Assembly: GCA_034189385.1 (NCBI GenBank)
Contig: JAXHVD010000005.1
Coordinates: 96,001-160,000, forward strand
Direction of reading: 5' to 3'
Length of the DNA stretch: 64,000 nt
DNA from: Thermodesulfobacteriota bacterium
Lineage (GTDB): Bacteria > Desulfobacterota > Desulfobacteria > Desulfobacterales > C00003060
Shown here: positions 1 through 64,000 of the stretch, in pieces
How positions within the stretch are numbered: the first letter of the stretch is position 1
How the letters are laid out: the number at the start of each line of letters is the position of its first letter
Made by a program: the position numbers and the translations under genes
Notes under the pieces: generated by a model
The model's database searches: none
Told to the model about the DNA's origin: nothing
Seen by the model: only the letters and a program-made list of their open reading frames with translations

Positions 1-1
1 G

Positions 2-694
2 CTGGCCTTTGAAAGGGAGCTTGCGGGGATGGGCCGAGGAGAAGAGAGAGAATTTGACATCACTTTCCCGGAAGGCTACGGACAGCCGCAGCTTGCCGGC
101 GAGGCCGTTACGTTTCGTGTGTATTTGCATCATGTTTTAGAACCAATAACGGTGGAAAGATATGAAGACCTTGACGGAAGGGTGTCGGCCAATGAATATA
201 CCTTGGCAGACAGTGAAGGGCTGCAACAATACAACATCAATCTATACTACAAGGTCCTTGGTGGGGCTGTTAGGAGAGGGTGGAAACCTCCCATGGCCGA
301 TTGCCTCATGCTCATGAATCTGTTCCTTACGTTGGGGTTCGTGGATCGGGCCGCAGCGCTTATTGAAGACCTTCCTCAAAACCCCGTGGCCCTGTCCCAC
401 GGAGCCCACATCTTTGCCGTGAATGGTCAACCTGAGAAGGCCCTGGAGCTTTTGGACAGGGCAGGTAACGATGGGCCTAGGGGGCCTTTGATCCGGGCCC
501 AAGCGTTATTTGATCTAGATAGGTTCGAGGAAGCAGAGGCACTGGTGAAAGACATGAAAAACCTCAACGATATCCAGCTCACAGGCCTTCAAGTGGAGCT
601 TGCCTCCAGGCTATGCCTTCCCATGGAGACGCTGCTTGAGAGAAAAGAGCGTCTCCTCGATGCAAAAATGCAGGCCCTTCTTCAAACGAGGTGA
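2..694 (+). CDS. 5'-truncated protein with trigger-factor-like FKBP domain followed by TPR-like helices
   Basis: Frame open from window start (LAFERELAGMGRGEEREFDITFPEGYG...LAGEAVTFRV) resembles the trigger factor PPIase domain; the C-terminal part is helical/TPR-like and unlike the Tig C-domain. Confidence 0.6.
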   Translation: MAFERELAGMGRGEEREFDITFPEGYGQPQLAGEAVTFRVYLHHVLEPITVERYEDLDGRVSANEYTLADSEGLQQYNINLYYKVLGGAVRRGWKPPMADCLMLMNLFLTLGFVDRAAALIEDLPQNPVALSHGAHIFAVNGQPEKALELLDRAGNDGPRGPLIRAQALFDLDRFEEAEALVKDMKNLNDIQLTGLQVELASRLCLPMETLLERKERLLDAKMQALLQTR

Positions 695-725
695 TAGGTG
701 CCGCTTAGTCATTTGGAAGGACCCT

Positions 726-1544
726 ATGGCCAGCGAAATAGAAGAGAGAGTATACAAAGCGGTCTGTGAATCGAACAGGAAACTCACCCCCCGTGAGGTA
801 GAGCTCGCCTGCGTAAAAGAGATCGGAACTGACAGACAAAGGGTAAAACAGGCCGTTAGGGCGTTGGTGAAGCAGGGGGCCCTGAGCTACACCTATGTCT
901 ATGGTACCAGTTTCCTGGAGCCCTCTTTTGACAGGCCTGTGAGGGTTTCCAAGCGGATCGTCCTGAAGCCCCCTCAGAAGCGGTATGAACCACTCCCGGG
1001 AGAGGTGGTGATGGACATTGCAGGGGGAGCTGCCTTTGGAAACGGGGCCCATCCGACCACGTGCCTGGCCCTACAGGCTATAGATGGTGCCCTAGACGAT
1101 GCTTTTTCCTCAACAAGAAAGGGGCCTTTTACTGGGCTGGATCTTGGGACAGGCACAGGGATCTTGGCCATTGCACTGGCAAAACTGGGTGTTGAAAGGG
1201 TCCTTGGCCTTGATATCGACCCCTGTGCGGTGTCTGAGGCCAGACACAATGTTTCTTTAAATGGGCTTTCGGAACAGGTTACGGTAGCGAACACTCCCTT
1301 GCACAAGGTGGCTTCAAGTTTTTCTGTCATTGCGGCCAATCTGGCCTATCCAACCCTTGCGGGCTTCTGCGCCCGGCTATCAGAGAAGTTGGAGGCAGGG
1401 GGCATCCTGGTCCTTTCAGGGTTTAAGGGGGCTGCGGCCAAAGACCTTAAAAGAGCCTATTCAGAACAGGGTTTGAGATTGATTCGAGAAGAGACCGATC
1501 GTCAGTGGGTCGGCCTGGTGCTAGGCAAACCAGAAAGGCCTTGA
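726..1544 (+). CDS. prmA: PrmA-like (ribosomal protein L11) methyltransferase with N-terminal winged-helix-like extension
   Basis: AFGNGAHPTT motif, SAM motif LDLGTGTGIL, AANL, LVLSG; ATG at 726 after GGAAGG. Confidence 0.7.
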   Translation: MASEIEERVYKAVCESNRKLTPREVELACVKEIGTDRQRVKQAVRALVKQGALSYTYVYGTSFLEPSFDRPVRVSKRIVLKPPQKRYEPLPGEVVMDIAGGAAFGNGAHPTTCLALQAIDGALDDAFSSTRKGPFTGLDLGTGTGILAIALAKLGVERVLGLDIDPCAVSEARHNVSLNGLSEQVTVANTPLHKVASSFSVIAANLAYPTLAGFCARLSEKLEAGGILVLSGFKGAAAKDLKRAYSEQGLRLIREETDRQWVGLVLGKPERP

Positions 1545-1578
1545 AGCCGGCGCAGGATGTGAGAGAACGACGCACCTC

Positions 1579-2889
1579 TCATGAAAAAAAGCTCCCCATG
1601 ATCCTGCTGAATGCCTCTCCCTGCTGGGGGGCCGAGGGTTTCGTCTCCTTTGATATGAGGATGTCTCTTCTCAGGAAGGGCAAAAAGTCTGACACCTTTG
1701 GGATGATGACCCTTACGGCTGGAAAAGCCAACACCGGATGGGTATGATCTAGGATGATACATTCAGTGTTAAGCTGTGTGCATATCCTTTTGACTTCTTC
1801 AATTTCGCTAAGCATGTCTTTGATCTCAATAGGTTTACAGGTGGTCCTGTCTCCTTGTTCAAGAAAGGAGATGTCCTTCAAGGAAACACCGCATCTCATC
1901 AACATATAAAGATCCCTGATGCGGGATCTGTGAACTACTGGTCGATCGAACTGCGGACGCGGTGCTCGGAGTGTCTCTCGGCCTTGAACACCTTCTAAAA
2001 GGCATCTTCTCAACCCTTCCCATGAATGGAAAGATGCGCCGGCTATGAGCATTCTATGTTCCAATCGGTCAGGGCGCAGATTGTGGTTGATAAACAGGAC
2101 GCCTATGCTGGGAAGGAGTCCATTGAAAGAAAGGTCTTTGATCATGATAGCAACATTGCTCTTTTGGTAGAGCTCGATCATATCCTTTATAAGCGGGTCG
2201 TCCACCGAGTCCAGTTCTATCGTGGGCACGGTTTTTTCAGGTTTGATGATTTGTATTTGGGCGTGACGTTCAAATATCTCACATGAGGCCTGGATGATGG
2301 CCTCTTCAATGGTATTTCCCGCTGCCATCCCATTGGAACCATGGATATAGGCGATGAAATGGACTGGCACTTTTACGATCTTTTCGCTGATGATTGAAAA
2401 CCCGTCTACCCAGTCCCTGGCCATTCTGCTGTTCTTAATCTCTTCAATGTCTTTCTCTGTCAGGTGACGCTCGGCTGCCAGCAGGTCCTCTATTTTCAAA
2501 GGATTCTCCAAATCATCCTGATGGGCATGGACGTATCCCTCCATCCATTCGTAATTCAGAAATCGGTTGGTTTCCTGATTGTAGAGGCCGGGTGCGTTAA
2601 CCCTCACCTGTTCCTCAAAAACCGGATAGAACAGACCAGCGCTGAAACGTTCTGCCAGTTCGGCGTGTGCACTGGCCTCTGCCAGCTCTGGAGTAGTGCC
2701 TTTTCCCTCACAGACGATCCTCATGGAATCAATCCATACACGGCCCCAATGCATATTGTTCGAGATGCCGAAAGGGGAGTATTCCGTGTAGAGCTCCAGT
2801 TTCTGTAAACCGTCCTTAATTCTACTAACCGTGTTGGACGGAAGATCACACTTGCCGTATTCATTTCTGATGTCGTTTTGAAACTCCAT
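1579..2889 (-). CDS. YcaO-like family protein
   Basis: GKGxTxxxAxASAxAExxER, SNGMAAGNTIEEA...EIFER and VRVIIP motifs; ATG at 2889 with GGGAGA upstream. Confidence 0.85.
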   Translation of the reverse strand: MEFQNDIRNEYGKCDLPSNTVSRIKDGLQKLELYTEYSPFGISNNMHWGRVWIDSMRIVCEGKGTTPELAEASAHAELAERFSAGLFYPVFEEQVRVNAPGLYNQETNRFLNYEWMEGYVHAHQDDLENPLKIEDLLAAERHLTEKDIEEIKNSRMARDWVDGFSIISEKIVKVPVHFIAYIHGSNGMAAGNTIEEAIIQASCEIFERHAQIQIIKPEKTVPTIELDSVDDPLIKDMIELYQKSNVAIMIKDLSFNGLLPSIGVLFINHNLRPDRLEHRMLIAGASFHSWEGLRRCLLEGVQGRETLRAPRPQFDRPVVHRSRIRDLYMLMRCGVSLKDISFLEQGDRTTCKPIEIKDMLSEIEEVKRICTQLNTECIILDHTHPVLAFPAVRVIIPKVSDFLPFLRRDILISKETKPSAPQQGEAFSRIMGSFFS

Positions 2890-3248
2890 TCGACCTGTTT
2901 CTCCCAAGTTATGATGATAGAGAAGGCATTTTTTGAGGGAAGAATATAAAAAGAGAGGGCCTAGTGTGTCAAGGTTTGGATATCGAGCTGTGGACCCATC
3001 TGTTTTCACGGGTGGGCAACCGCTCTTGACAGGGGATGATGGTTTATAATATACGACATTGATGTTTTTAGGGCAGCATGCTGGCGGCGTACACAATAAG
3101 TCTTTTTGAACGAAAGGGGGGGTGCGCGTTTCGGTCAGGAAGCATGTCTTAAGAAGGTTCCCACTCGAGGTCAGGGGGGGGTGTTTTTTGGGGGCGGTCT
3201 AACCGCACATATCAAGTCAAGAAGCTGTTAGTAACAGGAGGTGTCTAA

Positions 3249-3581
3249 ATGGCGGACTATTACATCAATGTCTTTTTGGATGGGGACAAACTCAAGCAGG
3301 TCGAGGATGCTGGATTGGCAGATCAGGTTCAGGAAATAGATGGCAAAAAGGCCGTTCAAGTGGTTGTTAACAGAAAGGAACAAAAGAAACTTGCGAAAGG
3401 GTTTCCAGATATGTCCTTTGACGCTTCAAATGCCTGCGTGCTTCCTGAAGAAGCGGAGAAGACCTTGATGGGTTTTATAACGGAAAACAAGTCCTTGGAT
3501 GTGATGAAGTTTGCGATTCTGAAGCTATACAACCCTCTTGCCGGAAGGGGCATCTCTGGAAGGGGGACGGGGGGGCGCTAG
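3249..3581 (+). CDS. Hypothetical protein (110 aa)
   Basis: Strong SD AGGAGGT, protein-like composition; no recognised domain. Confidence 0.75.
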   Translation: MADYYINVFLDGDKLKQVEDAGLADQVQEIDGKKAVQVVVNRKEQKKLAKGFPDMSFDASNACVLPEEAEKTLMGFITENKSLDVMKFAILKLYNPLAGRGISGRGTGGR

Positions 3582-3775
3582 TAATAGACAAGAACGCCCT
3601 TTTTCAAACAACATGCCGTTCAGAGAGGGAATGGGCCCGTCTACCCATTCCCTCTCTTATTCCGATGGGTTCTGACCCGGCAAGGGTGTCAAGCGGCCAC
3701 TTGGATTTCTTGGCACCAAAAACAGAAACGTCGTTAGTGAACGACTGAAGACTCAACGGTTCAAAAAGGAACGTG

Positions 3776-4399
3776 ATGAAAAAGCCGAAGACTACGAGAG
3801 AATACATTGAAGACCAGGTGCGGACCTTGGTTAGCACCCCTGAGTGTGGAACGACGCACTACAACCTTGCCGTGGGGCTGATTGCAGAGGGAAGGTGGGA
3901 TGAGGCCAGGGAGGAACTCCTGGCTGCCGTCAATGAATGCCCCACTTTGGGAGAGGCTTACGTGGCCCTAGGTGGCCTTTCTTTGCGCAAGGGAGATCTG
4001 GACGCCTGTATCCACTTTAATCAGCGGGCCATTGCGGTGAGGCCGAAGTTTGCCCAGCCCTATGGAAATCTTGGTTTTGTCTATGTACAAAAGGGTGATC
4101 CAGAGACGGCCGTTGATTTCCTGGAAAAAGCGGTCTCCATTAACCCCATGTTCATTCAGGCGTACAGCACCTTGGCCAGTGCCTACTTTATGCTGGGCCG
4201 ACTGGATGAATCGATTGCAGTCGCCAACAAGGCGTTGGAGCTTGATTCCACCTTTCCCGTTGCTCATAACAACCTGGCCCTGGCTTATTTTGAGAAAAAG
4301 GCCTACAAAGAGGCTATCGAGCATTGCGACAAGGCCCTGTCTGGAGGATTTCAGGTTGAGCCGAAGTTCTTAAAGGAGTTGGAGCCTCATCGGCAGTGA
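3776..4399 (+). CDS. Tetratricopeptide repeat protein
   Basis: Repeated TPR patterns (HYNLAV, AYVALG, PYGNLG, AYSTLA, AHNNLA). Confidence 0.9.
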   Translation: MKKPKTTREYIEDQVRTLVSTPECGTTHYNLAVGLIAEGRWDEAREELLAAVNECPTLGEAYVALGGLSLRKGDLDACIHFNQRAIAVRPKFAQPYGNLGFVYVQKGDPETAVDFLEKAVSINPMFIQAYSTLASAYFMLGRLDESIAVANKALELDSTFPVAHNNLALAYFEKKAYKEAIEHCDKALSGGFQVEPKFLKELEPHRQ

Positions 4400-4426
4400 T
4401 GGGCCTTTTGTCCAACGGTTTCCGAC

Positions 4427-5680
4427 TTGATTTCGGATATCCATTATCCACCTCTATGCCCTACTGATAAGGGCATCTTGCAGTCTTTGACTATCGCCCA
4501 CCAACCCAACATCAAGTACCTGCTCCCTTCCCCTGAAGGATACGTGCCAGCTGATGCGTCTTTGTGCCAGACTCCCATGCGTCTGACCCGTTGTGAGGCC
4601 CGCCCGTCCCATGGCCCTGCCTTCACATATGGTGCCTATTTCAAAGCGATTCGAGACGTCATTTCCAAAGATGGCCACAAGCTGCTGGTCCACGCTACAG
4701 AGAGGCGACTGGCAAGGAAGGTCCTGCTCTCTGATATGGAAGCGGTCCTCATTTATGGGGAAAAGCACGGGAGTGACTACCATCCGGCCAGGATCGAGGT
4801 ATGGGCGCAAGGCGCCTGCGTCTCTTTTGTCATGAACGTGGCTGTTTCGGCAAGGGGAAAGGTGCGGCTGTGTCACGAGTATGATGTCTTGCGGCACCTT
4901 GACAGGAAATTTGTTTTTTCCTTTTTGCCGCATCCTTATTTTTACGGAGAGGCCTCCTGTCATGGGGGCCACGATGGAGAGACAGATACATTAATGACCA
5001 TGTTTTTGGCAGACTGGTTTGAGGGGTATCACGAGTTCCACCTTTCCATGGACAAGGCGACTGGTTCCCAAAGGCTGGTGATGTGGGATGCGGACAAGGG
5101 CAACCCATCCCTTTCACGCCAACAGGCCTGGGAGCTATACCGTCAGGGGGCCATGATTCTTACCCTCTATTACGACATCGAGACCTTCGAACAGATCTTC
5201 CCCTGGCATCATGCCGCCGGAGACTTCGTGGTCAGGGCAGAGGACGATGGCCTTGACATGAAGCTGGTGACGGCAAGGCAATATGGCCCTATGGTGGACC
5301 CCTGCCAAGGGGTTTCAGCCTATGAGGCATTACTCCTTTTCTTGTTGAACCTGTCCATGAGGATGCGGCTGGACCGTCTGGATGGTGTGGGCGCTGTGGC
5401 TTGGGCAGACAGCGAGTGCGTGGGCGCCATCGTGAAGGGCTTTGTGGATGGACTCAGGATGAAGGAGCAAGAAGGGATGATTCCCAGGGGTTTTGTAAAT
5501 GCCTTCCTCCGACAATGCGCTTCCTTTGCCAGACGCCACCTATCAGAGAGGTTCCATGCCCTTGTGGATGCCTGTGATCCAGGGGCTCCAGATATGCCTG
5601 TTATTAGACGGTGCCTGGGAAGGCATATCCAAGAGTGCCATTTGACCCTTCAAGAAGAATCCAAGAGCCAGTTGGCATAA
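4427..5680 (+). CDS. Hypothetical protein, possible kinase-like fold; start uncertain
   Basis: 417-aa ORF with EKHGxxYHPA and WHHAAGDFVV motifs, directly upstream of the dsrA promoter. Confidence 0.65.
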   Translation: MISDIHYPPLCPTDKGILQSLTIAHQPNIKYLLPSPEGYVPADASLCQTPMRLTRCEARPSHGPAFTYGAYFKAIRDVISKDGHKLLVHATERRLARKVLLSDMEAVLIYGEKHGSDYHPARIEVWAQGACVSFVMNVAVSARGKVRLCHEYDVLRHLDRKFVFSFLPHPYFYGEASCHGGHDGETDTLMTMFLADWFEGYHEFHLSMDKATGSQRLVMWDADKGNPSLSRQQAWELYRQGAMILTLYYDIETFEQIFPWHHAAGDFVVRAEDDGLDMKLVTARQYGPMVDPCQGVSAYEALLLFLLNLSMRMRLDRLDGVGAVAWADSECVGAIVKGFVDGLRMKEQEGMIPRGFVNAFLRQCASFARRHLSERFHALVDACDPGAPDMPVIRRCLGRHIQECHLTLQEESKSQLA

Positions 5681-5748
5681 ACGGGTTGCCCCTTGCCAAC
5701 GCCCTCTCGTGCAAGAAAAAACAACCCGGCCAGGCAAGGTTTTTTTTG

Positions 5749-5777
5749 TTGACAAAACGCACGAATAAGTCTATAGG
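5749..5777 (+). promoter_or_regulatory. Putative sigma70 promoter of dsrABDN
   Basis: TTGACA-17 bp-TATAGG about 195 nt upstream of dsrA. Confidence 0.55.
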
Positions 5778-5971
5778 CTGGGGCTGCACAAGCGTCTTTT
5801 CATCCTTAAGTTTGCGACATTCCTTTAACACACTAACACCCATTTTTCTCTGCGCCGGCGGTTGCGTTGCACAGGGATCATCGGACATGGAGAGGAGGTG
5901 AGGAGCGACATCCTTGTAATCGGAAGCGAGCTACAGAGAGATTTCTCAAATAATGAAATGGAGGTGGAATA

Positions 5972-7294
5972 ATGGTTGAGTTCAAACACAAAACTCCCAT
6001 GATTGATCAGCTGGAAACTGGGCCTTGGACGAGCTTTGTCTCAGACATCAAGCGCGAACACGAGTCCAGGATGAACAACGAAAAAGGGATCGATTACCAG
6101 TTTGACCAGGATTGTTGCGATGACCTCTTGGGTGTATTGGAGTTATCCTATGAGCACGGCAGGACCCACTGGAAGCACGGCGGCATCGTGGGCGTGTTCG
6201 GATATGGCGGCGGCGTCATCGGCCGGTATTGCGACCAGCCTGAGATGTTTCCAAGTGTGGCCCACTTTCATACCATGCGTGTGAATCAACCCATGGGGCA
6301 CTACTACACCACGGAGTACTTGGAGCAGCTCATGGACCTGTGGGAAAGACGCGGCAGCGGTATTACCAATATGCACGGTTCCACAGGGGACATCATCTTT
6401 CTCGGGACAAGCACGCCCCAGTTGGAAGAGGTCTTCTATGAATTGACCCACAACATCAACCAGGACCTGGGTGGTTCAGGGTCGAACCTGCGGACCCCCT
6501 CTGACTGCATGGGTCAGTCCATGTGCGAGTGGGCCTGCTACGACACGCAGGAGATCTGTTATCAGCTTACCATGGAGTATCAGGACGAGCTGCACAGGCC
6601 GGCCTTCCCATACAAGTTCAAGTTCAAGTTTGACGGATGCCCCAACTGCTGCGTGGCTTCCATTGCCCGATCTGACCTCTCCTTTATCGGCACCTGGCGC
6701 GATGAGATCCGTATCGACCAGGAGGCGGTCAAGGCCTATGTAGGCGGTGATTTAGTGCCTGGCGGCGGTGACCATGCGGGTCGCGATTGGGGCGCCTTTG
6801 ACATCGAAAAAGAGGTGATCGATATTTGTCCCACTCAGTGTATGCGATGGGACGGCAGCAAGCTTGAGATCAATAACCCTGAGTGCACCCGGTGCATGCA
6901 CTGCCTCAGCGTCATGCCCAGGGCCCTTCGAATAGGAAATGATAGGGGCTGTTCCATCTTGGCCGGCGCCAAGGCCCCCATCCTGGATGGGGCCCAGATG
7001 GCTACACTGATTGTACCGTTTATCAAGGTTGAACCGCCCTATGATGAGATCAAGGAGACAGTCGTCGAGCCCATCTGGGATTGGTGGATGGAAGAGGGCA
7101 AGAACCGCGAGCGCCTTGGTGAGTTGATTAAACGGCAAGGGATGCAGAAGCTTTGCGAGGTCACCGGTTTCAAGGCCATCCCCCAGATGGTCCAGGAGCC
7201 TCGATCCAATCCGTACGTCTTCTGGAAAGAGGAAGAAGTACCTGGCGGATGGAAGCGCGATATTAACGAATTCAGGAAGTATCATCAGAGATAG
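5972..7294 (+). CDS. dsrA: Dissimilatory sulfite reductase alpha subunit
   Basis: [48 protein letters not shown] and ferredoxin Cys motifs. Confidence 0.99.
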
Positions 7295-7305
7295 GGGGTG
7301 AAACC

Positions 7306-8457
7306 ATGGCGTTTATTTCTTCAGGATACAATCCCGACAAACCGATGGAAAACAGGATTACCGATATCGGACCGCGATATTACGAGGAATTCTATCCACC
7401 AATCATCAAGAAAAACAAAGGCAAATGGCTCTATCACGAAATCCTAGAGCCGGGCATTGTGGTGCATGTGGCTGAAAGCGGAGACGAACTCTATACGATC
7501 CGCTGTGGCGGCTGTCGCTTGATGACTGTGTCGCACATCCGTGAAATCATGGAGATTGCCGATAAGTACTGCGACGGCTATGTCCGGTGGACGACGCGGA
7601 ATAACGTGGAGTTCATGGTGGATAGCAAGGACAAGGCCATGGCCTTGAGAGACGACGTAATGGCCCGGAAACAGCCTGGCGGGTGTTACAAATTTCCCGT
7701 TGGTGGCACGGGCGCTGGCATTACCAATATCGTCCACACCCAGGGCTGGATTCACTGCCACACACCGGCCACGGATGCCTCTGGAACGGTCAAGGCCACG
7801 ATGGACGAGGTCTTTGACGATTTCACCAGCATGAGGCTTCCGGCCAAGCTCAGGATTTCCATGGCCTGCTGCCTGAACATGTGCGGCGCAGTTCACTGTT
7901 CCGATATTGCGATTCTGGGTTACCACCGCAAGCCGCCCATGATTGATGTGGAGTACATTGACAAGATGTGCGAGATTCCCCTGGCCGTTGCAGCCTGCCC
8001 CACGGCAGCCATCAAGCCGGCCAAGGTGGAAGTCGATGGCAAAAAGCTCAACAGCGTAAAGGTGAACGAAGAGCGGTGCATGTTCTGCGGCAACTGCTAC
8101 ACCATGTGCCCGTCCATGCCGTTGGCTGACACAGAGGGAGATGGTATCGTTCTGATGGCAGGCGGCAAGATATCAAACAGGGTAGACGCACCGAAGTTTT
8201 CCAAGGTTGTCGTCGCCTTCATCCCCAACGAACCGCCTCGCTGGCCCACGATGACCAAAACTATCAAGAAGATGGTTGAGGTGTACTCCGCCGACGCAAA
8301 CAAGTACGAGCGCTTTGGCCAATGGGCTGAGAGGATCGGCTGGGAGAGATTCTTTGAGAAGACCGGTCTGGAATTTACCCATCATCTCATCGACGATTTC
8401 CGTGATCCGGCCTATTACACCTGGCGTCAGACCACGAACTTCAAGTTTACCAAGTAG
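7306..8457 (+). CDS. dsrB: Dissimilatory sulfite reductase beta subunit
   Basis: [10 protein letters not shown]..., [34 protein letters not shown]. Confidence 0.99.
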
Positions 8458-8480
8458 AAGAGGTAAAAACGAAAACACTA

Positions 8481-8505
8481 GCCCCTCCCCCCGCGGGGGA
8501 GGGGC
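8481..8505 (+). repeat. GC-rich hairpin between dsrB and dsrD
   Basis: GCCCCTCCCCC-CGC-GGGGGAGGGGC inverted repeat, no U-tract. Confidence 0.6.
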
Positions 8506-8545
8506 GACACACACGATACTTTGAATCTCGGAAAAGAGGCAAGCA

Positions 8546-8785
8546 ATGGACGAAGAAGCAGCAAAAAAGACGATCATAGAAGCGCTTGAGAAGAAAAAGG
8601 GGAAGTCCAAATTTTATCTGAAGGACTTCTACAAGATGCTTCCTGACGAGAAAAACAGGGCCGTGAAGAACCTGGTGAACAAAATGGTGGGCGAAGGGAC
8701 CCTCGAGTACTGGTCCAGCGGAAGCACTACCTTGATCGGTCTTAAAGGTGCCGGTAAGCAGCAGCACGGAGAAGGCGAGGATTAG
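8546..8785 (+). CDS. dsrD: DsrD
   Basis: KSKFYLKDF...LEYWSSGSTT motif, immediately after dsrB. Confidence 0.97.
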   Translation: MDEEAAKKTIIEALEKKKGKSKFYLKDFYKMLPDEKNRAVKNLVNKMVGEGTLEYWSSGSTTLIGLKGAGKQQHGEGED

Positions 8786-8868
8786 CCGAAGCTCGTTCCT
8801 TGAACGGGGTCTCTCGGGCCACTGTTCAGGAAAGCCAGCTTATTGACGGCTGTCAAGAAACCAAACCT

Positions 8869-10272
8869 ATGGCTGTTCCCCGTATCCTGATTACGGCCCT
8901 TCGGGGCGGGTCGGGGAAGACGATCGTCTCTCTGGGAGTGATCGCGTCTTTGCGCAAGCGAGGGATGGCCGTTACCCCCTTTAAGAAGGGACCGGATTTT
9001 ATCGATGCGGGGTGGCTGGCCCTAGCCGCCGGCCACCCCTGTCATAACCTGGACACCTTCTTGATGTCCTCCCGGCAGATCTATCTTTCCTTTTCAACCC
9101 ACACACTTGAGTCAGACCTGGCCGTGATCGAAGGCAACCGGGGTCTCTACGATGGTATGGACCTTGAAGGCAGTACCAGTACCTCGGAACTGGCCAAGCT
9201 CCTGAAGGTCCCTGTGGCCCTTATCATCGATTGTACCAAGACGACCCGCACTGTGGCGGCTCTGGTCTTGGGCTGTGTCCAATTCGACCCCCACGTGAAC
9301 ATCTGCGGCGTAATCCTGAATCGGCTGGCTGGCGCCCGCCATGAATCGATCACCCGCCAGACGGTTGAGCAGCAATGTGGCCTTCCTGTCCTGGGTGCCA
9401 TCCCCAAGATCAAGGGTGAAGCCTTTCCAGAAAGGCACATGGGCCTCGTGCCAACGCCCGAGCATAACTGGGCTGAGGAATCGATTGCCCAGGCGGCGCA
9501 GATGGCGGACAAGTACTTGGATCTGGATGCCATTGTAAAGATCGCCGAAGGGGCACCTGGTTTAGATGATATCCCGCCCACACCATCCCCCCGTGGCCAG
9601 GGGAGAGGAGAGAAGGGTCTATCGCCTCGCATTGGGATCATCCGCGATGGGGCCTTTCAATTCTACTATCCTGAAAACCTGGAGGCCCTTGAGGCCGCCG
9701 GCGCAACGATTGTTACGTTGAATGCCCTTTCAGATCAAGGCCTTGGCGATCTGCATGGCCTTTACATTGGGGGAGGGTTTCCAGAGACGCAGGCCCAGGC
9801 CCTTTCCGCAAACAGAGGCTTTCGGCAGGACCTGCGCCGGTTGGCCGAAGAGGGGCTTCCCATCTATGCCGAGTGCGGCGGCCTCATGTATCTGGGGGAG
9901 CGCTTGGTCTTGGACGGCGTAAGTTATCCCATGGTGGGGGTCCTTCCTGTTACCTTCGGGTTCTCAAGACGGCCTCAAGGACACGGCTACACCATTTTTG
10001 AGGTAGCAAAGCCCAACCCCTTTTTCAAGGTCGGGGCCCATGTTCGGGGCCATGAGTTTCATTATTCCAACGTGTTGGAATGGCAAGAAGCATCAGAGGA
10101 TCTGGCCTTTAAGATGATCCGGGGAGAGGGGTTTAACGGCACGGGGGACGGTCTTTGCTACAAGAACACTCTGGCCACCTATTCTCATATCCATGCCCTG
10201 GGGAACCCTCTCTGGGGCGAGGCCATGGTCAAGGCGGCGGGGGCATTTCAAAAAGGAAAGCTCACGGCGTAA
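8869..10272 (+). CDS. dsrN: DsrN, siroheme amidase (cobyrinate a,c-diamide synthase family)
   Basis: GGSGKT, FKKGPDFID, EGNRGLYDG, ERHMGL, YAECGGLMYL, GHEFHYS; position after dsrD. Confidence 0.92.
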   Translation: MAVPRILITALRGGSGKTIVSLGVIASLRKRGMAVTPFKKGPDFIDAGWLALAAGHPCHNLDTFLMSSRQIYLSFSTHTLESDLAVIEGNRGLYDGMDLEGSTSTSELAKLLKVPVALIIDCTKTTRTVAALVLGCVQFDPHVNICGVILNRLAGARHESITRQTVEQQCGLPVLGAIPKIKGEAFPERHMGLVPTPEHNWAEESIAQAAQMADKYLDLDAIVKIAEGAPGLDDIPPTPSPRGQGRGEKGLSPRIGIIRDGAFQFYYPENLEALEAAGATIVTLNALSDQGLGDLHGLYIGGGFPETQAQALSANRGFRQDLRRLAEEGLPIYAECGGLMYLGERLVLDGVSYPMVGVLPVTFGFSRRPQGHGYTIFEVAKPNPFFKVGAHVRGHEFHYSNVLEWQEASEDLAFKMIRGEGFNGTGDGLCYKNTLATYSHIHALGNPLWGEAMVKAAGAFQKGKLTA

Positions 10273-10295
10273 GGCTTTAGGGTAAGCTTTTCTCC

Positions 10296-10334
10296 AAAAA
10301 AAAAGGGGTAAGCTCCCAAAAGAGAACCTACCCC
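10296..10334 (-). terminator. Rho-independent terminator of the cytochrome c3 gene
   Basis: Minus strand GGGGTAGGTTCTC-TTTT-GGGAGCTTACCCC followed by a T9 run. Confidence 0.8.
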
Positions 10335-10361
10335 ATTTCTAATCCATCTTTCTCTGCGTTG

Positions 10362-10817
10362 CTATTTCTTCTTGGGATGGCAATCCTTGCACGCAGTGGG
10401 CGGGGTCTTGCCAGCCTTTTTCGCATCCTTGTGGCACCCCACACAGTTTTCATGGATGGCTGAATAGTAGTAGCCCTGTGCAGCCTTCTCCGGCCGCGTC
10501 AACTTCTTTTCGCCTTCCTTTGCCTTCGGGGCCTTGGCCTTGTCGTGACATCCTGCTGCGGAACACTTTTTGACCTCGTCGCCTTCCTTCCACACGTTCT
10601 TGCCCTCTTTGTACACATGGTGGCAATCCGCGCACGGCGCTTTGTAATCCACGTTGTGCTTCTTGTGGCTCAGCGTAACCAGGGCCTTTTTGTGTTTTGT
10701 AAAGACCTTGGATTCCAGGACGATGTTGTCAGGCGCCTGCTGGGTGGCATACACTCCTGCAAAGAGGAAGGCCACGCCCATGGCTACAACAGCCAGTACG
10801 ATCAACGATTTCTTCAT
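10362..10817 (-). CDS. Periplasmic tetraheme cytochrome c3 (type I-like)
   Basis: Sec signal peptide; heme motifs CADCH, CSAAGCH, CVGCH, CKDCH; Lys-rich. Confidence 0.95.
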   Translation of the reverse strand: MKKSLIVLAVVAMGVAFLFAGVYATQQAPDNIVLESKVFTKHKKALVTLSHKKHNVDYKAPCADCHHVYKEGKNVWKEGDEVKKCSAAGCHDKAKAPKAKEGEKKLTRPEKAAQGYYYSAIHENCVGCHKDAKKAGKTPPTACKDCHPKKK

Positions 10818-10936
10818 AAGCTCCTTTCACCCCCTTTCCTACAGAGTTTATCATCGGCAATATACCAACCATTTGCACACAAAAATACGTCGTCTTGGCT
10901 AACAGATTTTCCTATTGGTGTCAAGAAGAAAACCCC

Positions 10937-11698
10937 TTATCCAGCACTTTCCTGCGGCTCATTGCTATCTGCCTTTTCCCTCTTTTTTCCAAAGACCCTG
11001 GCGCCCACAATGCTCACTTCATAGAGGAGTATCAAGGGGCCTGCCATCAGGATCTGAGTGACAACATCTGGCGGGGTGAGGACGGAGGCGAAGACAAAGA
11101 AGAGAAGGATGGCGTATTTGCGCTTGGCCTTTAGAAAGGGGACATCCACGATCCCAAGCTTTGCCAAAAAGGTAATGAAGAGGGGTAGCTCAAAAACCAC
11201 ACCAAAGGCAAAGAGGAGCTTGGTCGAGAAGCTTAGGTATTCTCTCATCGATGGCAAGGGCTTGATGGCGTCTGATGCAAAACCCATAAAAAACTTGAAC
11301 CCAAAGGGAAAGACAACAAAGTAGCCAAAGAGTGCACCGCCCAGAAAAAAGACCGATGAAAGGAACACAATAGGCACAACCAGACGCTTTTCCTTGTCGT
11401 AAAGGCCTGGGGCAATGAACATCCAAAGCTGGTATATGATGACAGGCACGGCGAGAAGAACCCCTGCCAGGAAAGCGACCTTCAAATAGGTGAAAAAGGC
11501 CTCGGGAAGTCCTGTGTAGATGAGTTTTTCGTCAGGCGGCATGGCTACCAGCAAGGGATGCATGAGGATATCAAAGAGCTTCTTGGAGAAAAAATAACAG
11601 ATGACAAAGCCGACACCGACAGCACTGAAGCAAATAATCAGGCGTTTACGAAGCTCTTCAAGGTGTGTGGTGAATGGGAGCTTCTCGTCTTCAGGCAT
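10937..11698 (-). CDS. tatC: Twin-arginine translocase subunit TatC
   Basis: HLEELRKRL, YQLWMFIAPGLY, FELP, LTPPDVVTQ. Confidence 0.97.
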   Translation of the reverse strand: MPEDEKLPFTTHLEELRKRLIICFSAVGVGFVICYFFSKKLFDILMHPLLVAMPPDEKLIYTGLPEAFFTYLKVAFLAGVLLAVPVIIYQLWMFIAPGLYDKEKRLVVPIVFLSSVFFLGGALFGYFVVFPFGFKFFMGFASDAIKPLPSMREYLSFSTKLLFAFGVVFELPLFITFLAKLGIVDVPFLKAKRKYAILLFFVFASVLTPPDVVTQILMAGPLILLYEVSIVGARVFGKKREKADSNEPQESAG

Positions 11699-12095
11699 CT
11701 TTAGAAGGCTCCTTCTGTGCTTGCTTTTGTGAAGATGTGTCCTCCGTCGGCTTCTCCGGGGCGCCCTTTATGTCCCCATCAAAGGAATGCTCCAGATCTT
11801 CTTCTGCCACGGCATCCTCCGTTGACACACTTTTCTTTTTGCCAGAGGCTGTGGGGTCGGTCATAGGTCTCTTGACCGTCTGTTCAATATCCCCCTTGAT
11901 CTCCTGTATGGTCTCCCGCGCCTCTTTTAGGTCATCATCTACATCAAGGCTTTCCTTGAAGTCCTTGGTGGCCTTCTTGAACTCAGAGATCCCCCTGCCT
12001 AAGGCCTTAGCAATCTCCGGAAGTTTTTTGGGGCCAAGGACAATAAGGGCAATGGCCAGGATCAAGATGATTTCCGGCATCCCCATGCCAAACAT
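11691..12095 (-). CDS. tatB: TatA/TatB family translocase subunit
   Basis: MFGMGMPEIILILAIALIVLGPKKLPEIA; long acidic tail; overlaps tatC start; SD AAGGAG. Confidence 0.85.
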   Translation of the reverse strand: MFGMGMPEIILILAIALIVLGPKKLPEIAKALGRGISEFKKATKDFKESLDVDDDLKEARETIQEIKGDIEQTVKRPMTDPTASGKKKSVSTEDAVAEEDLEHSFDGDIKGAPEKPTEDTSSQKQAQKEPSKDA

Positions 12096-12303
12096 AGACG
12101 GCTCCTTGTAGGTTAAAATTTGGGAATTATGCACAAAATGTTGATGAATTTATAATGGTATCTAGGTTTTCTGTCAAGCCATATCCAAATGGCAACAAAA
12201 GACCTGCGGTCGTAGTCCGCAAAGCGGTGTCATTGGCCGGGCAGTCCCATAGGGTCACTTGGAGAAGGCACCTTCAGCAATCTGAGCCCAGGTCACAATA
12301 GTG

Positions 12304-12332
12304 TTGACAAGCCCTCGTCCCTTTTTTAGACT
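12304..12332 (+). promoter_or_regulatory. Sigma70 promoter of tRNA-Leu
   Basis: TTGACA-17 bp-TAGACT, 13 nt before the tRNA. Confidence 0.75.
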
Positions 12333-12345
12333 TTTTAGTTATCCC

Positions 12346-12433
12346 GCCGGAGTGGTGAAACTGGTAGACGCAGAGGACTCAAAATCCTCCGAGCCTTGGG
12401 CTCGTGTCGGTTCGATTCCGACCTCCGGCACCA
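12346..12433 (+). tRNA. tRNA-Leu(CAA)
   Basis: GCCGGAG acceptor stem, anticodon arm GAGGA-CTCAAAA-TCCTC, long variable arm, GGTTCGATTCC, encoded CCA. Confidence 0.96.
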
Positions 12434-12444
12434 GTGATGTCATA

Positions 12445-12480
12445 AAACAGGGCCAGCGTGAGCTGGCCCTGTTTCTTTTT
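12445..12480 (+). terminator. Terminator after tRNA-Leu
   Basis: AAACAGGGCCAGC-GTGA-GCTGGCCCTGTTT then T-rich. Confidence 0.8.
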
Positions 12481-12805
12481 GTGCCTTCTCCTTGGTAGAG
12501 TACCCCCCCAAGGCTTCTTTTGGATAGTTAAAGAAATTGGATTTGGTGCGAGACCTTGGCGCCTTGAAAAACCCTCTGTTGCAAAGGCCATTGCCTTTAC
12601 CCTGACAGATGGGAGTCTGGTATCGTGACAAGGCAGAGACAGTGCTATTGAAACTGCCATAAGACAGCCAGTATCCTTTTTTTTCTCTTGGCCTTGCCCT
12701 TATTTTTGTCTTGACAAGCCACCCCATTTTGTATATGGGTCGTGGTGTTTGTGCCGCATCCCAAGACAGGTTCCTTCCGGAACTGTGAGGACAGCCCTAC
12801 TAACT

Positions 12806-13357
12806 ATGGACCTATCAGATCTGCTAATCGAGAAAAAATCTCCAGTCCTTGAAAAGTGGTGTGACCTGATTCTAGAAGCATATCCTGAAGAGGGCCAGAG
12901 ATTTTTTAAGAAGCAAAAAGATCAATTCGCGAATCCAGTGGGCCTTAGTATTTTTGAAGGCGCTGAATCCATTTATGATGAACTTCTAGGCGAAGCTGAC
13001 TCTGACAAGATTTCAGTCTTTCTCGACAATATCATCAGGGTGAGGGCGATTCAGGATCTTTTGCCTGCCCAGGCCACAGGCTTCATCTTCGGCCTAAAGA
13101 AGATTGTCCGAGAAGAGCTAAGAGACCATCTTCAACAAGAGGGCATCTCCGACCAGTTGGCGGCCTTTGAGTCCAGAATAGACGGCTTGGCCTTGATGTG
13201 TTTTAATGTCTATACAGAATGTCGGCAGAGGGTTTTTGATATCCGCGTTAAGGAGTTGAGAAATCAGTCACACAAATTGTTAAAAATGGCAGGTCTGGCC
13301 TATGAGCTTCCCGAGAATGAAGGGACTCTCAAAGAGGACAATGGTAACAACGGATAA
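12806..13357 (+). CDS. dsrT: DsrT (RsbRD N-terminal-like)
   Basis: DQFANPVG, IIRVRAIQD motifs; directly upstream of dsrM. Confidence 0.9.
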   Translation: MDLSDLLIEKKSPVLEKWCDLILEAYPEEGQRFFKKQKDQFANPVGLSIFEGAESIYDELLGEADSDKISVFLDNIIRVRAIQDLLPAQATGFIFGLKKIVREELRDHLQQEGISDQLAAFESRIDGLALMCFNVYTECRQRVFDIRVKELRNQSHKLLKMAGLAYELPENEGTLKEDNGNNG

Positions 13358-13384
13358 CCTAACACGGAAGCGAGGGAACATTAG

Positions 13385-14422
13385 ATGAACGTTATACTGA
13401 GTCTCATACTTTCGGGTGGAGCGGTTTTCGGGCTCGTTGTATTTGCCTTCCTGGGCGTGTGGGGGGCACACCTTGAGTGGCTTTTTGGGGTGGTGATTCC
13501 TTACCTGGCGGTCGTTATCTTCTTTGTGGGAATCGTCTACCGGGTGGTAAAATGGGCCAAGTCACCAGTGCCTTTCCGTATCCCGTCCACGTGCGCCCAG
13601 CAAAAGACCCTTCCCTGGATCAAGTACAGTTATGCCGATAGAATCGATAACCCGGCTACTACGGGCGGCGTCGTGGTGCGCATGATACTGGAAGTCTTTT
13701 GTTTCCGTTCCCTGCTCAGGAACACAAGACTTGAATTTGGCAGTGGCGATGAGATCACCTACAAGTCGGCCAAGTGGCTATGGCTTGCAGCTATCGTCTT
13801 TCATTACACTTTCCTCGTAGTCCTCCTTAGACACCTCAGGTTTTTCACTGAGCCCATGCCTTTTTTTGTTACCCTTATCGAAAGGGTGGATGGGTTCTTT
13901 CAGGTGACCTTACCGGTCCTTTATCAAAGCGGCTTTCTCCTTGGGGCAGCGTTGACCTTTCTGCTTTTAAGAAGGCTTATTGACAACAAGTTACGGTATA
14001 TTTCCCTGCCTGCCGATTACTTCCCGTTGCTCCTGATTTTGGCCATCGCCAAGACCGGTATCCTGATGCGCTATGTGTTCAAGGCCGATGTGGTGAGCAT
14101 CAAGGAACTGACCTTGGGGCTGGTCAGTTTTAGCCCGACCGTTCCCGAGGGGATCAGCGTGCTGTTCTACATTCATGTATTTCTTGTGAGCGTACTCTTT
14201 GCCTACTTTCCCTTCAGTAAGCTCGTGCACATGGCAGGAGTATTTCTGAGCCCAACAAGGAATCTATCGAACAACAACCGCGTGGTCAGGCACATTAATC
14301 CTTGGAATTACCCGGTCAAGCTTCATACATATCAGGATTATGAAAACGAGTTCAGAGAGAAGATGATAGGCGCCGGATTGCCAGTGGAGAAACAAACCGC
14401 ATCCACGGAAGAGAAGGAATAA
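13385..14422 (+). CDS. dsrM: DsrM membrane cytochrome b
   Basis: SPVPFRIP, FHY...LRHLRFF, YFPFSKLVHMAGVFLSPTRN, HINPWN. Confidence 0.97.
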   Translation: MNVILSLILSGGAVFGLVVFAFLGVWGAHLEWLFGVVIPYLAVVIFFVGIVYRVVKWAKSPVPFRIPSTCAQQKTLPWIKYSYADRIDNPATTGGVVVRMILEVFCFRSLLRNTRLEFGSGDEITYKSAKWLWLAAIVFHYTFLVVLLRHLRFFTEPMPFFVTLIERVDGFFQVTLPVLYQSGFLLGAALTFLLLRRLIDNKLRYISLPADYFPLLLILAIAKTGILMRYVFKADVVSIKELTLGLVSFSPTVPEGISVLFYIHVFLVSVLFAYFPFSKLVHMAGVFLSPTRNLSNNNRVVRHINPWNYPVKLHTYQDYENEFREKMIGAGLPVEKQTASTEEKE

Positions 14423-14441
14423 ACCTGGAAAAGGAGTCATC

Positions 14442-16088
14442 ATGGCAGATACACCAAAACCCGAAGAGCTATTAGACATTAAGCACAGCAAGGTTTCTAT
14501 GGGGTTGGAGAAGGGGTGGCTGCGTAGTGCCCCAGATGTGGAGATTAAACCGGGCATGCATTGTTTCGCCTGCGAGCCGCGACGCCTTGAGATCGTGGGG
14601 ATGCCGAATCCCAGGCAGTGGTCGGCCAGCGATGAAGACTGGAAAGTGCCCAACGACTGGAAAGAGATTGTCCTGGATGGCTTTAAGGACCGCCTGGACA
14701 AGTTTCGCAGCCTTCGACTTTTTATGGATATTTGCGTGAGGTGTGGTGCCTGCGCCGACAAGTGCCACTACTTTATCGGGTCGGGAGACCCCAAGAACAT
14801 GCCGGTGATGAGGGCCGAGCTCTTCCGGTCAATCTATCGGAAGTATTTCACTACCGCAGGAAAGGTATTGGGGCCCATTGCTGGCGCAAGAGAACTTACC
14901 TATGACGTACTCAAAGAGTGGTGGTACTATCTGTATCAGTGCAGTGAGTGCCGTCGCTGCTCGGTTTTTTGCCCTTATGGGATCGATACGGCCGAGATCA
15001 CTATCCTGGGCCGGGAACTGACCAATTTACTGGGTTTGAACATTGACTGGATCGCCGCCCCTGTGGCCTTTTGCTACCGGACGGGAAATCACCTTGGCAT
15101 TCAGCCCCACGCCTACAAGGGGATGATGGAATTTTTCCAGGATGAGATAGAGGACATCACCGGGGTGCGGGTCGAGCCAAGCTTTAACAGAAAAGGGGCC
15201 GAGATCCTGTTCATCACCCCTTCCGGTGACGTATTTGCGGACCCAGGTACCTATACCTGCATGGGATATCTCGCACTGTTCCACCAATTGGGCATTGACG
15301 TTACATGGAGCACCTACGCCTCAGAGGGCGGAAACTTCGGGCTCTTTACGTCCCATGAGATGATGAAGCGGCTCAATTCCAAGATGTATGCCGAGGCCAA
15401 GCGCCTGGGGGTGAAATGGATCCTGGGCGGAGAGTGTGGCCATATGTGGCGGGTCGTCAATCAGTATATGGGTACCATGAACCTGGACCTCGCAGAGGGG
15501 AGTAACCTGGAGAACCCGGTCTCACCCATTACGGGAACCAAATTCGAGAACGCGAATTCTACCAAGATGGTACACATCACGGAGTTTACGGCAGACCTTA
15601 TTAAGCACGGCAAGCTGAAACTAGATCCCAGCAGAAACGACAACCTGAAAGTGACCTTCCATGACTCCTGTAATCCTGCCCGGGCTATGGGGCTTCTTGA
15701 GGAACCACGATACGTGATCAAGAATGTGTGTAATCATTTCTACGAAATGCCGCCAAACACCATCAGGGAACAGACTTTCTGCTGTGGAGGCGGGTCCGGC
15801 CTGAACGCAGGTGAAGACATGGAGCTTAGGTTTAGAGGAGGGCTCCCTAGAGCAAATGCAGTAAAGTATGTCCATAAAAAACACGGCGTCAACATGCTTG
15901 CCAATGTTTGCGCCATTGACAGGGCCGTTTTCCCAGCACTCATGGAATACTGGATACCAGAGGTAGATGTAACAGGTGTTCATGAGATGGTGGCAAATGC
16001 CATGATAATGGACGGAGAAAAGAAGAGGACATTGAATTACCGTGGAGAACCCCTACCAGGAGTAGAGGAGGAATCTGAGGATGTATGA
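14442..16088 (+). CDS. dsrK: DsrK (HdrD-like Fe-S protein)
   Basis: CVRCGACADKC, CSECRRCSVFCP, GECGHMWR, FHDSC, CCGGG. Confidence 0.97.
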   Translation: MADTPKPEELLDIKHSKVSMGLEKGWLRSAPDVEIKPGMHCFACEPRRLEIVGMPNPRQWSASDEDWKVPNDWKEIVLDGFKDRLDKFRSLRLFMDICVRCGACADKCHYFIGSGDPKNMPVMRAELFRSIYRKYFTTAGKVLGPIAGARELTYDVLKEWWYYLYQCSECRRCSVFCPYGIDTAEITILGRELTNLLGLNIDWIAAPVAFCYRTGNHLGIQPHAYKGMMEFFQDEIEDITGVRVEPSFNRKGAEILFITPSGDVFADPGTYTCMGYLALFHQLGIDVTWSTYASEGGNFGLFTSHEMMKRLNSKMYAEAKRLGVKWILGGECGHMWRVVNQYMGTMNLDLAEGSNLENPVSPITGTKFENANSTKMVHITEFTADLIKHGKLKLDPSRNDNLKVTFHDSCNPARAMGLLEEPRYVIKNVCNHFYEMPPNTIREQTFCCGGGSGLNAGEDMELRFRGGLPRANAVKYVHKKHGVNMLANVCAIDRAVFPALMEYWIPEVDVTGVHEMVANAMIMDGEKKRTLNYRGEPLPGVEEESEDV

Positions 16089-16488
16089 CGGAGGTAAAAT
16101 CATTGCCGGTATTATCATCGGTCTCGTTCTGTTGACATTCCCGATTTGGTATACTCATGGGATGGCCCCCAAGAGGCCAGAAGTCAAGCTTCCTGAGAAG
16201 GAAAAGAAGTGTGTAAAAGACGGGCCGTACATGAAGACCAAGCACATGCAGCTGCTAGACCTGTGGAGAGACTCTACTGTGCGCGCACAGAAGAGGATTT
16301 TCGTGAGCGAAGACGGTAGAAAGTTTACCATGAGTCTTCAGAATACCTGCATGAGCGCAAACTGTCATGCCAAGAAGTCGGAGTTTTGCGACAGGTGTCA
16401 CAACTATACGGGGGTGGACCCGTACTGTTGGGATTGCCACATTCCACCAAAGGAAGAACCTAAGGAGAAATCAGAGGAGATGCTGTGA
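16081..16488 (+). CDS. dsrJ: DsrJ triheme cytochrome c
   Basis: N-terminal TM; HMQLL..WRD; CMSANCH, CDRCH, CWDCH. Confidence 0.95.
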
Positions 16489-17360
16489 TGGGCGTGAACA
16501 GAAGAAAATTTTTGAAGATCGCCGGGATTTCCACATTGGGGGTAGCGGCCAAACCTGCCACGGATGCCCTTGCCTTCAACCCCAAGGAGTGGCTGGACGA
16601 AAAGCTAGGCGGCTTCACTCCTTCGGAAATACTATTACACTTTGGTCACCAGCCAGAAGGGAGCGTGCCAGGAGAGGCCCTGACGGGAACGCGATGGGCC
16701 ATGGTCGTCAATGTAAGGAGCCTCGATGAGGAGATAGCAGAGGCCTGCATGGACGCCTGCCACAAGGTGCACAATGTTCCTCATATTGAGAATTCCAAAC
16801 ACGAAATAAAGTGGCTCTGGCATGAGCATTATGAGAACGCCCTGCCGGGGCAGCACCATGAGCACATCGACGACGACATTAAGAAGCTTCCCTTTCTGGT
16901 CATGTGCAACCACTGCTACAACCCTCCCTGTGTGAGGGTTTGTCCAACGAAGGCTACGTACAAGAGGAAGAAAGACGGCATCGTCATCATGGATATGCAT
17001 CGCTGCATCGGGTGCCGGTTTTGTATGGCAGCGTGCCCCTTTGGATCCAGGAGCTTCAACTGGAAAGACCCTAGGAAATACTTCAAGGACGAGGAGTATC
17101 CGAATCCCAAGTATCCTACGAGGATGAAAGGGGTCGTAGAAAAATGCAATTTCTGTGCAGAGCGTCTTGCTGAGGGACAGATCCCGGCCTGTGTGGAAGT
17201 TGCCCAAAAGCTCTGCGCGGAGAAGGGCAAGGAGCCGGCATTGGTATTCGGAGATCTGGATGATCCAGACTCTGAGGTGAGACAGGTGCTTCGGTCCCAC
17301 TACAGTGTGCGGCGCAAGCCAGAACTAGGTACCCATCCCAACGTTTACTATATTGTGTGA
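16488..17360 (+). CDS. dsrO: DsrO periplasmic Fe-S protein
   Basis: Tat signal [38 protein letters not shown]. Confidence 0.96.
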
Positions 17361-17368
17361 GGTGAGCC

Positions 17369-18526
17369 ATGCTTGAGAAGGCATTTCTTGGAGGGCGTAA
17401 ATACTGGACTTGGATGATATGCTTGCTCATTGTCATGGGAGCAGGGTTTGGTGCGTGGCTGTTTCAGCTTCGGGATGGTCTGGGCATCACCGGGATGAGC
17501 AGGGATATCTCGTGGGGGGTTTACATCGCCAACTTCACCTTTCTTGTTGGAGTGGCTGCTGCGGCCGTCATGGTGGTTATCCCCTATTACATCCACCACT
17601 ACAAGGCCTTTGGCCGTATTACTATATTGGCGGAGTTTTTGGGGGTGTCTGCCGTGCTCATGTGCCTCCTATTCATTCTTGCAGACCTGGGTAATCCAGT
17701 CCGGGCGCTGAATGTGCTGTTACACCCCACACCCAATTCCATACTTTTCTGGGACATGGTGGTCTTAAATGGCTATCTCTTTTTGAACATCTTTATTGGG
17801 TGGAATGTGCTCATGGCAGAGCGCAAAGGGTCACCGCCTCCTGGATGGCTAAAGCCTGTCATTTATCTTTCCATACCATGGGCTGTGAGTATCCACACGG
17901 TGACGGCCTTCTTATACGCTGGTTTGCCGGGAAGGCATTTCTGGCTTACGGCCATTATGGCAGCGCGCTTTCTGGCATCGGCATTTGCTGCCGGACCGGC
18001 CTTGCTCATCCTTTTCTGTCTCATTATTAGAAAAAACACGAAGTTTGACCCAGGCGAAGAGCAAATCCACACGCTTTCAGGTATTGTCACCTATGCCATG
18101 ATCCTGAATGTGTTCTTCTTCCTGCTTGAATGCTTCACGGCCTTTTACAGCCAGATCCCGGGCCACATGCACACGATTCAGTATTTGTTTGCAGGCATCC
18201 ACGGACATACGGGACTGGTGCCTTGGATGTGGACCGCGGTCTTCTTCTGGACAGTCTCACTCGTCCTGTTAATTGTGCCGGCGGCTCGGCGGGCAAATGA
18301 TGTCTTGGCCGTGGCCTGCGTGACAGTATTCATTGGGTGCTGGATCGATAAGGGTGTGGGCTTGGTCATCGGGGGATTTATCCCCAATCCGCTGGAGCAC
18401 ATCACAGAATACCAGGCCACCGTGCCTGAGGTTCTGATCACGCTGGGGGTTTGGGCCACTGGGTTCTTTGTGCTGAGTTTCCTTTACAAGATCGCCATCA
18501 CCGTAAAGGAGGAACTGGGGGCCTAG
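17369..18526 (+). CDS. dsrP: DsrP (NrfD-family membrane protein)
   Basis: GITGMSRDISWG, ANFTFLVGVAA, SIHTVTAFL; multiple TMs. Confidence 0.96.
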   Translation: MLEKAFLGGRKYWTWMICLLIVMGAGFGAWLFQLRDGLGITGMSRDISWGVYIANFTFLVGVAAAAVMVVIPYYIHHYKAFGRITILAEFLGVSAVLMCLLFILADLGNPVRALNVLLHPTPNSILFWDMVVLNGYLFLNIFIGWNVLMAERKGSPPPGWLKPVIYLSIPWAVSIHTVTAFLYAGLPGRHFWLTAIMAARFLASAFAAGPALLILFCLIIRKNTKFDPGEEQIHTLSGIVTYAMILNVFFFLLECFTAFYSQIPGHMHTIQYLFAGIHGHTGLVPWMWTAVFFWTVSLVLLIVPAARRANDVLAVACVTVFIGCWIDKGVGLVIGGFIPNPLEHITEYQATVPEVLITLGVWATGFFVLSFLYKIAITVKEELGA

Positions 18527-18561
18527 TCCCGGCAAGAGGATTTTCTAAGAATAGACAAAGG

Positions 18562-18596
18562 AGGCCCATTTCCGAAAGGAAATGGGCCTTTTTTTT
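18562..18596 (+). terminator. Terminator of dsrTMKJOP
   Basis: AGGCCCATTTCC-GAAA-GGAAATGGGCCT followed by a T run. Confidence 0.9.
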
Positions 18597-18849
18597 GACT
18601 GGGCTGGACCCGCCAGGGCCTGCTGGGGCGGTGGCAGCCCCTTTCAGATTGATCAGGCCAGTGCATCAGGGGGAAGGGACACCCTGTAGCTTGATTTGTA
18701 CAACCTGAGTGGGTCGGTAGGCGGGTGATTCATGTGAATAGCAGAACTGCCTAAAAGACAAGAGGCCATAGAAGACAAAGGGGGGGAAGGAGACAGGAGA
18801 AGGGGCCAGTGCTGTTGTAGGGACCACCGCCACGGGGCGGGGTAAACAG

Positions 18850-18880
18850 AAAAAAGACGGCGCTTAAAGGTGCCGTCTTT
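18850..18880 (-). terminator. Terminator downstream of the small membrane ORF / qrc operon
   Basis: Minus strand AAAGACGGCAC-CTTTAA-GCGCCGTCTTTTTT. Confidence 0.75.
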
Positions 18881-18919
18881 GAGTATTGGAGATTGTTGAT
18901 AGTGGCAGAAGCGAGCTGC

Positions 18920-19105
18920 CTAGTGTTCGCTGGCCGCAGGTTTGGAGCAGGCCTTGGTCGCGACTTTGATGGCCAAGACAAGGAGCAATGCCTCATAGAT
19001 CCATACGGCCACGAAGCTGTGAAAGAAACCATAGATAATTCCACCGCCTATGATGGCAGGGACCCCAAAAACTACAAGGATTCCGATCAGTCTCGCAAGT
19101 TGCAT
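18920..19105 (-). CDS. Small two-TM membrane protein downstream of qrcD
   Basis: 61 aa, two hydrophobic segments, strong SD GAGGAG, terminator downstream. Confidence 0.7.
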   Translation of the reverse strand: MQLARLIGILVVFGVPAIIGGGIIYGFFHSFVAVWIYEALLLVLAIKVATKACSKPAASEH

Positions 19106-19322
19106 ATTATACTCTCCTCGGCTGTCCCGAATGGGCTTCCAATCAATGATGTTCCTCTTCTTTCCCCTTCTTGCAGATCAAGTCCAGGAAAGCACGAATG
19201 CCAGCATAGTGTATTAGGATCACAAGGCCTAACAAAACCGCGTAAAGGGCGCCCATGAAAACATAGCGCGTTGGCTCAACGACCCATTCAAAAGCAAAAG
19301 GAAACATAGCCGCTTCTTCCTC

Positions 19323-20573
19323 CTATGTTGGATTTAACTCCCTCTCTTGGGAAAAGATGGGAAGATATCGGTACGAGAGGGAAATGAAGATCGCCCCTAG
19401 CCAAAGCCACATCAGTGTGCTTGCCCACTCCACCCAGTTGGGATGGTAGCCCACAGCCTTGTCAAAGGGCATGACGGGCAGCACCAAGGTCTGCACTGTC
19501 ATGATCCACCGATTCATGAAGATCCCCGTACAGTTCAAAAGACAGGCCAGGAGCAAGAAGAAGTCATTCTGTCGCCACTCCTTCTTGAGCAAGATGACCA
19601 GGGGAATGTATCCAAAAATGCCAATTTCGGCGATCAAGACCCAAATGCCGTATGGGGCAGTGGAATAGAAGCTCTTAAAAGGTGCGCCTACCTTGGCAGC
19701 GGTGCTGATCCAGTAGAGGGTGTCAAGGGTTTTCAAGACCAGGTAGACCAGCAACATCCTGCCGGAGATCTTGGCAAGAATATCTATAACATTTCTCTTC
19801 ACCAGCTGTTTTCTGGCAAATCCTTCCGTAATGCGGGTAATGAGGATGGTGAAGCAAGGGCCGCAGGCCATGGCCGAAAGAATAAAAAGGAAGAAGGTCC
19901 AGGGCCAAATCAGCAACCCTTCGCGATAGGCAAAGGGCCTACCGTAAAGGACGCCAGGGACGCCGCCCAGAGAGCCTTGGTGAAAGCAAGAAAGGAAAAC
20001 GCCGATGGCCGCGATCGTGGGCATGGCGCCATGCAGATGGTGTGCCATGCCGTGAAAGAAACCAAGCTTGTTTATCTGACGATTCTCCAAAAGCAGCGGC
20101 AGGTACTCTACACAGAGCACGGAAAAGTAGCAGGTGATACAAAAGGCCACCTCTGTGAGCATAGAGTGGACATTGGCATGCCAGAAGATGAACCAACCCC
20201 TCAAGGGCTGCCCGATGTCTACTCCCAAGATACCCTGGGCGGCCAAATAGCAGATGAAGCCGATGACGACGGCAAAATTGACAATATGCTTAAGGTCGTC
20301 TATGTCGAGAACATACCGCAAGAAACCGGTGAAGAAAGCACCGCCTCCCAAGGCGATGACGCCCAAGTCTGCCGCGATCCAAAGGCCAAAGGGGAAATTG
20401 TTGTTCAGATAGGTCACATTGAGTGCCAAGCCCCAGCACATGAGGTAGCTGAGGACACCTATCATCAGCGGACCATGCAAAAGGGCCATCCAGAAAAGAA
20501 ACCATTTCAACTGGCACCGTTTCACACCCTCTGGGATCAATGCAGAATCAAATGGGACTGTTGCAGAATCCAT
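19323..20573 (-). CDS. qrcD: QrcD (NrfD-family subunit)
   Basis: GLWIAADLGVIALGGGAFFTG, DIGQPLRGWFIFWHANVHSMLTEV, FHQGSLGG; SD AGGAG before ATG 20573. Confidence 0.93.
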   Translation of the reverse strand: MDSATVPFDSALIPEGVKRCQLKWFLFWMALLHGPLMIGVLSYLMCWGLALNVTYLNNNFPFGLWIAADLGVIALGGGAFFTGFLRYVLDIDDLKHIVNFAVVIGFICYLAAQGILGVDIGQPLRGWFIFWHANVHSMLTEVAFCITCYFSVLCVEYLPLLLENRQINKLGFFHGMAHHLHGAMPTIAAIGVFLSCFHQGSLGGVPGVLYGRPFAYREGLLIWPWTFFLFILSAMACGPCFTILITRITEGFARKQLVKRNVIDILAKISGRMLLVYLVLKTLDTLYWISTAAKVGAPFKSFYSTAPYGIWVLIAEIGIFGYIPLVILLKKEWRQNDFFLLLACLLNCTGIFMNRWIMTVQTLVLPVMPFDKAVGYHPNWVEWASTLMWLWLGAIFISLSYRYLPIFSQERELNPT

Positions 20574-20600
20574 AACAGACACTCCTTCTAAGATTAAGGG

Positions 20601-21431
20601 CTAGCCGGGAAATACGTCCTTTCCTTCTTCACCCATGTAAACATCGGCGGCCTTTCGGACCCAATCCCTTTGGGAAAGATAATAGACCTTGGGATTGGTG
20701 CCCAGTTTCTCCAAAAGTCGGAAGGCATAAGGGCTGTCTTTGAGTTTGTGGACCTTGTGCTCTGGGTTCTGTAAATCCCCAAACGTGATGGCCCCTGCAG
20801 GACAGGCCTGCGTGCAGGCGGTCTGATACTCATCCTCGCGGAGCTCGCGGCGCCCCTCGGCATAGGCCTTGTTTCTGGCCCGCTGGAAACGATGGAAGCA
20901 GAAGCTGCACTTCTCCACCACCCCCCGCATGCGAGGCGACACGTCAGGGTTCAAATATTTTTCCATCCCCTTTGGCCACCGTGCGTCCCACCAATTGAAA
21001 ACCCGCACGTGGTAGGGGCATGCAGCCATGCAGTACCGGCAGCCAAAACAGCGTGTATAGATCTGGCTTACGATACCCGTTTCCTCACTGTAATCTGTGG
21101 CCGTTGCCGGACACACGGACACGCAAGGCGTTGCGGCATGATGGCCGTGCCCCTCGCAGTGTTGGCACGGCCTGGGTATATAGGAGATCTCTGTGTCCGG
21201 AAATGGGAGGCCATTGGATATCTTGTAAACCCGCATCCAGAAATTTTGGGTTAATCTGTTGTTCGTGTCCTCTTTCCTGAAGGGTATGTTGTTTTCTGCC
21301 ATACAGGCCACCATGCAGGCCCCACAACCTGTACATTTGTCCAGATCAATAACCATACCAAACTTGTACTTCGTTCCGTGTCCGTGACCTTCTTCGTGTC
21401 CATGTCCTTCGTCGTGATGTGCCTCTTTCAT
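20601..21431 (-). CDS. qrcC: QrcC Fe-S subunit
   Basis: CTGCGACMVAC, PRPCQHC, CFGCRYCMAACP, KCSFC; His-rich N-terminus. Confidence 0.93.
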   Translation of the reverse strand: MKEAHHDEGHGHEEGHGHGTKYKFGMVIDLDKCTGCGACMVACMAENNIPFRKEDTNNRLTQNFWMRVYKISNGLPFPDTEISYIPRPCQHCEGHGHHAATPCVSVCPATATDYSEETGIVSQIYTRCFGCRYCMAACPYHVRVFNWWDARWPKGMEKYLNPDVSPRMRGVVEKCSFCFHRFQRARNKAYAEGRRELREDEYQTACTQACPAGAITFGDLQNPEHKVHKLKDSPYAFRLLEKLGTNPKVYYLSQRDWVRKAADVYMGEEGKDVFPG

Positions 21432-21451
21432 GGTTTCCCCTTCTTAGATGA

Positions 21452-23764
21452 TTAAGCCCTGGTCAGCTTGGCCCGAATGCCCCACGTGGCGCACAGGCCA
21501 GAGACGGGATCTTCCACAACACCCATGAGGCTGTTTGCGTTAACACCTTTGCCTGCCAAGTAGTCATCATAGGCCTGATGACCTAACCCCTTGGGAATGC
21601 CAACGACTCCTGGCATGATGCCCTCAAAGAGATGGACCAGGACTTGGGCCTTTCCTCTGGGTGTTTCGAGTATGGCAGGCTGACCTTCAGAAAGGCCATG
21701 GTCGCCAGCTGTCTTGGGATTGACTTCCACAAACAGCTCATCGCCTTTCAATTCGGTCTCTTCCAGTGTCTTTATGCAAAAGGGCGGATTCCCGACGGCG
21801 CCGTCAGCCAACCGCATCAATTCCGTGGGAATCAAGGTTAGCGGATAAGCGGCAGGATCTCCCTCTGGCTCTAACGGCTCATAATGAGGGAGATAATCTT
21901 GGTCTTCCTTCATCTTCATGCCCGCCTGGTCAAAGGCCGTGACGTAAAACTCAAACTTGCGAGAGGCCGTCTGGAAAGCCTTTCCCCATGCAGGAGGCTC
22001 GTACCCCTTTTCTTCCACATAGCCCGTCTCCTGGAGGGTATCCCATTTGTCTCCCATGGTTTCCTCTAGCAAGGCCTCATAGCTTTCCCAGGCAAAGGCC
22101 TCTGACATGGACCCGCCTAGGTCCCTGCCAATTTCCATGATCACATCGCCCACATGCCTTGTGTTAAACTGAGGAGACACTGCCGGTCTGAGCAAGGCCA
22201 GCACAGGGTTCCTCAATCCAACAGGGGTGGGACAATCCTCCCATCGCTCCAGATAGTGATGATTAGGAAGGATGAGATCTGCCTGGTTAGCCGTTTCGTC
22301 AAAATAAGTGGAAAAACTGACCACAAATGGAATGCGGTCAAAGGCTTCAGCCACCGCTGCACTGTCCAACGTCGTATAGTAAGGATCGGCCTCGTGTACC
22401 AAAAGGGCCTCAATAGCACCGCCATTTTGTCCATTAATAATTTGAGGCAGTCGATCCGGGAGATATCTAGTCAACGGGTATTGGCCACTGCCCGCGCCAT
22501 CCACACGGGGCATTCGATTGCCGGCTATCGCCACGTTATCCTGAGGCACTTCCGGCCATTGTCTGGTCGCTAATTGAGGGCGGGCAGAAACTCCTCCCCG
22601 CTTGTTGATGTTGCCTACCAAGGCGTTGAGCGCATGGACAGCCATGCACTCGTAAAGGCTTCCCGACGTGGTTCCCTTGCCCCGTCCCCATACCGCCAAG
22701 GGGTGCTTGGCTTTTGCAAAGGCCAAGGCAAGGCTGACGATCTTGGAGCCCGGAATGCCCGTGATCTTGGATACGGCGTCAGGATTGTACTCGTTCAAGA
22801 CCAACTCCTTGAAACCCATGCACGTTTTGCCAGCAAAAGCACAATTTTCAAACCCAAAGGCGTGTTTCTCTATGAAGTTGGAGTCATAGAGGCTTTCCTT
22901 AATGATGACATGGGCCAGCCCCAGAGCCAAGGCCCCCTCTGTTCCGGGATTGATGGCAATCCACTGGTCCGCCTTACCAGCTGTGTTGGAAAGGCGCGGT
23001 TCAATCTGAACCACCGTAGCCCTTTCATTGGCATTTCCACTACGCCATATGCTGTGGGCCTGAATCACACGCACGGGCGATCCCCAACCTTCTATAAGAC
23101 CACAGCCGAAACTCAAGATGAAGTCTGCACCTTCCAGGTCATAGGCCCTTGAAGCAGCTACGCCCTCCATGAGGCCCGTGGCCAATTCGTATGTATCCTC
23201 GGAAGACGTCGTGCATATAAAATTGGGAGATCCATAGGAACTTAGAAAACGGTCAAACAGCTGCGCCACCGTTCCCTGGTCCGACCCGAGCACACAAGCA
23301 ACCTTGTGGGCCTGGCCATTGTTGCGCAAATCGCCGAGCTTTCCGACGACTTCCCCTATGGCAGCTTCCCAGGATATCTTCTCCCACTTCCCTGCACCCC
23401 GTTTCCCAACGCGTTTCATGGGAGCCGGCACGCGCCAAGGTCCGTACAGGAGCTGAAGGCCTGCTGTCCCGAGGACACAGATACCGCCGTCGTTGACTGG
23501 ATACCCCACCCTGCCTTCAATCTTGGTGGCGCGATCTTCAACTTTGCGAACCGTGATACCACAACCCCCGGGGCACAGTTTGCAGATGGTGTCTGCCTGT
23601 GTGACTGCTCCCCGATCAGGCACCGGCACCCAAGGCCAGTTCTGGGTCCAGATGGCCATATCATCCATCAATTTCCAGTTAACAGGCGTAGCCATAAAAC
23701 CGGCCCCGGCCCCGGCCGCGAATCCCACTGCCAGCTCAATAAAAGTTCTTCTGCCCAGTTTCAT
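21452..23764 (-). CDS. qrcB: QrcB molybdopterin-oxidoreductase-like subunit
   Basis: Tat signal GRRTF, WKLMDDMAIWTQNWPW, CKLCPGGC; between qrcA and qrcC. Confidence 0.92.
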   Translation of the reverse strand: MKLGRRTFIELAVGFAAGAGAGFMATPVNWKLMDDMAIWTQNWPWVPVPDRGAVTQADTICKLCPGGCGITVRKVEDRATKIEGRVGYPVNDGGICVLGTAGLQLLYGPWRVPAPMKRVGKRGAGKWEKISWEAAIGEVVGKLGDLRNNGQAHKVACVLGSDQGTVAQLFDRFLSSYGSPNFICTTSSEDTYELATGLMEGVAASRAYDLEGADFILSFGCGLIEGWGSPVRVIQAHSIWRSGNANERATVVQIEPRLSNTAGKADQWIAINPGTEGALALGLAHVIIKESLYDSNFIEKHAFGFENCAFAGKTCMGFKELVLNEYNPDAVSKITGIPGSKIVSLALAFAKAKHPLAVWGRGKGTTSGSLYECMAVHALNALVGNINKRGGVSARPQLATRQWPEVPQDNVAIAGNRMPRVDGAGSGQYPLTRYLPDRLPQIINGQNGGAIEALLVHEADPYYTTLDSAAVAEAFDRIPFVVSFSTYFDETANQADLILPNHHYLERWEDCPTPVGLRNPVLALLRPAVSPQFNTRHVGDVIMEIGRDLGGSMSEAFAWESYEALLEETMGDKWDTLQETGYVEEKGYEPPAWGKAFQTASRKFEFYVTAFDQAGMKMKEDQDYLPHYEPLEPEGDPAAYPLTLIPTELMRLADGAVGNPPFCIKTLEETELKGDELFVEVNPKTAGDHGLSEGQPAILETPRGKAQVLVHLFEGIMPGVVGIPKGLGHQAYDDYLAGKGVNANSLMGVVEDPVSGLCATWGIRAKLTRA

Positions 23765-23809
23765 ACGTTTTCCCCTTGTGCGTCTCTGAAAAGGACTCTG
23801 TCCTATAAC

Positions 23810-24574
23810 CTACTTGTGGCAAACAAAGCAGGCATCCCTGTAGCCCTTGCCCTTGTGACCCTCGTGGCACTCTGCACAGTCATCCATCTTCATGCGAGCA
23901 GGCTCAAGGTCTCCCGCCTCGGCCAAATCATCTCTATTCAATCGCTCCCAGCCGCTCTCGGCCATACCAGCAATATTCCAGCCCCAAATATCACGACTAT
24001 ACTTGGTGAGGCGGTTGTACTGGTAGGGCCGTGTGTGTTTCGAATCCCCCATGGATCCGTGACAAATCAGGCATTCGATTTCTGCCATATTGACGTGGGC
24101 CGCATGAGAGAAAAAGACGCAGACAGGCTGGCGGGAATAGATCAACCACGGGATCTCTTTACCGGGTTCAACATATTCCGCAACAAACTTGGCCTCTTCA
24201 GGATTCTCTCCCATGGCCTCTTCGTGACACTCGAGACAGTTGTCAAGTTTGGGGACCCCTGAGAAGCTCCCGTCTTCACGGAAATAGTGACAGCCTTCAC
24301 ACTCGCCCAATTCTTCTACGTGAAGTTGATGGTTAAAATCAATGGGCTGTTCTTTCTCAGCATAAAGGAGGACCGGAAGGGCCACCCACCCCACAACAAA
24401 GTGCGACACAAACCCGACGAAAAACGCGGCCAGAGGAATGAGAAATCGCCATGTCCCTGGCTCTACAGGTTCGCCCTTTGCCTCACCTTGGGCATGTTCT
24501 TCGGCTTGCTCCTCGCTTGCTTCTTCTTGCTCACCCGCGGCTACCGTTTGGTCTTTTTCTTCTTCTGCACTCAT
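23810..24574 (-). CDS. qrcA: QrcA membrane-anchored multiheme cytochrome c
   Basis: TM anchor, QPIDFNH, five CxxCH motifs, YSRQP.CVFFSHAAH. Confidence 0.93.
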   Translation of the reverse strand: MSAEEEKDQTVAAGEQEEASEEQAEEHAQGEAKGEPVEPGTWRFLIPLAAFFVGFVSHFVVGWVALPVLLYAEKEQPIDFNHQLHVEELGECEGCHYFREDGSFSGVPKLDNCLECHEEAMGENPEEAKFVAEYVEPGKEIPWLIYSRQPVCVFFSHAAHVNMAEIECLICHGSMGDSKHTRPYQYNRLTKYSRDIWGWNIAGMAESGWERLNRDDLAEAGDLEPARMKMDDCAECHEGHKGKGYRDACFVCHK

Positions 24575-24799
24575 GGAGACTCCATATCATTTAGTTTTAG
24601 AGCCTGAAAACGGCACGTCCACTCACATGCCAGGCCTTTACATGACGACCGCCAACGCTGCAAGCTACCCCCGTTGCAGTAACACGTGCATTTTGAAATC
24701 TTGCCGCTCTGTTGGGGTAAGGACTTGCGCTAAAAAACAGTCAGACGAGACTATAATGGTTGAAAAAATCACGGCTTGTGCCACCGAGACATCGTGTCC

Positions 24800-24828
24800 C
24801 CTTTACCCTGAAGTCCTCATTTTGTCAA
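24800..24828 (-). promoter_or_regulatory. Putative sigma70 promoter of qrcABCD
   Basis: Minus strand TTGACA-17 bp-TAAAGG. Confidence 0.5.
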
Positions 24829-24926
24829 GGAAAAATCACGGCAAAACCAGAAAGCTGAAGCCTTTTGCTTCTGACTAAAGGCTGGGGCACAACCAAAGAC
24901 GGACCACAGGGAATCGACTGGAATTC

Positions 24927-25343
24927 CTACGGAAGCTTTCGGTTCAGGAAGAGGTAGAGAACCACTTGGATTGACTCTAGGAAAAAACCAAAGGCATAAA
25001 GGGCGGCATGCTTGTAGAATACAAATTGCATGGCAAACAAGGCGGCTGCCAGTAGCAAAGATACCTGGAGCACCCTTACATAGAGTCGGGCCTGAAGTGG
25101 CCTTCGCGCTGCTGAAAAGGCAAGAAAGGCACGGGTTCCGGGAACGCTTACTGCCAGAGAGTACCAGAACTTCTCGATGGGGAAAAACACCATAGGCCAG
25201 TTGAACCGAGCAAAGGCCTTGTTTGCCATGAGAATAGGATAGTCGGGATTTACCACAAAAAGCACGGCCACTGCCACGTAGATCATAGCCATTGTCTCAA
25301 GACACCACTGGACCCCTTTCAAAGGAAGCTCATGGGATGACAC
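24927..25343 (-). CDS. Hypothetical membrane protein
   Basis: 138 aa, about four hydrophobic segments, SD GAGGT. Confidence 0.65.
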   Translation of the reverse strand: MSSHELPLKGVQWCLETMAMIYVAVAVLFVVNPDYPILMANKAFARFNWPMVFFPIEKFWYSLAVSVPGTRAFLAFSAARRPLQARLYVRVLQVSLLLAAALFAMQFVFYKHAALYAFGFFLESIQVVLYLFLNRKLP

Positions 25344-25398
25344 GGCACCTCTATCCTTTCTTTACCAGGCTCTTGCCCAATGGCGGTGACAGCCCCTA

Positions 25399-26145
25399 TT
25401 AAGATTCGGCCATCTTTTCAAGGAGGTCTCTTTTCAGGGCATCAAGGTCTTCCCGGTTAATGCGAGCGCCTTTCATGCCGCCGTTAAGGGCGATTTCAGA
25501 CAAATAGCTCTCGCCTTTTACAGTGACCAGCAAATCAATGTGGGCGTAAGGGAACTTTCCCCGCTCCATCACCTCACGGCACAGAGCAAGCTGATCTTTT
25601 CCCAAGTCGTAGGGCCTGCTCGTCCCACCTGCCGTCAGGTTCATCCTGAAGTTGTGCAGGTTCTCTCGGATGTAGGCGTCCACATAGCCCCCTGCAATAA
25701 TGGCCCGCACATCCGTGTAGTTTTCCAGAAAGGGCTGTACCACAAAGGGATACAAGATGGCATTGAAGGAGGCTTGGTTGTATACGGCCTCCAGGTTGTC
25801 CCACCGGTGTACGCCGAATCCGCAGTGTCGGCTGTCCTCTTTGGTAACCACTGCACCAATACCGTGCTCATTGTAGGCGTTGATACCGTGCATGAGGTCC
25901 GCCCGTCTTGTGATGATCAGCGTATGAGGAACCATCCACGGCCGAAAGGCAAGGGCCTGGGCCACCTTTGATCCGGCCAGGCTTTGGGAAAGGGCAGAAG
26001 GAAAAAACCGAACCCCTCTTTCTATCAGGTCCACGAAGATACGACGCCTGAGGTGTTTAAAGCCGAGGACGCCTATGAAACAGTCCCCGGCCTTTAGCTC
26101 ATGGTATCGCTTTTTTAGCTCCATATTTTTTCGAAGGATCATCAC
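25399..26145 (-). CDS. RimK-like ATP-grasp protein
   Basis: VVQPF...DVR, FRMNLTAGG, HIDLL...YLSEI..N motifs. Confidence 0.8.
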   Translation of the reverse strand: MMILRKNMELKKRYHELKAGDCFIGVLGFKHLRRRIFVDLIERGVRFFPSALSQSLAGSKVAQALAFRPWMVPHTLIITRRADLMHGINAYNEHGIGAVVTKEDSRHCGFGVHRWDNLEAVYNQASFNAILYPFVVQPFLENYTDVRAIIAGGYVDAYIRENLHNFRMNLTAGGTSRPYDLGKDQLALCREVMERGKFPYAHIDLLVTVKGESYLSEIALNGGMKGARINREDLDALKRDLLEKMAES

Positions 26146-26381
26146 CTTAGATGTATCTTCCTAGTTCCGCGTCAATACTCGCCTCTTTTTGCTCCAAATC
26201 TGGCCAGGAGCCTCTGGCGGGGCGGGTGTCATGAGGCATACTGGTCTTATCGATGCTGGCAAGAGAACACCAGAGAGATGGCGTCGTAGCCAAGCAAATC
26301 CATTAAGCATCTCGCATGGAGTATCCGTTCCAATCGTCGTGATCTTTCAGGATGCATGCCATTTCGTATTCGAACTCAGAG

Positions 26382-27332
26382 TCATTTGCCGGAACCGTTT
26401 TCCCTGCCTTCCAAAGCGAGCTCGATAAGTCGATCCAAAAGCTGGCTGAACGAGATGCCTGCTGCCTTGGCTGCCAATGGGAAGAGGCTTACCGGCGTCA
26501 TTCCAGGAATGGTGTTTGTTTCCAAGACGTAAATGGTCTCGCCACCAATAATCATGTCGGTCCTGCTATATCCCCGGCAGCACAGGGTCCTGTGGGCCGT
26601 GGCAGCATAAGATCGGGCACGCTCAGAGAGGGTATCGCTAATAGGGGCGGGACAGATCTCTCGGGTAGCCCCTTTCTTGTACTTTGCCTCGTAGTCAAAG
26701 AATGTATAGTGGGATTCAGGAACAATCTCCACAATGGGGAGCACCTCGAGGTCGTAGTTGCCGAGAACGCTGCCTGTGATCTCCGTACCCTTCAGGTAAC
26801 GCTCGACGATCACATGGGGCCCCTGTGCAAAGGCCCTGTCAAGGGCCTCGTCCAGCAGTGGCGCACTTTCCACGATACTTGTGCCAATGCTCGATCCTCC
26901 ATAGCGTGGCTTCACGACCAGGGGATATCCGGGATTCTCTGCCAAGGCTTCTGTGTCATAGGAGTGCCCTTTGGTGAGAACACAAAAGGGTGGTACAGAA
27001 AGGCCCGCTTCTTTGTACAACCGCTTGGAGGTCCATTTGTCCATTGCCAGAGCACTTCCCAGTACGCCTGAGCCCTGGTAGGGGATATTGAGCAGATCGA
27101 GAAGCCCCTGAACCGTTCCGTCCTCGCCATAAGGGCCATGAAGCACGATGAGGGCTACATCAATGCTGGACGCGTTGGTTACAAGTTCTCCTAGGTCCGT
27201 AGCGGGGTCATAACGTGTGATGCCGTACTTGGTGTTGTCTAGGGCGTCGTAAACCTGATCACCACTTTTGATGGAGACTTCGCGCTCAGAGGAGATACCA
27301 CCTGAAAGGAGGGCCACATTCAGCTTTGTCAT
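26382..27332 (-). CDS. ddl: D-alanine--D-alanine ligase
   Basis: GGISSEREVS, LHGPYGEDG, GSSIG, FDYEAKY, ETNTIPGMT..SLFP. Confidence 0.97.
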   Translation of the reverse strand: MTKLNVALLSGGISSEREVSIKSGDQVYDALDNTKYGITRYDPATDLGELVTNASSIDVALIVLHGPYGEDGTVQGLLDLLNIPYQGSGVLGSALAMDKWTSKRLYKEAGLSVPPFCVLTKGHSYDTEALAENPGYPLVVKPRYGGSSIGTSIVESAPLLDEALDRAFAQGPHVIVERYLKGTEITGSVLGNYDLEVLPIVEIVPESHYTFFDYEAKYKKGATREICPAPISDTLSERARSYAATAHRTLCCRGYSRTDMIIGGETIYVLETNTIPGMTPVSLFPLAAKAAGISFSQLLDRLIELALEGRENGSGK

Positions 27333-27823
27333 TGCCCCATGAGTTCCTTCTTGGCCTCCAAGAATTCGTCTATGGAGATGAGATCTTGCTTAAGGAGACG
27401 ACCTAAATTGGCGAGCTGCTCAGAACGATTCACACTCGGGGCCTGGAGTTGTTTGGCGCTGTCTGAGTGGCCTTGTCCAATGGCCAGAGGTTCGTTGGTG
27501 TTGCCCAGTTTGAGGCTTGCAAATCCTCCCAGGAATGAGACCTCTACAGTCCGTCCTTCGAGAACAGGGTCCTTCAGGATGTCTTTCAGTTTTTTCCCTC
27601 GCCGTTTCATATGCTTCCACCACAGATATGCAGACCCGAGGGTCAAAACTCCTCCAGTGGCCAGGATCCAGGGCAAATAGGTAACAACTCCGCCGAACAA
27701 GAGCATGACGATCCCCAAGGCCATGATCAAGATAATGTGGAGGAAGAGGACAAAAAAGGCCAACAGGACACTTCTGAAGTGGCTTTCCTTTGGGTTCAGG
27801 CTGTTGCGTAGCTTATTCATCAT
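27329..27823 (-). CDS. Membrane protein with SHOCT-like C-terminus
   Basis: Two TMs; C-terminal L..L..L.....IS..EF..AKKEL. Confidence 0.7.
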   Translation of the reverse strand: MMNKLRNSLNPKESHFRSVLLAFFVLFLHIILIMALGIVMLLFGGVVTYLPWILATGGVLTLGSAYLWWKHMKRRGKKLKDILKDPVLEGRTVEVSFLGGFASLKLGNTNEPLAIGQGHSDSAKQLQAPSVNRSEQLANLGRLLKQDLISIDEFLEAKKELMGQ

Positions 27824-28466
27824 TCCACCCCCTGACAGGACATTCGGAACACTTTGGCTTTCTTTTGCTGCAAAAGGTGTGCCCTAGGTGGACAAGGAGT
27901 GCATGGTATTCGTTGAACATGGCAACATCAGGTGCAAGACAGTCCATAAAAAAATCGCGAACCTCATCATAAGACGCCTCTTCGGGCATGAGACGGTGCC
28001 TAAAGAGGATCCTTTTCGTGTAGGCGTCCACAACAAAAGTAGGCTTGTTCCCAGCATAAAGGAGAATGCTGTCCGCCGTTTCCGGCCCCACGCCGTTGAT
28101 GGATAGCAGTTTGCCTCTCAGGGTGTCAAGGTCTCCGGCCAAGAGACGATCAAGATTGCCCCCATCTTCCGTAAAGAGAAAATCTAAGAAGTGCTTCAGA
28201 CGCCGGGCCTTTATGTTGTAATAACCTGCCGGCCTGATGACGGCTGCCAGATCTTCAACTGGAAGATGCTGAAGGGCCTCTGGGGAAAGGAGGTTTGCCG
28301 TTTTCAGGTTCCTGATGGCCTTTTCCACATTTCGCCAGGCCGTGTTCTGTGTCAGGATGGCGCCAATACTGATTTCAAAGGCAGAGTCTCCCGGCCACCA
28401 ATGGCGCGGGCCAAAGGCCTTGTAAAGCCTGTTGTAGAGATCCAGTAGAGTCCTTTTTCTGTCCAA
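27813..28466 (-). CDS. Endonuclease III-like HhH-GPD glycosylase
   Basis: GAILTQNTAW, LLSINGVGPETADSILLYA, VVDAYTKR, C-terminal Cys cluster; TTG start. Confidence 0.9.
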   Translation of the reverse strand: MDRKRTLLDLYNRLYKAFGPRHWWPGDSAFEISIGAILTQNTAWRNVEKAIRNLKTANLLSPEALQHLPVEDLAAVIRPAGYYNIKARRLKHFLDFLFTEDGGNLDRLLAGDLDTLRGKLLSINGVGPETADSILLYAGNKPTFVVDAYTKRILFRHRLMPEEASYDEVRDFFMDCLAPDVAMFNEYHALLVHLGHTFCSKRKPKCSECPVRGWNDE

Positions 28467-28524
28467 TTTCTGTCCAACATGACGGTATCACAAGAAGCCT
28501 ATTGTTTTCACCCAACCTCAAGGA

Positions 28525-28893
28525 TCATGGGCCGAAGCGTTCTATCAGCTTCTTCTCATACCGCTGATCCTTTTCAAAGCTGAGATGAGTGCCACGCATG
28601 ACGTTCAGTTTCATGACAAGGAAGTTGAGTTTCTTGATCTGTCGATACTTGGCCTTTGTGTCTTCCATGTCGGCCAAGAGGTCCTCGGTCTTTGCGATTT
28701 CTTTTCTGAGCGAGACCTCAGGGGGGACACAGTTTGCGTTCTTTAACACCTTGTAAGCAACACGAAGATCTTCAGGTATATGAGATTCGTCCTCTAGTTT
28801 CAGGGGTTTTCCAGCCCCAGGAAGGTCCTCAAAAACCCCGTCCCGGACGGCTTGCTGGATACGCTTCTCAGCGATTCTCTGAAAACAGATCAT
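28525..28893 (-). CDS. DUF1992-like protein
   Basis: AEKRIQQA..DG.FEDLPGAGKPL...LKNA..VPP. Confidence 0.85.
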   Translation of the reverse strand: MICFQRIAEKRIQQAVRDGVFEDLPGAGKPLKLEDESHIPEDLRVAYKVLKNANCVPPEVSLRKEIAKTEDLLADMEDTKAKYRQIKKLNFLVMKLNVMRGTHLSFEKDQRYEKKLIERFGP

Positions 28894-29187
28894 GAGTGCC
28901 TACAACTTATCGATTCTCTTTAGAAAAGCCACCAATCTGTGACGGGCCCCACATCCCCTATTTCATATATGTTCTCAGCCCATCTTTCAAGGTTTTTTGG
29001 GCTGGCCACCTCATGCCAGCCAAGTCCAAAGGTCAAGACCGGCATGCATTGCGGTACGATCTTGATTGTGCTAAAAGGAGGGGCTGTATTGCTCCTCATT
29101 GCCACGCCACCACTCACGGAGAGAGCAAAAAACACTTTCTGCGAGACTATCAAGACAGTCTCTCAAGCTCGCGAGGATTGGATCGCC

Positions 29188-30045
29188 ATGATGACAACCC
29201 ATGCCTTTGGTTACGGTAAACTGGATCAGCCGGAAGTACTGGACTCGCTCTTTCATCCTCGTCAAGAGATTGACGCCACCGCGCCACCGGACGCCATTGA
29301 CCATGACATGACGGTAGAAGAGGGCGTTTCCATCAGTGCCAGGTTTCATTTGGCTGAGGAGGAAGCACCGAACATTTTGTTTTTTCATGGCAATGGAGAA
29401 ATCGTTGCTGATTATGACCCCGTGGGTCCCATCTACAATGACCACGGACTGAGCTTCCTCGCCGTGGACTATCGGGGCTACGGGAGGAGCGGCGGGCTGC
29501 CCACGGTAACGGCCATGATGAAAGACGCTCATGTGGTTTTTGGGAAGATCCGGGCCTGGCTGAAAGATGAGAATCGTAATGGACCCCTTCTAGTCATGGG
29601 GAGATCCCTGGGGAGTGCCTGTGCTGTGGATCTGGCCGCTTCCTACGAGGCAGACGTTGCCGGTCTCATTATTGAGAGTGGATTCGCCCACACCGTGCCT
29701 CTGTTGACTTGTCTAGGTATTGACACACAGACTTTGGGCATTACCGAGGTCGATGGATTTAGGAATCTGGAAAAGATTGCACAAGTTGCCACGCCCACGC
29801 TGACCATACATGCCCGTTATGACCAGATCATCCCTGCAATGAGTGCGGAGCTTTTGCAGGTGCACTGTGCCGCACGGAGCAAGGAATTCCACATGATCCC
29901 TGGCGCTGACCACAACACCATCATGGCCCACGCCGGCAAATTCTACTTTGAGATCATCAAGCGATTTACTAATAAAATCGAGGGAAAACGCCCAAAGCGC
30001 TCCTACAAAGAAAGACGCAAGGCATCACTTGAGGAGACCGATTAG
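29188..30045 (+). CDS. Alpha/beta hydrolase
   Basis: FFHGNGE, DYRGYGRS, GRSLG nucleophile elbow, GADHN. Confidence 0.9.
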   Translation: MMTTHAFGYGKLDQPEVLDSLFHPRQEIDATAPPDAIDHDMTVEEGVSISARFHLAEEEAPNILFFHGNGEIVADYDPVGPIYNDHGLSFLAVDYRGYGRSGGLPTVTAMMKDAHVVFGKIRAWLKDENRNGPLLVMGRSLGSACAVDLAASYEADVAGLIIESGFAHTVPLLTCLGIDTQTLGITEVDGFRNLEKIAQVATPTLTIHARYDQIIPAMSAELLQVHCAARSKEFHMIPGADHNTIMAHAGKFYFEIIKRFTNKIEGKRPKRSYKERRKASLEETD

Positions 30046-30118
30046 ATGGACAGGTGCAACTTCTGTTACGTGGCCTTCTCGTTGGAGAGATGTCAGGCGC
30101 AGACAGGAAGAAAGAAGA

Positions 30119-30195
30119 TGGTGGCGGTGCAGGGACTCGAACCCCGGACACTGCGGATATGAGCCGCATGCTCTAACCGACTGAGCTACACCGCC
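30119..30195 (-). tRNA. tRNA-Met(CAT), probably elongator
   Basis: GGCGGTG acceptor stem with G1-C72, anticodon arm TGCGG-CTCATAT-CCGCA, GGTTCGAGTCC, CCA; upstream TTGGCA-17 bp-TATTAT. Confidence 0.94.
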
Positions 30196-30461
30196 ACACA
30201 GAGGGACCCTTGAGATGTGCAACCTTATATATAATACTAACACCTTTTGACTTTGCCAAGCCAAAAGGTGTGCCTGTTGTGTGAAGCCGAATCTCCTGAC
30301 GTCAAGTTGGGCCTAGATATCACCTTGCCGTTTATTAGTCAAGGACACTGCTTTTGAATGTTGAGGCTTCACGGTTTAGGCGGTACGCCACGGTTATGCA
30401 ACTCAATATCCATAAGCCTTGTTAAACCAATCCCCTTAGGGTTTGGAGATTTCTGGAGGCA

Positions 30462-31082
30462 ATGAGCTATTCCTGTTCCGGGGCAATCTTGTCCGGTGGT
30501 CTGAATACCCGAATGGGAGGTCAAAACAAGGCCTTTGTTTCAGTTGGAAATCAGCGGATTTTAGATTGCCTTTACAACACGTTCCAGAACCTTTTCCCAG
30601 AGCTGCTCCTGGTTACCAATGATCCGCTAGCATACCTATCATGGGACATGATGATCGTAACGGATCTTTTCGCCATTCGCAGTTCCCTTACCGGCATTCA
30701 TGCCGCCCTTTTTCATTGCTCCCAACCCCATGTCTTTGTCACGGCCTGTGACACCCCCTTCATGAAACGGGAACTCGTCACCGCCCTTTTGGACGAACTC
30801 GAGCCAAAGTGGGATGTGATCATGCCTGTCACCGAGGAGGGACATCAGCCCCTGTGCGCTATCTATTCCAAACGTTGCCTTAAGCCCATTGCACATCAGC
30901 TTGAGCATGAGGATCCCAGGATCGTGAACTTCTTCTCCAAGGTCAAGGTAAAAGAGGTGCCGGAAGAAAAGCTGAGGGCCGCAGATCCTGATCTCACATC
31001 CTTTTTTAACATCAATACCCCGGAAGACCTGGCTACGTCTGAAAAGATATTGGCACAAGGCCTTGAAGAGTTCCGGCATTGA
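30462..31082 (+). CDS. mobA: Molybdenum cofactor guanylyltransferase
   Basis: ILSGG...RMGG.NKA, ACDTPF, QPLCAIY, FFNINTPEDL. Confidence 0.93.
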   Translation: MSYSCSGAILSGGLNTRMGGQNKAFVSVGNQRILDCLYNTFQNLFPELLLVTNDPLAYLSWDMMIVTDLFAIRSSLTGIHAALFHCSQPHVFVTACDTPFMKRELVTALLDELEPKWDVIMPVTEEGHQPLCAIYSKRCLKPIAHQLEHEDPRIVNFFSKVKVKEVPEEKLRAADPDLTSFFNINTPEDLATSEKILAQGLEEFRH

Positions 31083-31273
31083 CTGCATTCGCCACAAGGC
31101 TATAGTGCATCGGGCTCCCTGCTCAGGGCCAACCTAATGCGGGATAACCATTCCACGGGTCTCAAGACTTGTGCCCGCAGATTTCCCCATCCCTAGGCTT
31201 CCATTGTATGGAAAAGGCCCAAACCACTGCGTTGCCGTTTTCTGGAAACCTCGCCACGTTTCTAGCTTCTATT

Positions 31274-33124
31274 TCAAATGGTTGAGATGGGTGCGCCTCT
31301 TTTCAAGCCGTGAGGCGCAGACTTGAGTGAAGTTCTAAGGCGGGATGAGTTTGTCAGGAATGTCTGCTCCACGAAATCAGCAAGGCCCTGTACGTCGTCT
31401 AACTCAAAGCGGGGCACGCCAAGGTCCAGGGGGGCGTCTGATACCAGGGCCACGAGATGGTCGTCCATGGTGCAAAGGGGTTTGTCATGGACCTGGCTCC
31501 GAAAGATCTCTATCTTAGGTTTGTCCTGCCTTTTGTACCCTTCGGTCAAGATAATATCCACGTCTTGAAAATACTTGGAAGCAAGGCCGTCAAGGGTCGC
31601 CTCTGTGTCCATATCTCTGATGACCGACACCTTTTTAGGCGATGAGATGACTACAGTGTGGGCCCCGGCCTTCTTGTGACGCCAGCTGTCTTTTCCTTCA
31701 TGATCAATGTCAAAGCCATGGACATCGTGTTTAATGGTTCCCACACGATAGCCCCTTGTCTTCAATTCCGGTACAAGCTTTTCCAGCAGGGTTGTTTTCC
31801 CGGAGTCTGATTTGCCTACAACGGAGACAATGGGGGCCGTGTTGGCCTCCTGTTCGTGGGCTTTCTCCCGTTCAAGGCAAGGGTTTGTGGACAAAGGCCG
31901 CTGAAATGGGTGGAGCGGTTGGACCATCACTTGCTCCCCCCTTCGCAAGCTGCTTCTTTCTGGCTCCACAAGGATCAACCCATTGGCCATGGCCATGGCG
32001 GAAAAGACTCCAGCATGGGGCCCTGCAAGAGGAAGAACGCGGTAAGCGCTGTCTTCATTTCTTACCAAGCCTTGAACCACATGCTCTATGCCGGGCCTTT
32101 TTTCCAGGTCCTGTTCAAGGATCGCCTTTATGGGAACCATTCGATCTGTTTGACCCATTAGTCTTAAGAGGGCCGGCACAACGAGGGTGTAAAAGGCCGC
32201 GTAAACGGCACTCGGTGTCCCGGGCAAGCAGAAGACTGGTTTGCCGTGATCCATGCCAAAAGAAGTCCCCTTGCCAGGTATCATGGACAGGCCAGAGAAC
32301 TTTACGTCCATCCCCATCTTTCCCATGAGATGGCGGGTAAGGTCGGAGCGGGCATTTGAGGTGCCGCCAGTTGTAACAACCATGTCACTCTTGAGACTTT
32401 GCACCACATCTTTCTTGATCGTATCTGCGTCGTCTGTGCAGATCATCACCTCTCCAACCACGGCACCGTGCTCCTTGACCATGGCCGAGAGCATGTAGGT
32501 GTTGCTGGCCACAATACTGTGGTCAGCAGGTCTGGCATCAAGATCAATCAGTTCGTTCCCAACGGCAATGATGGACACTCGGGGTCTTCTGGTTACAGGG
32601 ACCTCTCTTATCTGCAGGCTGGCCAGGGTGCCCAGCACAGGTGGTGTGATGGAGCCTCCTCGTTCAACGATGAGACTGTTCTTTTTAATGTCTTTGCCCT
32701 TTGTTGAGACATACTGAAAGGGAGATGCCACGGCTGGCACTTCAATCGTATCTGACCTGCAGAGGGTATCTTCTTCTTTCACCACTGCGTCTGCCCCTGG
32801 AGGAATGGGGCCCCCGGTCACGATGCGAACGGCTTGTCCCCTTTCAAGAGCAGGCAGTTCTCCAATACGTGGATGTATTTCTCCCACCACGTTCAGCCTT
32901 GCTGGGTGTTCTTCTCTGGCATTGACCGTATCTTTGCTGCGAACGGCGTAACCGTCCATTGCAGCACGATTAAAAGGGGGGATGTCATCAGGGGCGTAAA
33001 GCCCCCTGCTGGCAACATGGTGCAGGGCCTTTTCCAGAGGAAGGGTGATCGTTTCAAGGGGATCTATGCTTTCCAGGATGGTGTTGAGGGCTTGTTCCCG
33101 GGAGACGACCTTCAGGTCAGCCAT
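31274..33124 (-). CDS. MoeA-MobB fusion
   Basis: MoeA motifs (AAMDGYAV, TGG.IP.GADAV, GNEL, LPG.P) followed by MobB (VGKSDSGKTTL, IKHDVH.FDID..GKDS, EGYK). Confidence 0.9.
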   Translation of the reverse strand: MADLKVVSREQALNTILESIDPLETITLPLEKALHHVASRGLYAPDDIPPFNRAAMDGYAVRSKDTVNAREEHPARLNVVGEIHPRIGELPALERGQAVRIVTGGPIPPGADAVVKEEDTLCRSDTIEVPAVASPFQYVSTKGKDIKKNSLIVERGGSITPPVLGTLASLQIREVPVTRRPRVSIIAVGNELIDLDARPADHSIVASNTYMLSAMVKEHGAVVGEVMICTDDADTIKKDVVQSLKSDMVVTTGGTSNARSDLTRHLMGKMGMDVKFSGLSMIPGKGTSFGMDHGKPVFCLPGTPSAVYAAFYTLVVPALLRLMGQTDRMVPIKAILEQDLEKRPGIEHVVQGLVRNEDSAYRVLPLAGPHAGVFSAMAMANGLILVEPERSSLRRGEQVMVQPLHPFQRPLSTNPCLEREKAHEQEANTAPIVSVVGKSDSGKTTLLEKLVPELKTRGYRVGTIKHDVHGFDIDHEGKDSWRHKKAGAHTVVISSPKKVSVIRDMDTEATLDGLASKYFQDVDIILTEGYKRQDKPKIEIFRSQVHDKPLCTMDDHLVALVSDAPLDLGVPRFELDDVQGLADFVEQTFLTNSSRLRTSLKSAPHGLKRGAPISTI

Positions 33125-33331
33125 CTTTCATTCTTCTCCATGAGGGGGGGCGGTGAAAAGGGGGCGTGTGTCCTCCACAGTCAGGACGGTAGGAGCATTT
33201 TTCCCTGTTGTCAAGCTAAAATATGTCATGTTAGACTTAATAATTGAGTAGTGACTGTGGCGTAGCGTTGACTTTCTAACTATAGTTATATTAGATGGTT
33301 TTGCCTGTAGCTGGCACAAGGGGGAAATCCT

Positions 33332-33688
33332 GTGAGACTTGGCGACTTGATTGACCGCGTGAAGGCCCACCCGGACTATGCCAAGGTCGGCATGGTGCTT
33401 TGCCACGTCGGCGTGGTGCGGGGGACATCAAGGGATGGCCGACCCGTCTCCGGCCTGGACCTTACGGTGGACCGTGCGGCCCTTGAGGCCATCCTTTCTG
33501 AACAACGGAAAAGGCCTGGCATTGTGGAGATACTGGTGGAGATCCAGGAAGGGGCGCTCAAGGTGGGTGATGAGGTCATGTTTATTGTGGTGGCGGGTGA
33601 TTTGCGAGACCATGTGATCCCCGTATTAGCAGATACCTTGAATGCCATAAAAAAAGGTGTCACTCACAAGAGGGAACACTTCTTATAG
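33332..33688 (+). CDS. moaE: MoaE-like molybdopterin synthase subunit
   Basis: GMVLCH.GVVR, G.LKVGD, V.VAG..R, IKK...HKRE. Confidence 0.8.
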   Translation: MRLGDLIDRVKAHPDYAKVGMVLCHVGVVRGTSRDGRPVSGLDLTVDRAALEAILSEQRKRPGIVEILVEIQEGALKVGDEVMFIVVAGDLRDHVIPVLADTLNAIKKGVTHKREHFL

Positions 33689-33930
33689 TAGATTCGAGTT
33701 TGCGCCTCACGGCTTGAAAAGAGGCGACCCCGTCGTGTCCACAGATGGTAGGTCTGTCGAGACTTGCAGCCGCCTGAGGCTTCAATGGCACAGAAAAGGC
33801 CCAAACCAGCACTCAGCCATTTTTCAAAACGGCAGCACGCTTTTATCGTTATTCCAGACGGTTGATAAGGGCGCGAGAGTTGAGTAATAGAGCTTTATCA
33901 TAGACAAGTTCATGACCGGGGAGGGAGCCT

Positions 33931-34413
33931 ATGCCTGAATTCACCCATCTCGACGAAGAAGGAAAGGTTCGCATGGTCGATGTGTCAGAAAAGCCGGAAA
34001 CGGCTCGGGAGGCTGTGGCCCAGGGGGTCGTTACCATGAAGCCTGAGACCTTTGAGCTGATAAGGGACCAGAAGGTGAAAAAGGGAAATGTGCTGGAGGC
34101 CGCCCGTATTGCAGGGGTAATGGCTGCAAAAAAGACGGCAGACCTTATTCCCATGTGCCATCCCCTTTCCATTACCTACGTGCAGGTGGACTTTCATCCT
34201 GACCCTGAGACCCACAGCATGAGAATAGAATCGGCTGTCCGTGTGCGAGGTCAGACCGGTGTGGAAATGGAGGCCCTTGCGGCAGTCGCTGTAGCGGCCT
34301 TGACGATTTACGATATGTGCAAGTCCTACGACCGGGCCATGACGATTACAGATGTCTGCCTGAAGAAGAAATCAGGGGGCAAGAGCGGGACCTTTGTGAG
34401 GGAGTCGTTGTGA
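33931..34413 (+). CDS. moaC: Cyclic pyranopterin monophosphate synthase
   Basis: THLD..G..RMVDVSEK, LIPMCHP, TGVEMEAL, IYDMCK, KSGGKSG. Confidence 0.97.
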   Translation: MPEFTHLDEEGKVRMVDVSEKPETAREAVAQGVVTMKPETFELIRDQKVKKGNVLEAARIAGVMAAKKTADLIPMCHPLSITYVQVDFHPDPETHSMRIESAVRVRGQTGVEMEALAAVAVAALTIYDMCKSYDRAMTITDVCLKKKSGGKSGTFVRESL

Positions 34414-35195
34414 AGGAGGCCGTGACCTACCATGTGTCTGAATTTGTAGACGACGGCCTTAAAGAAGCTGAGGTGACGGCCATTCAGGAAGTCCCCTTGA
34501 CCGTTTTTCTCAACAATCACGAGGTCGTCACGCTCCTTTGCACGGGAAAGCACCCCAAATACCTGGCCTTGGGATTCCTGAAGTCTGACGGGCTGATCAC
34601 GGACCTAAAACAGGTGCAAGAAGTTCTCGTGGATGAAGAGAAGGAAAGGATCAAGGTGTATGTCAAGACATCTCATGAGTCCTTCGAGCTTCCACGCCTG
34701 GGCCGGTCCATTACCTCCGGATGTGGAAAGGGGACCAATTTTGAGCAGAACATGGAGACGATTGCTGCCACCAAGGTTACTTCAAAACTGACCATCTCGC
34801 CTCGGCAGATCCTGGCATTGGCATCTGAACTCCAGAAGAGATCCACCCTCTACCAGAGGACCAGGGGGTGCCACAATGCCTCCCTTTGCACAGCGCAAGA
34901 AATGCTCCTCTTTCGTGAAGATATTGGCAGGCACAACGCCATTGACATGATTTGTGGCCAGTGCTTCTTAGATGGGATTTCTACAGATGACAAACTCATC
35001 GTGACGACCGGGCGGATAGCCTCAGAGATCCTGTTAAAGACCTTGCGACTCGGGGTCCCTATCCTTGTGTCTGGTTCGGCTGCCACACGGCTCTCCATCG
35101 ATCTGGCGAGAAAGACCAACATCACCCTTGTGGGGTTGGTGTGCATGGGACGGATGATTATCTACAACAGCGGCGGCAGAGTAAGAGGACTATGA
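34410..35195 (+). CDS. fdhD: FdhD sulfurtransferase
   Basis: E.PL, TSGCGKG, T.GCH.A, EDIGRHNAID, TTGR; GTG overlapping moaC stop. Confidence 0.93.
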   Translation: MKEAVTYHVSEFVDDGLKEAEVTAIQEVPLTVFLNNHEVVTLLCTGKHPKYLALGFLKSDGLITDLKQVQEVLVDEEKERIKVYVKTSHESFELPRLGRSITSGCGKGTNFEQNMETIAATKVTSKLTISPRQILALASELQKRSTLYQRTRGCHNASLCTAQEMLLFREDIGRHNAIDMICGQCFLDGISTDDKLIVTTGRIASEILLKTLRLGVPILVSGSAATRLSIDLARKTNITLVGLVCMGRMIIYNSGGRVRGL

Positions 35196-36430
35196 CGGGA
35201 AAGGAGTTTTTCAAGGTCGCCTCCCTTGATGCAGTACTGGAACGGATACGTACATTTCCGGCTGTTGACGAAGAGCTGCTGCCTCTGGACCAGTCTGTGG
35301 GCCGGATTTTGGCCCAGGATCTGTTCTCCAGCATTGATCTCCCCGAATTTAAGCGTGCCACGATGGACGGCTACGCCATCCAGGCGAAATCCACCTTTGG
35401 TGCGTCAGAGAGTATGCCCGCCCTCTTTACCATCATAGGCTCTGTTGGTATGGGAGAAGTGCCCACGGTTTCTGTAGACCCCGGGCAGGCCGTGCACATT
35501 GCCACAGGGGGCATGCTCCCTCGTGGGGCAGACAGTGTGGTGATGGTAGAACATACCCAACGCCTAGATGAGCAGACCCTTGAAGTTTTTAAAAGCACGG
35601 CCCCCCTGCAGCACGTCATGGAGGTAGGCGAAGACCTCACAAAGGGAGAAAGGATTCTTTCAAAGGGGATTGTCATCCGTCCCCAAGAAATGGGGGTCTT
35701 GGCAGCCCTTGGCCAGTCCCAGGTGCCGGTGTACCGGAAGCCTGTTGTGGCCATCGTCTCTTCTGGCGATGAAATTGTGCCCATAGAGCAAGCTCCCGGT
35801 TTGTCTCAGTTGCGTGATGTTAATGCCTATACTCTTTCCGGCCTTGTTCGCACCTCAGGGGGGATTCCCTTTTATGTGGGAATTGCCAAGGACCACTTTG
35901 CTGAACTGGATCACCTCTGCCGTAAGGCCCTGTCCCGGGCCGATATGGTCCTAATCTCAGGTGGCAGCTCGGTGGGGACCCGTGATTTCACCTTGGAAGT
36001 ACTTCAGGGGCTTCCAGACGCAGAGATCCTGGTGCACGGCGTCTCCGTGAGCCCCGGAAAACCGACCATCTTGGCTCGAAGCCAAGATAAGCCGGTATGG
36101 GGCCTCCCAGGGCAGGTGACCTCTGCCATGATCGTCTTTCACGTCATGGTGCGAGCGGCCCTTGAGAAGATAGGCGGACGCAAGGAAGACGAGCTGGGAA
36201 AGCGGCAAGAGGTGCCGGCCATGGTGAGTCGTAATATCGCTTCGGTACAGGGCAGGGAAGACTATGTGCGCGTGAGGCTTGTCCGTGAGGGAGAAAACCT
36301 GATTGCTGAACCTATCCTTGGAAAATCCGGGCTCCTTCATACCATGGTCAAGGCCGACGGACTCATCAGGATAGAGAGGGACTCAGAAGGGTTGGACAAG
36401 GGAAGCCCGGTAGACGTGATACTCCTCTAG
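35192..36430 (+). CDS. moeA: Molybdopterin molybdotransferase MoeA
   Basis: ATMDGYA, ATGGMLP.GAD.VVMVE, SGDE, SGGSSVG, PGKP, GLPG. Confidence 0.95.
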   Translation: MTGKEFFKVASLDAVLERIRTFPAVDEELLPLDQSVGRILAQDLFSSIDLPEFKRATMDGYAIQAKSTFGASESMPALFTIIGSVGMGEVPTVSVDPGQAVHIATGGMLPRGADSVVMVEHTQRLDEQTLEVFKSTAPLQHVMEVGEDLTKGERILSKGIVIRPQEMGVLAALGQSQVPVYRKPVVAIVSSGDEIVPIEQAPGLSQLRDVNAYTLSGLVRTSGGIPFYVGIAKDHFAELDHLCRKALSRADMVLISGGSSVGTRDFTLEVLQGLPDAEILVHGVSVSPGKPTILARSQDKPVWGLPGQVTSAMIVFHVMVRAALEKIGGRKEDELGKRQEVPAMVSRNIASVQGREDYVRVRLVREGENLIAEPILGKSGLLHTMVKADGLIRIERDSEGLDKGSPVDVILL

Positions 36431-36524
36431 GAGATTCTTCCCCGGTCAACACACTTGACCCCTCGACTGCTTGACTCCCTGAACCCTTGTGATCACAACG
36501 ATAAGATCACACCATCCAAAGTAA

Positions 36525-39500
36525 CTATTCTTGTTCTTGTTTAGCCTCCTTGCCCCGTTTTTCCAGACGAAGCTTTAGCCCCATGAGTAAATCCCATTCA
36601 ATGGGGACGATAAAAAGCGTCAGAAAGGTGGCTGTGCAAAGGCCAGTGACAAAGGTGGATGCCATGGCGCCAAAGACAAGGGAATAGCTGGGGATGCCAA
36701 GGGCCATGGGTAAGAGACCGAGGGTGGTCGTCAGGGTCGTTAGGAGAATGGGCCGGAGTCGAATGCGGATTCCCTCACGGATGGCCTCACGCCGTGACAT
36801 GCCGCTTGCGTAACGTTTGTTGATGAAGTCGATAAGGACAAGGGAATCGTTCACTACCACACCGGTGACACCCACCATGGCGATAAAGCTGTTCACCGTG
36901 AAGAGTCCCTGGGTGACGAATTTGCCCAAGACTACGCCTACAAGGGAAAAAACCACGGCAGACAAGATAATAAGGGGCTGTAGATAGGAACGGAACTGCG
37001 TGGCGAGGATCAGATACATCACGAGCAGGGCCACGAAGAAGGCATAGGTCAATGAGATGTACGATCGCCGAGTGTCTTCGAATTCCCCGGAGAAGTCAAT
37101 CTCCGCACCTGGATAATCCCCTTTGATTTTTCCATAGTACGTGCCGATGGCATTGACTACTGCCGGTGTGGATGTGGGTGCCCCCGGGTCGACGTTGGCT
37201 GTGAGTGTGATGGCGCGGTTATTTTGGAACCGATCCAGCCTGTTGGACTCCATGTAGGATTCATTTCTGGTCAGGTCGCCCAGACGAAGGGGGCCCGATG
37301 GGTGTTGCACAAGAGGCACCAAAAGGGCTGATTCGGCCGAACCCAGATAGCTTTTGTCTATTTTGAGTTTAAGATCCACGTCTTCGTCAAAGGCACGGAA
37401 CTCACCTACAAAACGTCCGTCTAGGACGGAGCCGGCAAGCTGGGCCACAGCAAGGGGTGTGAGGCCGTATTCGGCGGCCCGCTCCTCATCTACATCAAAG
37501 CGGTACACCCGATTCGGGCGCCCTTTGTTGTCGTTCAAATCTTCAAGAAAGGGAGAAATCGTCTCATCGTCCCGTAAGAAGGCATAGATGTCTTGTGCAA
37601 GGGCCTGGACAGCATCCGGGTTTGGCCCGACTATCCGGACGTTGATATCCTTGCCGGTAGGGGGGCCCCCTTTCTCTGCCCTCACGCGGAGAGTCCACCC
37701 GTCTGTCTCGAAAGGGGCCAGTTGTTTGCGCACATACTCTAGATGAAGAACAGGATCGTTTTTATGGTTTTCCGGAAAATCCTGTTCTTCCTTTGAGGGC
37801 ATTTCCACGATGATGTTGCCATTGTTGCTTCCAAAGACTGGCTGGTAGTCTTCGTTGACGAAAAACCCTGCCATGGCTGTGGCGGATTTGAGCTGGCCTG
37901 GTCTGCCCGGCAGAATAAATTCGGTGATCTCCTTGAGTTTTTGGTTTGTGGCTTCGATAGGAGTGGCCACAGGACCTTCTACCTCTATGTAGTAATAGGT
38001 ATACTCGTCGGGGAAGAACTTTATCTTGATCAAGGGGAGTTTTCCAGACACAGAGACAAGGAGGATGGCCGCAGAAAGGATAAAGGCCAGCAGAACAAGG
38101 CCAAGGCTGGTAAACCGGTAGCGGAGGGTGAACTGGACTATCCTGTTGGTTCCTTTGAGCAGCAGGTTCATGAATTGTCCTTGCTTGCCGGTGCCATGGT
38201 TGTCCTTGGCTCGCCTTTCCGCAGACTTGGCACCCGGCCAATCTGCGAAGTGGGATGGGAGAATGATGAGACATTCAAAGAGGGATGCTGCAATAGCTGC
38301 CGAGATGGCAATGGGGATTTGGGCGAAGAACTCCCCTGTGGAGCCGGACATGATCAGCATGGGGAGAAAGGCTGCCACCGTGGTGGACGTGGCCGCAATC
38401 ACGGGGCCGGCCACCTCAGACGCGCCGTTCACCACGGCCTCCTTGAGGGGGCTCCCCTCCTGGACGTGGCGATAGATGTTTTCTATGACCACGATGGCGT
38501 CGTCCACGATGATACCCGTTACCAGGACAAAGGAGAAAAGCGTGATCTCGTTCAGGGAGTTCTTGGTAAACCACATGAAGATCATGGTCACCAGGAAGGA
38601 AAAGGGGATGCCGACTACAGTGAGAACAGCATTGCGCAGACCCATAAAGAAGAAGATAAGGACACTGACAAGGCAGATACCCACGAGCAGGTTTGTCCCA
38701 AGGGTTGATATGGAATCGTTTACATTTATGCGCTGGTCCTGGGTGAGCACCACTTCCACCTGTTCCTTGGCGAGAACCGGCTTGAACGCTTCTACCACCT
38801 TTTCCACGGCTGGCAGGATGTCCAGAACATTTCCATCCCGAGTTTTGATAACCTTCAGGGTGACGCAGTCCTTGCCGTTTACGGAGGTGATGACATAGGG
38901 GTCGCGGTAGGACATGTGGGCGTCATGCATGACTTGGCCGACCTTGACAAAGGAGCCGTCACTGTCCCGACGGATGATGGTGTCGGCCACCTGCTGGCGG
39001 GAGCGGTACCGCTCGTCCACCACAATGACGAACTCGCCCGTTCCATTGGTATAGTCACCGGCTGGCACAGAGATGTTGGACTCCAAGAGGGCCGCGGCCA
39101 CCTCGTCAAAGGTCACCCCGTATTTGTCAAGAAGACGGGGATTCAGATTCACATGGTACTCGCGGGCATATTCTCCATTGAGTTCCACTTCCTTTACACC
39201 GGGGATCTGACGGAGGTGGAGTTTCATCTCCTCAGCCATGAGCACGAGGGGTCGGTTCGATCTGTCGCCCACCAAGTTAACGGCCACTGCAGGAAGCCAT
39301 TGGTCCACGTTGATCTCAGTAAAGGCCGGTGGGTCCACCTCTTTTGGTAGCTCCTTCATGATGCTCAGGACCTTAAGACGCAATTCATCGAAGAGCGTGT
39401 CGTAGTCCGTGTCGTCGATAAACTTGACGGTGATGGACGAGCGTTCCCGGTAGGAGGTGGATTGGATGAATTCCACGGACTCAAGGTCGTCCAGGGCCTC

Positions 39501-39707
39501 TTCGATTTCGTGGGTGACCAGAGCTTCTACTTCTTCGGGCGAGGCACTGGGAAAGATGGTGGTGATTTCCACCTTTCCCATGTGGACGTTGGGATAACGC
39601 TCTACTGGAAGGTCAAAGAGAGAAAACAATCCTACTGCCATGGAAAGGAGAAAGAGGAGATTGACCAAGACGCTCTGTTTGAGGACATAACGAAAAAACG
39701 GTTTCAT
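36525..39707 (-). CDS. RND efflux permease (AcrB/CusA family)
   Basis: 1060 aa; GIIVDDAIVVIENI, GVVVNDSLVL, RLRPILLT. Confidence 0.96.
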   Translation of the reverse strand: MKPFFRYVLKQSVLVNLLFLLSMAVGLFSLFDLPVERYPNVHMGKVEITTIFPSASPEEVEALVTHEIEEALDDLESVEFIQSTSYRERSSITVKFIDDTDYDTLFDELRLKVLSIMKELPKEVDPPAFTEINVDQWLPAVAVNLVGDRSNRPLVLMAEEMKLHLRQIPGVKEVELNGEYAREYHVNLNPRLLDKYGVTFDEVAAALLESNISVPAGDYTNGTGEFVIVVDERYRSRQQVADTIIRRDSDGSFVKVGQVMHDAHMSYRDPYVITSVNGKDCVTLKVIKTRDGNVLDILPAVEKVVEAFKPVLAKEQVEVVLTQDQRINVNDSISTLGTNLLVGICLVSVLIFFFMGLRNAVLTVVGIPFSFLVTMIFMWFTKNSLNEITLFSFVLVTGIIVDDAIVVIENIYRHVQEGSPLKEAVVNGASEVAGPVIAATSTTVAAFLPMLIMSGSTGEFFAQIPIAISAAIAASLFECLIILPSHFADWPGAKSAERRAKDNHGTGKQGQFMNLLLKGTNRIVQFTLRYRFTSLGLVLLAFILSAAILLVSVSGKLPLIKIKFFPDEYTYYYIEVEGPVATPIEATNQKLKEITEFILPGRPGQLKSATAMAGFFVNEDYQPVFGSNNGNIIVEMPSKEEQDFPENHKNDPVLHLEYVRKQLAPFETDGWTLRVRAEKGGPPTGKDINVRIVGPNPDAVQALAQDIYAFLRDDETISPFLEDLNDNKGRPNRVYRFDVDEERAAEYGLTPLAVAQLAGSVLDGRFVGEFRAFDEDVDLKLKIDKSYLGSAESALLVPLVQHPSGPLRLGDLTRNESYMESNRLDRFQNNRAITLTANVDPGAPTSTPAVVNAIGTYYGKIKGDYPGAEIDFSGEFEDTRRSYISLTYAFFVALLVMYLILATQFRSYLQPLIILSAVVFSLVGVVLGKFVTQGLFTVNSFIAMVGVTGVVVNDSLVLIDFINKRYASGMSRREAIREGIRIRLRPILLTTLTTTLGLLPMALGIPSYSLVFGAMASTFVTGLCTATFLTLFIVPIEWDLLMGLKLRLEKRGKEAKQEQE

Positions 39708-39710
39708 GGC

Positions 39711-40754
39711 TTAGGGCTCCGGCCGGACTTTGAATCTCTCACCCGGTTTGACCTCTGCCGATCGGACCCGGGAGGTGTTCTGTGGCCCATGGTCAAGGAG
39801 CACCACGCGGACTTGCTCGCCATCTTCCCGTGTAAGCCACAATGCCTCATAGCGCTCTGATAGGGCTGAAGTGGGCACCAGGACCGTGCCCGAGCCGTCT
39901 GGAACCTCCAGGACAAGGACGGCCCGCAAGCCCCCCCGCATATGCGAGAGCCCCTCTTGAACGGAAAGATCCACGCTTATCTTTCGGGTCTCGGGATCAA
40001 AGGCCGGGGAGATCCGTTCAAGTTCGGCCTCAAGAAGGGTTCCTTCCTGACCCTCGTCCGGAAAGCGGAGTTTGGCAGGTCCACGCAACCTTCTCACCGC
40101 ATTGTATTCCTCCGGTGAAAGGGAAAAGGGGACAAGGAGCTTGCGAAAGTCCCCGGCCTTGCCAAGAAGGGCGCCAGCCTGCACCCATTGGCCTGGCTCC
40201 ACCGTGCGCTCTGTAATGGTCCAGCCCGTGGGGACGCGGATGATATGACGCTCCCTCCGTTCCTTGAGATGGGCTTCTTCTGTCTTGAGGGTTTCTAGCT
40301 CAAATCTGGACTGATCCACCCTGTTCTGGAGTTCGTCCAGTTTGGATTGGGCAGCGCTCTCGCGGCCCACGAGCTCCTCAAATCGACGGACCTCCTTGAT
40401 CTCATAAGTGATCCTGTTTTCCACCCGCTCTTGATCCACCCGATTTTTCTCAATGGAAAGATCCATGAAGGTAGTGTCCAGGACACAGAAGATGCCGCCT
40501 TCGCCAATGGTGTCGCCCACATCGGCCGCCACCTTCACACATCGGTCAGATTCCTCGCTCACAATATCCATGACGTGCCTGGCCCGGGTGTAACCGATAA
40601 GGGTGACCTGGCGCGCGGCAGGCCTGGCCGCAAAGATACCGCCTTCCACCCAGGACTTTTCCGCTTCGTCGCTTGCCCAAAAGGGCACAGGGACGAGCAC
40701 GGGAGTCAAAAGGGAGATAAGGCCAATGAGCGTTCCCTTCATAACACCATTCAT
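39711..40754 (-). CDS. RND periplasmic adaptor (membrane fusion protein)
   Basis: Lipoyl/hairpin pattern, ISPAFDPETR, VP.SAL; adjacent to the permease. Confidence 0.9.
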   Translation of the reverse strand: MNGVMKGTLIGLISLLTPVLVPVPFWASDEAEKSWVEGGIFAARPAARQVTLIGYTRARHVMDIVSEESDRCVKVAADVGDTIGEGGIFCVLDTTFMDLSIEKNRVDQERVENRITYEIKEVRRFEELVGRESAAQSKLDELQNRVDQSRFELETLKTEEAHLKERRERHIIRVPTGWTITERTVEPGQWVQAGALLGKAGDFRKLLVPFSLSPEEYNAVRRLRGPAKLRFPDEGQEGTLLEAELERISPAFDPETRKISVDLSVQEGLSHMRGGLRAVLVLEVPDGSGTVLVPTSALSERYEALWLTREDGEQVRVVLLDHGPQNTSRVRSAEVKPGERFKVRPEP

Positions 40755-41365
40755 AACAGATCCTTTCCGCCTCCCCGAAGGGTGAAGGCAAGGGCCTTTT
40801 CAACCACCTGGTCCACCCTCTCTTCAGGGAGAAATCGAAACTGCTCTTTGATGAGAAGCAATGAGAGGCCGTGGAGGGAGGCCCACAGGGCAATGGCCAG
40901 GGTCTGGGCATCGCTTCCCGAAAAATAGCCTGCATCCAGGCACTGCTGGACGTGTGCCACAAATTTTCCCAGAGACTTCAGGGCCACCGATTCTTCAGCG
41001 CCCTCGGGCTGCTTGATGATCTCCTTGGTCCCGAACATGAGTTCATAGAGTTCCGGATTTGCCACTGCAAAGGCCACGTAAAGGCGGCTCCCTCTCTTCA
41101 CCCGCTCTATCGGGTCCGGGATCTCTTCCAACTCCATTTGCATGGCAAGAAGCCGTTCAAAGCCCTGAAAGCAGAGCTGGAGCATGATATCTTCCTTGTT
41201 CTCGAAATACCGGTAGATCGTTCCCGCGCTGTATTCTATCTGACGGGCTATGCGGCGCATGGAGACGGCTTGGTAGCCCCCTTTTGCGAACATGCCCATG
41301 GCCGCCTCGAGTATCCGCTGCCGCATCTTCTGCACGTCCCGCTCTTTCCGTTCCTTAATACCCAT
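40751..41365 (-). CDS. TetR/AcrR regulator
   Basis: G...SMRRIA....YSAGTIYRYF.NK HTH; W..LHG C-domain. Confidence 0.95.
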   Translation of the reverse strand: MGIKERKERDVQKMRQRILEAAMGMFAKGGYQAVSMRRIARQIEYSAGTIYRYFENKEDIMLQLCFQGFERLLAMQMELEEIPDPIERVKRGSRLYVAFAVANPELYELMFGTKEIIKQPEGAEESVALKSLGKFVAHVQQCLDAGYFSGSDAQTLAIALWASLHGLSLLLIKEQFRFLPEERVDQVVEKALAFTLRGGGKDLL

Positions 41366-41373
41366 GACAGGTT

Positions 41374-41411
41374 ATCATAATGAACGCTGTTCAGTTTGTC
41401 AACAGCGTTCA
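41374..41411 (-). promoter_or_regulatory. TetR promoter and overlapping operator
   Basis: Minus TTGACA-17 bp-TATGAT; perfect inverted repeat TGAACGCTGTT-N9-AACAGCGTTCA at 41381-41411. Confidence 0.8.
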
Positions 41412-41523
41412 GCATGGGGCTTTCCCCTTGACACAGAGCCCTTCATCTCCTATGGTCCAATCCCTCAACTTTTTGCCTTCCCTCAGTAGGAGTACGAGCG
41501 CCGCCTTTTGGGTTGGTGGGTTT

Positions 41524-41550
41524 GTCATTCCGGCGAAAGCCGGAATCCAG
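41524..41550 (+). repeat. Left palindromic repeat flanking GIY-YIG gene
   Basis: GTCATTCCGGCGAAAGCCGGAATCCAG. Confidence 0.9.
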
Positions 41551-41561
41551 GGAGCGCAGTG

Positions 41562-41853
41562 GTGAATAAACAACCAGCTGTCTATATCCTGGCAAGCAAA
41601 CGAAATGGTGACGCTATATGTCGGTGTCACTTCAAATCTCGTGAAGAGAATATGGGAACACAAAAACAATATGGTGGAAGGATTCTCCAAACGATACAAT
41701 GTTCATCGACTAGTCTGGTATGAATTACACGATAGCATGGAATCCGCTATAATCAGGGAGAAGAGGATAAAAGACTGGAAGCGAAAATGGAAATTGGAAT
41801 TGATTGAGAGTCGTAATCCTGATTGGCAAGATTTGTATTATGTGATTGCTTGA
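41562..41853 (+). pseudogene. Frameshifted small GIY-YIG nuclease
   Basis: NKQPAVYILASKRNG then, after one extra base near 41610, TLYVGVTSNL..R..EH...LVWYE...AI.REK.IK.WKR.WK..LIE..NP.W.DL. Confidence 0.85.
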
Positions 41854-41880
41854 CTAGATTCCGGCTTTCGCCGGAATGAC
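41854..41880 (-). repeat. Right palindromic repeat flanking GIY-YIG gene
   Basis: CTAGATTCCGGCTTTCGCCGGAATGAC; 26/27 identical to the left copy, inverted. Confidence 0.9.
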
Positions 41881-41954
41881 GGTGTTGCTAAGAAGACCTT
41901 CTCCCACGGCAGGAGGGGAAGGGTGTGGGAACAGAAAGGATTTCAGAGAATATC

Positions 41955-42569
41955 ATGGGCTTGTTGTCTCGCAGTGTCTCCATCACCCGTTATAAGGTTC
42001 AGGGAAAACTCAAAGAACCTGTTCTTGAGACCATGGCGTCTTGCCTTAAGAAGCATGCTATTCGAGAAACAGACGAAGATGTCTCAGACAAGACCGTGGG
42101 GTGGACCTCATATGACAGGCCTTATGCCCCGGATTTTTCAGGGTCTTCCTTTAATATAGGGACCTATTTTGTCTTTTCCTTAAGGACAGACAAAAGGACC
42201 ATCCCTCCGAAAATGCTTAAGAAACACTGCGCCATAGAAATGGCAAAGCGCCTGGCGCGCATTGACCGGCCCTATCTGTCGAGCCACGAAAAGGACATGA
42301 TAAGGGACGACGTTACCAGTTTTCTCAGGCGACGCATCCCGGCCACACCCTATGTCTATGACATCCTATGGAGCTATGAAGAAGCTTTCTTGTGGTTCTT
42401 CACCACGCTTAAGTCCGCCAACGAAGACCTGGAAACCCTCTTTCTAAAGTCCTTTGAAATGCCGTTGATCCGGCTCTTTCCCTACACCACGGCCGATCTT
42501 GCCATGGGCCTTTCAGCGCGGGACCGAGACGCTCTCCTTACCCTTTCCGCCACCACTTTCACGGGGTGA
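41955..42569 (+). CDS. RdgC-like recombination-associated protein
   Basis: MGLLS.S.SITRY.V, GW, LR.DKR.IP, F..SF...L pattern of deltaproteobacterial RdgC-like proteins. Confidence 0.7.
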   Translation: MGLLSRSVSITRYKVQGKLKEPVLETMASCLKKHAIRETDEDVSDKTVGWTSYDRPYAPDFSGSSFNIGTYFVFSLRTDKRTIPPKMLKKHCAIEMAKRLARIDRPYLSSHEKDMIRDDVTSFLRRRIPATPYVYDILWSYEEAFLWFFTTLKSANEDLETLFLKSFEMPLIRLFPYTTADLAMGLSARDRDALLTLSATTFTG

Positions 42570-42573
42570 CCCC

Positions 42574-43098
42574 ATGCTTGATGTCTCAATCTCCTATAAC
42601 CGATACAAATTTTTAGGCCACGAGTTCCTTACCTGGCTATGGTTTGTCATGGAAAAGGACCCGCAAAGGATCAAGGGACTGGACCAGGAGCCTCTGGCTC
42701 TTCGTATTGGAAACCGCATGGTCCTTGAAAACAGAAGAGGAGATGCCCTGGAAAGCATCACCATCAAAGGGGATGACGCTGGTCTTGAAGAGGGCCTTCT
42801 GGCGTTGAGAAAAGGGGCCGTAGTCACAGAGATGAATCTCCTCTATGAGGCAGGAGACAACCAATGGCAGTTTACGATCAAGGGAGAAAGCCTGCACCTG
42901 GTAAGTTTCAGGTGCCCCCAAACAGGTCCTGTGGAGACTGAAGAAGATGTAGAAGGGGCCGTCCTTGAAAAGGCCTATCTCTATGAGAAAGCCATTCAGC
43001 TAACCGATAAACTCTACAAGGAATTCATCACCCTGAGGGTCTCAGACCAGTGGACCAAGAAGGTGGTTCCCCGCATGAAAAAGTGGATCCATTCCTGA
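42574..43098 (+). CDS. Hypothetical protein, partner of the RdgC-like gene
   Basis: FLGHEFLTWLWF motif; starts 4 nt after the previous stop. Confidence 0.7.
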   Translation: MLDVSISYNRYKFLGHEFLTWLWFVMEKDPQRIKGLDQEPLALRIGNRMVLENRRGDALESITIKGDDAGLEEGLLALRKGAVVTEMNLLYEAGDNQWQFTIKGESLHLVSFRCPQTGPVETEEDVEGAVLEKAYLYEKAIQLTDKLYKEFITLRVSDQWTKKVVPRMKKWIHS

Positions 43099-43273
43099 GG
43101 GGTTCAATCTCAGCGCTCTTTGCCTTTCGGCTCCGAGCTCAAGGCCGAGGGGCGTCTTTGCGGTGAGCATATTCCCTTGTCCCCAAAACCGGTCTAACCG
43201 TATCATTCTCTTACCCTAGATCCTTCCATTTTCCCCAAGCGGCGAAGGTTAACGCACCGAAGACTCCAACACC

Positions 43274-43314
43274 TTGACCTTCTGCACGAAATGTAATACT
43301 ATTACCAGTAATAC
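43274..43314 (+). promoter_or_regulatory. Promoter/operator of the antitoxin gene
   Basis: TTGACC-17 bp-TACTAT; palindrome GTAATA-C-TATTAC plus a second GTAATAC. Confidence 0.65.
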
Positions 43315-43334
43315 TCAACACTGGAGGTTTCGTC

Positions 43335-43562
43335 ATGAGAGTAACCACAAAGGGTCAGGTCACGATACCCCAGCAAATCCGCGAAAAATTGGGGATAACC
43401 CCGGCAACAGAAGTTGATTTTGTCGAGGAAGAAGGCCGTGTATTCTTGGTGAAACGAAAAGGGAAAAAAGCTGTCAACCATAGATTCGCAAGGCTGCGTG
43501 GCGTTGCAACTGTCAAGATGACGACAGATGAGATCATGGCCTTAACGAGGTCTGACAGATGA
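43335..43562 (+). CDS. AbrB/MazE-type antitoxin
   Basis: MRVTTKGQVTIP..IREKLGI...V.F; C-terminal TTDEIMALTR; SD GGAGG. Confidence 0.92.
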   Translation: MRVTTKGQVTIPQQIREKLGITPATEVDFVEEEGRVFLVKRKGKKAVNHRFARLRGVATVKMTTDEIMALTRSDR

Positions 43563-43754
43563 AGTCCCTGAGACGTCGAACCTCTCCTTTTCCCTAACGG
43601 CAGGTGTGTCGAGACTTGCCCCCGGATTCGGCAACAGAGGGATGGTGAAAGGTATTGGAGGCCAAAGAGAAGCGAATTTTCCCATCCCGAGGCTTCCATC
43701 GCATAGAAAAGACACAAACCAGCCCACTGCGGTTTTCTAGAAACCTCTGTTTAC

Positions 43755-44033
43755 TTTTTGTTTTTATTTCGTGCCAGAAAACCTGGTCCTTTGGGCCAGG
43801 TCAGGGTAAACTGGCTTTGCCAAATATCGTTAATAGTGCCTAAAGTTTTAAGTGCACTAAAGTGCGCTAAAGTTAAGGAATTGTGCCAATTATATAAAAG
43901 AATGGAGCGAAGCGACTTCCATCACTTTAGGCACTTTAGCTCACTTCAGGCACTTTGAACTTGTCCAGTATTCAGAAAACAGCCCCTTTCAGGGGCAAAT
44001 CAACGCCTGGTCCTTCGGGCCAGGATTCTTTAC
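43755..44033. mobile_element. Non-coding miniature element with terminal hairpins and an internal palindromic tandem array
   Basis: CCTGGTCCTT(T/C)GGGCCAGG at 43782-43800 and 44006-44024; internal AAGTGCNCTA-type arms in inverted orientation; boundaries approximate. Confidence 0.6.
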
Positions 44034-44063
44034 TTCAAATGGTTGTCAGGAAAGGAAAACTTG

Positions 44064-44468
44064 GTGAAAGGTTTTCTCGTTGACTCAAATGTCATTCTAG
44101 ACATTTTCCTTGATGATCCCCATTGGGCTGATTGGTCTGAATCGACATTGGCAGACTATGCCGATAAGGGACCGCTCTATATGAACGCCATGGTCTACAC
44201 CGAAGTCTCTGTTGGTTTTGAAAAGATAGAGGAACTGGAGGTAGCTCTGCAAAAGGGTGGATTCCAGATGCTGGAAATCCCCAAAGAAGCCCTATTTCTG
44301 GCCGGCAAAGCCTATCTCAAGTATAGAGGGGGCAGTGGGGTAAAGAGATCTCCATTGCCCGATTTCTACATTGGAGCCCAAGCCGCTGTGCTCGATCTGG
44401 ACCTCATCACACGAGATGTGACGAGATATGGGACCTATTTTCCAACAGTTCGACTGATCTGCCCCTAG
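44064..44468 (+). CDS. VapC-family PIN toxin
   Basis: LVDSNVILD, EVS, PDFYIGAQA, LITRD..RY.TYFP. Confidence 0.92.
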   Translation: MKGFLVDSNVILDIFLDDPHWADWSESTLADYADKGPLYMNAMVYTEVSVGFEKIEELEVALQKGGFQMLEIPKEALFLAGKAYLKYRGGSGVKRSPLPDFYIGAQAAVLDLDLITRDVTRYGTYFPTVRLICP

Positions 44469-44513
44469 GGGCCTGATGGTTTCGTTTTCAAAAACCCTGT
44501 TTTGCCGGAGGTC

Positions 44514-44657
44514 CTATCTCTCACCCCGGTAAGAGTTCCGCCTTACGGGGCAGGCAGAGGCCACGGAGCCTCAGAGTTGTTGACCCGATCTCCTGCGGGA
44601 AAACCGCTCAACCTGCTTGTGCGCGGTCATCCGTCGTCTGTTGTCTGTCATCTGAGA
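44514..44657 (+). repeat. Dispersed ~110-bp repeat, copy 1 (with a 31-bp nested insert)
   Basis: Aligns by eye with 50072-50180. Confidence 0.75.
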
Positions 44658-44752
44658 CCGCTGATAGCTCTAGCGACCCTGAGCAGACTCGAAGGGGAGC
44701 GGGCGAGAGAACCTGAGCCCTCAAATGTGAACTTGGCCCAGAAGAAGCCGAG

Positions 44753-45952
44753 ATGAACCAACGCAATTGGCAAAAAGCCATCTTGCATCTGGATATCGAT
44801 GCCTTCTATCCCGCTGTGGAGGTGCTGGATCATCCGGATCTGAAGGGCAAGCCCGTCATCGTGGGGGGCACGAGGGAAAGGGGGGTGGTGTCATCGGCCT
44901 CCTATGAGGCGCGCACCTTTGGGGTCCACTCGGCCCAGCCCATGGCCACGGCCATGACTCTTTGTCCCAAGGGGGTATTCCTGCCGGTGAGGATGGCCAG
45001 GTACAAAGAGGTCTCCAGCCAGGTCTTTGAGATCTTTCATCGCTTCACGCCATTGGTGGAACCCATCTCCATTGATGAGGCCTTTTTGGATGTTACTGGC
45101 TCTGCGCGCCTTTTCGGTCAGCCACAAGAGATTGCCGCAACCATTAAGCGGATGGTCCGCGAGGAAACAGGGTTGACCATTTCAGCTGGCCTTGCGCCGT
45201 CAAAATTCGTGGCCAAGATCGCCTCAGACCTGGAGAAACCGGACGGTTTGACCATCGTATTGCCAGAGCAAGTACAAGCCTTTCTGGACCCTCTTCCCAT
45301 CGACAAGATGTGGGGCGTGGGAAAACAGACCCGGAAAAGACTCCACGGCCTGGGCATTCGGACGATCGGGGATCTGGGCCGCTTTTCGGCCAAAGGTCTG
45401 GAAAAAAAGTTGGGAAAGCACGGGATCAAGATGCATCAGTTGGCCCTGGGGATAGACGAAAGAGACGTTTGCCCCTTCAGTGAGATAAAGTCTATCGGAC
45501 ACGAAGAGACCTTTTCCCAGGACATCACACAGGAAGAAGCCGCCCGAAAGGAGATCCTTTTCCTTTCCCAAAAGGTGGCCCGCCGGATGCGTCGAAAGGG
45601 CGTTTCAGGCAGAACCATCACCTTGAAGGTCAAATACAGCGATTTTGTGCAGGTGACCCGGTCTGCCACGTTGCCTGCCTTTACCTGTGACGGGCACGCG
45701 ATATTTGCTACAGCCTGTAGGCTGATGGCAAAGACCGATGTTGGGAGAAAACCGGTCCGGCTTTTAGGCGTCTCCGTGTCGCAACTGAGTCATGCCTCGG
45801 CATCAACAGAACAGCTCTCTCTTTTTCAGGAAGATGAGGCGTCATCCAAGAGAAAGAACCTGAACACGGCCCTTGATTCCGTGTCCGAAAAGTTCGGCGA
45901 GGACGCCCTTCGGCCCGCCACCCTTCTCACCGAAGACGGGAGTCGTTCATAG
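44753..45952 (+). CDS. dinB: DNA polymerase IV
   Basis: HLDIDAFY.AVE, SYEAR.FGV.SA, SIDEAFLD, KIASD..KPDG, VRLLGV. Confidence 0.97.
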   Translation: MNQRNWQKAILHLDIDAFYPAVEVLDHPDLKGKPVIVGGTRERGVVSSASYEARTFGVHSAQPMATAMTLCPKGVFLPVRMARYKEVSSQVFEIFHRFTPLVEPISIDEAFLDVTGSARLFGQPQEIAATIKRMVREETGLTISAGLAPSKFVAKIASDLEKPDGLTIVLPEQVQAFLDPLPIDKMWGVGKQTRKRLHGLGIRTIGDLGRFSAKGLEKKLGKHGIKMHQLALGIDERDVCPFSEIKSIGHEETFSQDITQEEAARKEILFLSQKVARRMRRKGVSGRTITLKVKYSDFVQVTRSATLPAFTCDGHAIFATACRLMAKTDVGRKPVRLLGVSVSQLSHASASTEQLSLFQEDEASSKRKNLNTALDSVSEKFGEDALRPATLLTEDGSRS

Positions 45953-46029
45953 CCAGGATACCCCGTGGCGCAGGAATAGCAGATGAGTTGTGTAATAGAC
46001 AAAGAAACGGTGAAACGGAGAGGCGGTGA

Positions 46030-46389
46030 ATGGGAGAACGAATAAACAGCTACAAGGAACTTCGGGTTTTCCAGAATGCTATGGACGCTGCCATGAAGAT
46101 CTTCGAGGTGACGAAAGGCTTCCCTGCCGAGGAAAGATTCTCCATGGTCGATCAAATGCGGCGTTCTTCTCGTTCGGTTTGTGCCAACATCGGAGAAGCC
46201 TGGCGAAAAAGGCGGTATAAGGCTGCGTTCATTGCCAAATTGAGCGACGCGGAAAGCGAGGCCTGTGAGACACAAGCGTTTCTCCGCTCCCTGATCTTCA
46301 GTCCGCAGGCCTGTGGCAGAAGAAAGGGAGGAGGGAAAGAATCGGAAGGCTTGACTGAACCATCTCAATCGTATATAAAAAGTATATGA
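46030..46389 (+). pseudogene. 3'-truncated four-helix-bundle (23S rRNA IVP-like) protein
   Basis: L.VFQ...FP.EE.FS..DQ.RRSSRSVCANIGEAWRKRRY...ESEACETQ, then similarity is lost. Confidence 0.75.
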
Positions 46390-46409
46390 TCGTATATAAT
46401 AAGTACATG
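46351..46409 (+). promoter_or_regulatory. Promoter and tandem operator of MNT-HEPN
   Basis: TTGACT-17 bp-TATAAA; tandem 21-bp repeats at 46368-46388 and 46389-46409 (19/21 identical). Confidence 0.65.
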
Positions 46410-46419
46410 GGGGGCTGTT

Positions 46420-46998
46420 TTGGTCAATATTAGAGCGCTCATACCCTCAAAGACCCGCCTTGAGCTGTTAAAGCTTTTGGCGCTGAACCCGGGGAATACT
46501 TTTCACGTCAACGAACTGAGCAGACGAACAGGGTTTTCTCTAAGGGGGGTGGCAAAGGAGCTGGAGAACCTTCTCTCGGGCGGCATCCTGAGTAGGGAGG
46601 TGACAGGCAATCAACACCGTTACCAGCTTGATCCTGATTGTCCTATTCACAATGAGATCAAGGGGCTTGTTTTAAAGACCGTGGGGCTTTGCGATCTGGT
46701 GAAGCGCGTCTTGGGGCCGGTGGAAAAAGATATTGAGCTGGCTTTGATCTTCGGTTCCTTTGCTTCAGGAGATTATGACAATACCAGTGACGTGGACCTC
46801 TTTGTGGTGAGCGACCTTTCTGGTGTCAAACTCTCTGAGCTACTGGGTCCGGTGCAGAATGAGATCGGCCGGGCCATAAATGTGTCTCAGTTCCGTCGGT
46901 CTGAGTATAGGCGAAGGAAAACACAAAAGGATCATTTCTTAACCCGGGTCCTTGAAGGCCCCACAATCACTGTCTTTGGTCACCTAGATGATGCTTGA
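46420..46998 (+). CDS. wHTH plus minimal nucleotidyltransferase (MNT) antitoxin
   Basis: N-terminal HTH (ELSRRTG.S...V.KEL), FGSFASG.....SDVDL. Confidence 0.88.
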   Translation: MVNIRALIPSKTRLELLKLLALNPGNTFHVNELSRRTGFSLRGVAKELENLLSGGILSREVTGNQHRYQLDPDCPIHNEIKGLVLKTVGLCDLVKRVLGPVEKDIELALIFGSFASGDYDNTSDVDLFVVSDLSGVKLSELLGPVQNEIGRAINVSQFRRSEYRRRKTQKDHFLTRVLEGPTITVFGHLDDA

Positions 46999-47440
46999 GC
47001 TCTGGAAACAGAATGGCTGGCTGCGTGAGTATGAAACCAGCCGCGGCGAGGTCGCGAGCATCCTGGGTTTGGTCAGCCGCGATCTCACCGATGCTGTTCA
47101 AGGGGAGATCTAAACAGACTGACGATTTAACATAGCATACAATGCCGGCCTACAGCTTGCTACCCTGGTGCTTTATGCCAGCGGGTATCGGGCCGGCAGA
47201 GGGGAGAGTAAACACTACCGCGTCATTCAGGCACTCCCATTGGTGATGGGAGAACGCTTTTCGTCCATTGCTGCCTATCTGGATAACTGCCGGAGAAAGA
47301 GGAATGTAAGTGAATATGACGCAGCGGGAACAGTTTCGCAAAAGGAGGTAGAGGATTTACAGCAGACGGCTCAGCACCTCAAGAGGGAAGTGGAGACATG
47401 GCTAAAGGAAAATCATCCCGAGCTCTGCGGACAGGGTTGA
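46991..47440 (+). pseudogene. HEPN-family toxin with two in-frame stops
   Basis: Frame reads ...GEI*TD*RFNIAYNA...GYR...H...RRKRN..EYD; TAA at 47111, TGA at 47120; start overlaps the MNT end. Confidence 0.8.
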
Positions 47441-47547
47441 CCCGATTCTTCCTTCTCAAGGAATTGGGTCAAGGAAAGAGGCTCTGTGGCAGAAGGGATA
47501 GAGGGAGAGGGCGACAGATTGCCTGATGATTTGATGTTTCGGATTAC

Positions 47548-47940
47548 TTGGGACGAATGGGAGGAGATTCGACGTTTAAGATCGCAAAATGCGACATTAT
47601 AGGGCGAACAGCACCAGATGTCATTTTCCGTGAAATCGGCAACCTGTTCATCGTTTCTTTCAACCGGCCTTCCCTTTTGGAGCAGGCTGATGAAGGGGAG
47701 GCAGCTACCCAAGAAACTACCCAAGAAAAAATCATTACCAGCCTGCGTGCTGAACCCATTTTAACGCGGAAGCTTCTTGCACGACGGTTGGGTATATCTG
47801 AAGATGGAGTCAAATATCACCTGAACAAGCTGAAGGCGGCGGGTAGAATCCGGCACGTTGGGCCCACAAAAGCCGGGCGGTGGGAGGTGATCGAGGACCA
47901 TCTTGATGTATCCGGCGGCGGAGTTGGGGATGATGAATGA
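47548..47940 (+). pseudogene. C-terminal wHTH fragment of a larger regulator/ATPase
   Basis: TQETTQE linker then LA..LGIS..GVKYHL..LK..G.I..VGP.KAG.W; no convincing N-terminus. Confidence 0.6.
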
Positions 47941-47974
47941 TTGGCGTCGAGGGAAGTAGGGTGGGCTCAGCCCG

Positions 47975-48086
47975 CCAATGGTTTTGTGTTTGAGTTCACC
48001 AAGAAAGAGTTCGAAGACTTGAGATGCCATTTTGGCACCTCAAGTTGGGGAGGCACAAGATATATGCCTCTGGCATTTACAGAAGA
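47975..48086 (+). pseudogene. Internal fragment of an ORF6N-domain gene
   Basis: F.FE.TK.EFE.LRC.FGTSSWGG.RY.P.AFTE. Confidence 0.65.
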
Positions 48087-48094
48087 GGGGGGCC

Positions 48095-48139
48095 CCAGGG
48101 CTTGGGCCAAAGTAAATGTGGAAAAGTAAAGGATGTCCC
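48095..48139 (+). repeat. Junction motif copy 1
   Basis: CCAGGGCTTGGGCCAAAGTAAATGTGGAAAAGTAAAGGATGTCCC. Confidence 0.85.
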
Positions 48140-48226
48140 GCTTCTAGTCCGGGGAGTCGAAAGGACTCTGGTGAAAGGTTGACGGCAAACCTGGGGCTAC
48201 TGAGAATACTGACCGGCTGTCCTGTA

Positions 48227-49453
48227 TCACGACAGAATCAAGCTGATGGGAAGTGCCCACAGCCTTGGGCCGAGATTCACCGCGTCCTCGCCGTTGTGAC
48301 AGAGAATACCCGCTTTGCAGTGGGGCGTTGCTGCCAGAAAGGCCTTCAGGCCCGCAAGGTCTTTTTCCTGCCACCTGGCCGACGATTTGAGTTCCAAGGC
48401 GATGCAGGATCGGCCTACCTCGATCACGAAGTCGACTTCGTGGCGGCCCTGGACAGCCCAAAAATGCAGGACGGCCCTTTGCCAGCTGGCAGCGAGAATG
48501 GAGAGAAGATTCTGGGCCACATAGGTTTCAAACATTGCGCCGTAGAGCGGATCGCTCCGGATTGACGATGACACTTCCAGGCCCGCCAGATAGCCTGCCA
48601 GACCGGCATCGCTAAGATAGAGTTTCGGCGACTTGATGAGACGGCTCGATCTGTTGCCGAGATAAGGCGCCGTTCTGGTGATAAGGAATGACGCCTCAAA
48701 CAGGGAGAGATAGCGGGATGTGGTCGCCGCGCTCAGCTTGGCATCACGGCCAAGTTGGCTCGGTGACAGAAGCTGCCCCGAACGCAGTGCGGTGAGGCGA
48801 AGCAAGGTCCGAAGGGCCGTTAGATCCTGTACCCGACTTAGTTCCCGAACATCCCTTTCAAGATAGGTCTGCTCGTAACCCCGAAACCATATGAGCGGAT
48901 CCTTAACCTGCCTGAGGCAGACTGCGGGCATGCTGCCCCTTGCAACATCCTCCGGACGGATGGGATGTTCGGCGTCTCTGGGGCCGATCTCCTGATCCTG
49001 AAAGAACCTCTTTATGAAAGGCTCCACCGTTGTTTGTCGACGCACTTCACGTCGGTTGAAGGGATGGAGCGCCATGTAGACCGATCTGCCCGCCAAGCTT
49101 TCGGTAATGGCCTTTAAGACTGAAAAGTTGGCGGAACCGGAAAGCAGAAACTGGCCCGGAATCCTCTCTTTATCCACACTGCGCTTGATGGCGCCGAATA
49201 TCTCCGGGCACTTGTGGGCTTCGTCTATGGTCAGGGGCAGACCGCGGCGGACAAAGCCGTCGGGGTCCGCTTTCGCTGCTTCAAGCTGGGCGAAATCGTC
49301 AAAGCTGACATAGCTTCGCTGGCCGAGATCGCCTTCGGAACAGAGAAAGGTGGTTTTACCGGTTTGTCGCATCCCGGTGAGAACCACCACAGGCATATTT
49401 TCAAGGCCGACAAGGAGAGCGTCGGTGATATCTCTCGGATGATAGTCTGTCAT
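48227..49453 (-). CDS. AAA+ ATPase with DUF4143-like C-terminal nuclease domain
   Basis: TGMRQTGKTT, IDEA, LSGS, ESLAGR, KSPKLY..D.GL, EVDFV....ELK. Confidence 0.9.
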   Translation of the reverse strand: MTDYHPRDITDALLVGLENMPVVVLTGMRQTGKTTFLCSEGDLGQRSYVSFDDFAQLEAAKADPDGFVRRGLPLTIDEAHKCPEIFGAIKRSVDKERIPGQFLLSGSANFSVLKAITESLAGRSVYMALHPFNRREVRRQTTVEPFIKRFFQDQEIGPRDAEHPIRPEDVARGSMPAVCLRQVKDPLIWFRGYEQTYLERDVRELSRVQDLTALRTLLRLTALRSGQLLSPSQLGRDAKLSAATTSRYLSLFEASFLITRTAPYLGNRSSRLIKSPKLYLSDAGLAGYLAGLEVSSSIRSDPLYGAMFETYVAQNLLSILAASWQRAVLHFWAVQGRHEVDFVIEVGRSCIALELKSSARWQEKDLAGLKAFLAATPHCKAGILCHNGEDAVNLGPRLWALPISLILS

Positions 49454-50071
49454 GATGCGCCATCTTATAGTGTCATAATGCCATTGTCAAATGAAATATT
49501 TTGACAGTGCCAGCCGAATGTCTGTGGGGAGGGCGAGGGCGGGTCGGACCAAGACAACTACTTGAAATGTTGAACGAAGGATATGAAAGCTGGTTTGTTC
49601 TTGGGGTGTGAATGCCATTTTTGCCAAGGAAATGATCCTTCCGAGAAAAACTCTGCCACTGAGTTGGTGTGCAGTAAGACCTTACGAGGACATTTTGGTG
49701 CATGAGGATGACGGTCTAATCACTGAAAATGCCCACTTTATATGTTATAAGTTCTTGAATATCAAACGATCAGCTCGGTGCGACCCGGGGCCGATGAGCT
49801 TATGTGCGTCCAGGAGATCTTCCCAAGTCGACGTCGAATGGCTTCTGCTGAATCCAACAATATTTCTTGACATTTCAACCTGATATCGCTATTCTCGCCC
49901 AGGCTTGAAGTTCTTATCTATAGGTCCCTTATTGTTGTGGGAGCATTCAGTGCAAATGGGAACACGGCCGGTACTGGTTGGGCTCCATTTCTCTGTAAAG
50001 AGAGGTGGAGCTTTTTCGTTTCAGGGACCTGTGGGATGTTCGACCCTGGAGAGTTTCGGCAGGGCCAAACA

Positions 50072-50180
50072 CTATCTCTCACAGAGTACACGGAGCCTCA
50101 GAGCCCTTGAGCCGATTTCCCGGGGGAAATCCGCTCGCCTTGCTGTGAGCGGTCATCCGGGATCCATCGTCTGTCACCGG
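50072..50180 (+). repeat. Dispersed ~110-bp repeat, copy 2
   Basis: CTATCTCTCACAGAG..CACGGAGCCTCAGAG...GCGGTCATCCG, shared with 44514-44657. Confidence 0.75.
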
Positions 50181-50223
50181 ACATCTGTGAATGTGTTTGC
50201 GGCAAAGGGCTTAGAGGAAGATT

Positions 50224-50607
50224 ATGACCGGGAATCTTTCAGCCACCTTCAACGAGGCGAACTATGTTCAACTGCTAAATCAGGTCAAGTCCCGCATCCG
50301 CCAGGCTCGTGTTCGTGCAGGTTTGGCCGCCAACAAGGAGTTGATTGCTCTTTACTGGGCTGTTGGGAAGTTGATTGTCAAGCGTCAGCGGTCGAAAGGA
50401 TGGGGATCTGCCGTCATTGAGCGGCCTTCCCGGGATATCCGGAAGGAGTTCCCAGACATTCAGGGCTTCTCACCGCGCAACATCTGCCGCAGCCTGCGGC
50501 AGATCTTGATGGTGAATATCTGCCCGAGGGGCACGATACTAATCGTGGCGACAGGTTGCCGCCATGATAGTCTGCGTATGTCGGCGTGCGTCTGTGGCGA
50601 AAAATAG
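50224..50607 (+). pseudogene. N-terminal fragment of DUF1016/YhcG-like protein
   Basis: AN.ELI.LYW.VG..I...Q...GWG..VI....DI...FP...GFS.RN, then similarity is lost. Confidence 0.75.
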
Positions 50608-50676
50608 AGGAAGCAAGAACTCGAAACCCGTGAACCCTTAACTCGAAACCAGTAATCTATCCAACGGAGACCAAGA

Positions 50677-51069
50677 ATGAAGAAGAGAGCGCTCTTAGTC
50701 TTTTTGCTGTTAGCGATGAATGCTGCTGGGGCATGGGGAGAGCAAGACAGCAGACCGCCAAGGGTGGTGAGCACCTTTCCTCAAAATGGAAGTATGGATG
50801 TTGATCCTTCTTTGCAGGAGATATCCGTCACCTTTAATGAAGAAATGCAAGATGGCAATTGGTCATGGGTTTATGAAGATAAGGATACGTTTCCTCAAAT
50901 AGTGGGCCAAGCGTTCTATGCCGAGGATATGAAGACCAATGTGCTTCCGGTAAAGCTGGAGCCCAATAAGGAGTATGTCATTTGGATCAATTCTGAGAAG
51001 TTTACCAACTTTAAAGACAAGAGCGGCAACTCGGCCTTTCCATTCAAATTCACGTTTAAGACGAAATAG
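50677..51069 (+). CDS. Secreted Ig-like domain protein
   Basis: Signal peptide; PP.VVST.P.NG..DV, I.VTFNE.M, L.P...Y, D..GN, F.F.T. Confidence 0.8.
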   Translation: MKKRALLVFLLLAMNAAGAWGEQDSRPPRVVSTFPQNGSMDVDPSLQEISVTFNEEMQDGNWSWVYEDKDTFPQIVGQAFYAEDMKTNVLPVKLEPNKEYVIWINSEKFTNFKDKSGNSAFPFKFTFKTK

Positions 51070-51251
51070 CATCTGATTATTCGCTGGAGCCAAAAGGGAA
51101 AGGGAATCCGTCAACTCCTTCAAATCATGGCAGAAAGTAATAAGAGTTAACCGTAGACTCCAAAGGCGATAATATAGTCCGTTTGAACGAAATGCCCATC
51201 TAGAACTGGACGTCTGACAATCGGCTGAAGGGCCGTTTGGGATACCTAGCC

Positions 51252-52088
51252 ATGAAGCTGGATGAAATCGGGGTTTGGTCTGAAATCAAATTGGACATTA
51301 TAAGAGAGTATGCAGATGCTTTCACGAAGATAATGAGAAAGCAGGATTGGTGTAGAGGATATGCCTACGTCGATGGGTTTGCCGGCGCCGGCATCCATAT
51401 CTCCAGAAGAACCGGTCAGTTCATTCCTGGGTCTCCCCTGAACGCCCTTGAACTTGAGAATCCTTTCACGGAATATCACTTCATCGATATCGATAAGGTG
51501 AAGGCAGAAGCCCTCGAGATTCTCAGCCGGGAAAAACCGAACATAAAGATTTATCCAGAAGACTGCAACTCTGCATTGTCCAAAGAAATCTTTCCATCTC
51601 TCCGGTATGAAACCAGAAAGAGGGCCTTATGCATCTTGGACCCATATGGTTTACATCTGAATTGGGAAACCATTATGGATGCAGCTAAGCTGCGGACGAC
51701 GGAGATCTTCTTGAACTTTCCCGTTATGGACATGAATCGGAATGTCTTGCACAAGGATTTGCTGTCGGCGGACCCTGACCAAATAGAGCGGATGAACCGG
51801 TTCTGTGGGAGCGAAGAATGGCAGGACATGCTATATGAAGAAGACAAGCAGCTGGGTCTCTTCGGGGATACGTATCGAATCAAGGTTGTTGACAGTAATA
51901 TTAAGCTTGGGCTTTGGTTCAGCAGAGAAAGGCTACAGAAGGCAGCAGGATTCAAATTTGTTCCTGAGCCCGTGCTCATGAGAAACAGTAAGGGCGGCCC
52001 TCTATTCTTCTTGTTCTTTGCCTCACACAACGAAACAGGCAAAAACATCGTGACTGACATCTTTAACAAATACAGGAAATACTTGTGA
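51252..52088 (+). CDS. tcmP: TcmP-like (three-Cys-motif partner) methyltransferase-fold protein
   Basis: G.WS..KL..I..Y..AF, YVDGFAG.G, GSP..AL, ILDPYG, EIFLNF. Confidence 0.85.
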   Translation: MKLDEIGVWSEIKLDIIREYADAFTKIMRKQDWCRGYAYVDGFAGAGIHISRRTGQFIPGSPLNALELENPFTEYHFIDIDKVKAEALEILSREKPNIKIYPEDCNSALSKEIFPSLRYETRKRALCILDPYGLHLNWETIMDAAKLRTTEIFLNFPVMDMNRNVLHKDLLSADPDQIERMNRFCGSEEWQDMLYEEDKQLGLFGDTYRIKVVDSNIKLGLWFSRERLQKAAGFKFVPEPVLMRNSKGGPLFFLFFASHNETGKNIVTDIFNKYRKYL

Positions 52089-53239
52089 TGCCTATTCTAA
52101 AGGAGTATGCCGCTGAAGAGATGGAACTCGCGGATCGAATACAAGAAGAAAGCGTGGCATACGCTCAACAAGACACGAATGAGCCCCTTGTCAGAGAGTT
52201 GCGGGTGAGCCGTGGAACAACGAATGAGGCTCGGGCGAAGAAGATGGCCAAACGTGCCGGATTGCCTTTGATTTGGGTGGACGGAGTCCCAGGGTCCAAC
52301 GGCGAAAACGGTATAGAGAAGCTTTCTGCTGAGAGGGGCGTCTTGCTGCTAAGGGACAGAAAGAGTCGCTTCATTGAGCAGTTTCAGCATCCCATTGGCC
52401 GATGTGCCAAGTTCTACAAATTGACAGCCTACAACAACTGCAATTTCTGGTGCGAATATTGTTATCTTTATTTGACCTTCCGCACCCAGCCTGTCTCCAC
52501 TCATTTCATAAACTATGAAAAAATGTATGACGAGATCGTGAAATTTGACAAATCTCGCGTACCGAGGGCCTTAAGAGTCCTAAACCTTGGTGAACTCGGT
52601 GATCCTTTAGCCGTAGACTACATTACCGGGTTTGCCAAACAAGTTATTCCCTTCGTGCCTAAACACGCCCCACGGACCAAACTTTTGTTTCTGACCAAAA
52701 GTGACTGTGTGGATGAGATTTTGGAGCTGAACCATGGGGGGCAATCCATTGTGTCGTTCAGTGTCAATACGGAGAAGGTATTTGAGCAGTTGGAGCACAG
52801 AACAGCCTCTCCTGAATCCCGTTTAGCGGCAGCACAAAAGGTCCAAGAAGCGGGCTACGAGGTTCGTTTGAGGATAGACCCGGTTATTCTCTATTCTACC
52901 TGGGAGAAGGATTACATATCGCTGGTCGATAGGATTTTTGAATTTGTTGAGCCGACCAGGATAACCATAGGTGAGTATAGACCGTCCAATGGGCTCGCCA
53001 ACCACATCAGCTCCCGTTTTCCAGATTCTCCTCTGCTTCGGGTCAACAAAAGCCTGGTCAAGGAGGGGGCAAAACTGAGGTACCCTAAAACGCAGAGGAT
53101 AAAGATGTTCAGGACCATCATTAAAGCCATAAAAAAATATAAAGCCGACATAGATATTGCCCTGTGCAAGGAGCAGCCACACATATGGAAGGCCGTGGGC
53201 CTAGATGCGAGGGGTCTGTTCTGTAACTGCGTCGCTTAA
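52088..53239 (+). CDS. Spore photoproduct lyase-like radical SAM protein
   Basis: CNFWCEYCYL, GELGD.L, LTKS, SFSVN, E..T.S...RL.AA, RIDPVI; C-terminal CKE...CNC. Confidence 0.85.
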   Translation: MPILKEYAAEEMELADRIQEESVAYAQQDTNEPLVRELRVSRGTTNEARAKKMAKRAGLPLIWVDGVPGSNGENGIEKLSAERGVLLLRDRKSRFIEQFQHPIGRCAKFYKLTAYNNCNFWCEYCYLYLTFRTQPVSTHFINYEKMYDEIVKFDKSRVPRALRVLNLGELGDPLAVDYITGFAKQVIPFVPKHAPRTKLLFLTKSDCVDEILELNHGGQSIVSFSVNTEKVFEQLEHRTASPESRLAAAQKVQEAGYEVRLRIDPVILYSTWEKDYISLVDRIFEFVEPTRITIGEYRPSNGLANHISSRFPDSPLLRVNKSLVKEGAKLRYPKTQRIKMFRTIIKAIKKYKADIDIALCKEQPHIWKAVGLDARGLFCNCVA

Positions 53240-53353
53240 ATGGCTGGACAGAATCTGTGGTTTGAAGCCTCTCAGAAGACATATAGGAGTGGTATTAGGG
53301 TGAAGGAAGCGCGTTTCATGGAAAAGAGGCACGAAGAAGAAAGGGTGAGGCCG

Positions 53354-53398
53354 CCAGGGTTTGGGCCAAAGTTAATGTGGAAAAGTAAAGGGTGTCCT
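53354..53398 (+). repeat. Junction motif copy 2
   Basis: 41/44 identical to 48095-48138. Confidence 0.85.
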
Positions 53399-53431
53399 GA
53401 AAGTCTCCCTGTGAAGGGCGTCCCGAAAGTC

Positions 53432-53470
53432 CTCGCTACACTCGGCGGCCCCTGAACTCCAAAGTTCGGG
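53432..53470 (+). other. Partial attC-like site (3' half)
   Basis: TCGCTACACTCGGCGGCCCCTGAACTCCAAA-GTTCGGG, 10 nt before the next ATG. Confidence 0.55.
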
Positions 53471-53480
53471 ATCAATAGAA

Positions 53481-54344
53481 ATGAATGGATACGACTACAT
53501 CTTGTCAAAGCAAACGGCATGGGCGGCCAATTTTGGCCTTACCCTGGTTGGAAGCAAAGGAAGGCGCGGATGCCCTGCTTACACTCGTAAATTGGATCAG
53601 AACCTCTTTCAACCACTTTTGCCGGATGTTCGGAAGTCATTTGCCGCTGGGGATGGTGGCGAACTCGGTTCAACGGGGTTTCCCGGCAAGATGCAGGCTG
53701 TCCATTCCTCCTCGGCGCTTGGAATCAATGTTTTTCAATACTGGAAATCGATAAACGCAGTCCCGGTAATTGCAGCCCAATGTGGCCTCTGCCGTGTGGG
53801 GTCGCAGGTGCCAAGTGACATACATTTTGAGGAGAAGTATCCTGTCAACGACAAATTTGGTTATCACCCGAACATCGACGTAGTGATCCACAACGCACCA
53901 TCGGCAAAAATCAAGAGGTTCGCAATCGAATGCAAGTTTTCTGAAGCATACGGTGCTCACAATCATGGCGGACTCAAGGCAAAGTACCTCAACCTTGATG
54001 ATATCTGGGAAGGCATTCCCAATTTGCTGGACTTTGCAAGGCATATATCACCCGATGACCATGAATTTGTTCAGCTGCACCCAGCCCAACTTGTGAAGCA
54101 TATCCTTGGTCTAAAGCGGCAGTTCGGAAAGGCTGGCTTCCGTCTGCTGTACCTTTGGTACGATGTCCTCGGCGACCAAGGGAAGCGGCATCGGGATGAG
54201 GTTTTGAAGTTTGCCGAAGTTACTAAAACCGATGGCATCAAATTTCACTCGCTCACCTATCAGGAATTGATTTCTAATTTGGCAAAAAAATTGAGAACGG
54301 AACACCCAGATTATATACGGTATCTTACCGCGCGATACTTGTAA
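53481..54344 (+). CDS. PD-(D/E)XK restriction-endonuclease-like protein
   Basis: HSSSAL..N.F, FE.K, PNIDV....AIECKF.E, QL.KH. Confidence 0.75.
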   Translation: MNGYDYILSKQTAWAANFGLTLVGSKGRRGCPAYTRKLDQNLFQPLLPDVRKSFAAGDGGELGSTGFPGKMQAVHSSSALGINVFQYWKSINAVPVIAAQCGLCRVGSQVPSDIHFEEKYPVNDKFGYHPNIDVVIHNAPSAKIKRFAIECKFSEAYGAHNHGGLKAKYLNLDDIWEGIPNLLDFARHISPDDHEFVQLHPAQLVKHILGLKRQFGKAGFRLLYLWYDVLGDQGKRHRDEVLKFAEVTKTDGIKFHSLTYQELISNLAKKLRTEHPDYIRYLTARYL

Positions 54345-54371
54345 GAAGAATGGTTTGTCTTACCTGGGAAT

Positions 54372-54442
54372 TCACAACCACACCTTGTACTTCACGGCTA
54401 TCCCGCTGGGGTCCATAGCCGCAAGTGAAGGCCACATTGACT
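54372..54442 (+). other. attC-like site
   Basis: TCACAAC-5 bp-stem CTTgTACTTCaCGGCTAT / ATAGCCGCAAGTGAAG with two unpaired bases-5 bp-ATTGACT. Confidence 0.7.
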
Positions 54443-54468
54443 CGACACGATAACGAAAGGAGTGTGCT

Positions 54469-56277
54469 GTGTTCCTTACGAAACTTCGAGTCGTGAACTT
54501 CCGCTCGATTCGGGACACCTCGACCTTACCAGTATCACGGCTTCTATCCCTGATCGGAGAGAATAATTCCGGGAAGTCAAACATCATGGCGGCTGTGCAA
54601 TTGCTCATGAGTGCCGGCAAAGGCGGCATTGGTAAGGGCGACTTCAATGATCCTGGGGTGCCCATCACTATAACTGGAACCTTCTCCGAGTTGACTAACG
54701 GAGAGAAGCAACGCTGGCAGAAGTACCTCGTTGGCGGTGAACTAATCCTTGAGAAAAGGCTGACAATTGAGACAGATTCGAACACAGGCAAAGAAAAGGT
54801 GTCTGGAGAGTTTCATGGGTACACTGCAGAGCCTAAAGAGTGGTTTCTATCACCTGCGAAGATAGAAGAGAAGGAGGGCGCTCGACCGAAGTGGGTGGAC
54901 ATCGTGCAAGCCAATGGCTTGCCAGACTACTTCCTGAAAGACGGCAAATGCAACAAGTCACAGTTCATCAGCTCTCTAAAACGATACCTTACAGAGAATT
55001 CCGTTGAATACGAGGAGCCAGATCTCAGCGTGACACAGGCTCTCGGACTGGAGAGTAACGTCATTGCCTCTCTGCCTACGGTGCACTTCCTCCGCGCCAT
55101 CACGGACTACAGCGACGAAATTGATAAGCGATCGTCTACGACTACTTTCCGTCGCCTCATGGGCGATCTCTCGGAGCGGATTCTTAAAAATGATCCGGAC
55201 TACGGCAAGATTGAGGAGGCACTTCGGCAGATCCGTTCTCTGCTCAATGCCCCTGGAGACGATGCGGGCTCACCACGGCTCAAGGCGCTTTCGACCATTG
55301 AGACTAAGATAACCGAATTACTCAAAAAACTGATGCCATCCGTAATGTGCATTTCGATGTCAGTAGATGTCGACGATATAAAGGACATGTTCTCTGGAGG
55401 GATTTCTCTCGCGGTCAATGACGGAATTGAGACTGATGTGTTGGCGAAAGGCCACGGTTTGCAGCGATGCATAGTTTTTACGCTTCTCCAGACGCTGATC
55501 ATGAACGAACGCGAGCAGCTTGTTCCTGGTGCTGAACAGCCACCGGATACATCGAGTATCATATTAGCTATCGAAGAGCCAGAGCTATACATCCATCCAC
55601 AGCTTGCGAAGCTTTTCTACGATGTCATGAAGGAGTTTTCTGTTTCAGATCAAGTCATCTATGCAACCCATTCGCCTCTTTTTGTTGATGCTTTTGAGCA
55701 CGACAGTATTGCCATTGTAACAAAACCTTCGATTGAGACGGGAACTGTTGTCACGACGTGCGATTCTACAGCTTTCGATGGCCTGGATGACCGCAAGGTT
55801 TTCAAGGGCCTCACCAGACTCAATCCAGCAGTCAACGAGATGTTCTTCGCCAAGCGGGTCCTTCTAGTAGAAGGACCAGAGGACCAAATCGCAGTGAGCG
55901 CCTATCTCCTGAACGAAGGAAGGATCCAGAACCGAATCGAGGAACTGGACTGGTCAATCATTGTGGCAGGGGGCAAGGCTGCGATTCCGTTCTTCCAGCG
56001 CGTGCTTAACGCGTTTGCCATCCCATACGTAGTGCTCCATGATCTGGACATTAATCCTGATATGAATGCTAACGACGTCGGAACGCACAAGAAGACCAAC
56101 CAAACCATTGCCCAGCTTGCCGGCGCAAATCGTGTGGTAACGTTTCCGGTCAAACTTGAGAGATCTCTCGGCATAGAGGGCCATCTGCGGGACCAGTATC
56201 GGGCACATCAGTTCTTTCAGCCCGCTGAGAATATGACTGAAGAATTCCGCAACGTGGTAGCGTCGGTATTTGAATAA
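54469..56277 (+). CDS. OLD-family ATP-dependent nuclease (ABC ATPase plus TOPRIM)
   Basis: GENNSGKS, IEEPELYIHPQ, ATHSP, LLVEG.ED, HDLD. Confidence 0.92.
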   Translation: MFLTKLRVVNFRSIRDTSTLPVSRLLSLIGENNSGKSNIMAAVQLLMSAGKGGIGKGDFNDPGVPITITGTFSELTNGEKQRWQKYLVGGELILEKRLTIETDSNTGKEKVSGEFHGYTAEPKEWFLSPAKIEEKEGARPKWVDIVQANGLPDYFLKDGKCNKSQFISSLKRYLTENSVEYEEPDLSVTQALGLESNVIASLPTVHFLRAITDYSDEIDKRSSTTTFRRLMGDLSERILKNDPDYGKIEEALRQIRSLLNAPGDDAGSPRLKALSTIETKITELLKKLMPSVMCISMSVDVDDIKDMFSGGISLAVNDGIETDVLAKGHGLQRCIVFTLLQTLIMNEREQLVPGAEQPPDTSSIILAIEEPELYIHPQLAKLFYDVMKEFSVSDQVIYATHSPLFVDAFEHDSIAIVTKPSIETGTVVTTCDSTAFDGLDDRKVFKGLTRLNPAVNEMFFAKRVLLVEGPEDQIAVSAYLLNEGRIQNRIEELDWSIIVAGGKAAIPFFQRVLNAFAIPYVVLHDLDINPDMNANDVGTHKKTNQTIAQLAGANRVVTFPVKLERSLGIEGHLRDQYRAHQFFQPAENMTEEFRNVVASVFE

Positions 56278-56282
56278 CAGGA

Positions 56283-56343
56283 GGCCAACAAGCCGGATGC
56301 AGGCGACGGGAAAAAGCCGCGTCCCTGATTAGAATAGTAGGAC
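56283..56343 (+). other. Degenerate attC-like site
   Basis: GGCCAAC 5 nt after the stop, imperfect stem ATGCAGGCGACGG / CCGCGTCCCTGAT, eroded end GTAGGAC. Confidence 0.55.
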
Positions 56344-56371
56344 ATCTTTATTTTCAAACGGTGAAGTGACC

Positions 56372-57637
56372 ATGTTCAAATTCATTCACGCAGCCGATGC
56401 GCATTTGGACAGCCCGTTGCGGGGTCTGTCTCGTTATGAATCTGCGCCTGCGGAAGCCATTCGTGATGCGTGCCGCAGGGCTTTCGAGAATCTCGTAGAT
56501 CTGGCCATTGAAGAGAAAGTCTCGTTTGTCTTGTTGGCCGGGGATCTTTATGACGGTGACTGGAAGGATTACAGTACCGGCATATTCCTTAGCCGGCAGA
56601 TGGGCCGACTGGGCCGGCACGATATTTCGGTTTTTGCTGTTGCTGGAAACCACGATGCCGCCAATCGCATGACTAAAGCCCTTGATAGTCCCGCCAACAT
56701 GAAGTTCTTGTCGTCCCGGAAAGTTGAAAAAGTGAGGTTGGATGCGTTGGGCGTAGTGATTCATGGGCGGAGTTTTGGCACACAGCACGTCGAGGAAAAC
56801 CTCGCGGCAGGCTTTGGTGCCGGCGACAAAGGCATGTTCAACATTGGTCTGTTGCACACCAGCTTGGATGGCCGAGAAGGCCATGAGGTGTATGCTCCTT
56901 GTACGGAAGATGATCTGCGTTCAAAAGGCTACCAATACTGGGCGTTGGGGCATGTGCACAAGCAGGAATTTGTTTCCGAAGACCCGTGGATCGTGTTCCC
57001 CGGCTGTATTCAGGGCCGTCATATTCGAGAAACCGGTGCCAAAGGGTGTGTACTCGTCACCGTGGAAGACGGTGCTGTGATTGCAGTGGACAGGTGCCCG
57101 TTGGATGTGTTGCGTTGGGTTGCGTGCAGTGTGGATCTGACAGATGCCAATGACATGCGAGACGTCCTTGAACGCGCTCGGAAATCGATTGAAAACGAAA
57201 GGACATCAGCTGCCGGACGACCCATAGCCATGCGCATCCGCTTTGAAGGGGCTGCGCCCATATCCGATGATCTGGCAGCGTATCCAGAACGATTTGAGCA
57301 ACAGATCAGGGCGCTTGGCGCGGAAATCGCCGGGGATGATTTGTGGATAGAGAGAGTGGAAAATGCGGCTGTAGGCAAACTCGATTTGGAATCCACGTTG
57401 TCCGATGACAGCGCATTCGGAAAGCTCCTGAAGAACATACTGGCCACACCGGAAAATCCAGATGAGATAGAAGGCCTTGAAGACGTGATTGGCGATCTCA
57501 GGCAGAAGATGCCGGTAGAGGCCTTTGGGGCGGACTCGGTCCTCAATCTTGATGAACATCAAACTGTCGTGCGTTTGGTTGAAGAGGCCAAGCATATGTT
57601 GGTTGGAAGGTTGTTGCGGGCGGGAGGGGCCAAATGA
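56372..57637 (+). CDS. SbcD/Mre11-like (YhaO-type) metallophosphoesterase nuclease
   Basis: HAADAHLD, AGDLYD, GNHD, LLH, YWALGHVH, PG..QGR. Confidence 0.93.
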   Translation: MFKFIHAADAHLDSPLRGLSRYESAPAEAIRDACRRAFENLVDLAIEEKVSFVLLAGDLYDGDWKDYSTGIFLSRQMGRLGRHDISVFAVAGNHDAANRMTKALDSPANMKFLSSRKVEKVRLDALGVVIHGRSFGTQHVEENLAAGFGAGDKGMFNIGLLHTSLDGREGHEVYAPCTEDDLRSKGYQYWALGHVHKQEFVSEDPWIVFPGCIQGRHIRETGAKGCVLVTVEDGAVIAVDRCPLDVLRWVACSVDLTDANDMRDVLERARKSIENERTSAAGRPIAMRIRFEGAAPISDDLAAYPERFEQQIRALGAEIAGDDLWIERVENAAVGKLDLESTLSDDSAFGKLLKNILATPENPDEIEGLEDVIGDLRQKMPVEAFGADSVLNLDEHQTVVRLVEEAKHMLVGRLLRAGGAK

Positions 57638-60600
57638 GAATCGACCGCCTTGATTTGATTGCCTACGGCCCCTTCACAAATAAGTCATTGGATCTATCAG
57701 AAGGCGCTTCAGGACTTCACTTAATATACGGAGACAATGAAGCGGGGAAGAGTACCTCATTGAGGGCTCTCATCGCATGGTTGTTTGGCATTCCAGCCCG
57801 TACCAGCGACAATTTCCTTTTCAAAAATCCGCAACTGCGAATCGGCGGAAAACTCAGGCTTTCAGGCGGCAAAGAAATAGAATTCGTACGCAGGAAGGGA
57901 ACAAAAGGCACGTTGTTGGACCCTCGCACCGATGCTGCCCTGGACGATTCGGTCTTGTTGCCGTTCTTACCGGGTGGCATCGATGAAAATCTCTTCAAGA
58001 CATTGTATGGCATAGACCATGGCAGATTGGTAGCCGGCGGCCAGGAGCTGTTGAGCCAATCAGGTGATCTTGGTCAGGCACTCTTCAGCGCAGCGGTAGG
58101 GACTGCCGGTCTCCGGGAAATATTGTCCGATTTGCAAAATGGTGCTGAGGAACTTTTCAAGCCCAAGGCTTCTACGAAATTGGTGAACCGGGCCATATCC
58201 AGTTTGAAAGAAGCAAAAAAGCGGATCAAGGATGCGACTCTTCCTGTTGCAGAATGGAAAAGACTGCAAAAAGAACTTGCCGATACCATTTCCGCCATTC
58301 AACGCGTTGAGGAAGAAATCAATGAGAAAGGCAAAGAAAAGAGCCGATTGGACAGACTCAATCGCGTAAAGGGAGCCTTGGCTGAGCGCCGTGCCGTCAT
58401 GGCTCGTATTGAACAATTGGGAGACATATTGCTTCTCCCGGAGGACTTTCTCGACAAACGCAAAACCGCCAGTAACACTCTGCAAAGTGCCATGGAAGCC
58501 AAGGAAAGAGCTGAAGCCAAGCTCTCCCGCCTAAAAGAAGAATCACAAAATTTGAATGTCCGCAACGAATTGCTGGAAAACGAAGAGGCCATTCTGGCCC
58601 TTTACAAAGACCTGGGAGCCGTCGAAAAAGCGACCAAAGATCGGCCACAGCAAGATGGAAAACGGCGCGAGTTGCGCAACGACGCAGAGCGATTGCTGAA
58701 AGGGGTCCGTCCCGATGTCGGTATCGATGATTCCGACCAGCTGCGGCTGCTGATCAACAACAAGAAGTGGATTTCCGGTTTGGCCCAGAAGCACAGCCTC
58801 CTTAATCAAAAGAAAAAAAAGGCCGAGGCCACACTGCGCGATATCAAAGACGAACGAGCGGCAATCAAGAAGAAACTGGGGGAACAGGCGCAATCGCATC
58901 TAGACTTGAACGAACTCAAGGCGGCGGTGACAGCCGCCCGCAAGGCCGGGAACCTGGAGCAGCGATTGGCCGAAGCACAAAAACGCGCCCTAGATGAGAA
59001 TGGGGCCTATGAGCGTGAGTTTTCCAGGCTTGGAAGATTCTCCGGAACCATGAAAAGGCTTTTGGAAGTTGCCATGCCCGTGTCAGAAACCCTGGACGCA
59101 TTTGAGAGGCGGTTTGACAAATTGGCCCAAAAAATCAGGGACTTTGGCCGCAGGCAAAAGGAACTGGAAAAAGAGCAGAAACAGACAGAACAGGACTTAA
59201 AAGCGCTGTTGTTGACAAGTGATGTGCCCAACATTTCAGAGCTTGAAGAATCGCGCTCGGTTCGAAACTCTGGATGGAACCTTATCAAACAAAAGTACAT
59301 ACAGGAACTGGATGTGGAAGAGGAGATCGAGGCGTTTGTGTCGGATTCCGACCTGCCGACATTATATGAACAAAAAGTCGAGGCTGCAGATCACGTATCG
59401 GATCGACTTCGGCTTGCCGCAGACCAGGTAGTGAAACGGGCGGATCTGGAGGCAAAGACTTCAAGCCTGAAATCCCGTCACCACGACATGACCGAAGAAG
59501 TCAGAAAAGCGAATGAGGCCAAGGAAGCAAACGAGAAGGGCTGGAGCAGTATTTGGGCGCCATTGGGGATAGACCCCGGAACGCCAAGGGAGATGAAACA
59601 ATGGCTTCTCAGAGTGGATAAGCTTCTGGCAAACGTTCAGGCAGCCAATACTGTTTCCGGGGATGCAAAGAAACTGACCGAGGATTGTAAGGACCTGAAG
59701 GCATCTGTTTCCTTGCAGATATCAAAATTCGATGAATCCATAGACCTCCAAGAGATGAGCCTTGAGGCCATGATTAGCCTTTGCGAGCAGCGAATCGAGC
59801 TGGAAGAAGCGGTTCTCGAACGGAAACGCCAATTAGAACATTCGCTGGACAATGCAGAAAAACGTATCCAAAGAGCCCATGAAGAGCTCACCTCCATCGA
59901 GAACGATCGCGCCAGCTGGGCCGGAGAATGGCGTCAGGCCATCGAGGGCCTGGGGCTGAAACCTGAAGTCCATCCGGAGCAAGCAACCGAGGCATTTGAT
60001 CAGCTATTGGCGTTTTTTGACAAATTCGACAAATCAGAAGAGCTGCGCAGGCGCATTTACGGAATGGACCGGGACGCAAAGGAATTTGAGAAAAAAGTGT
60101 TCGCATTCGCCGACAGTGTTGGCTTTAAAAGAGACGGCCAGGAGGCGAACACGATTGCAGCTCAATTGAACCGTGACCTCAGTGAATCTCGGGAAGCACG
60201 GGCGAGCCTCAAAAAAATAGAGACCCAGAAAAAAGAGATAAAGGAAGAGATCGAAGAGGCTGACATAACGATTCGAACGGCCCTGGACCAGCTTGCTTCA
60301 TTGCGGGACCAGGCTAATGTGGAAACAGACGATGCGCTGGAATCGGCCGGCGAGAATTCTCGAAAAATGCGTGAACTGAAGCAGAAGATCGAAACACTTG
60401 AACAAGAACTTTCACGCAATGGAGATGGTTTGAGTATCCAAGAACTGGAGCAAGAAGCTGGCGAGGCGGATGTGGATGCCATCGAGGGTGAACTGGAAAG
60501 GGTTTCCTCCGAACTCAAAGAAATCCAGGAAAAGCGAGACATCCTTCGGGACCAACGCCAAACGCTTCAAAACGAGATACAGACAAAGGATGGCAGTGCC

Positions 60601-61149
60601 GCGGCCGCTAGCGCATCCGAGGAAGCAGAGCAGCTTCTAGCCACCATGGTTTCCGGCGCAGAGCAGTACCTCCGCCTGAAAATCGCTGCGCTCATCCTTG
60701 AACAGCGAATAGAGGACTATCGGAAGAAAAACCAGGCTCCAGTTCTGGCCAGGGCTGGCGAACTATTTTCCAAACTCACCCTGGAGTCTTATGCGAATCT
60801 TCGGGATGAATTGGACGACAAAGGGAAACCCGTCCTGCTGGGTGTTCGTCCAAACGATGTCGAAGTGTCCGTTGACGGCATGAGCGATGGAACCCGCGAT
60901 CAACTCTACCTGTCGCTTCGCCTTGCGACTCTTGAGCAACACCTGAGTAAGGGAGAGCCCATGCCGTTCGTGGTTGACGATATCCTAATCGGCTTTGACG
61001 ATAATCGTACAAGGGTCTGCCTTGAGGTCCTCACTGAATTGGCGCTCAGTACCCAGGTCTTGCTTTTCACCCACCACAAGAGGGTTGTTGAGCTGGCCGG
61101 CAATCTCGAAGCGAGGGCCGGAATTTATGAGCATGAGTTGACCTTATAG
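57634..61149 (+). CDS. YhaN-type Rad50/SMC-like coiled-coil ATPase
   Basis: YGDNEAGKST, long coiled coil, MSDGTRDQLYL.LRL, VDDILI.FD, FTHH; ATGA overlap with upstream gene. Confidence 0.93.
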   Translation: MRIDRLDLIAYGPFTNKSLDLSEGASGLHLIYGDNEAGKSTSLRALIAWLFGIPARTSDNFLFKNPQLRIGGKLRLSGGKEIEFVRRKGTKGTLLDPRTDAALDDSVLLPFLPGGIDENLFKTLYGIDHGRLVAGGQELLSQSGDLGQALFSAAVGTAGLREILSDLQNGAEELFKPKASTKLVNRAISSLKEAKKRIKDATLPVAEWKRLQKELADTISAIQRVEEEINEKGKEKSRLDRLNRVKGALAERRAVMARIEQLGDILLLPEDFLDKRKTASNTLQSAMEAKERAEAKLSRLKEESQNLNVRNELLENEEAILALYKDLGAVEKATKDRPQQDGKRRELRNDAERLLKGVRPDVGIDDSDQLRLLINNKKWISGLAQKHSLLNQKKKKAEATLRDIKDERAAIKKKLGEQAQSHLDLNELKAAVTAARKAGNLEQRLAEAQKRALDENGAYEREFSRLGRFSGTMKRLLEVAMPVSETLDAFERRFDKLAQKIRDFGRRQKELEKEQKQTEQDLKALLLTSDVPNISELEESRSVRNSGWNLIKQKYIQELDVEEEIEAFVSDSDLPTLYEQKVEAADHVSDRLRLAADQVVKRADLEAKTSSLKSRHHDMTEEVRKANEAKEANEKGWSSIWAPLGIDPGTPREMKQWLLRVDKLLANVQAANTVSGDAKKLTEDCKDLKASVSLQISKFDESIDLQEMSLEAMISLCEQRIELEEAVLERKRQLEHSLDNAEKRIQRAHEELTSIENDRASWAGEWRQAIEGLGLKPEVHPEQATEAFDQLLAFFDKFDKSEELRRRIYGMDRDAKEFEKKVFAFADSVGFKRDGQEANTIAAQLNRDLSESREARASLKKIETQKKEIKEEIEEADITIRTALDQLASLRDQANVETDDALESAGENSRKMRELKQKIETLEQELSRNGDGLSIQELEQEAGEADVDAIEGELERVSSELKEIQEKRDILRDQRQTLQNEIQTKDGSAAAASASEEAEQLLATMVSGAEQYLRLKIAALILEQRIEDYRKKNQAPVLARAGELFSKLTLESYANLRDELDDKGKPVLLGVRPNDVEVSVDGMSDGTRDQLYLSLRLATLEQHLSKGEPMPFVVDDILIGFDDNRTRVCLEVLTELALSTQVLLFTHHKRVVELAGNLEARAGIYEHELTL

Positions 61150-61190
61150 TACTCTTGCGGGGAAAAGTGAGGAAAAGTCCGGAGGCCCTG

Positions 61191-61282
61191 CGGGACAATG
61201 GTGAAAGGTTGACATGTTGGGCCGGAGAGAAGTAGGGGCCTTCTGACGGCCCCTACGGGGGGATGACGTTCAAGACTAGACA
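61191..61282 (+). repeat. Dispersed repeat containing TGGTGAAAGGTTGAC and a GTAG-type palindrome
   Basis: Aligns with 63332-63427; GTAGGGGCC-N7-GGCCCCTAC at 61232-61256. Confidence 0.75.
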
Positions 61283-61290
61283 GAAGGGGA

Positions 61291-61316
61291 AATGTGGAAA
61301 AGTAAAGGATGTGCCC
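61291..61316 (+). repeat. Junction motif copy 3
   Basis: AATGTGGAAAAGTAAAGGATGTGCCC. Confidence 0.8.
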
Positions 61317-61678
61317 AAAATGATGCCAGGGAAAACGGAAACGCCGCACCGACGTGGATGGAACAAGCCGGGTCGGTATTTGTGACTTTTAAGCCGTCAC
61401 CACTAATTGAGACCCCGGAAGTCGCCCCGGAAGTCACCCCGGAAGTACGGCTATTAAAAGCGCTAACCACTGACATGAGTCGACAGGAGCTTCAGGCGGC
61501 TTTGGGGATGAAAGATAATGAGCACTTCCGCAAGGCCTATCTTTTGCCAATGCTTGAAAGAGGGCTCATCGAGATGACCATCCCGGACAAGCCTAGAAGC
61601 AGTAAACAGAAATACCGGCTGACGGACGCCGGGCGTAAGGTTCTGGAACCACGAAACACGCGAACCACACGAAAATGA
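61317..61678 (+). pseudogene. C-terminal wHTH fragment (Fic-family C-terminus-like)
   Basis: TPEVAPEVTPEV linker, R.EL...LG.....HFR..YL.P....GLIEMT.PDKP.S..QKYRLT; in frame with the junction motif ATG. Confidence 0.7.
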
Positions 61679-61743
61679 AAGAGATACTTCACAAGGATAA
61701 AGTATATGCCATTAACGGGGCTGGTGGATCCGAAAGCAAGTAA
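61675..61743 (+). pseudogene. Possible 5' stub of a GxxExxY-family gene
   Basis: MKEILHKDKVYAINGA resembles the family N-terminus; only 22 codons. Confidence 0.4.
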
Positions 61744-61847
61744 ATAAATCTGGCCAGAGGTGAATGGGTTATTTTCTCAAAGACATCCCTACCAAGGATA
61801 CATTGACTAACTTATATGGCTAGGAACATCCAGAAAGGTCTTGGAAA

Positions 61848-62243
61848 ATGGGTTTGGAATGTAAGGATATCCTCGCTTTCGCGATAGAACGGGCCTCTGC
61901 CATCAATACTTACTGGAACATATTCATAGCCGTAGCTACCGCTGTGGTTGGCGTCATGGCCTCTGGAAAGGCATTCACGAATAGCCGGACCCTGAAATTC
62001 TTTCTCAGCGGAGCATTCACGGTATTCGCGTACTCGAATCTCAGCGCGATCATTCGACTTGGCACGCTTCGTGAGGCATTGTTGGATATGCTTCCAAATG
62101 ATTTTTCGAATCGTGAGGCGATAGTTGGAAGTTTAAGTCCAGCGGAGTGGTGGCAATACACCGGGTTCCATTTGTTGTTGGATGTTGCAGTACTGGCCGC
62201 CATTTGGCTGGTCCCCTGGCCCAAGTCAGACGACTCAACTTAG
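61848..62243 (+). CDS. Hypothetical three-TM membrane protein
   Basis: 131 aa with three hydrophobic segments. Confidence 0.65.
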   Translation: MGLECKDILAFAIERASAINTYWNIFIAVATAVVGVMASGKAFTNSRTLKFFLSGAFTVFAYSNLSAIIRLGTLREALLDMLPNDFSNREAIVGSLSPAEWWQYTGFHLLLDVAVLAAIWLVPWPKSDDST

Positions 62244-62308
62244 AAGTTCCCTTTGGAAGTTTTGGCGCGGGCCATGACCACAACAAGACGGTGAAAGGAG
62301 GAGTGCTT

Positions 62309-63046
62309 ATGAAAGCCTTATTTGGCCTTGCAGTGGTGCTGGTAATGACATCCACTGCCCTTGCTGCTGGCAAATCGGTTTCCTACGAGGTAAAGGGGGA
62401 ACCTTTTGAGGGGTATTTTGTCAGCCCTTCGCCCAATGCCCCTTTGGTGCTGCTTGTCCATGACTGGGACGGCCTGACTGATTATGAGGTGAAGCGTGCC
62501 GACATGCTGGCCCATATGGGCTACGCGGTCTTTGCAGCTGACTTGTTTGGAGCCGGGGTCAGGCCCACGGAGTTAAAGGATAAACGCCAGCACACCGGTG
62601 AATTGTATAAGGACCGTGAAAGGATGCGTACCCTGTTAAAAGGGGCCCTCAATGCAGCCAAGGCCCAAGACGCCAATGTCGACAATGCGGTGGCCGTGGG
62701 ATACTGCTTTGGCGGGGCTGCTGTGCTTGAGCTTGCCAGATCGGGGGCGGACCTGAAAGGTTTTGTTACCTTTCATGGGGGATTGGATACGCCACAAGGG
62801 CAAGACTATTCCGCTGCCAAGGGCACACTCCTTATCCTCCATGGCACAGCAGACACCAGTATCACCATGGATCAGTTTGCCAAGCTTGCCAACGAATTGG
62901 AGGGAAAAGGTATTTCACACGAAATGATCACCTATGGGGGTGCCCCCCATGCCTTCACCGTGTTTGGCTCAGACCGCTATAGAGAAGATGCTGACAAGAA
63001 ATCATGGAAGCGTTTTGCAGCCTTTCTTGCCGAGACGCTTCACTGA
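62309..63046 (+). CDS. Dienelactone hydrolase family protein, secreted
   Basis: Signal peptide, HDWDG, GYCFGG, FHG, HG.AD, HAFT; SD AGGAGG. Confidence 0.93.
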   Translation: MKALFGLAVVLVMTSTALAAGKSVSYEVKGEPFEGYFVSPSPNAPLVLLVHDWDGLTDYEVKRADMLAHMGYAVFAADLFGAGVRPTELKDKRQHTGELYKDRERMRTLLKGALNAAKAQDANVDNAVAVGYCFGGAAVLELARSGADLKGFVTFHGGLDTPQGQDYSAAKGTLLILHGTADTSITMDQFAKLANELEGKGISHEMITYGGAPHAFTVFGSDRYREDADKKSWKRFAAFLAETLH

Positions 63047-63244
63047 TGCACCTCTTTCCATGGCATTGTTCCCATGGTGAAGGGTTGACGTATTTGGCCA
63101 AGATAAAAGCAGAAGCGTTGCAGTGTTTGAGGGTTGAAGGAAAGGGAGATGAATCGGGTAAGTTGAGAGCGATGCTGTATGCCCTGGTTGCCCGGATTCC
63201 AGTGGGTTGGAAGCGATATTGATGGAGAAGAGGAAGCGCTCATT

Positions 63245-63292
63245 ACCTTGAAAATTCGGTTGACAGAACCGAGATTTCAAGGTGGCTTTTTG
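63245..63292 (+). terminator. Long hairpin, terminator-like
   Basis: ACCTTGAAAATTCGGTT-GACAG-AACCGAGATTTCAAGGT then GGCTTTTT. Confidence 0.5.
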
Positions 63293-63331
63293 TCCTGATA
63301 GGGCCCACCGCGAAAGCCGCGGGAGAGCTTT

Positions 63332-63427
63332 GGGTACAATGGTGAAAGGTTGACGTATTTAGCTTGGAGAGAAGTAGGGGGCTCTATCATGATTGCCCCC
63401 GCGTGGGGTGACGTTTGCGGCTGGACA
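63332..63427 (+). repeat. Second long copy of the TGGTGAAAGGTTGAC repeat
   Basis: ACAATGGTGAAAGGTTGAC...GGAGAGAAGTAGGGG...GCCCC..CG.GGG.TGACGTT shared with 61191-61282. Confidence 0.75.
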
Positions 63428-63479
63428 AAGCGACAAGGGCGGCAAATCAGTGACCCGCTCTCAACGGGCAACTCATACT

Positions 63480-64000
63480 ATGGACAGAGATAACATCAGA
63501 CTGCTGGCAGACATCGCTGGCATCGTGGGCAGTTCCAGAGGCCCTGATGAAACACTGCAGCGGATTGTGGAGCAGGTGGCGGCCCGATTCGGCATGGAGG
63601 TCTGTTCCGTGTATCTCTTGAATGAGGAAGAAGAGGAACTGGTTCTGGAGGCCACCGTGGGTTTGAACCCCGATGCAGTGCATGCTGTCCATATGAAGCT
63701 CCATGAGGGCCTCACGGGACTGGTGTTGGAGGAGATGGCGCCTGTTTTTGTGGTCGATCCTGCTACCCATGAGAGATACAAGTTTTTTGAAGGGAGTGGT
63801 GAGGAGATCTACAAAACCTTTTTGGGCGTTCCCCTTTTATATCTTCAGCATCCTGTGGGCGTACTGGTTGTGCAGACAGTGAAAGAGAGTGCCGTAACAG
63901 AGGCCGACATCCCGGTTTTTTCGGCCATCGCCGGGCAGATTGCGGCCACGGTCGCCTATACCGGGCTTGCCGAAGACTTAAGGACGGCCCGGGGCAGGCA
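63480..64000 (+). CDS. 3'-truncated GAF-domain protein (PtsP-like N-terminus)
   Basis: Absent from the ORF track; MDRDNIRLL...VCSVYL...LVLEAT.GLN..AV...EGLTGLV...SGEE.Y..FLGVPL...GVLVVQ; open to window end, so the C-terminal domain is unknown. Confidence 0.8.
   Translation, partial: MDRDNIRLLADIAGIVGSSRGPDETLQRIVEQVAARFGMEVCSVYLLNEEEEELVLEATVGLNPDAVHAVHMKLHEGLTGLVLEEMAPVFVVDPATHERYKFFEGSGEEIYKTFLGVPLLYLQHPVGVLVVQTVKESAVTEADIPVFSAIAGQIAATVAYTGLAEDLRTARGR

Follow-up and report, generated by a model that had tools for sequence, protein, structure and literature searches.

The motif that recurs three times in the 64,000-nt stretch of DNA analysed here (the window) is, judged by its sequence, the terminal inverted repeat (TIR) of a TIRtron, an element of the HUH/Y1 transposase (TIRYT) type. 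The copies in the window stand without a transposase gene and are probably the scars of one-ended strand transfers carried out by a TIRYT in trans. Gene-less TIR copies at sharp joints in variable DNA likely act as one-sided splice points at which accessory and defence-type genes are reshuffled.

The assignment to TIRtrons rests on full elements. At locus L024 the motif closes the gene for a 333-aa protein with Y1_Tnp and Bac_DnaA_C matches, and an inverted copy, matching the reverse complement of the motif at 23 of 26 nt, opens it. The motif likewise closes a Y1_Tnp + Bac_DnaA_C gene at L029, L046 and L047, which were counted as one insertion because one flank is common to all three; L109 holds an independent full element (22/26 TIR). 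TIRs of at least 17/24 were present at 31 of 35 homologous transposase genes as against 1 of 34 controls, and six of the eight non-self matches with at most one mismatch come after TIRYT C-terminal coding DNA. The L024 protein has the HUH motif PNHFH and the Y motif RYIHLNP, the latter being found in 29 of 30 aligned proteins. Its Bac_DnaA_C match (E 7e-5) and that of the L006 protein (E 3e-7) both lie below the curated cut-off. The TIR is a dispersed repeat, with 12 copies above 25 bits in genome G000 and none in shuffles. The preliminary description had proposed the end of a trans-acting recombinase or HUH/Y1 element; the HUH/Y1 part is confirmed by the adjoining Y1_Tnp gene in L024 and others, while a new recombinase site was rejected because the motif proved to be the TIR of a class already described.

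Also in agreement with that description, no such enzyme is encoded in the window: none of the seven Y1_Tnp matches of the genome is on the window's contig. No intact enzyme for this TIR family (family A) was found in the 90%-complete assembly; what it contains is a decayed 5' piece on contig C27 and an enzyme of a second family (B) on contig C46 (54% identity). A classical DDE insertion sequence was rejected, as the linked enzyme is Y1 and no fixed target duplication was found, although short ones may exist (direct repeats of at least 4 nt in 6 of 24 elements vs a shuffled mean of 8%, maximum 38%). So was a structured RNA: there is no Rfam match in 41000–64000, and the folding of the motif copies does not exceed that of shuffles (z −0.8 to +1.3).

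TIRtrons and TIRYTs were described in 2013 (Di Nocera et al., PMC3733652), and TIRYTs correspond to TnpA-Y1 subclass 2.1.2 (Quentin et al., 2018, PMC6006769), subclass 2.1 Y1 proteins reportedly occurring in about 15% of strains (PMC6006769). The TIRYT subclass is reported to be prevalent in delta-proteobacteria (PMC3733652, PMC6006769). As far as the consulted portions of these two papers describe them, these elements share with ours a RAYT-like HUH/Y1 gene lying between TIRs rather than REPs, an NH[YF]H/NHVH HUH motif, a Y[IV]HLNP Y motif and a Bac_DnaA_C-like tail, together with G-rich TIR tips, low copy number and TIRs that are also solo, paired or dimeric, and clustered. As for the tip, the consensus published for most, but not all, TIRs is GGGG[AT][CG]A[CG]; tips here are mostly GGGGACG, one position off, with GGGGACAC in some (L069; the second copy in L024). 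The same portions make no mention of a fixed joint after a tail of about 10 nt, of tip duplications, of inner-side passenger DNA, of gene truncation or of co-variation between TIR and HTH. Literature searches returned no experiments on TIRYTs or other subclass 2.1 Y1 proteins, and the class, already known as a sequence class, appears to be experimentally untested.

The search in relatives that had been suggested at the outset gave 155 matches to the motif pattern in 24 of 37 genomes of the genus, and none to the reversed pattern. The site set comprised 168 sites plus 12 from G000; it takes in sites within the retrieved loci that carry as many as 3 mismatches, and omits 8 pattern matches near contig ends and 5 further matches. 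For counts over 169 sites, eleven near-duplicate or short outer flanks were left out. Only the first matrix and the degenerate pattern were used, because an iterated weight-matrix scan drifted to Walker A codons of sigma-54 activators and other noise. The genomes are related metagenome assemblies, and the sites are therefore not independent. In a wider collection of genome contigs the 18-nt core was found at 24 loci; most of these do not continue into the TIR tip and are probably chance matches, and four loci labelled Desulfobacterota do continue.

In the window the identical 18-nt core occurs, as first noted, at 48115, 53374 and 61291 in one orientation, which is the + strand (shuffles: mean 0.08, maximum 1). 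Copy 1 (48114..48139, +) is a solo family-A TIR with its tip pointing downstream and its tail at 48140–48150; its core is identical to the right TIR of the L024 element, and it agrees with copy 2 at 41 of 44 nt, the figure given before. Copy 2 (53373..53398, +), also solo, has its tail at 53399–53409 and is followed, with a 26-nt period, by a partial second TIR and repeated tail (53410..53432, +), the duplicate already recorded in the preliminary description. Such tip duplications are typical of these ends (27 of 169 tips vs 0–6 of 160–166 control positions). Copy 3 (61290..61315, +; tail 61316–61327) supplies the ATG of an open reading frame at 61292. Family-B TIRs are present in the window as well. 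One (48162..48183, +), of the left-end type of the intact TIRtron on C46, faces copy 1 with its tip; another (61192..61213, +) brackets with copy 3 a hybrid miniature element of about 125 bp whose left end is family B and right end family A; an eroded core with 1 mismatch lies at 63075..63089 (+); and a fourth (63333..63354, +), sharing 84 nt at 79% with 61192–61270, marks the right edge of the island.

The genes between these ends are of accessory and defence type, and no relative with the whole island was found. Upstream of copy 1 lies the middle fragment of an ORF6N gene fused through an internal deletion to ORF6N 3' flank (47980..48113, +), an inner-side passenger of that copy (Pfam ORF6N, E 3.5e-8, model positions 42–79). 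The ORF6N fragment was thus correctly seen, but not its being cut at the motif: alignment puts the break about 25 nt upstream of the core, away from the tip, and the DNA between matches the 3' flank of the intact ORF6N on contig C19. An ORF6N 3'-end remnant with 3' flank (53285..53372, +; aligned to the intact gene at C19:55772–56329), overlooked earlier, is the corresponding passenger of copy 2. Between copies 1 and 2 are an AAA_14/DUF4143 ATPase (48227..49453, −; Pfam; PADLOC candidate PDC-S01), whose module starts at the family-B TIR 48162..48183 in three upstream contexts, a truncated DUF1016 N-terminal gene (50224..50607, +; Pfam; PDC-S02-like), and a pair encoding TcmP and an SPL-like radical SAM protein (51237..53239, +; Pfam). 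The DNA after this pair differs in all five listed genus homologues, two of which share about 110 nt. Directly beyond copy 2 come a short, putatively attC-like remnant, whose folding z-scores of −0.3 to −0.5 did not confirm the half attC first described, and a REase-ARP nuclease gene (53481..54344, +), followed by genes for an OLD-family ATPase/TOPRIM nuclease, a metallophosphoesterase and an AAA_27 SMC-like protein (54469..61149, +). The genome encodes an integron integrase (IntI) on another contig; attC remnants as preferred targets were discarded, there being no enrichment of attC R'-boxes beside 169 tips. The sequence for the C-terminal ~115 aa of an AlbA_2/HATPase_c_4/Fic-like_C protein (61292..61678, +) is attached to copy 3 some 12 nt beyond its tip. 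The in-frame fusion described there holds: this apparently chimeric predicted ORF begins with MWKSKGC, takes its ATG from copy 3 and has the Fic-like_C domain. MWKSKG starts are a by-product of the motif and were rejected as a sign of real genes (ORF 48116–48565 lacks a Pfam match and overlaps the ATPase gene in antisense).

Across the genus the joint is sharp and directly follows the tip and a tail of 8–14 nt (about 10 nt), a rule with which copy 3 agrees; sequence conservation dies away some 12 nt beyond the tip. The breakpoint is therefore fixed, as had been claimed, although it follows the tail rather than the TGTCC itself. For outer flanks with a pattern-free homologue, homology starts within 20 nt of the tip in 14 of 47, ten of them at 8–20 nt, and beyond 20 nt in the other 33. 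Several outer joints enter DNA in which the homologue has no TIR, mid-gene positions among them; breakpoints can indeed cut genes. The DNA that stays with the motif is, contrary to the preliminary description, not downstream but upstream: inner-side DNA is inherited with the TIR and outer-side DNA is replaced. Ten groups (34 sites) have at least 60 nt of non-element inner DNA in common, some of it perhaps part of miniature elements that escaped recognition; among these 34 sites the outer flank takes 32 different forms. A ParE-like toxin gene and an HTH gene form a toxin-antitoxin pair that is found, together with half a MITE and a TIR, in both G035 and G030. Its neighbours on either side differ between the two genomes, and its upstream edge bears a tip-like sequence.

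These flanks bear on an unlikely but the best surviving alternative, namely passive debris: whole TIRtrons or MITEs inserted by both ends, random deletions left solo ends, and the outer joint is the original insertion point. Complete MITEs (143 bp and about 250 bp) and full elements do exist, in 40 of 58 cases the right half of the 143-bp MITE breaks off at an inner position that varies, inner boundaries lie mostly away from tips, and the ORF6N break at copy 1 resembles an ordinary microhomology deletion. Yet debris of this origin should show a common outer flank wherever the inner passenger is common, which the 34 sites do not, and of the 143-bp MITE there are six copies, complete or almost so, that have left-flank DNA in common and yet each have a right flank of their own.

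An improbable reading has the TIRYT joining tip with tip: defined units of gene plus TIR would be cut out and integrated, giving ordered arrays in the manner of integron cassettes. It would fit the runs of co-oriented TIRs with intervening genes in L129, L130 and L133, the tips on both sides of the toxin-antitoxin unit, the roughly 3–4-fold enrichment of co-oriented tips within 100 nt outside, and the 7 of 14 outer far junctions that end at another tip, against a background of 2.4% (the seven represent 3 independent segments). However, only 6 of 53 inner far junctions and 6 of 28 MITE truncation points fall at another tip; with inner boundaries that are ragged for the most part, the arrangement is unlike an integron cassette array, and the ordered two-sided array first envisaged is not borne out. 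The genes found between TIRs point either way and are frequently truncated, no family-A TIR was seen behind the window modules in the relatives examined, and neither a circle nor a deletion joining two window tips was among the joints listed from the contigs of four runs, of which X1, near-identical, is possibly the source. Relatives and the same contigs likewise yielded no empty/filled pair for any of the three copies.

Host recombination or replication slippage at short repeats (TIR micro-homology, fork stalling at annealed TIRs), with no active transposase, is very improbable: a contig of run X4 does cross over inside a common family-B TIR (63332 joined to 48169), tip duplications look like slippage products and the assembly lacks an intact family-A enzyme, but several outer joints enter DNA whose homologue has no TIR, and recombination between TIR copies cannot make these. 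Moreover, TIR sequence co-varies with the HTH of the enzyme and not with its catalytic core (partial rho 0.38, permutation p 0.0005, in a test that ignores phylogeny; rest of the protein, partial rho 0.08), which points to recognition by protein.

One-ended transfer by a TIRYT could proceed as follows. The DnaA-like HTH would bind about 20 nt in the inner part of the TIR. The HUH domain would nick DNA in single-stranded form, either at the tip or slightly past it, in the C-run that closes the tail. Joining of the nicked end to a new target would produce an adjacent deletion or move the TIR with a variable length of upstream DNA, and alternative use of nearby C-runs may give the 8–11-nt tip duplications. 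If such events recurred in one permissive region, co-oriented ends belonging to several TIR families would pile up among accessory genes and gene fragments, the picture that this island presents.

In REPtrons, too, an enzyme gene of low copy number is accompanied by numerous scattered sites that lack a gene, and the HUH/Y1 core here is related to that of RAYTs (NF047646 match below cut-off). Unlike REPs and REPINs, the present sites have neither hairpin folding nor a GTAG tag, and recognition is predicted to fall to a separate HTH. IS91 and ISCR elements use HUH chemistry, have one fixed and one ragged end and carry adjacent DNA across gene boundaries; by analogy the TIR system appears to work like them, but its 333-aa enzyme has Y1_Tnp and DnaA_C matches only, and its ends are inverted copies of one sequence whereas IS91 has distinct ori and ter. 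Integrons also set accessory and defence-type genes apart by short co-oriented sites (attC), but the present sites show no attC-type folding and are linked to an enzyme other than a tyrosine recombinase, and the limits on the upstream side are ragged.

More tentatively, and with a confidence just short of even, TIRYTs may be HTH-programmed HUH enzymes that cut past the tips of scattered solo TIRs, used as one-ended splice sites, and move the DNA upstream of them, whole toxin-antitoxin and defence genes among it, to new targets close to other TIR tips, so building and reshuffling accessory islands in trans. With this TIR family a defined substrate (the 26-nt TIR and its tail) and a cognate enzyme are at hand, along with predictions of the cut zone and of the recognition domain, which makes the question of what TIRYTs do directly testable. 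If one-ended capture holds, it might offer an HTH-programmable tool for joining single-stranded DNA. Gene capture by TIRYTs would then follow a route of its own, different from that of integrons and of IS91, in which a swappable HTH decides the specificity, and would be an overlooked driver of defence-island turnover.

The 18-nt core of the motif occurs at 48115, 53374 and 61291 of the window, always on one strand, and copies 1 and 2 agree at 41/44 nt on alignment; the likeness and common orientation stressed in the preliminary description are borne out (chance mean 0.08). A weight matrix applied to the whole genome scored 12 copies above 25 bits; shuffled sequence gave none. The window copies lie within an accessory stretch of ~20 kb bounded by dinB and a dienelactone hydrolase gene. 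It carries an AAA_14/DUF4143 ATPase, a DUF1016 fragment, TcmP with an SPL-like radical SAM protein, REase-ARP, an OLD nuclease and a metallophosphoesterase/AAA_27 pair; several of these modules match PADLOC models, and the neighbours of the island modules differ in genus relatives. A second motif (family B; the copies above being family A), corresponding to the left repeat of the L006 element on contig C46, is present at 48162, 61192, 63075 and 63333, and in sequencing-run contigs the ATPase module begins at a family-B repeat (48168-9) after three different upstream sequences. For the window copies, neither relatives nor run contigs showed an empty site or a tip-to-tip circle; the contigs show presence, not absence.

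The window holds further repeats. The segment 43577-43770 belongs to a separate dispersed family with ~40 matches in the genome. A 276-bp repeat at 43759-44034 interrupts an AbrB-like/PIN gene pair and resembles a recent MITE; its 4 further copies are 96-98% identical. A small GIY-YIG gene (41524-41880) lies between 27-bp inverted repeats of 96% complementarity, and additional short repeats occur at 44555-44713 and 50082-50190. Several joints in run contigs at 44709-44710, leading to 46333, 50073 or 50632, may represent a second junction family in the island. At 46030-47440, a truncated four-helix-bundle gene (23S rRNA IVP/Avd-like) is followed by an HTH-nucleotidyltransferase and its partner (PADLOC PDC-M05), with an in-frame stop in the second gene. 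The TcmP/SPL pair recurs in the relative G014 (L144, contig C131) upstream of a type I R-M system and a CBASS-like SMODS/patatin/ThiF cluster, after which come family-A terminal inverted repeats (TIRs).

As had been supposed, the enzyme is not in the window: the genome has 7 Y1_Tnp matches, 0 of them on the window's contig. L006 contains a 342-aa gene combining Y1 and a DnaA-like HTH, flanked by inverted repeats. At locus L024, the family-A motif stands immediately 3' of the stop codon of a 333-aa Y1 gene, 54% identical to that of L006, with an inverted copy (23/26) 5' of it. L029, L046 and L047 have the same arrangement but, because one flank is common to all, were counted as one insertion; L109 is a separate full element (22/26 repeat). 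The C-terminal coding DNA of the enzyme precedes the motif in 6/8 non-self matches (at most 1 mismatch). Homologous genes occur in 148/301 genomes of the order, and TIRs of at least 17/24 were found at 31/35 of those examined versus 1/34 controls. The proteins contain the HUH and Y motifs of subclass 2.1.2 (PMC6006769), to which the TIRtron/TIRYT class (PMC3733652) corresponds. These comparisons indicate with near certainty that the motif is a TIR of this class, and the earlier reading as the end of an HUH/Y1 transposase element is upheld by L024, L109 and the homologues. In L006 (C46:2583-2939), the left end and first 19 codons form three tandem copies of a 119-bp unit, with a repeated 8-nt outer unit in front; this array may be genuine or a product of the assembly.

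A degenerate pattern scan of the genus gave 155 matches in 24/37 genomes (reversed control 0), and 180 sites were assembled for junction analysis. Past the tip, the outer end of the TIR, conservation runs for ~12 nt as a tail, C-AAA-x-TT-CCC, and then ends. Tandem duplications of the tip, mostly 8-11 nt (26 nt at copy 2), were seen at 27/169 sites versus 0-6 of 160-166 control positions. Among 47 outer flanks with a pattern-less homologue, homology starts at most 20 nt from the tip in 14 (10 of these at 8-20 nt) and farther out in 33. One outer joint falls mid-gene in REase-ARP. At copy 3, a match to a 490-aa AlbA_2/HATPase_c_4/Fic-like_C protein begins from ~residue 385, ~12 nt past the tip; this copy obeys the tip-plus-tail rule. 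The described joint to an N-terminally incomplete gene stands; the MWKSKG start is thus a by-product of the TIR, and the ORF is chimeric, with a putative product.

On the inner side, i.e. the upstream DNA kept with the TIR, 10 groups (34 sites in all) have non-element DNA of at least 60 nt in common but 32 different outer flanks; inner DNA is common too in 5 of the 7 pairs with at least 100 nt of common outer DNA. This asymmetry is the strongest evidence for activity; passive decay of the sites is the less likely explanation, albeit the foremost of the alternatives. The clearest unit, with 651 nt of non-element DNA in common, joins a ParE-like toxin and HTH antitoxin pair to half a MITE and a TIR; in the relatives G035 and G030 its neighbours differ on both sides, and at its upstream edge both have a sequence resembling a tip, with a tail. 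Copies 1 and 2 both carry the 3' flank of an ORF6N gene. Because an intact ORF6N on contig C19 has this same flank and TIR-like sequence at both sides, the break at copy 1, formerly ascribed to the motif, is an internal deletion ~25 nt before the core and not a TIR joint. A ~150-bp leader with a terminator-like hairpin, common to contigs C7, C19, C30, C34, C42, C56 and C64, lies ahead of several ORF6N genes, of three family-A TIRs and of the integron integrase gene. A remnant at C19:54240-54900, starting ~25 nt past a family-A tip, is a candidate relic of a group II intron, which it seems to resemble.

A true cassette system, akin to the ordered array first proposed, is improbable. Of 14 outer far boundaries, 7 lie at another tip (3 independent segments), and tips in the same orientation are over-represented just outside sites; thus ends of several families stack on one another. 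However, inner far boundaries are mostly ragged (at a tip in 6/53 versus 2.4% background), 40/58 right halves of a 143-bp MITE are cut short at varying positions, independent MITE truncation junctions adjoin a tip in 6/28 versus 6% background, and attC boxes are not enriched at sites. At C63:5330-5513, a ~150-bp MITE that ends in a family-A TIR on either side abuts a TIR of another family. A third Y1+HTH gene (L007, C24:40948-41883) has a different clustered end family, whose repeat also occurs beside family-A MITEs in relatives. L143 (G014, C99) has an inside-out order, namely a TIRYT 3' end with TIR, a 281-aa HNH gene, and a TIR with a TIRYT 5' half, adjoined by a 700-aa RRXRR/HNH (IscB-like) gene.

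Among 29-30 full elements, the inner 20 nt of the TIR co-vary with the C-terminal HTH (rho 0.47-0.48; partial rho 0.38, permutation p 0.0005 in a test that ignores phylogeny) and hardly with the HUH core (rho 0.13), and this contrast between domains points to recognition of the TIR by the HTH. We favour, as a reasonably probable model, one-ended strand transfer: the HTH would bind the TIR, the HUH domain would nick single-stranded DNA at the tip or just past it, and the nicked end would be joined to a new target, leaving either an adjacent deletion or a TIR moved together with an upstream stretch of variable length. IS91 undergoes one-ended transposition, and the proposed action would be functionally similar, but the parts differ. 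Host recombination as the source of the joints is very unlikely. No intact family-A gene turned up in the 90%-complete assembly, where a decayed 5' piece of one lies on C27 and the enzyme of family B on C46; the window's family-A copies may be old, or else a relative or an unassembled gene may serve them.

The TIRtron/TIRYT class is already known; the literature searched gave descriptive accounts only (PMC3733652 and PMC6006769), whose figures and supplements may list family A. What is added here is the genus-wide one-sided junction evidence, the tip-bounded toxin-antitoxin unit and the co-variation of TIR and HTH.
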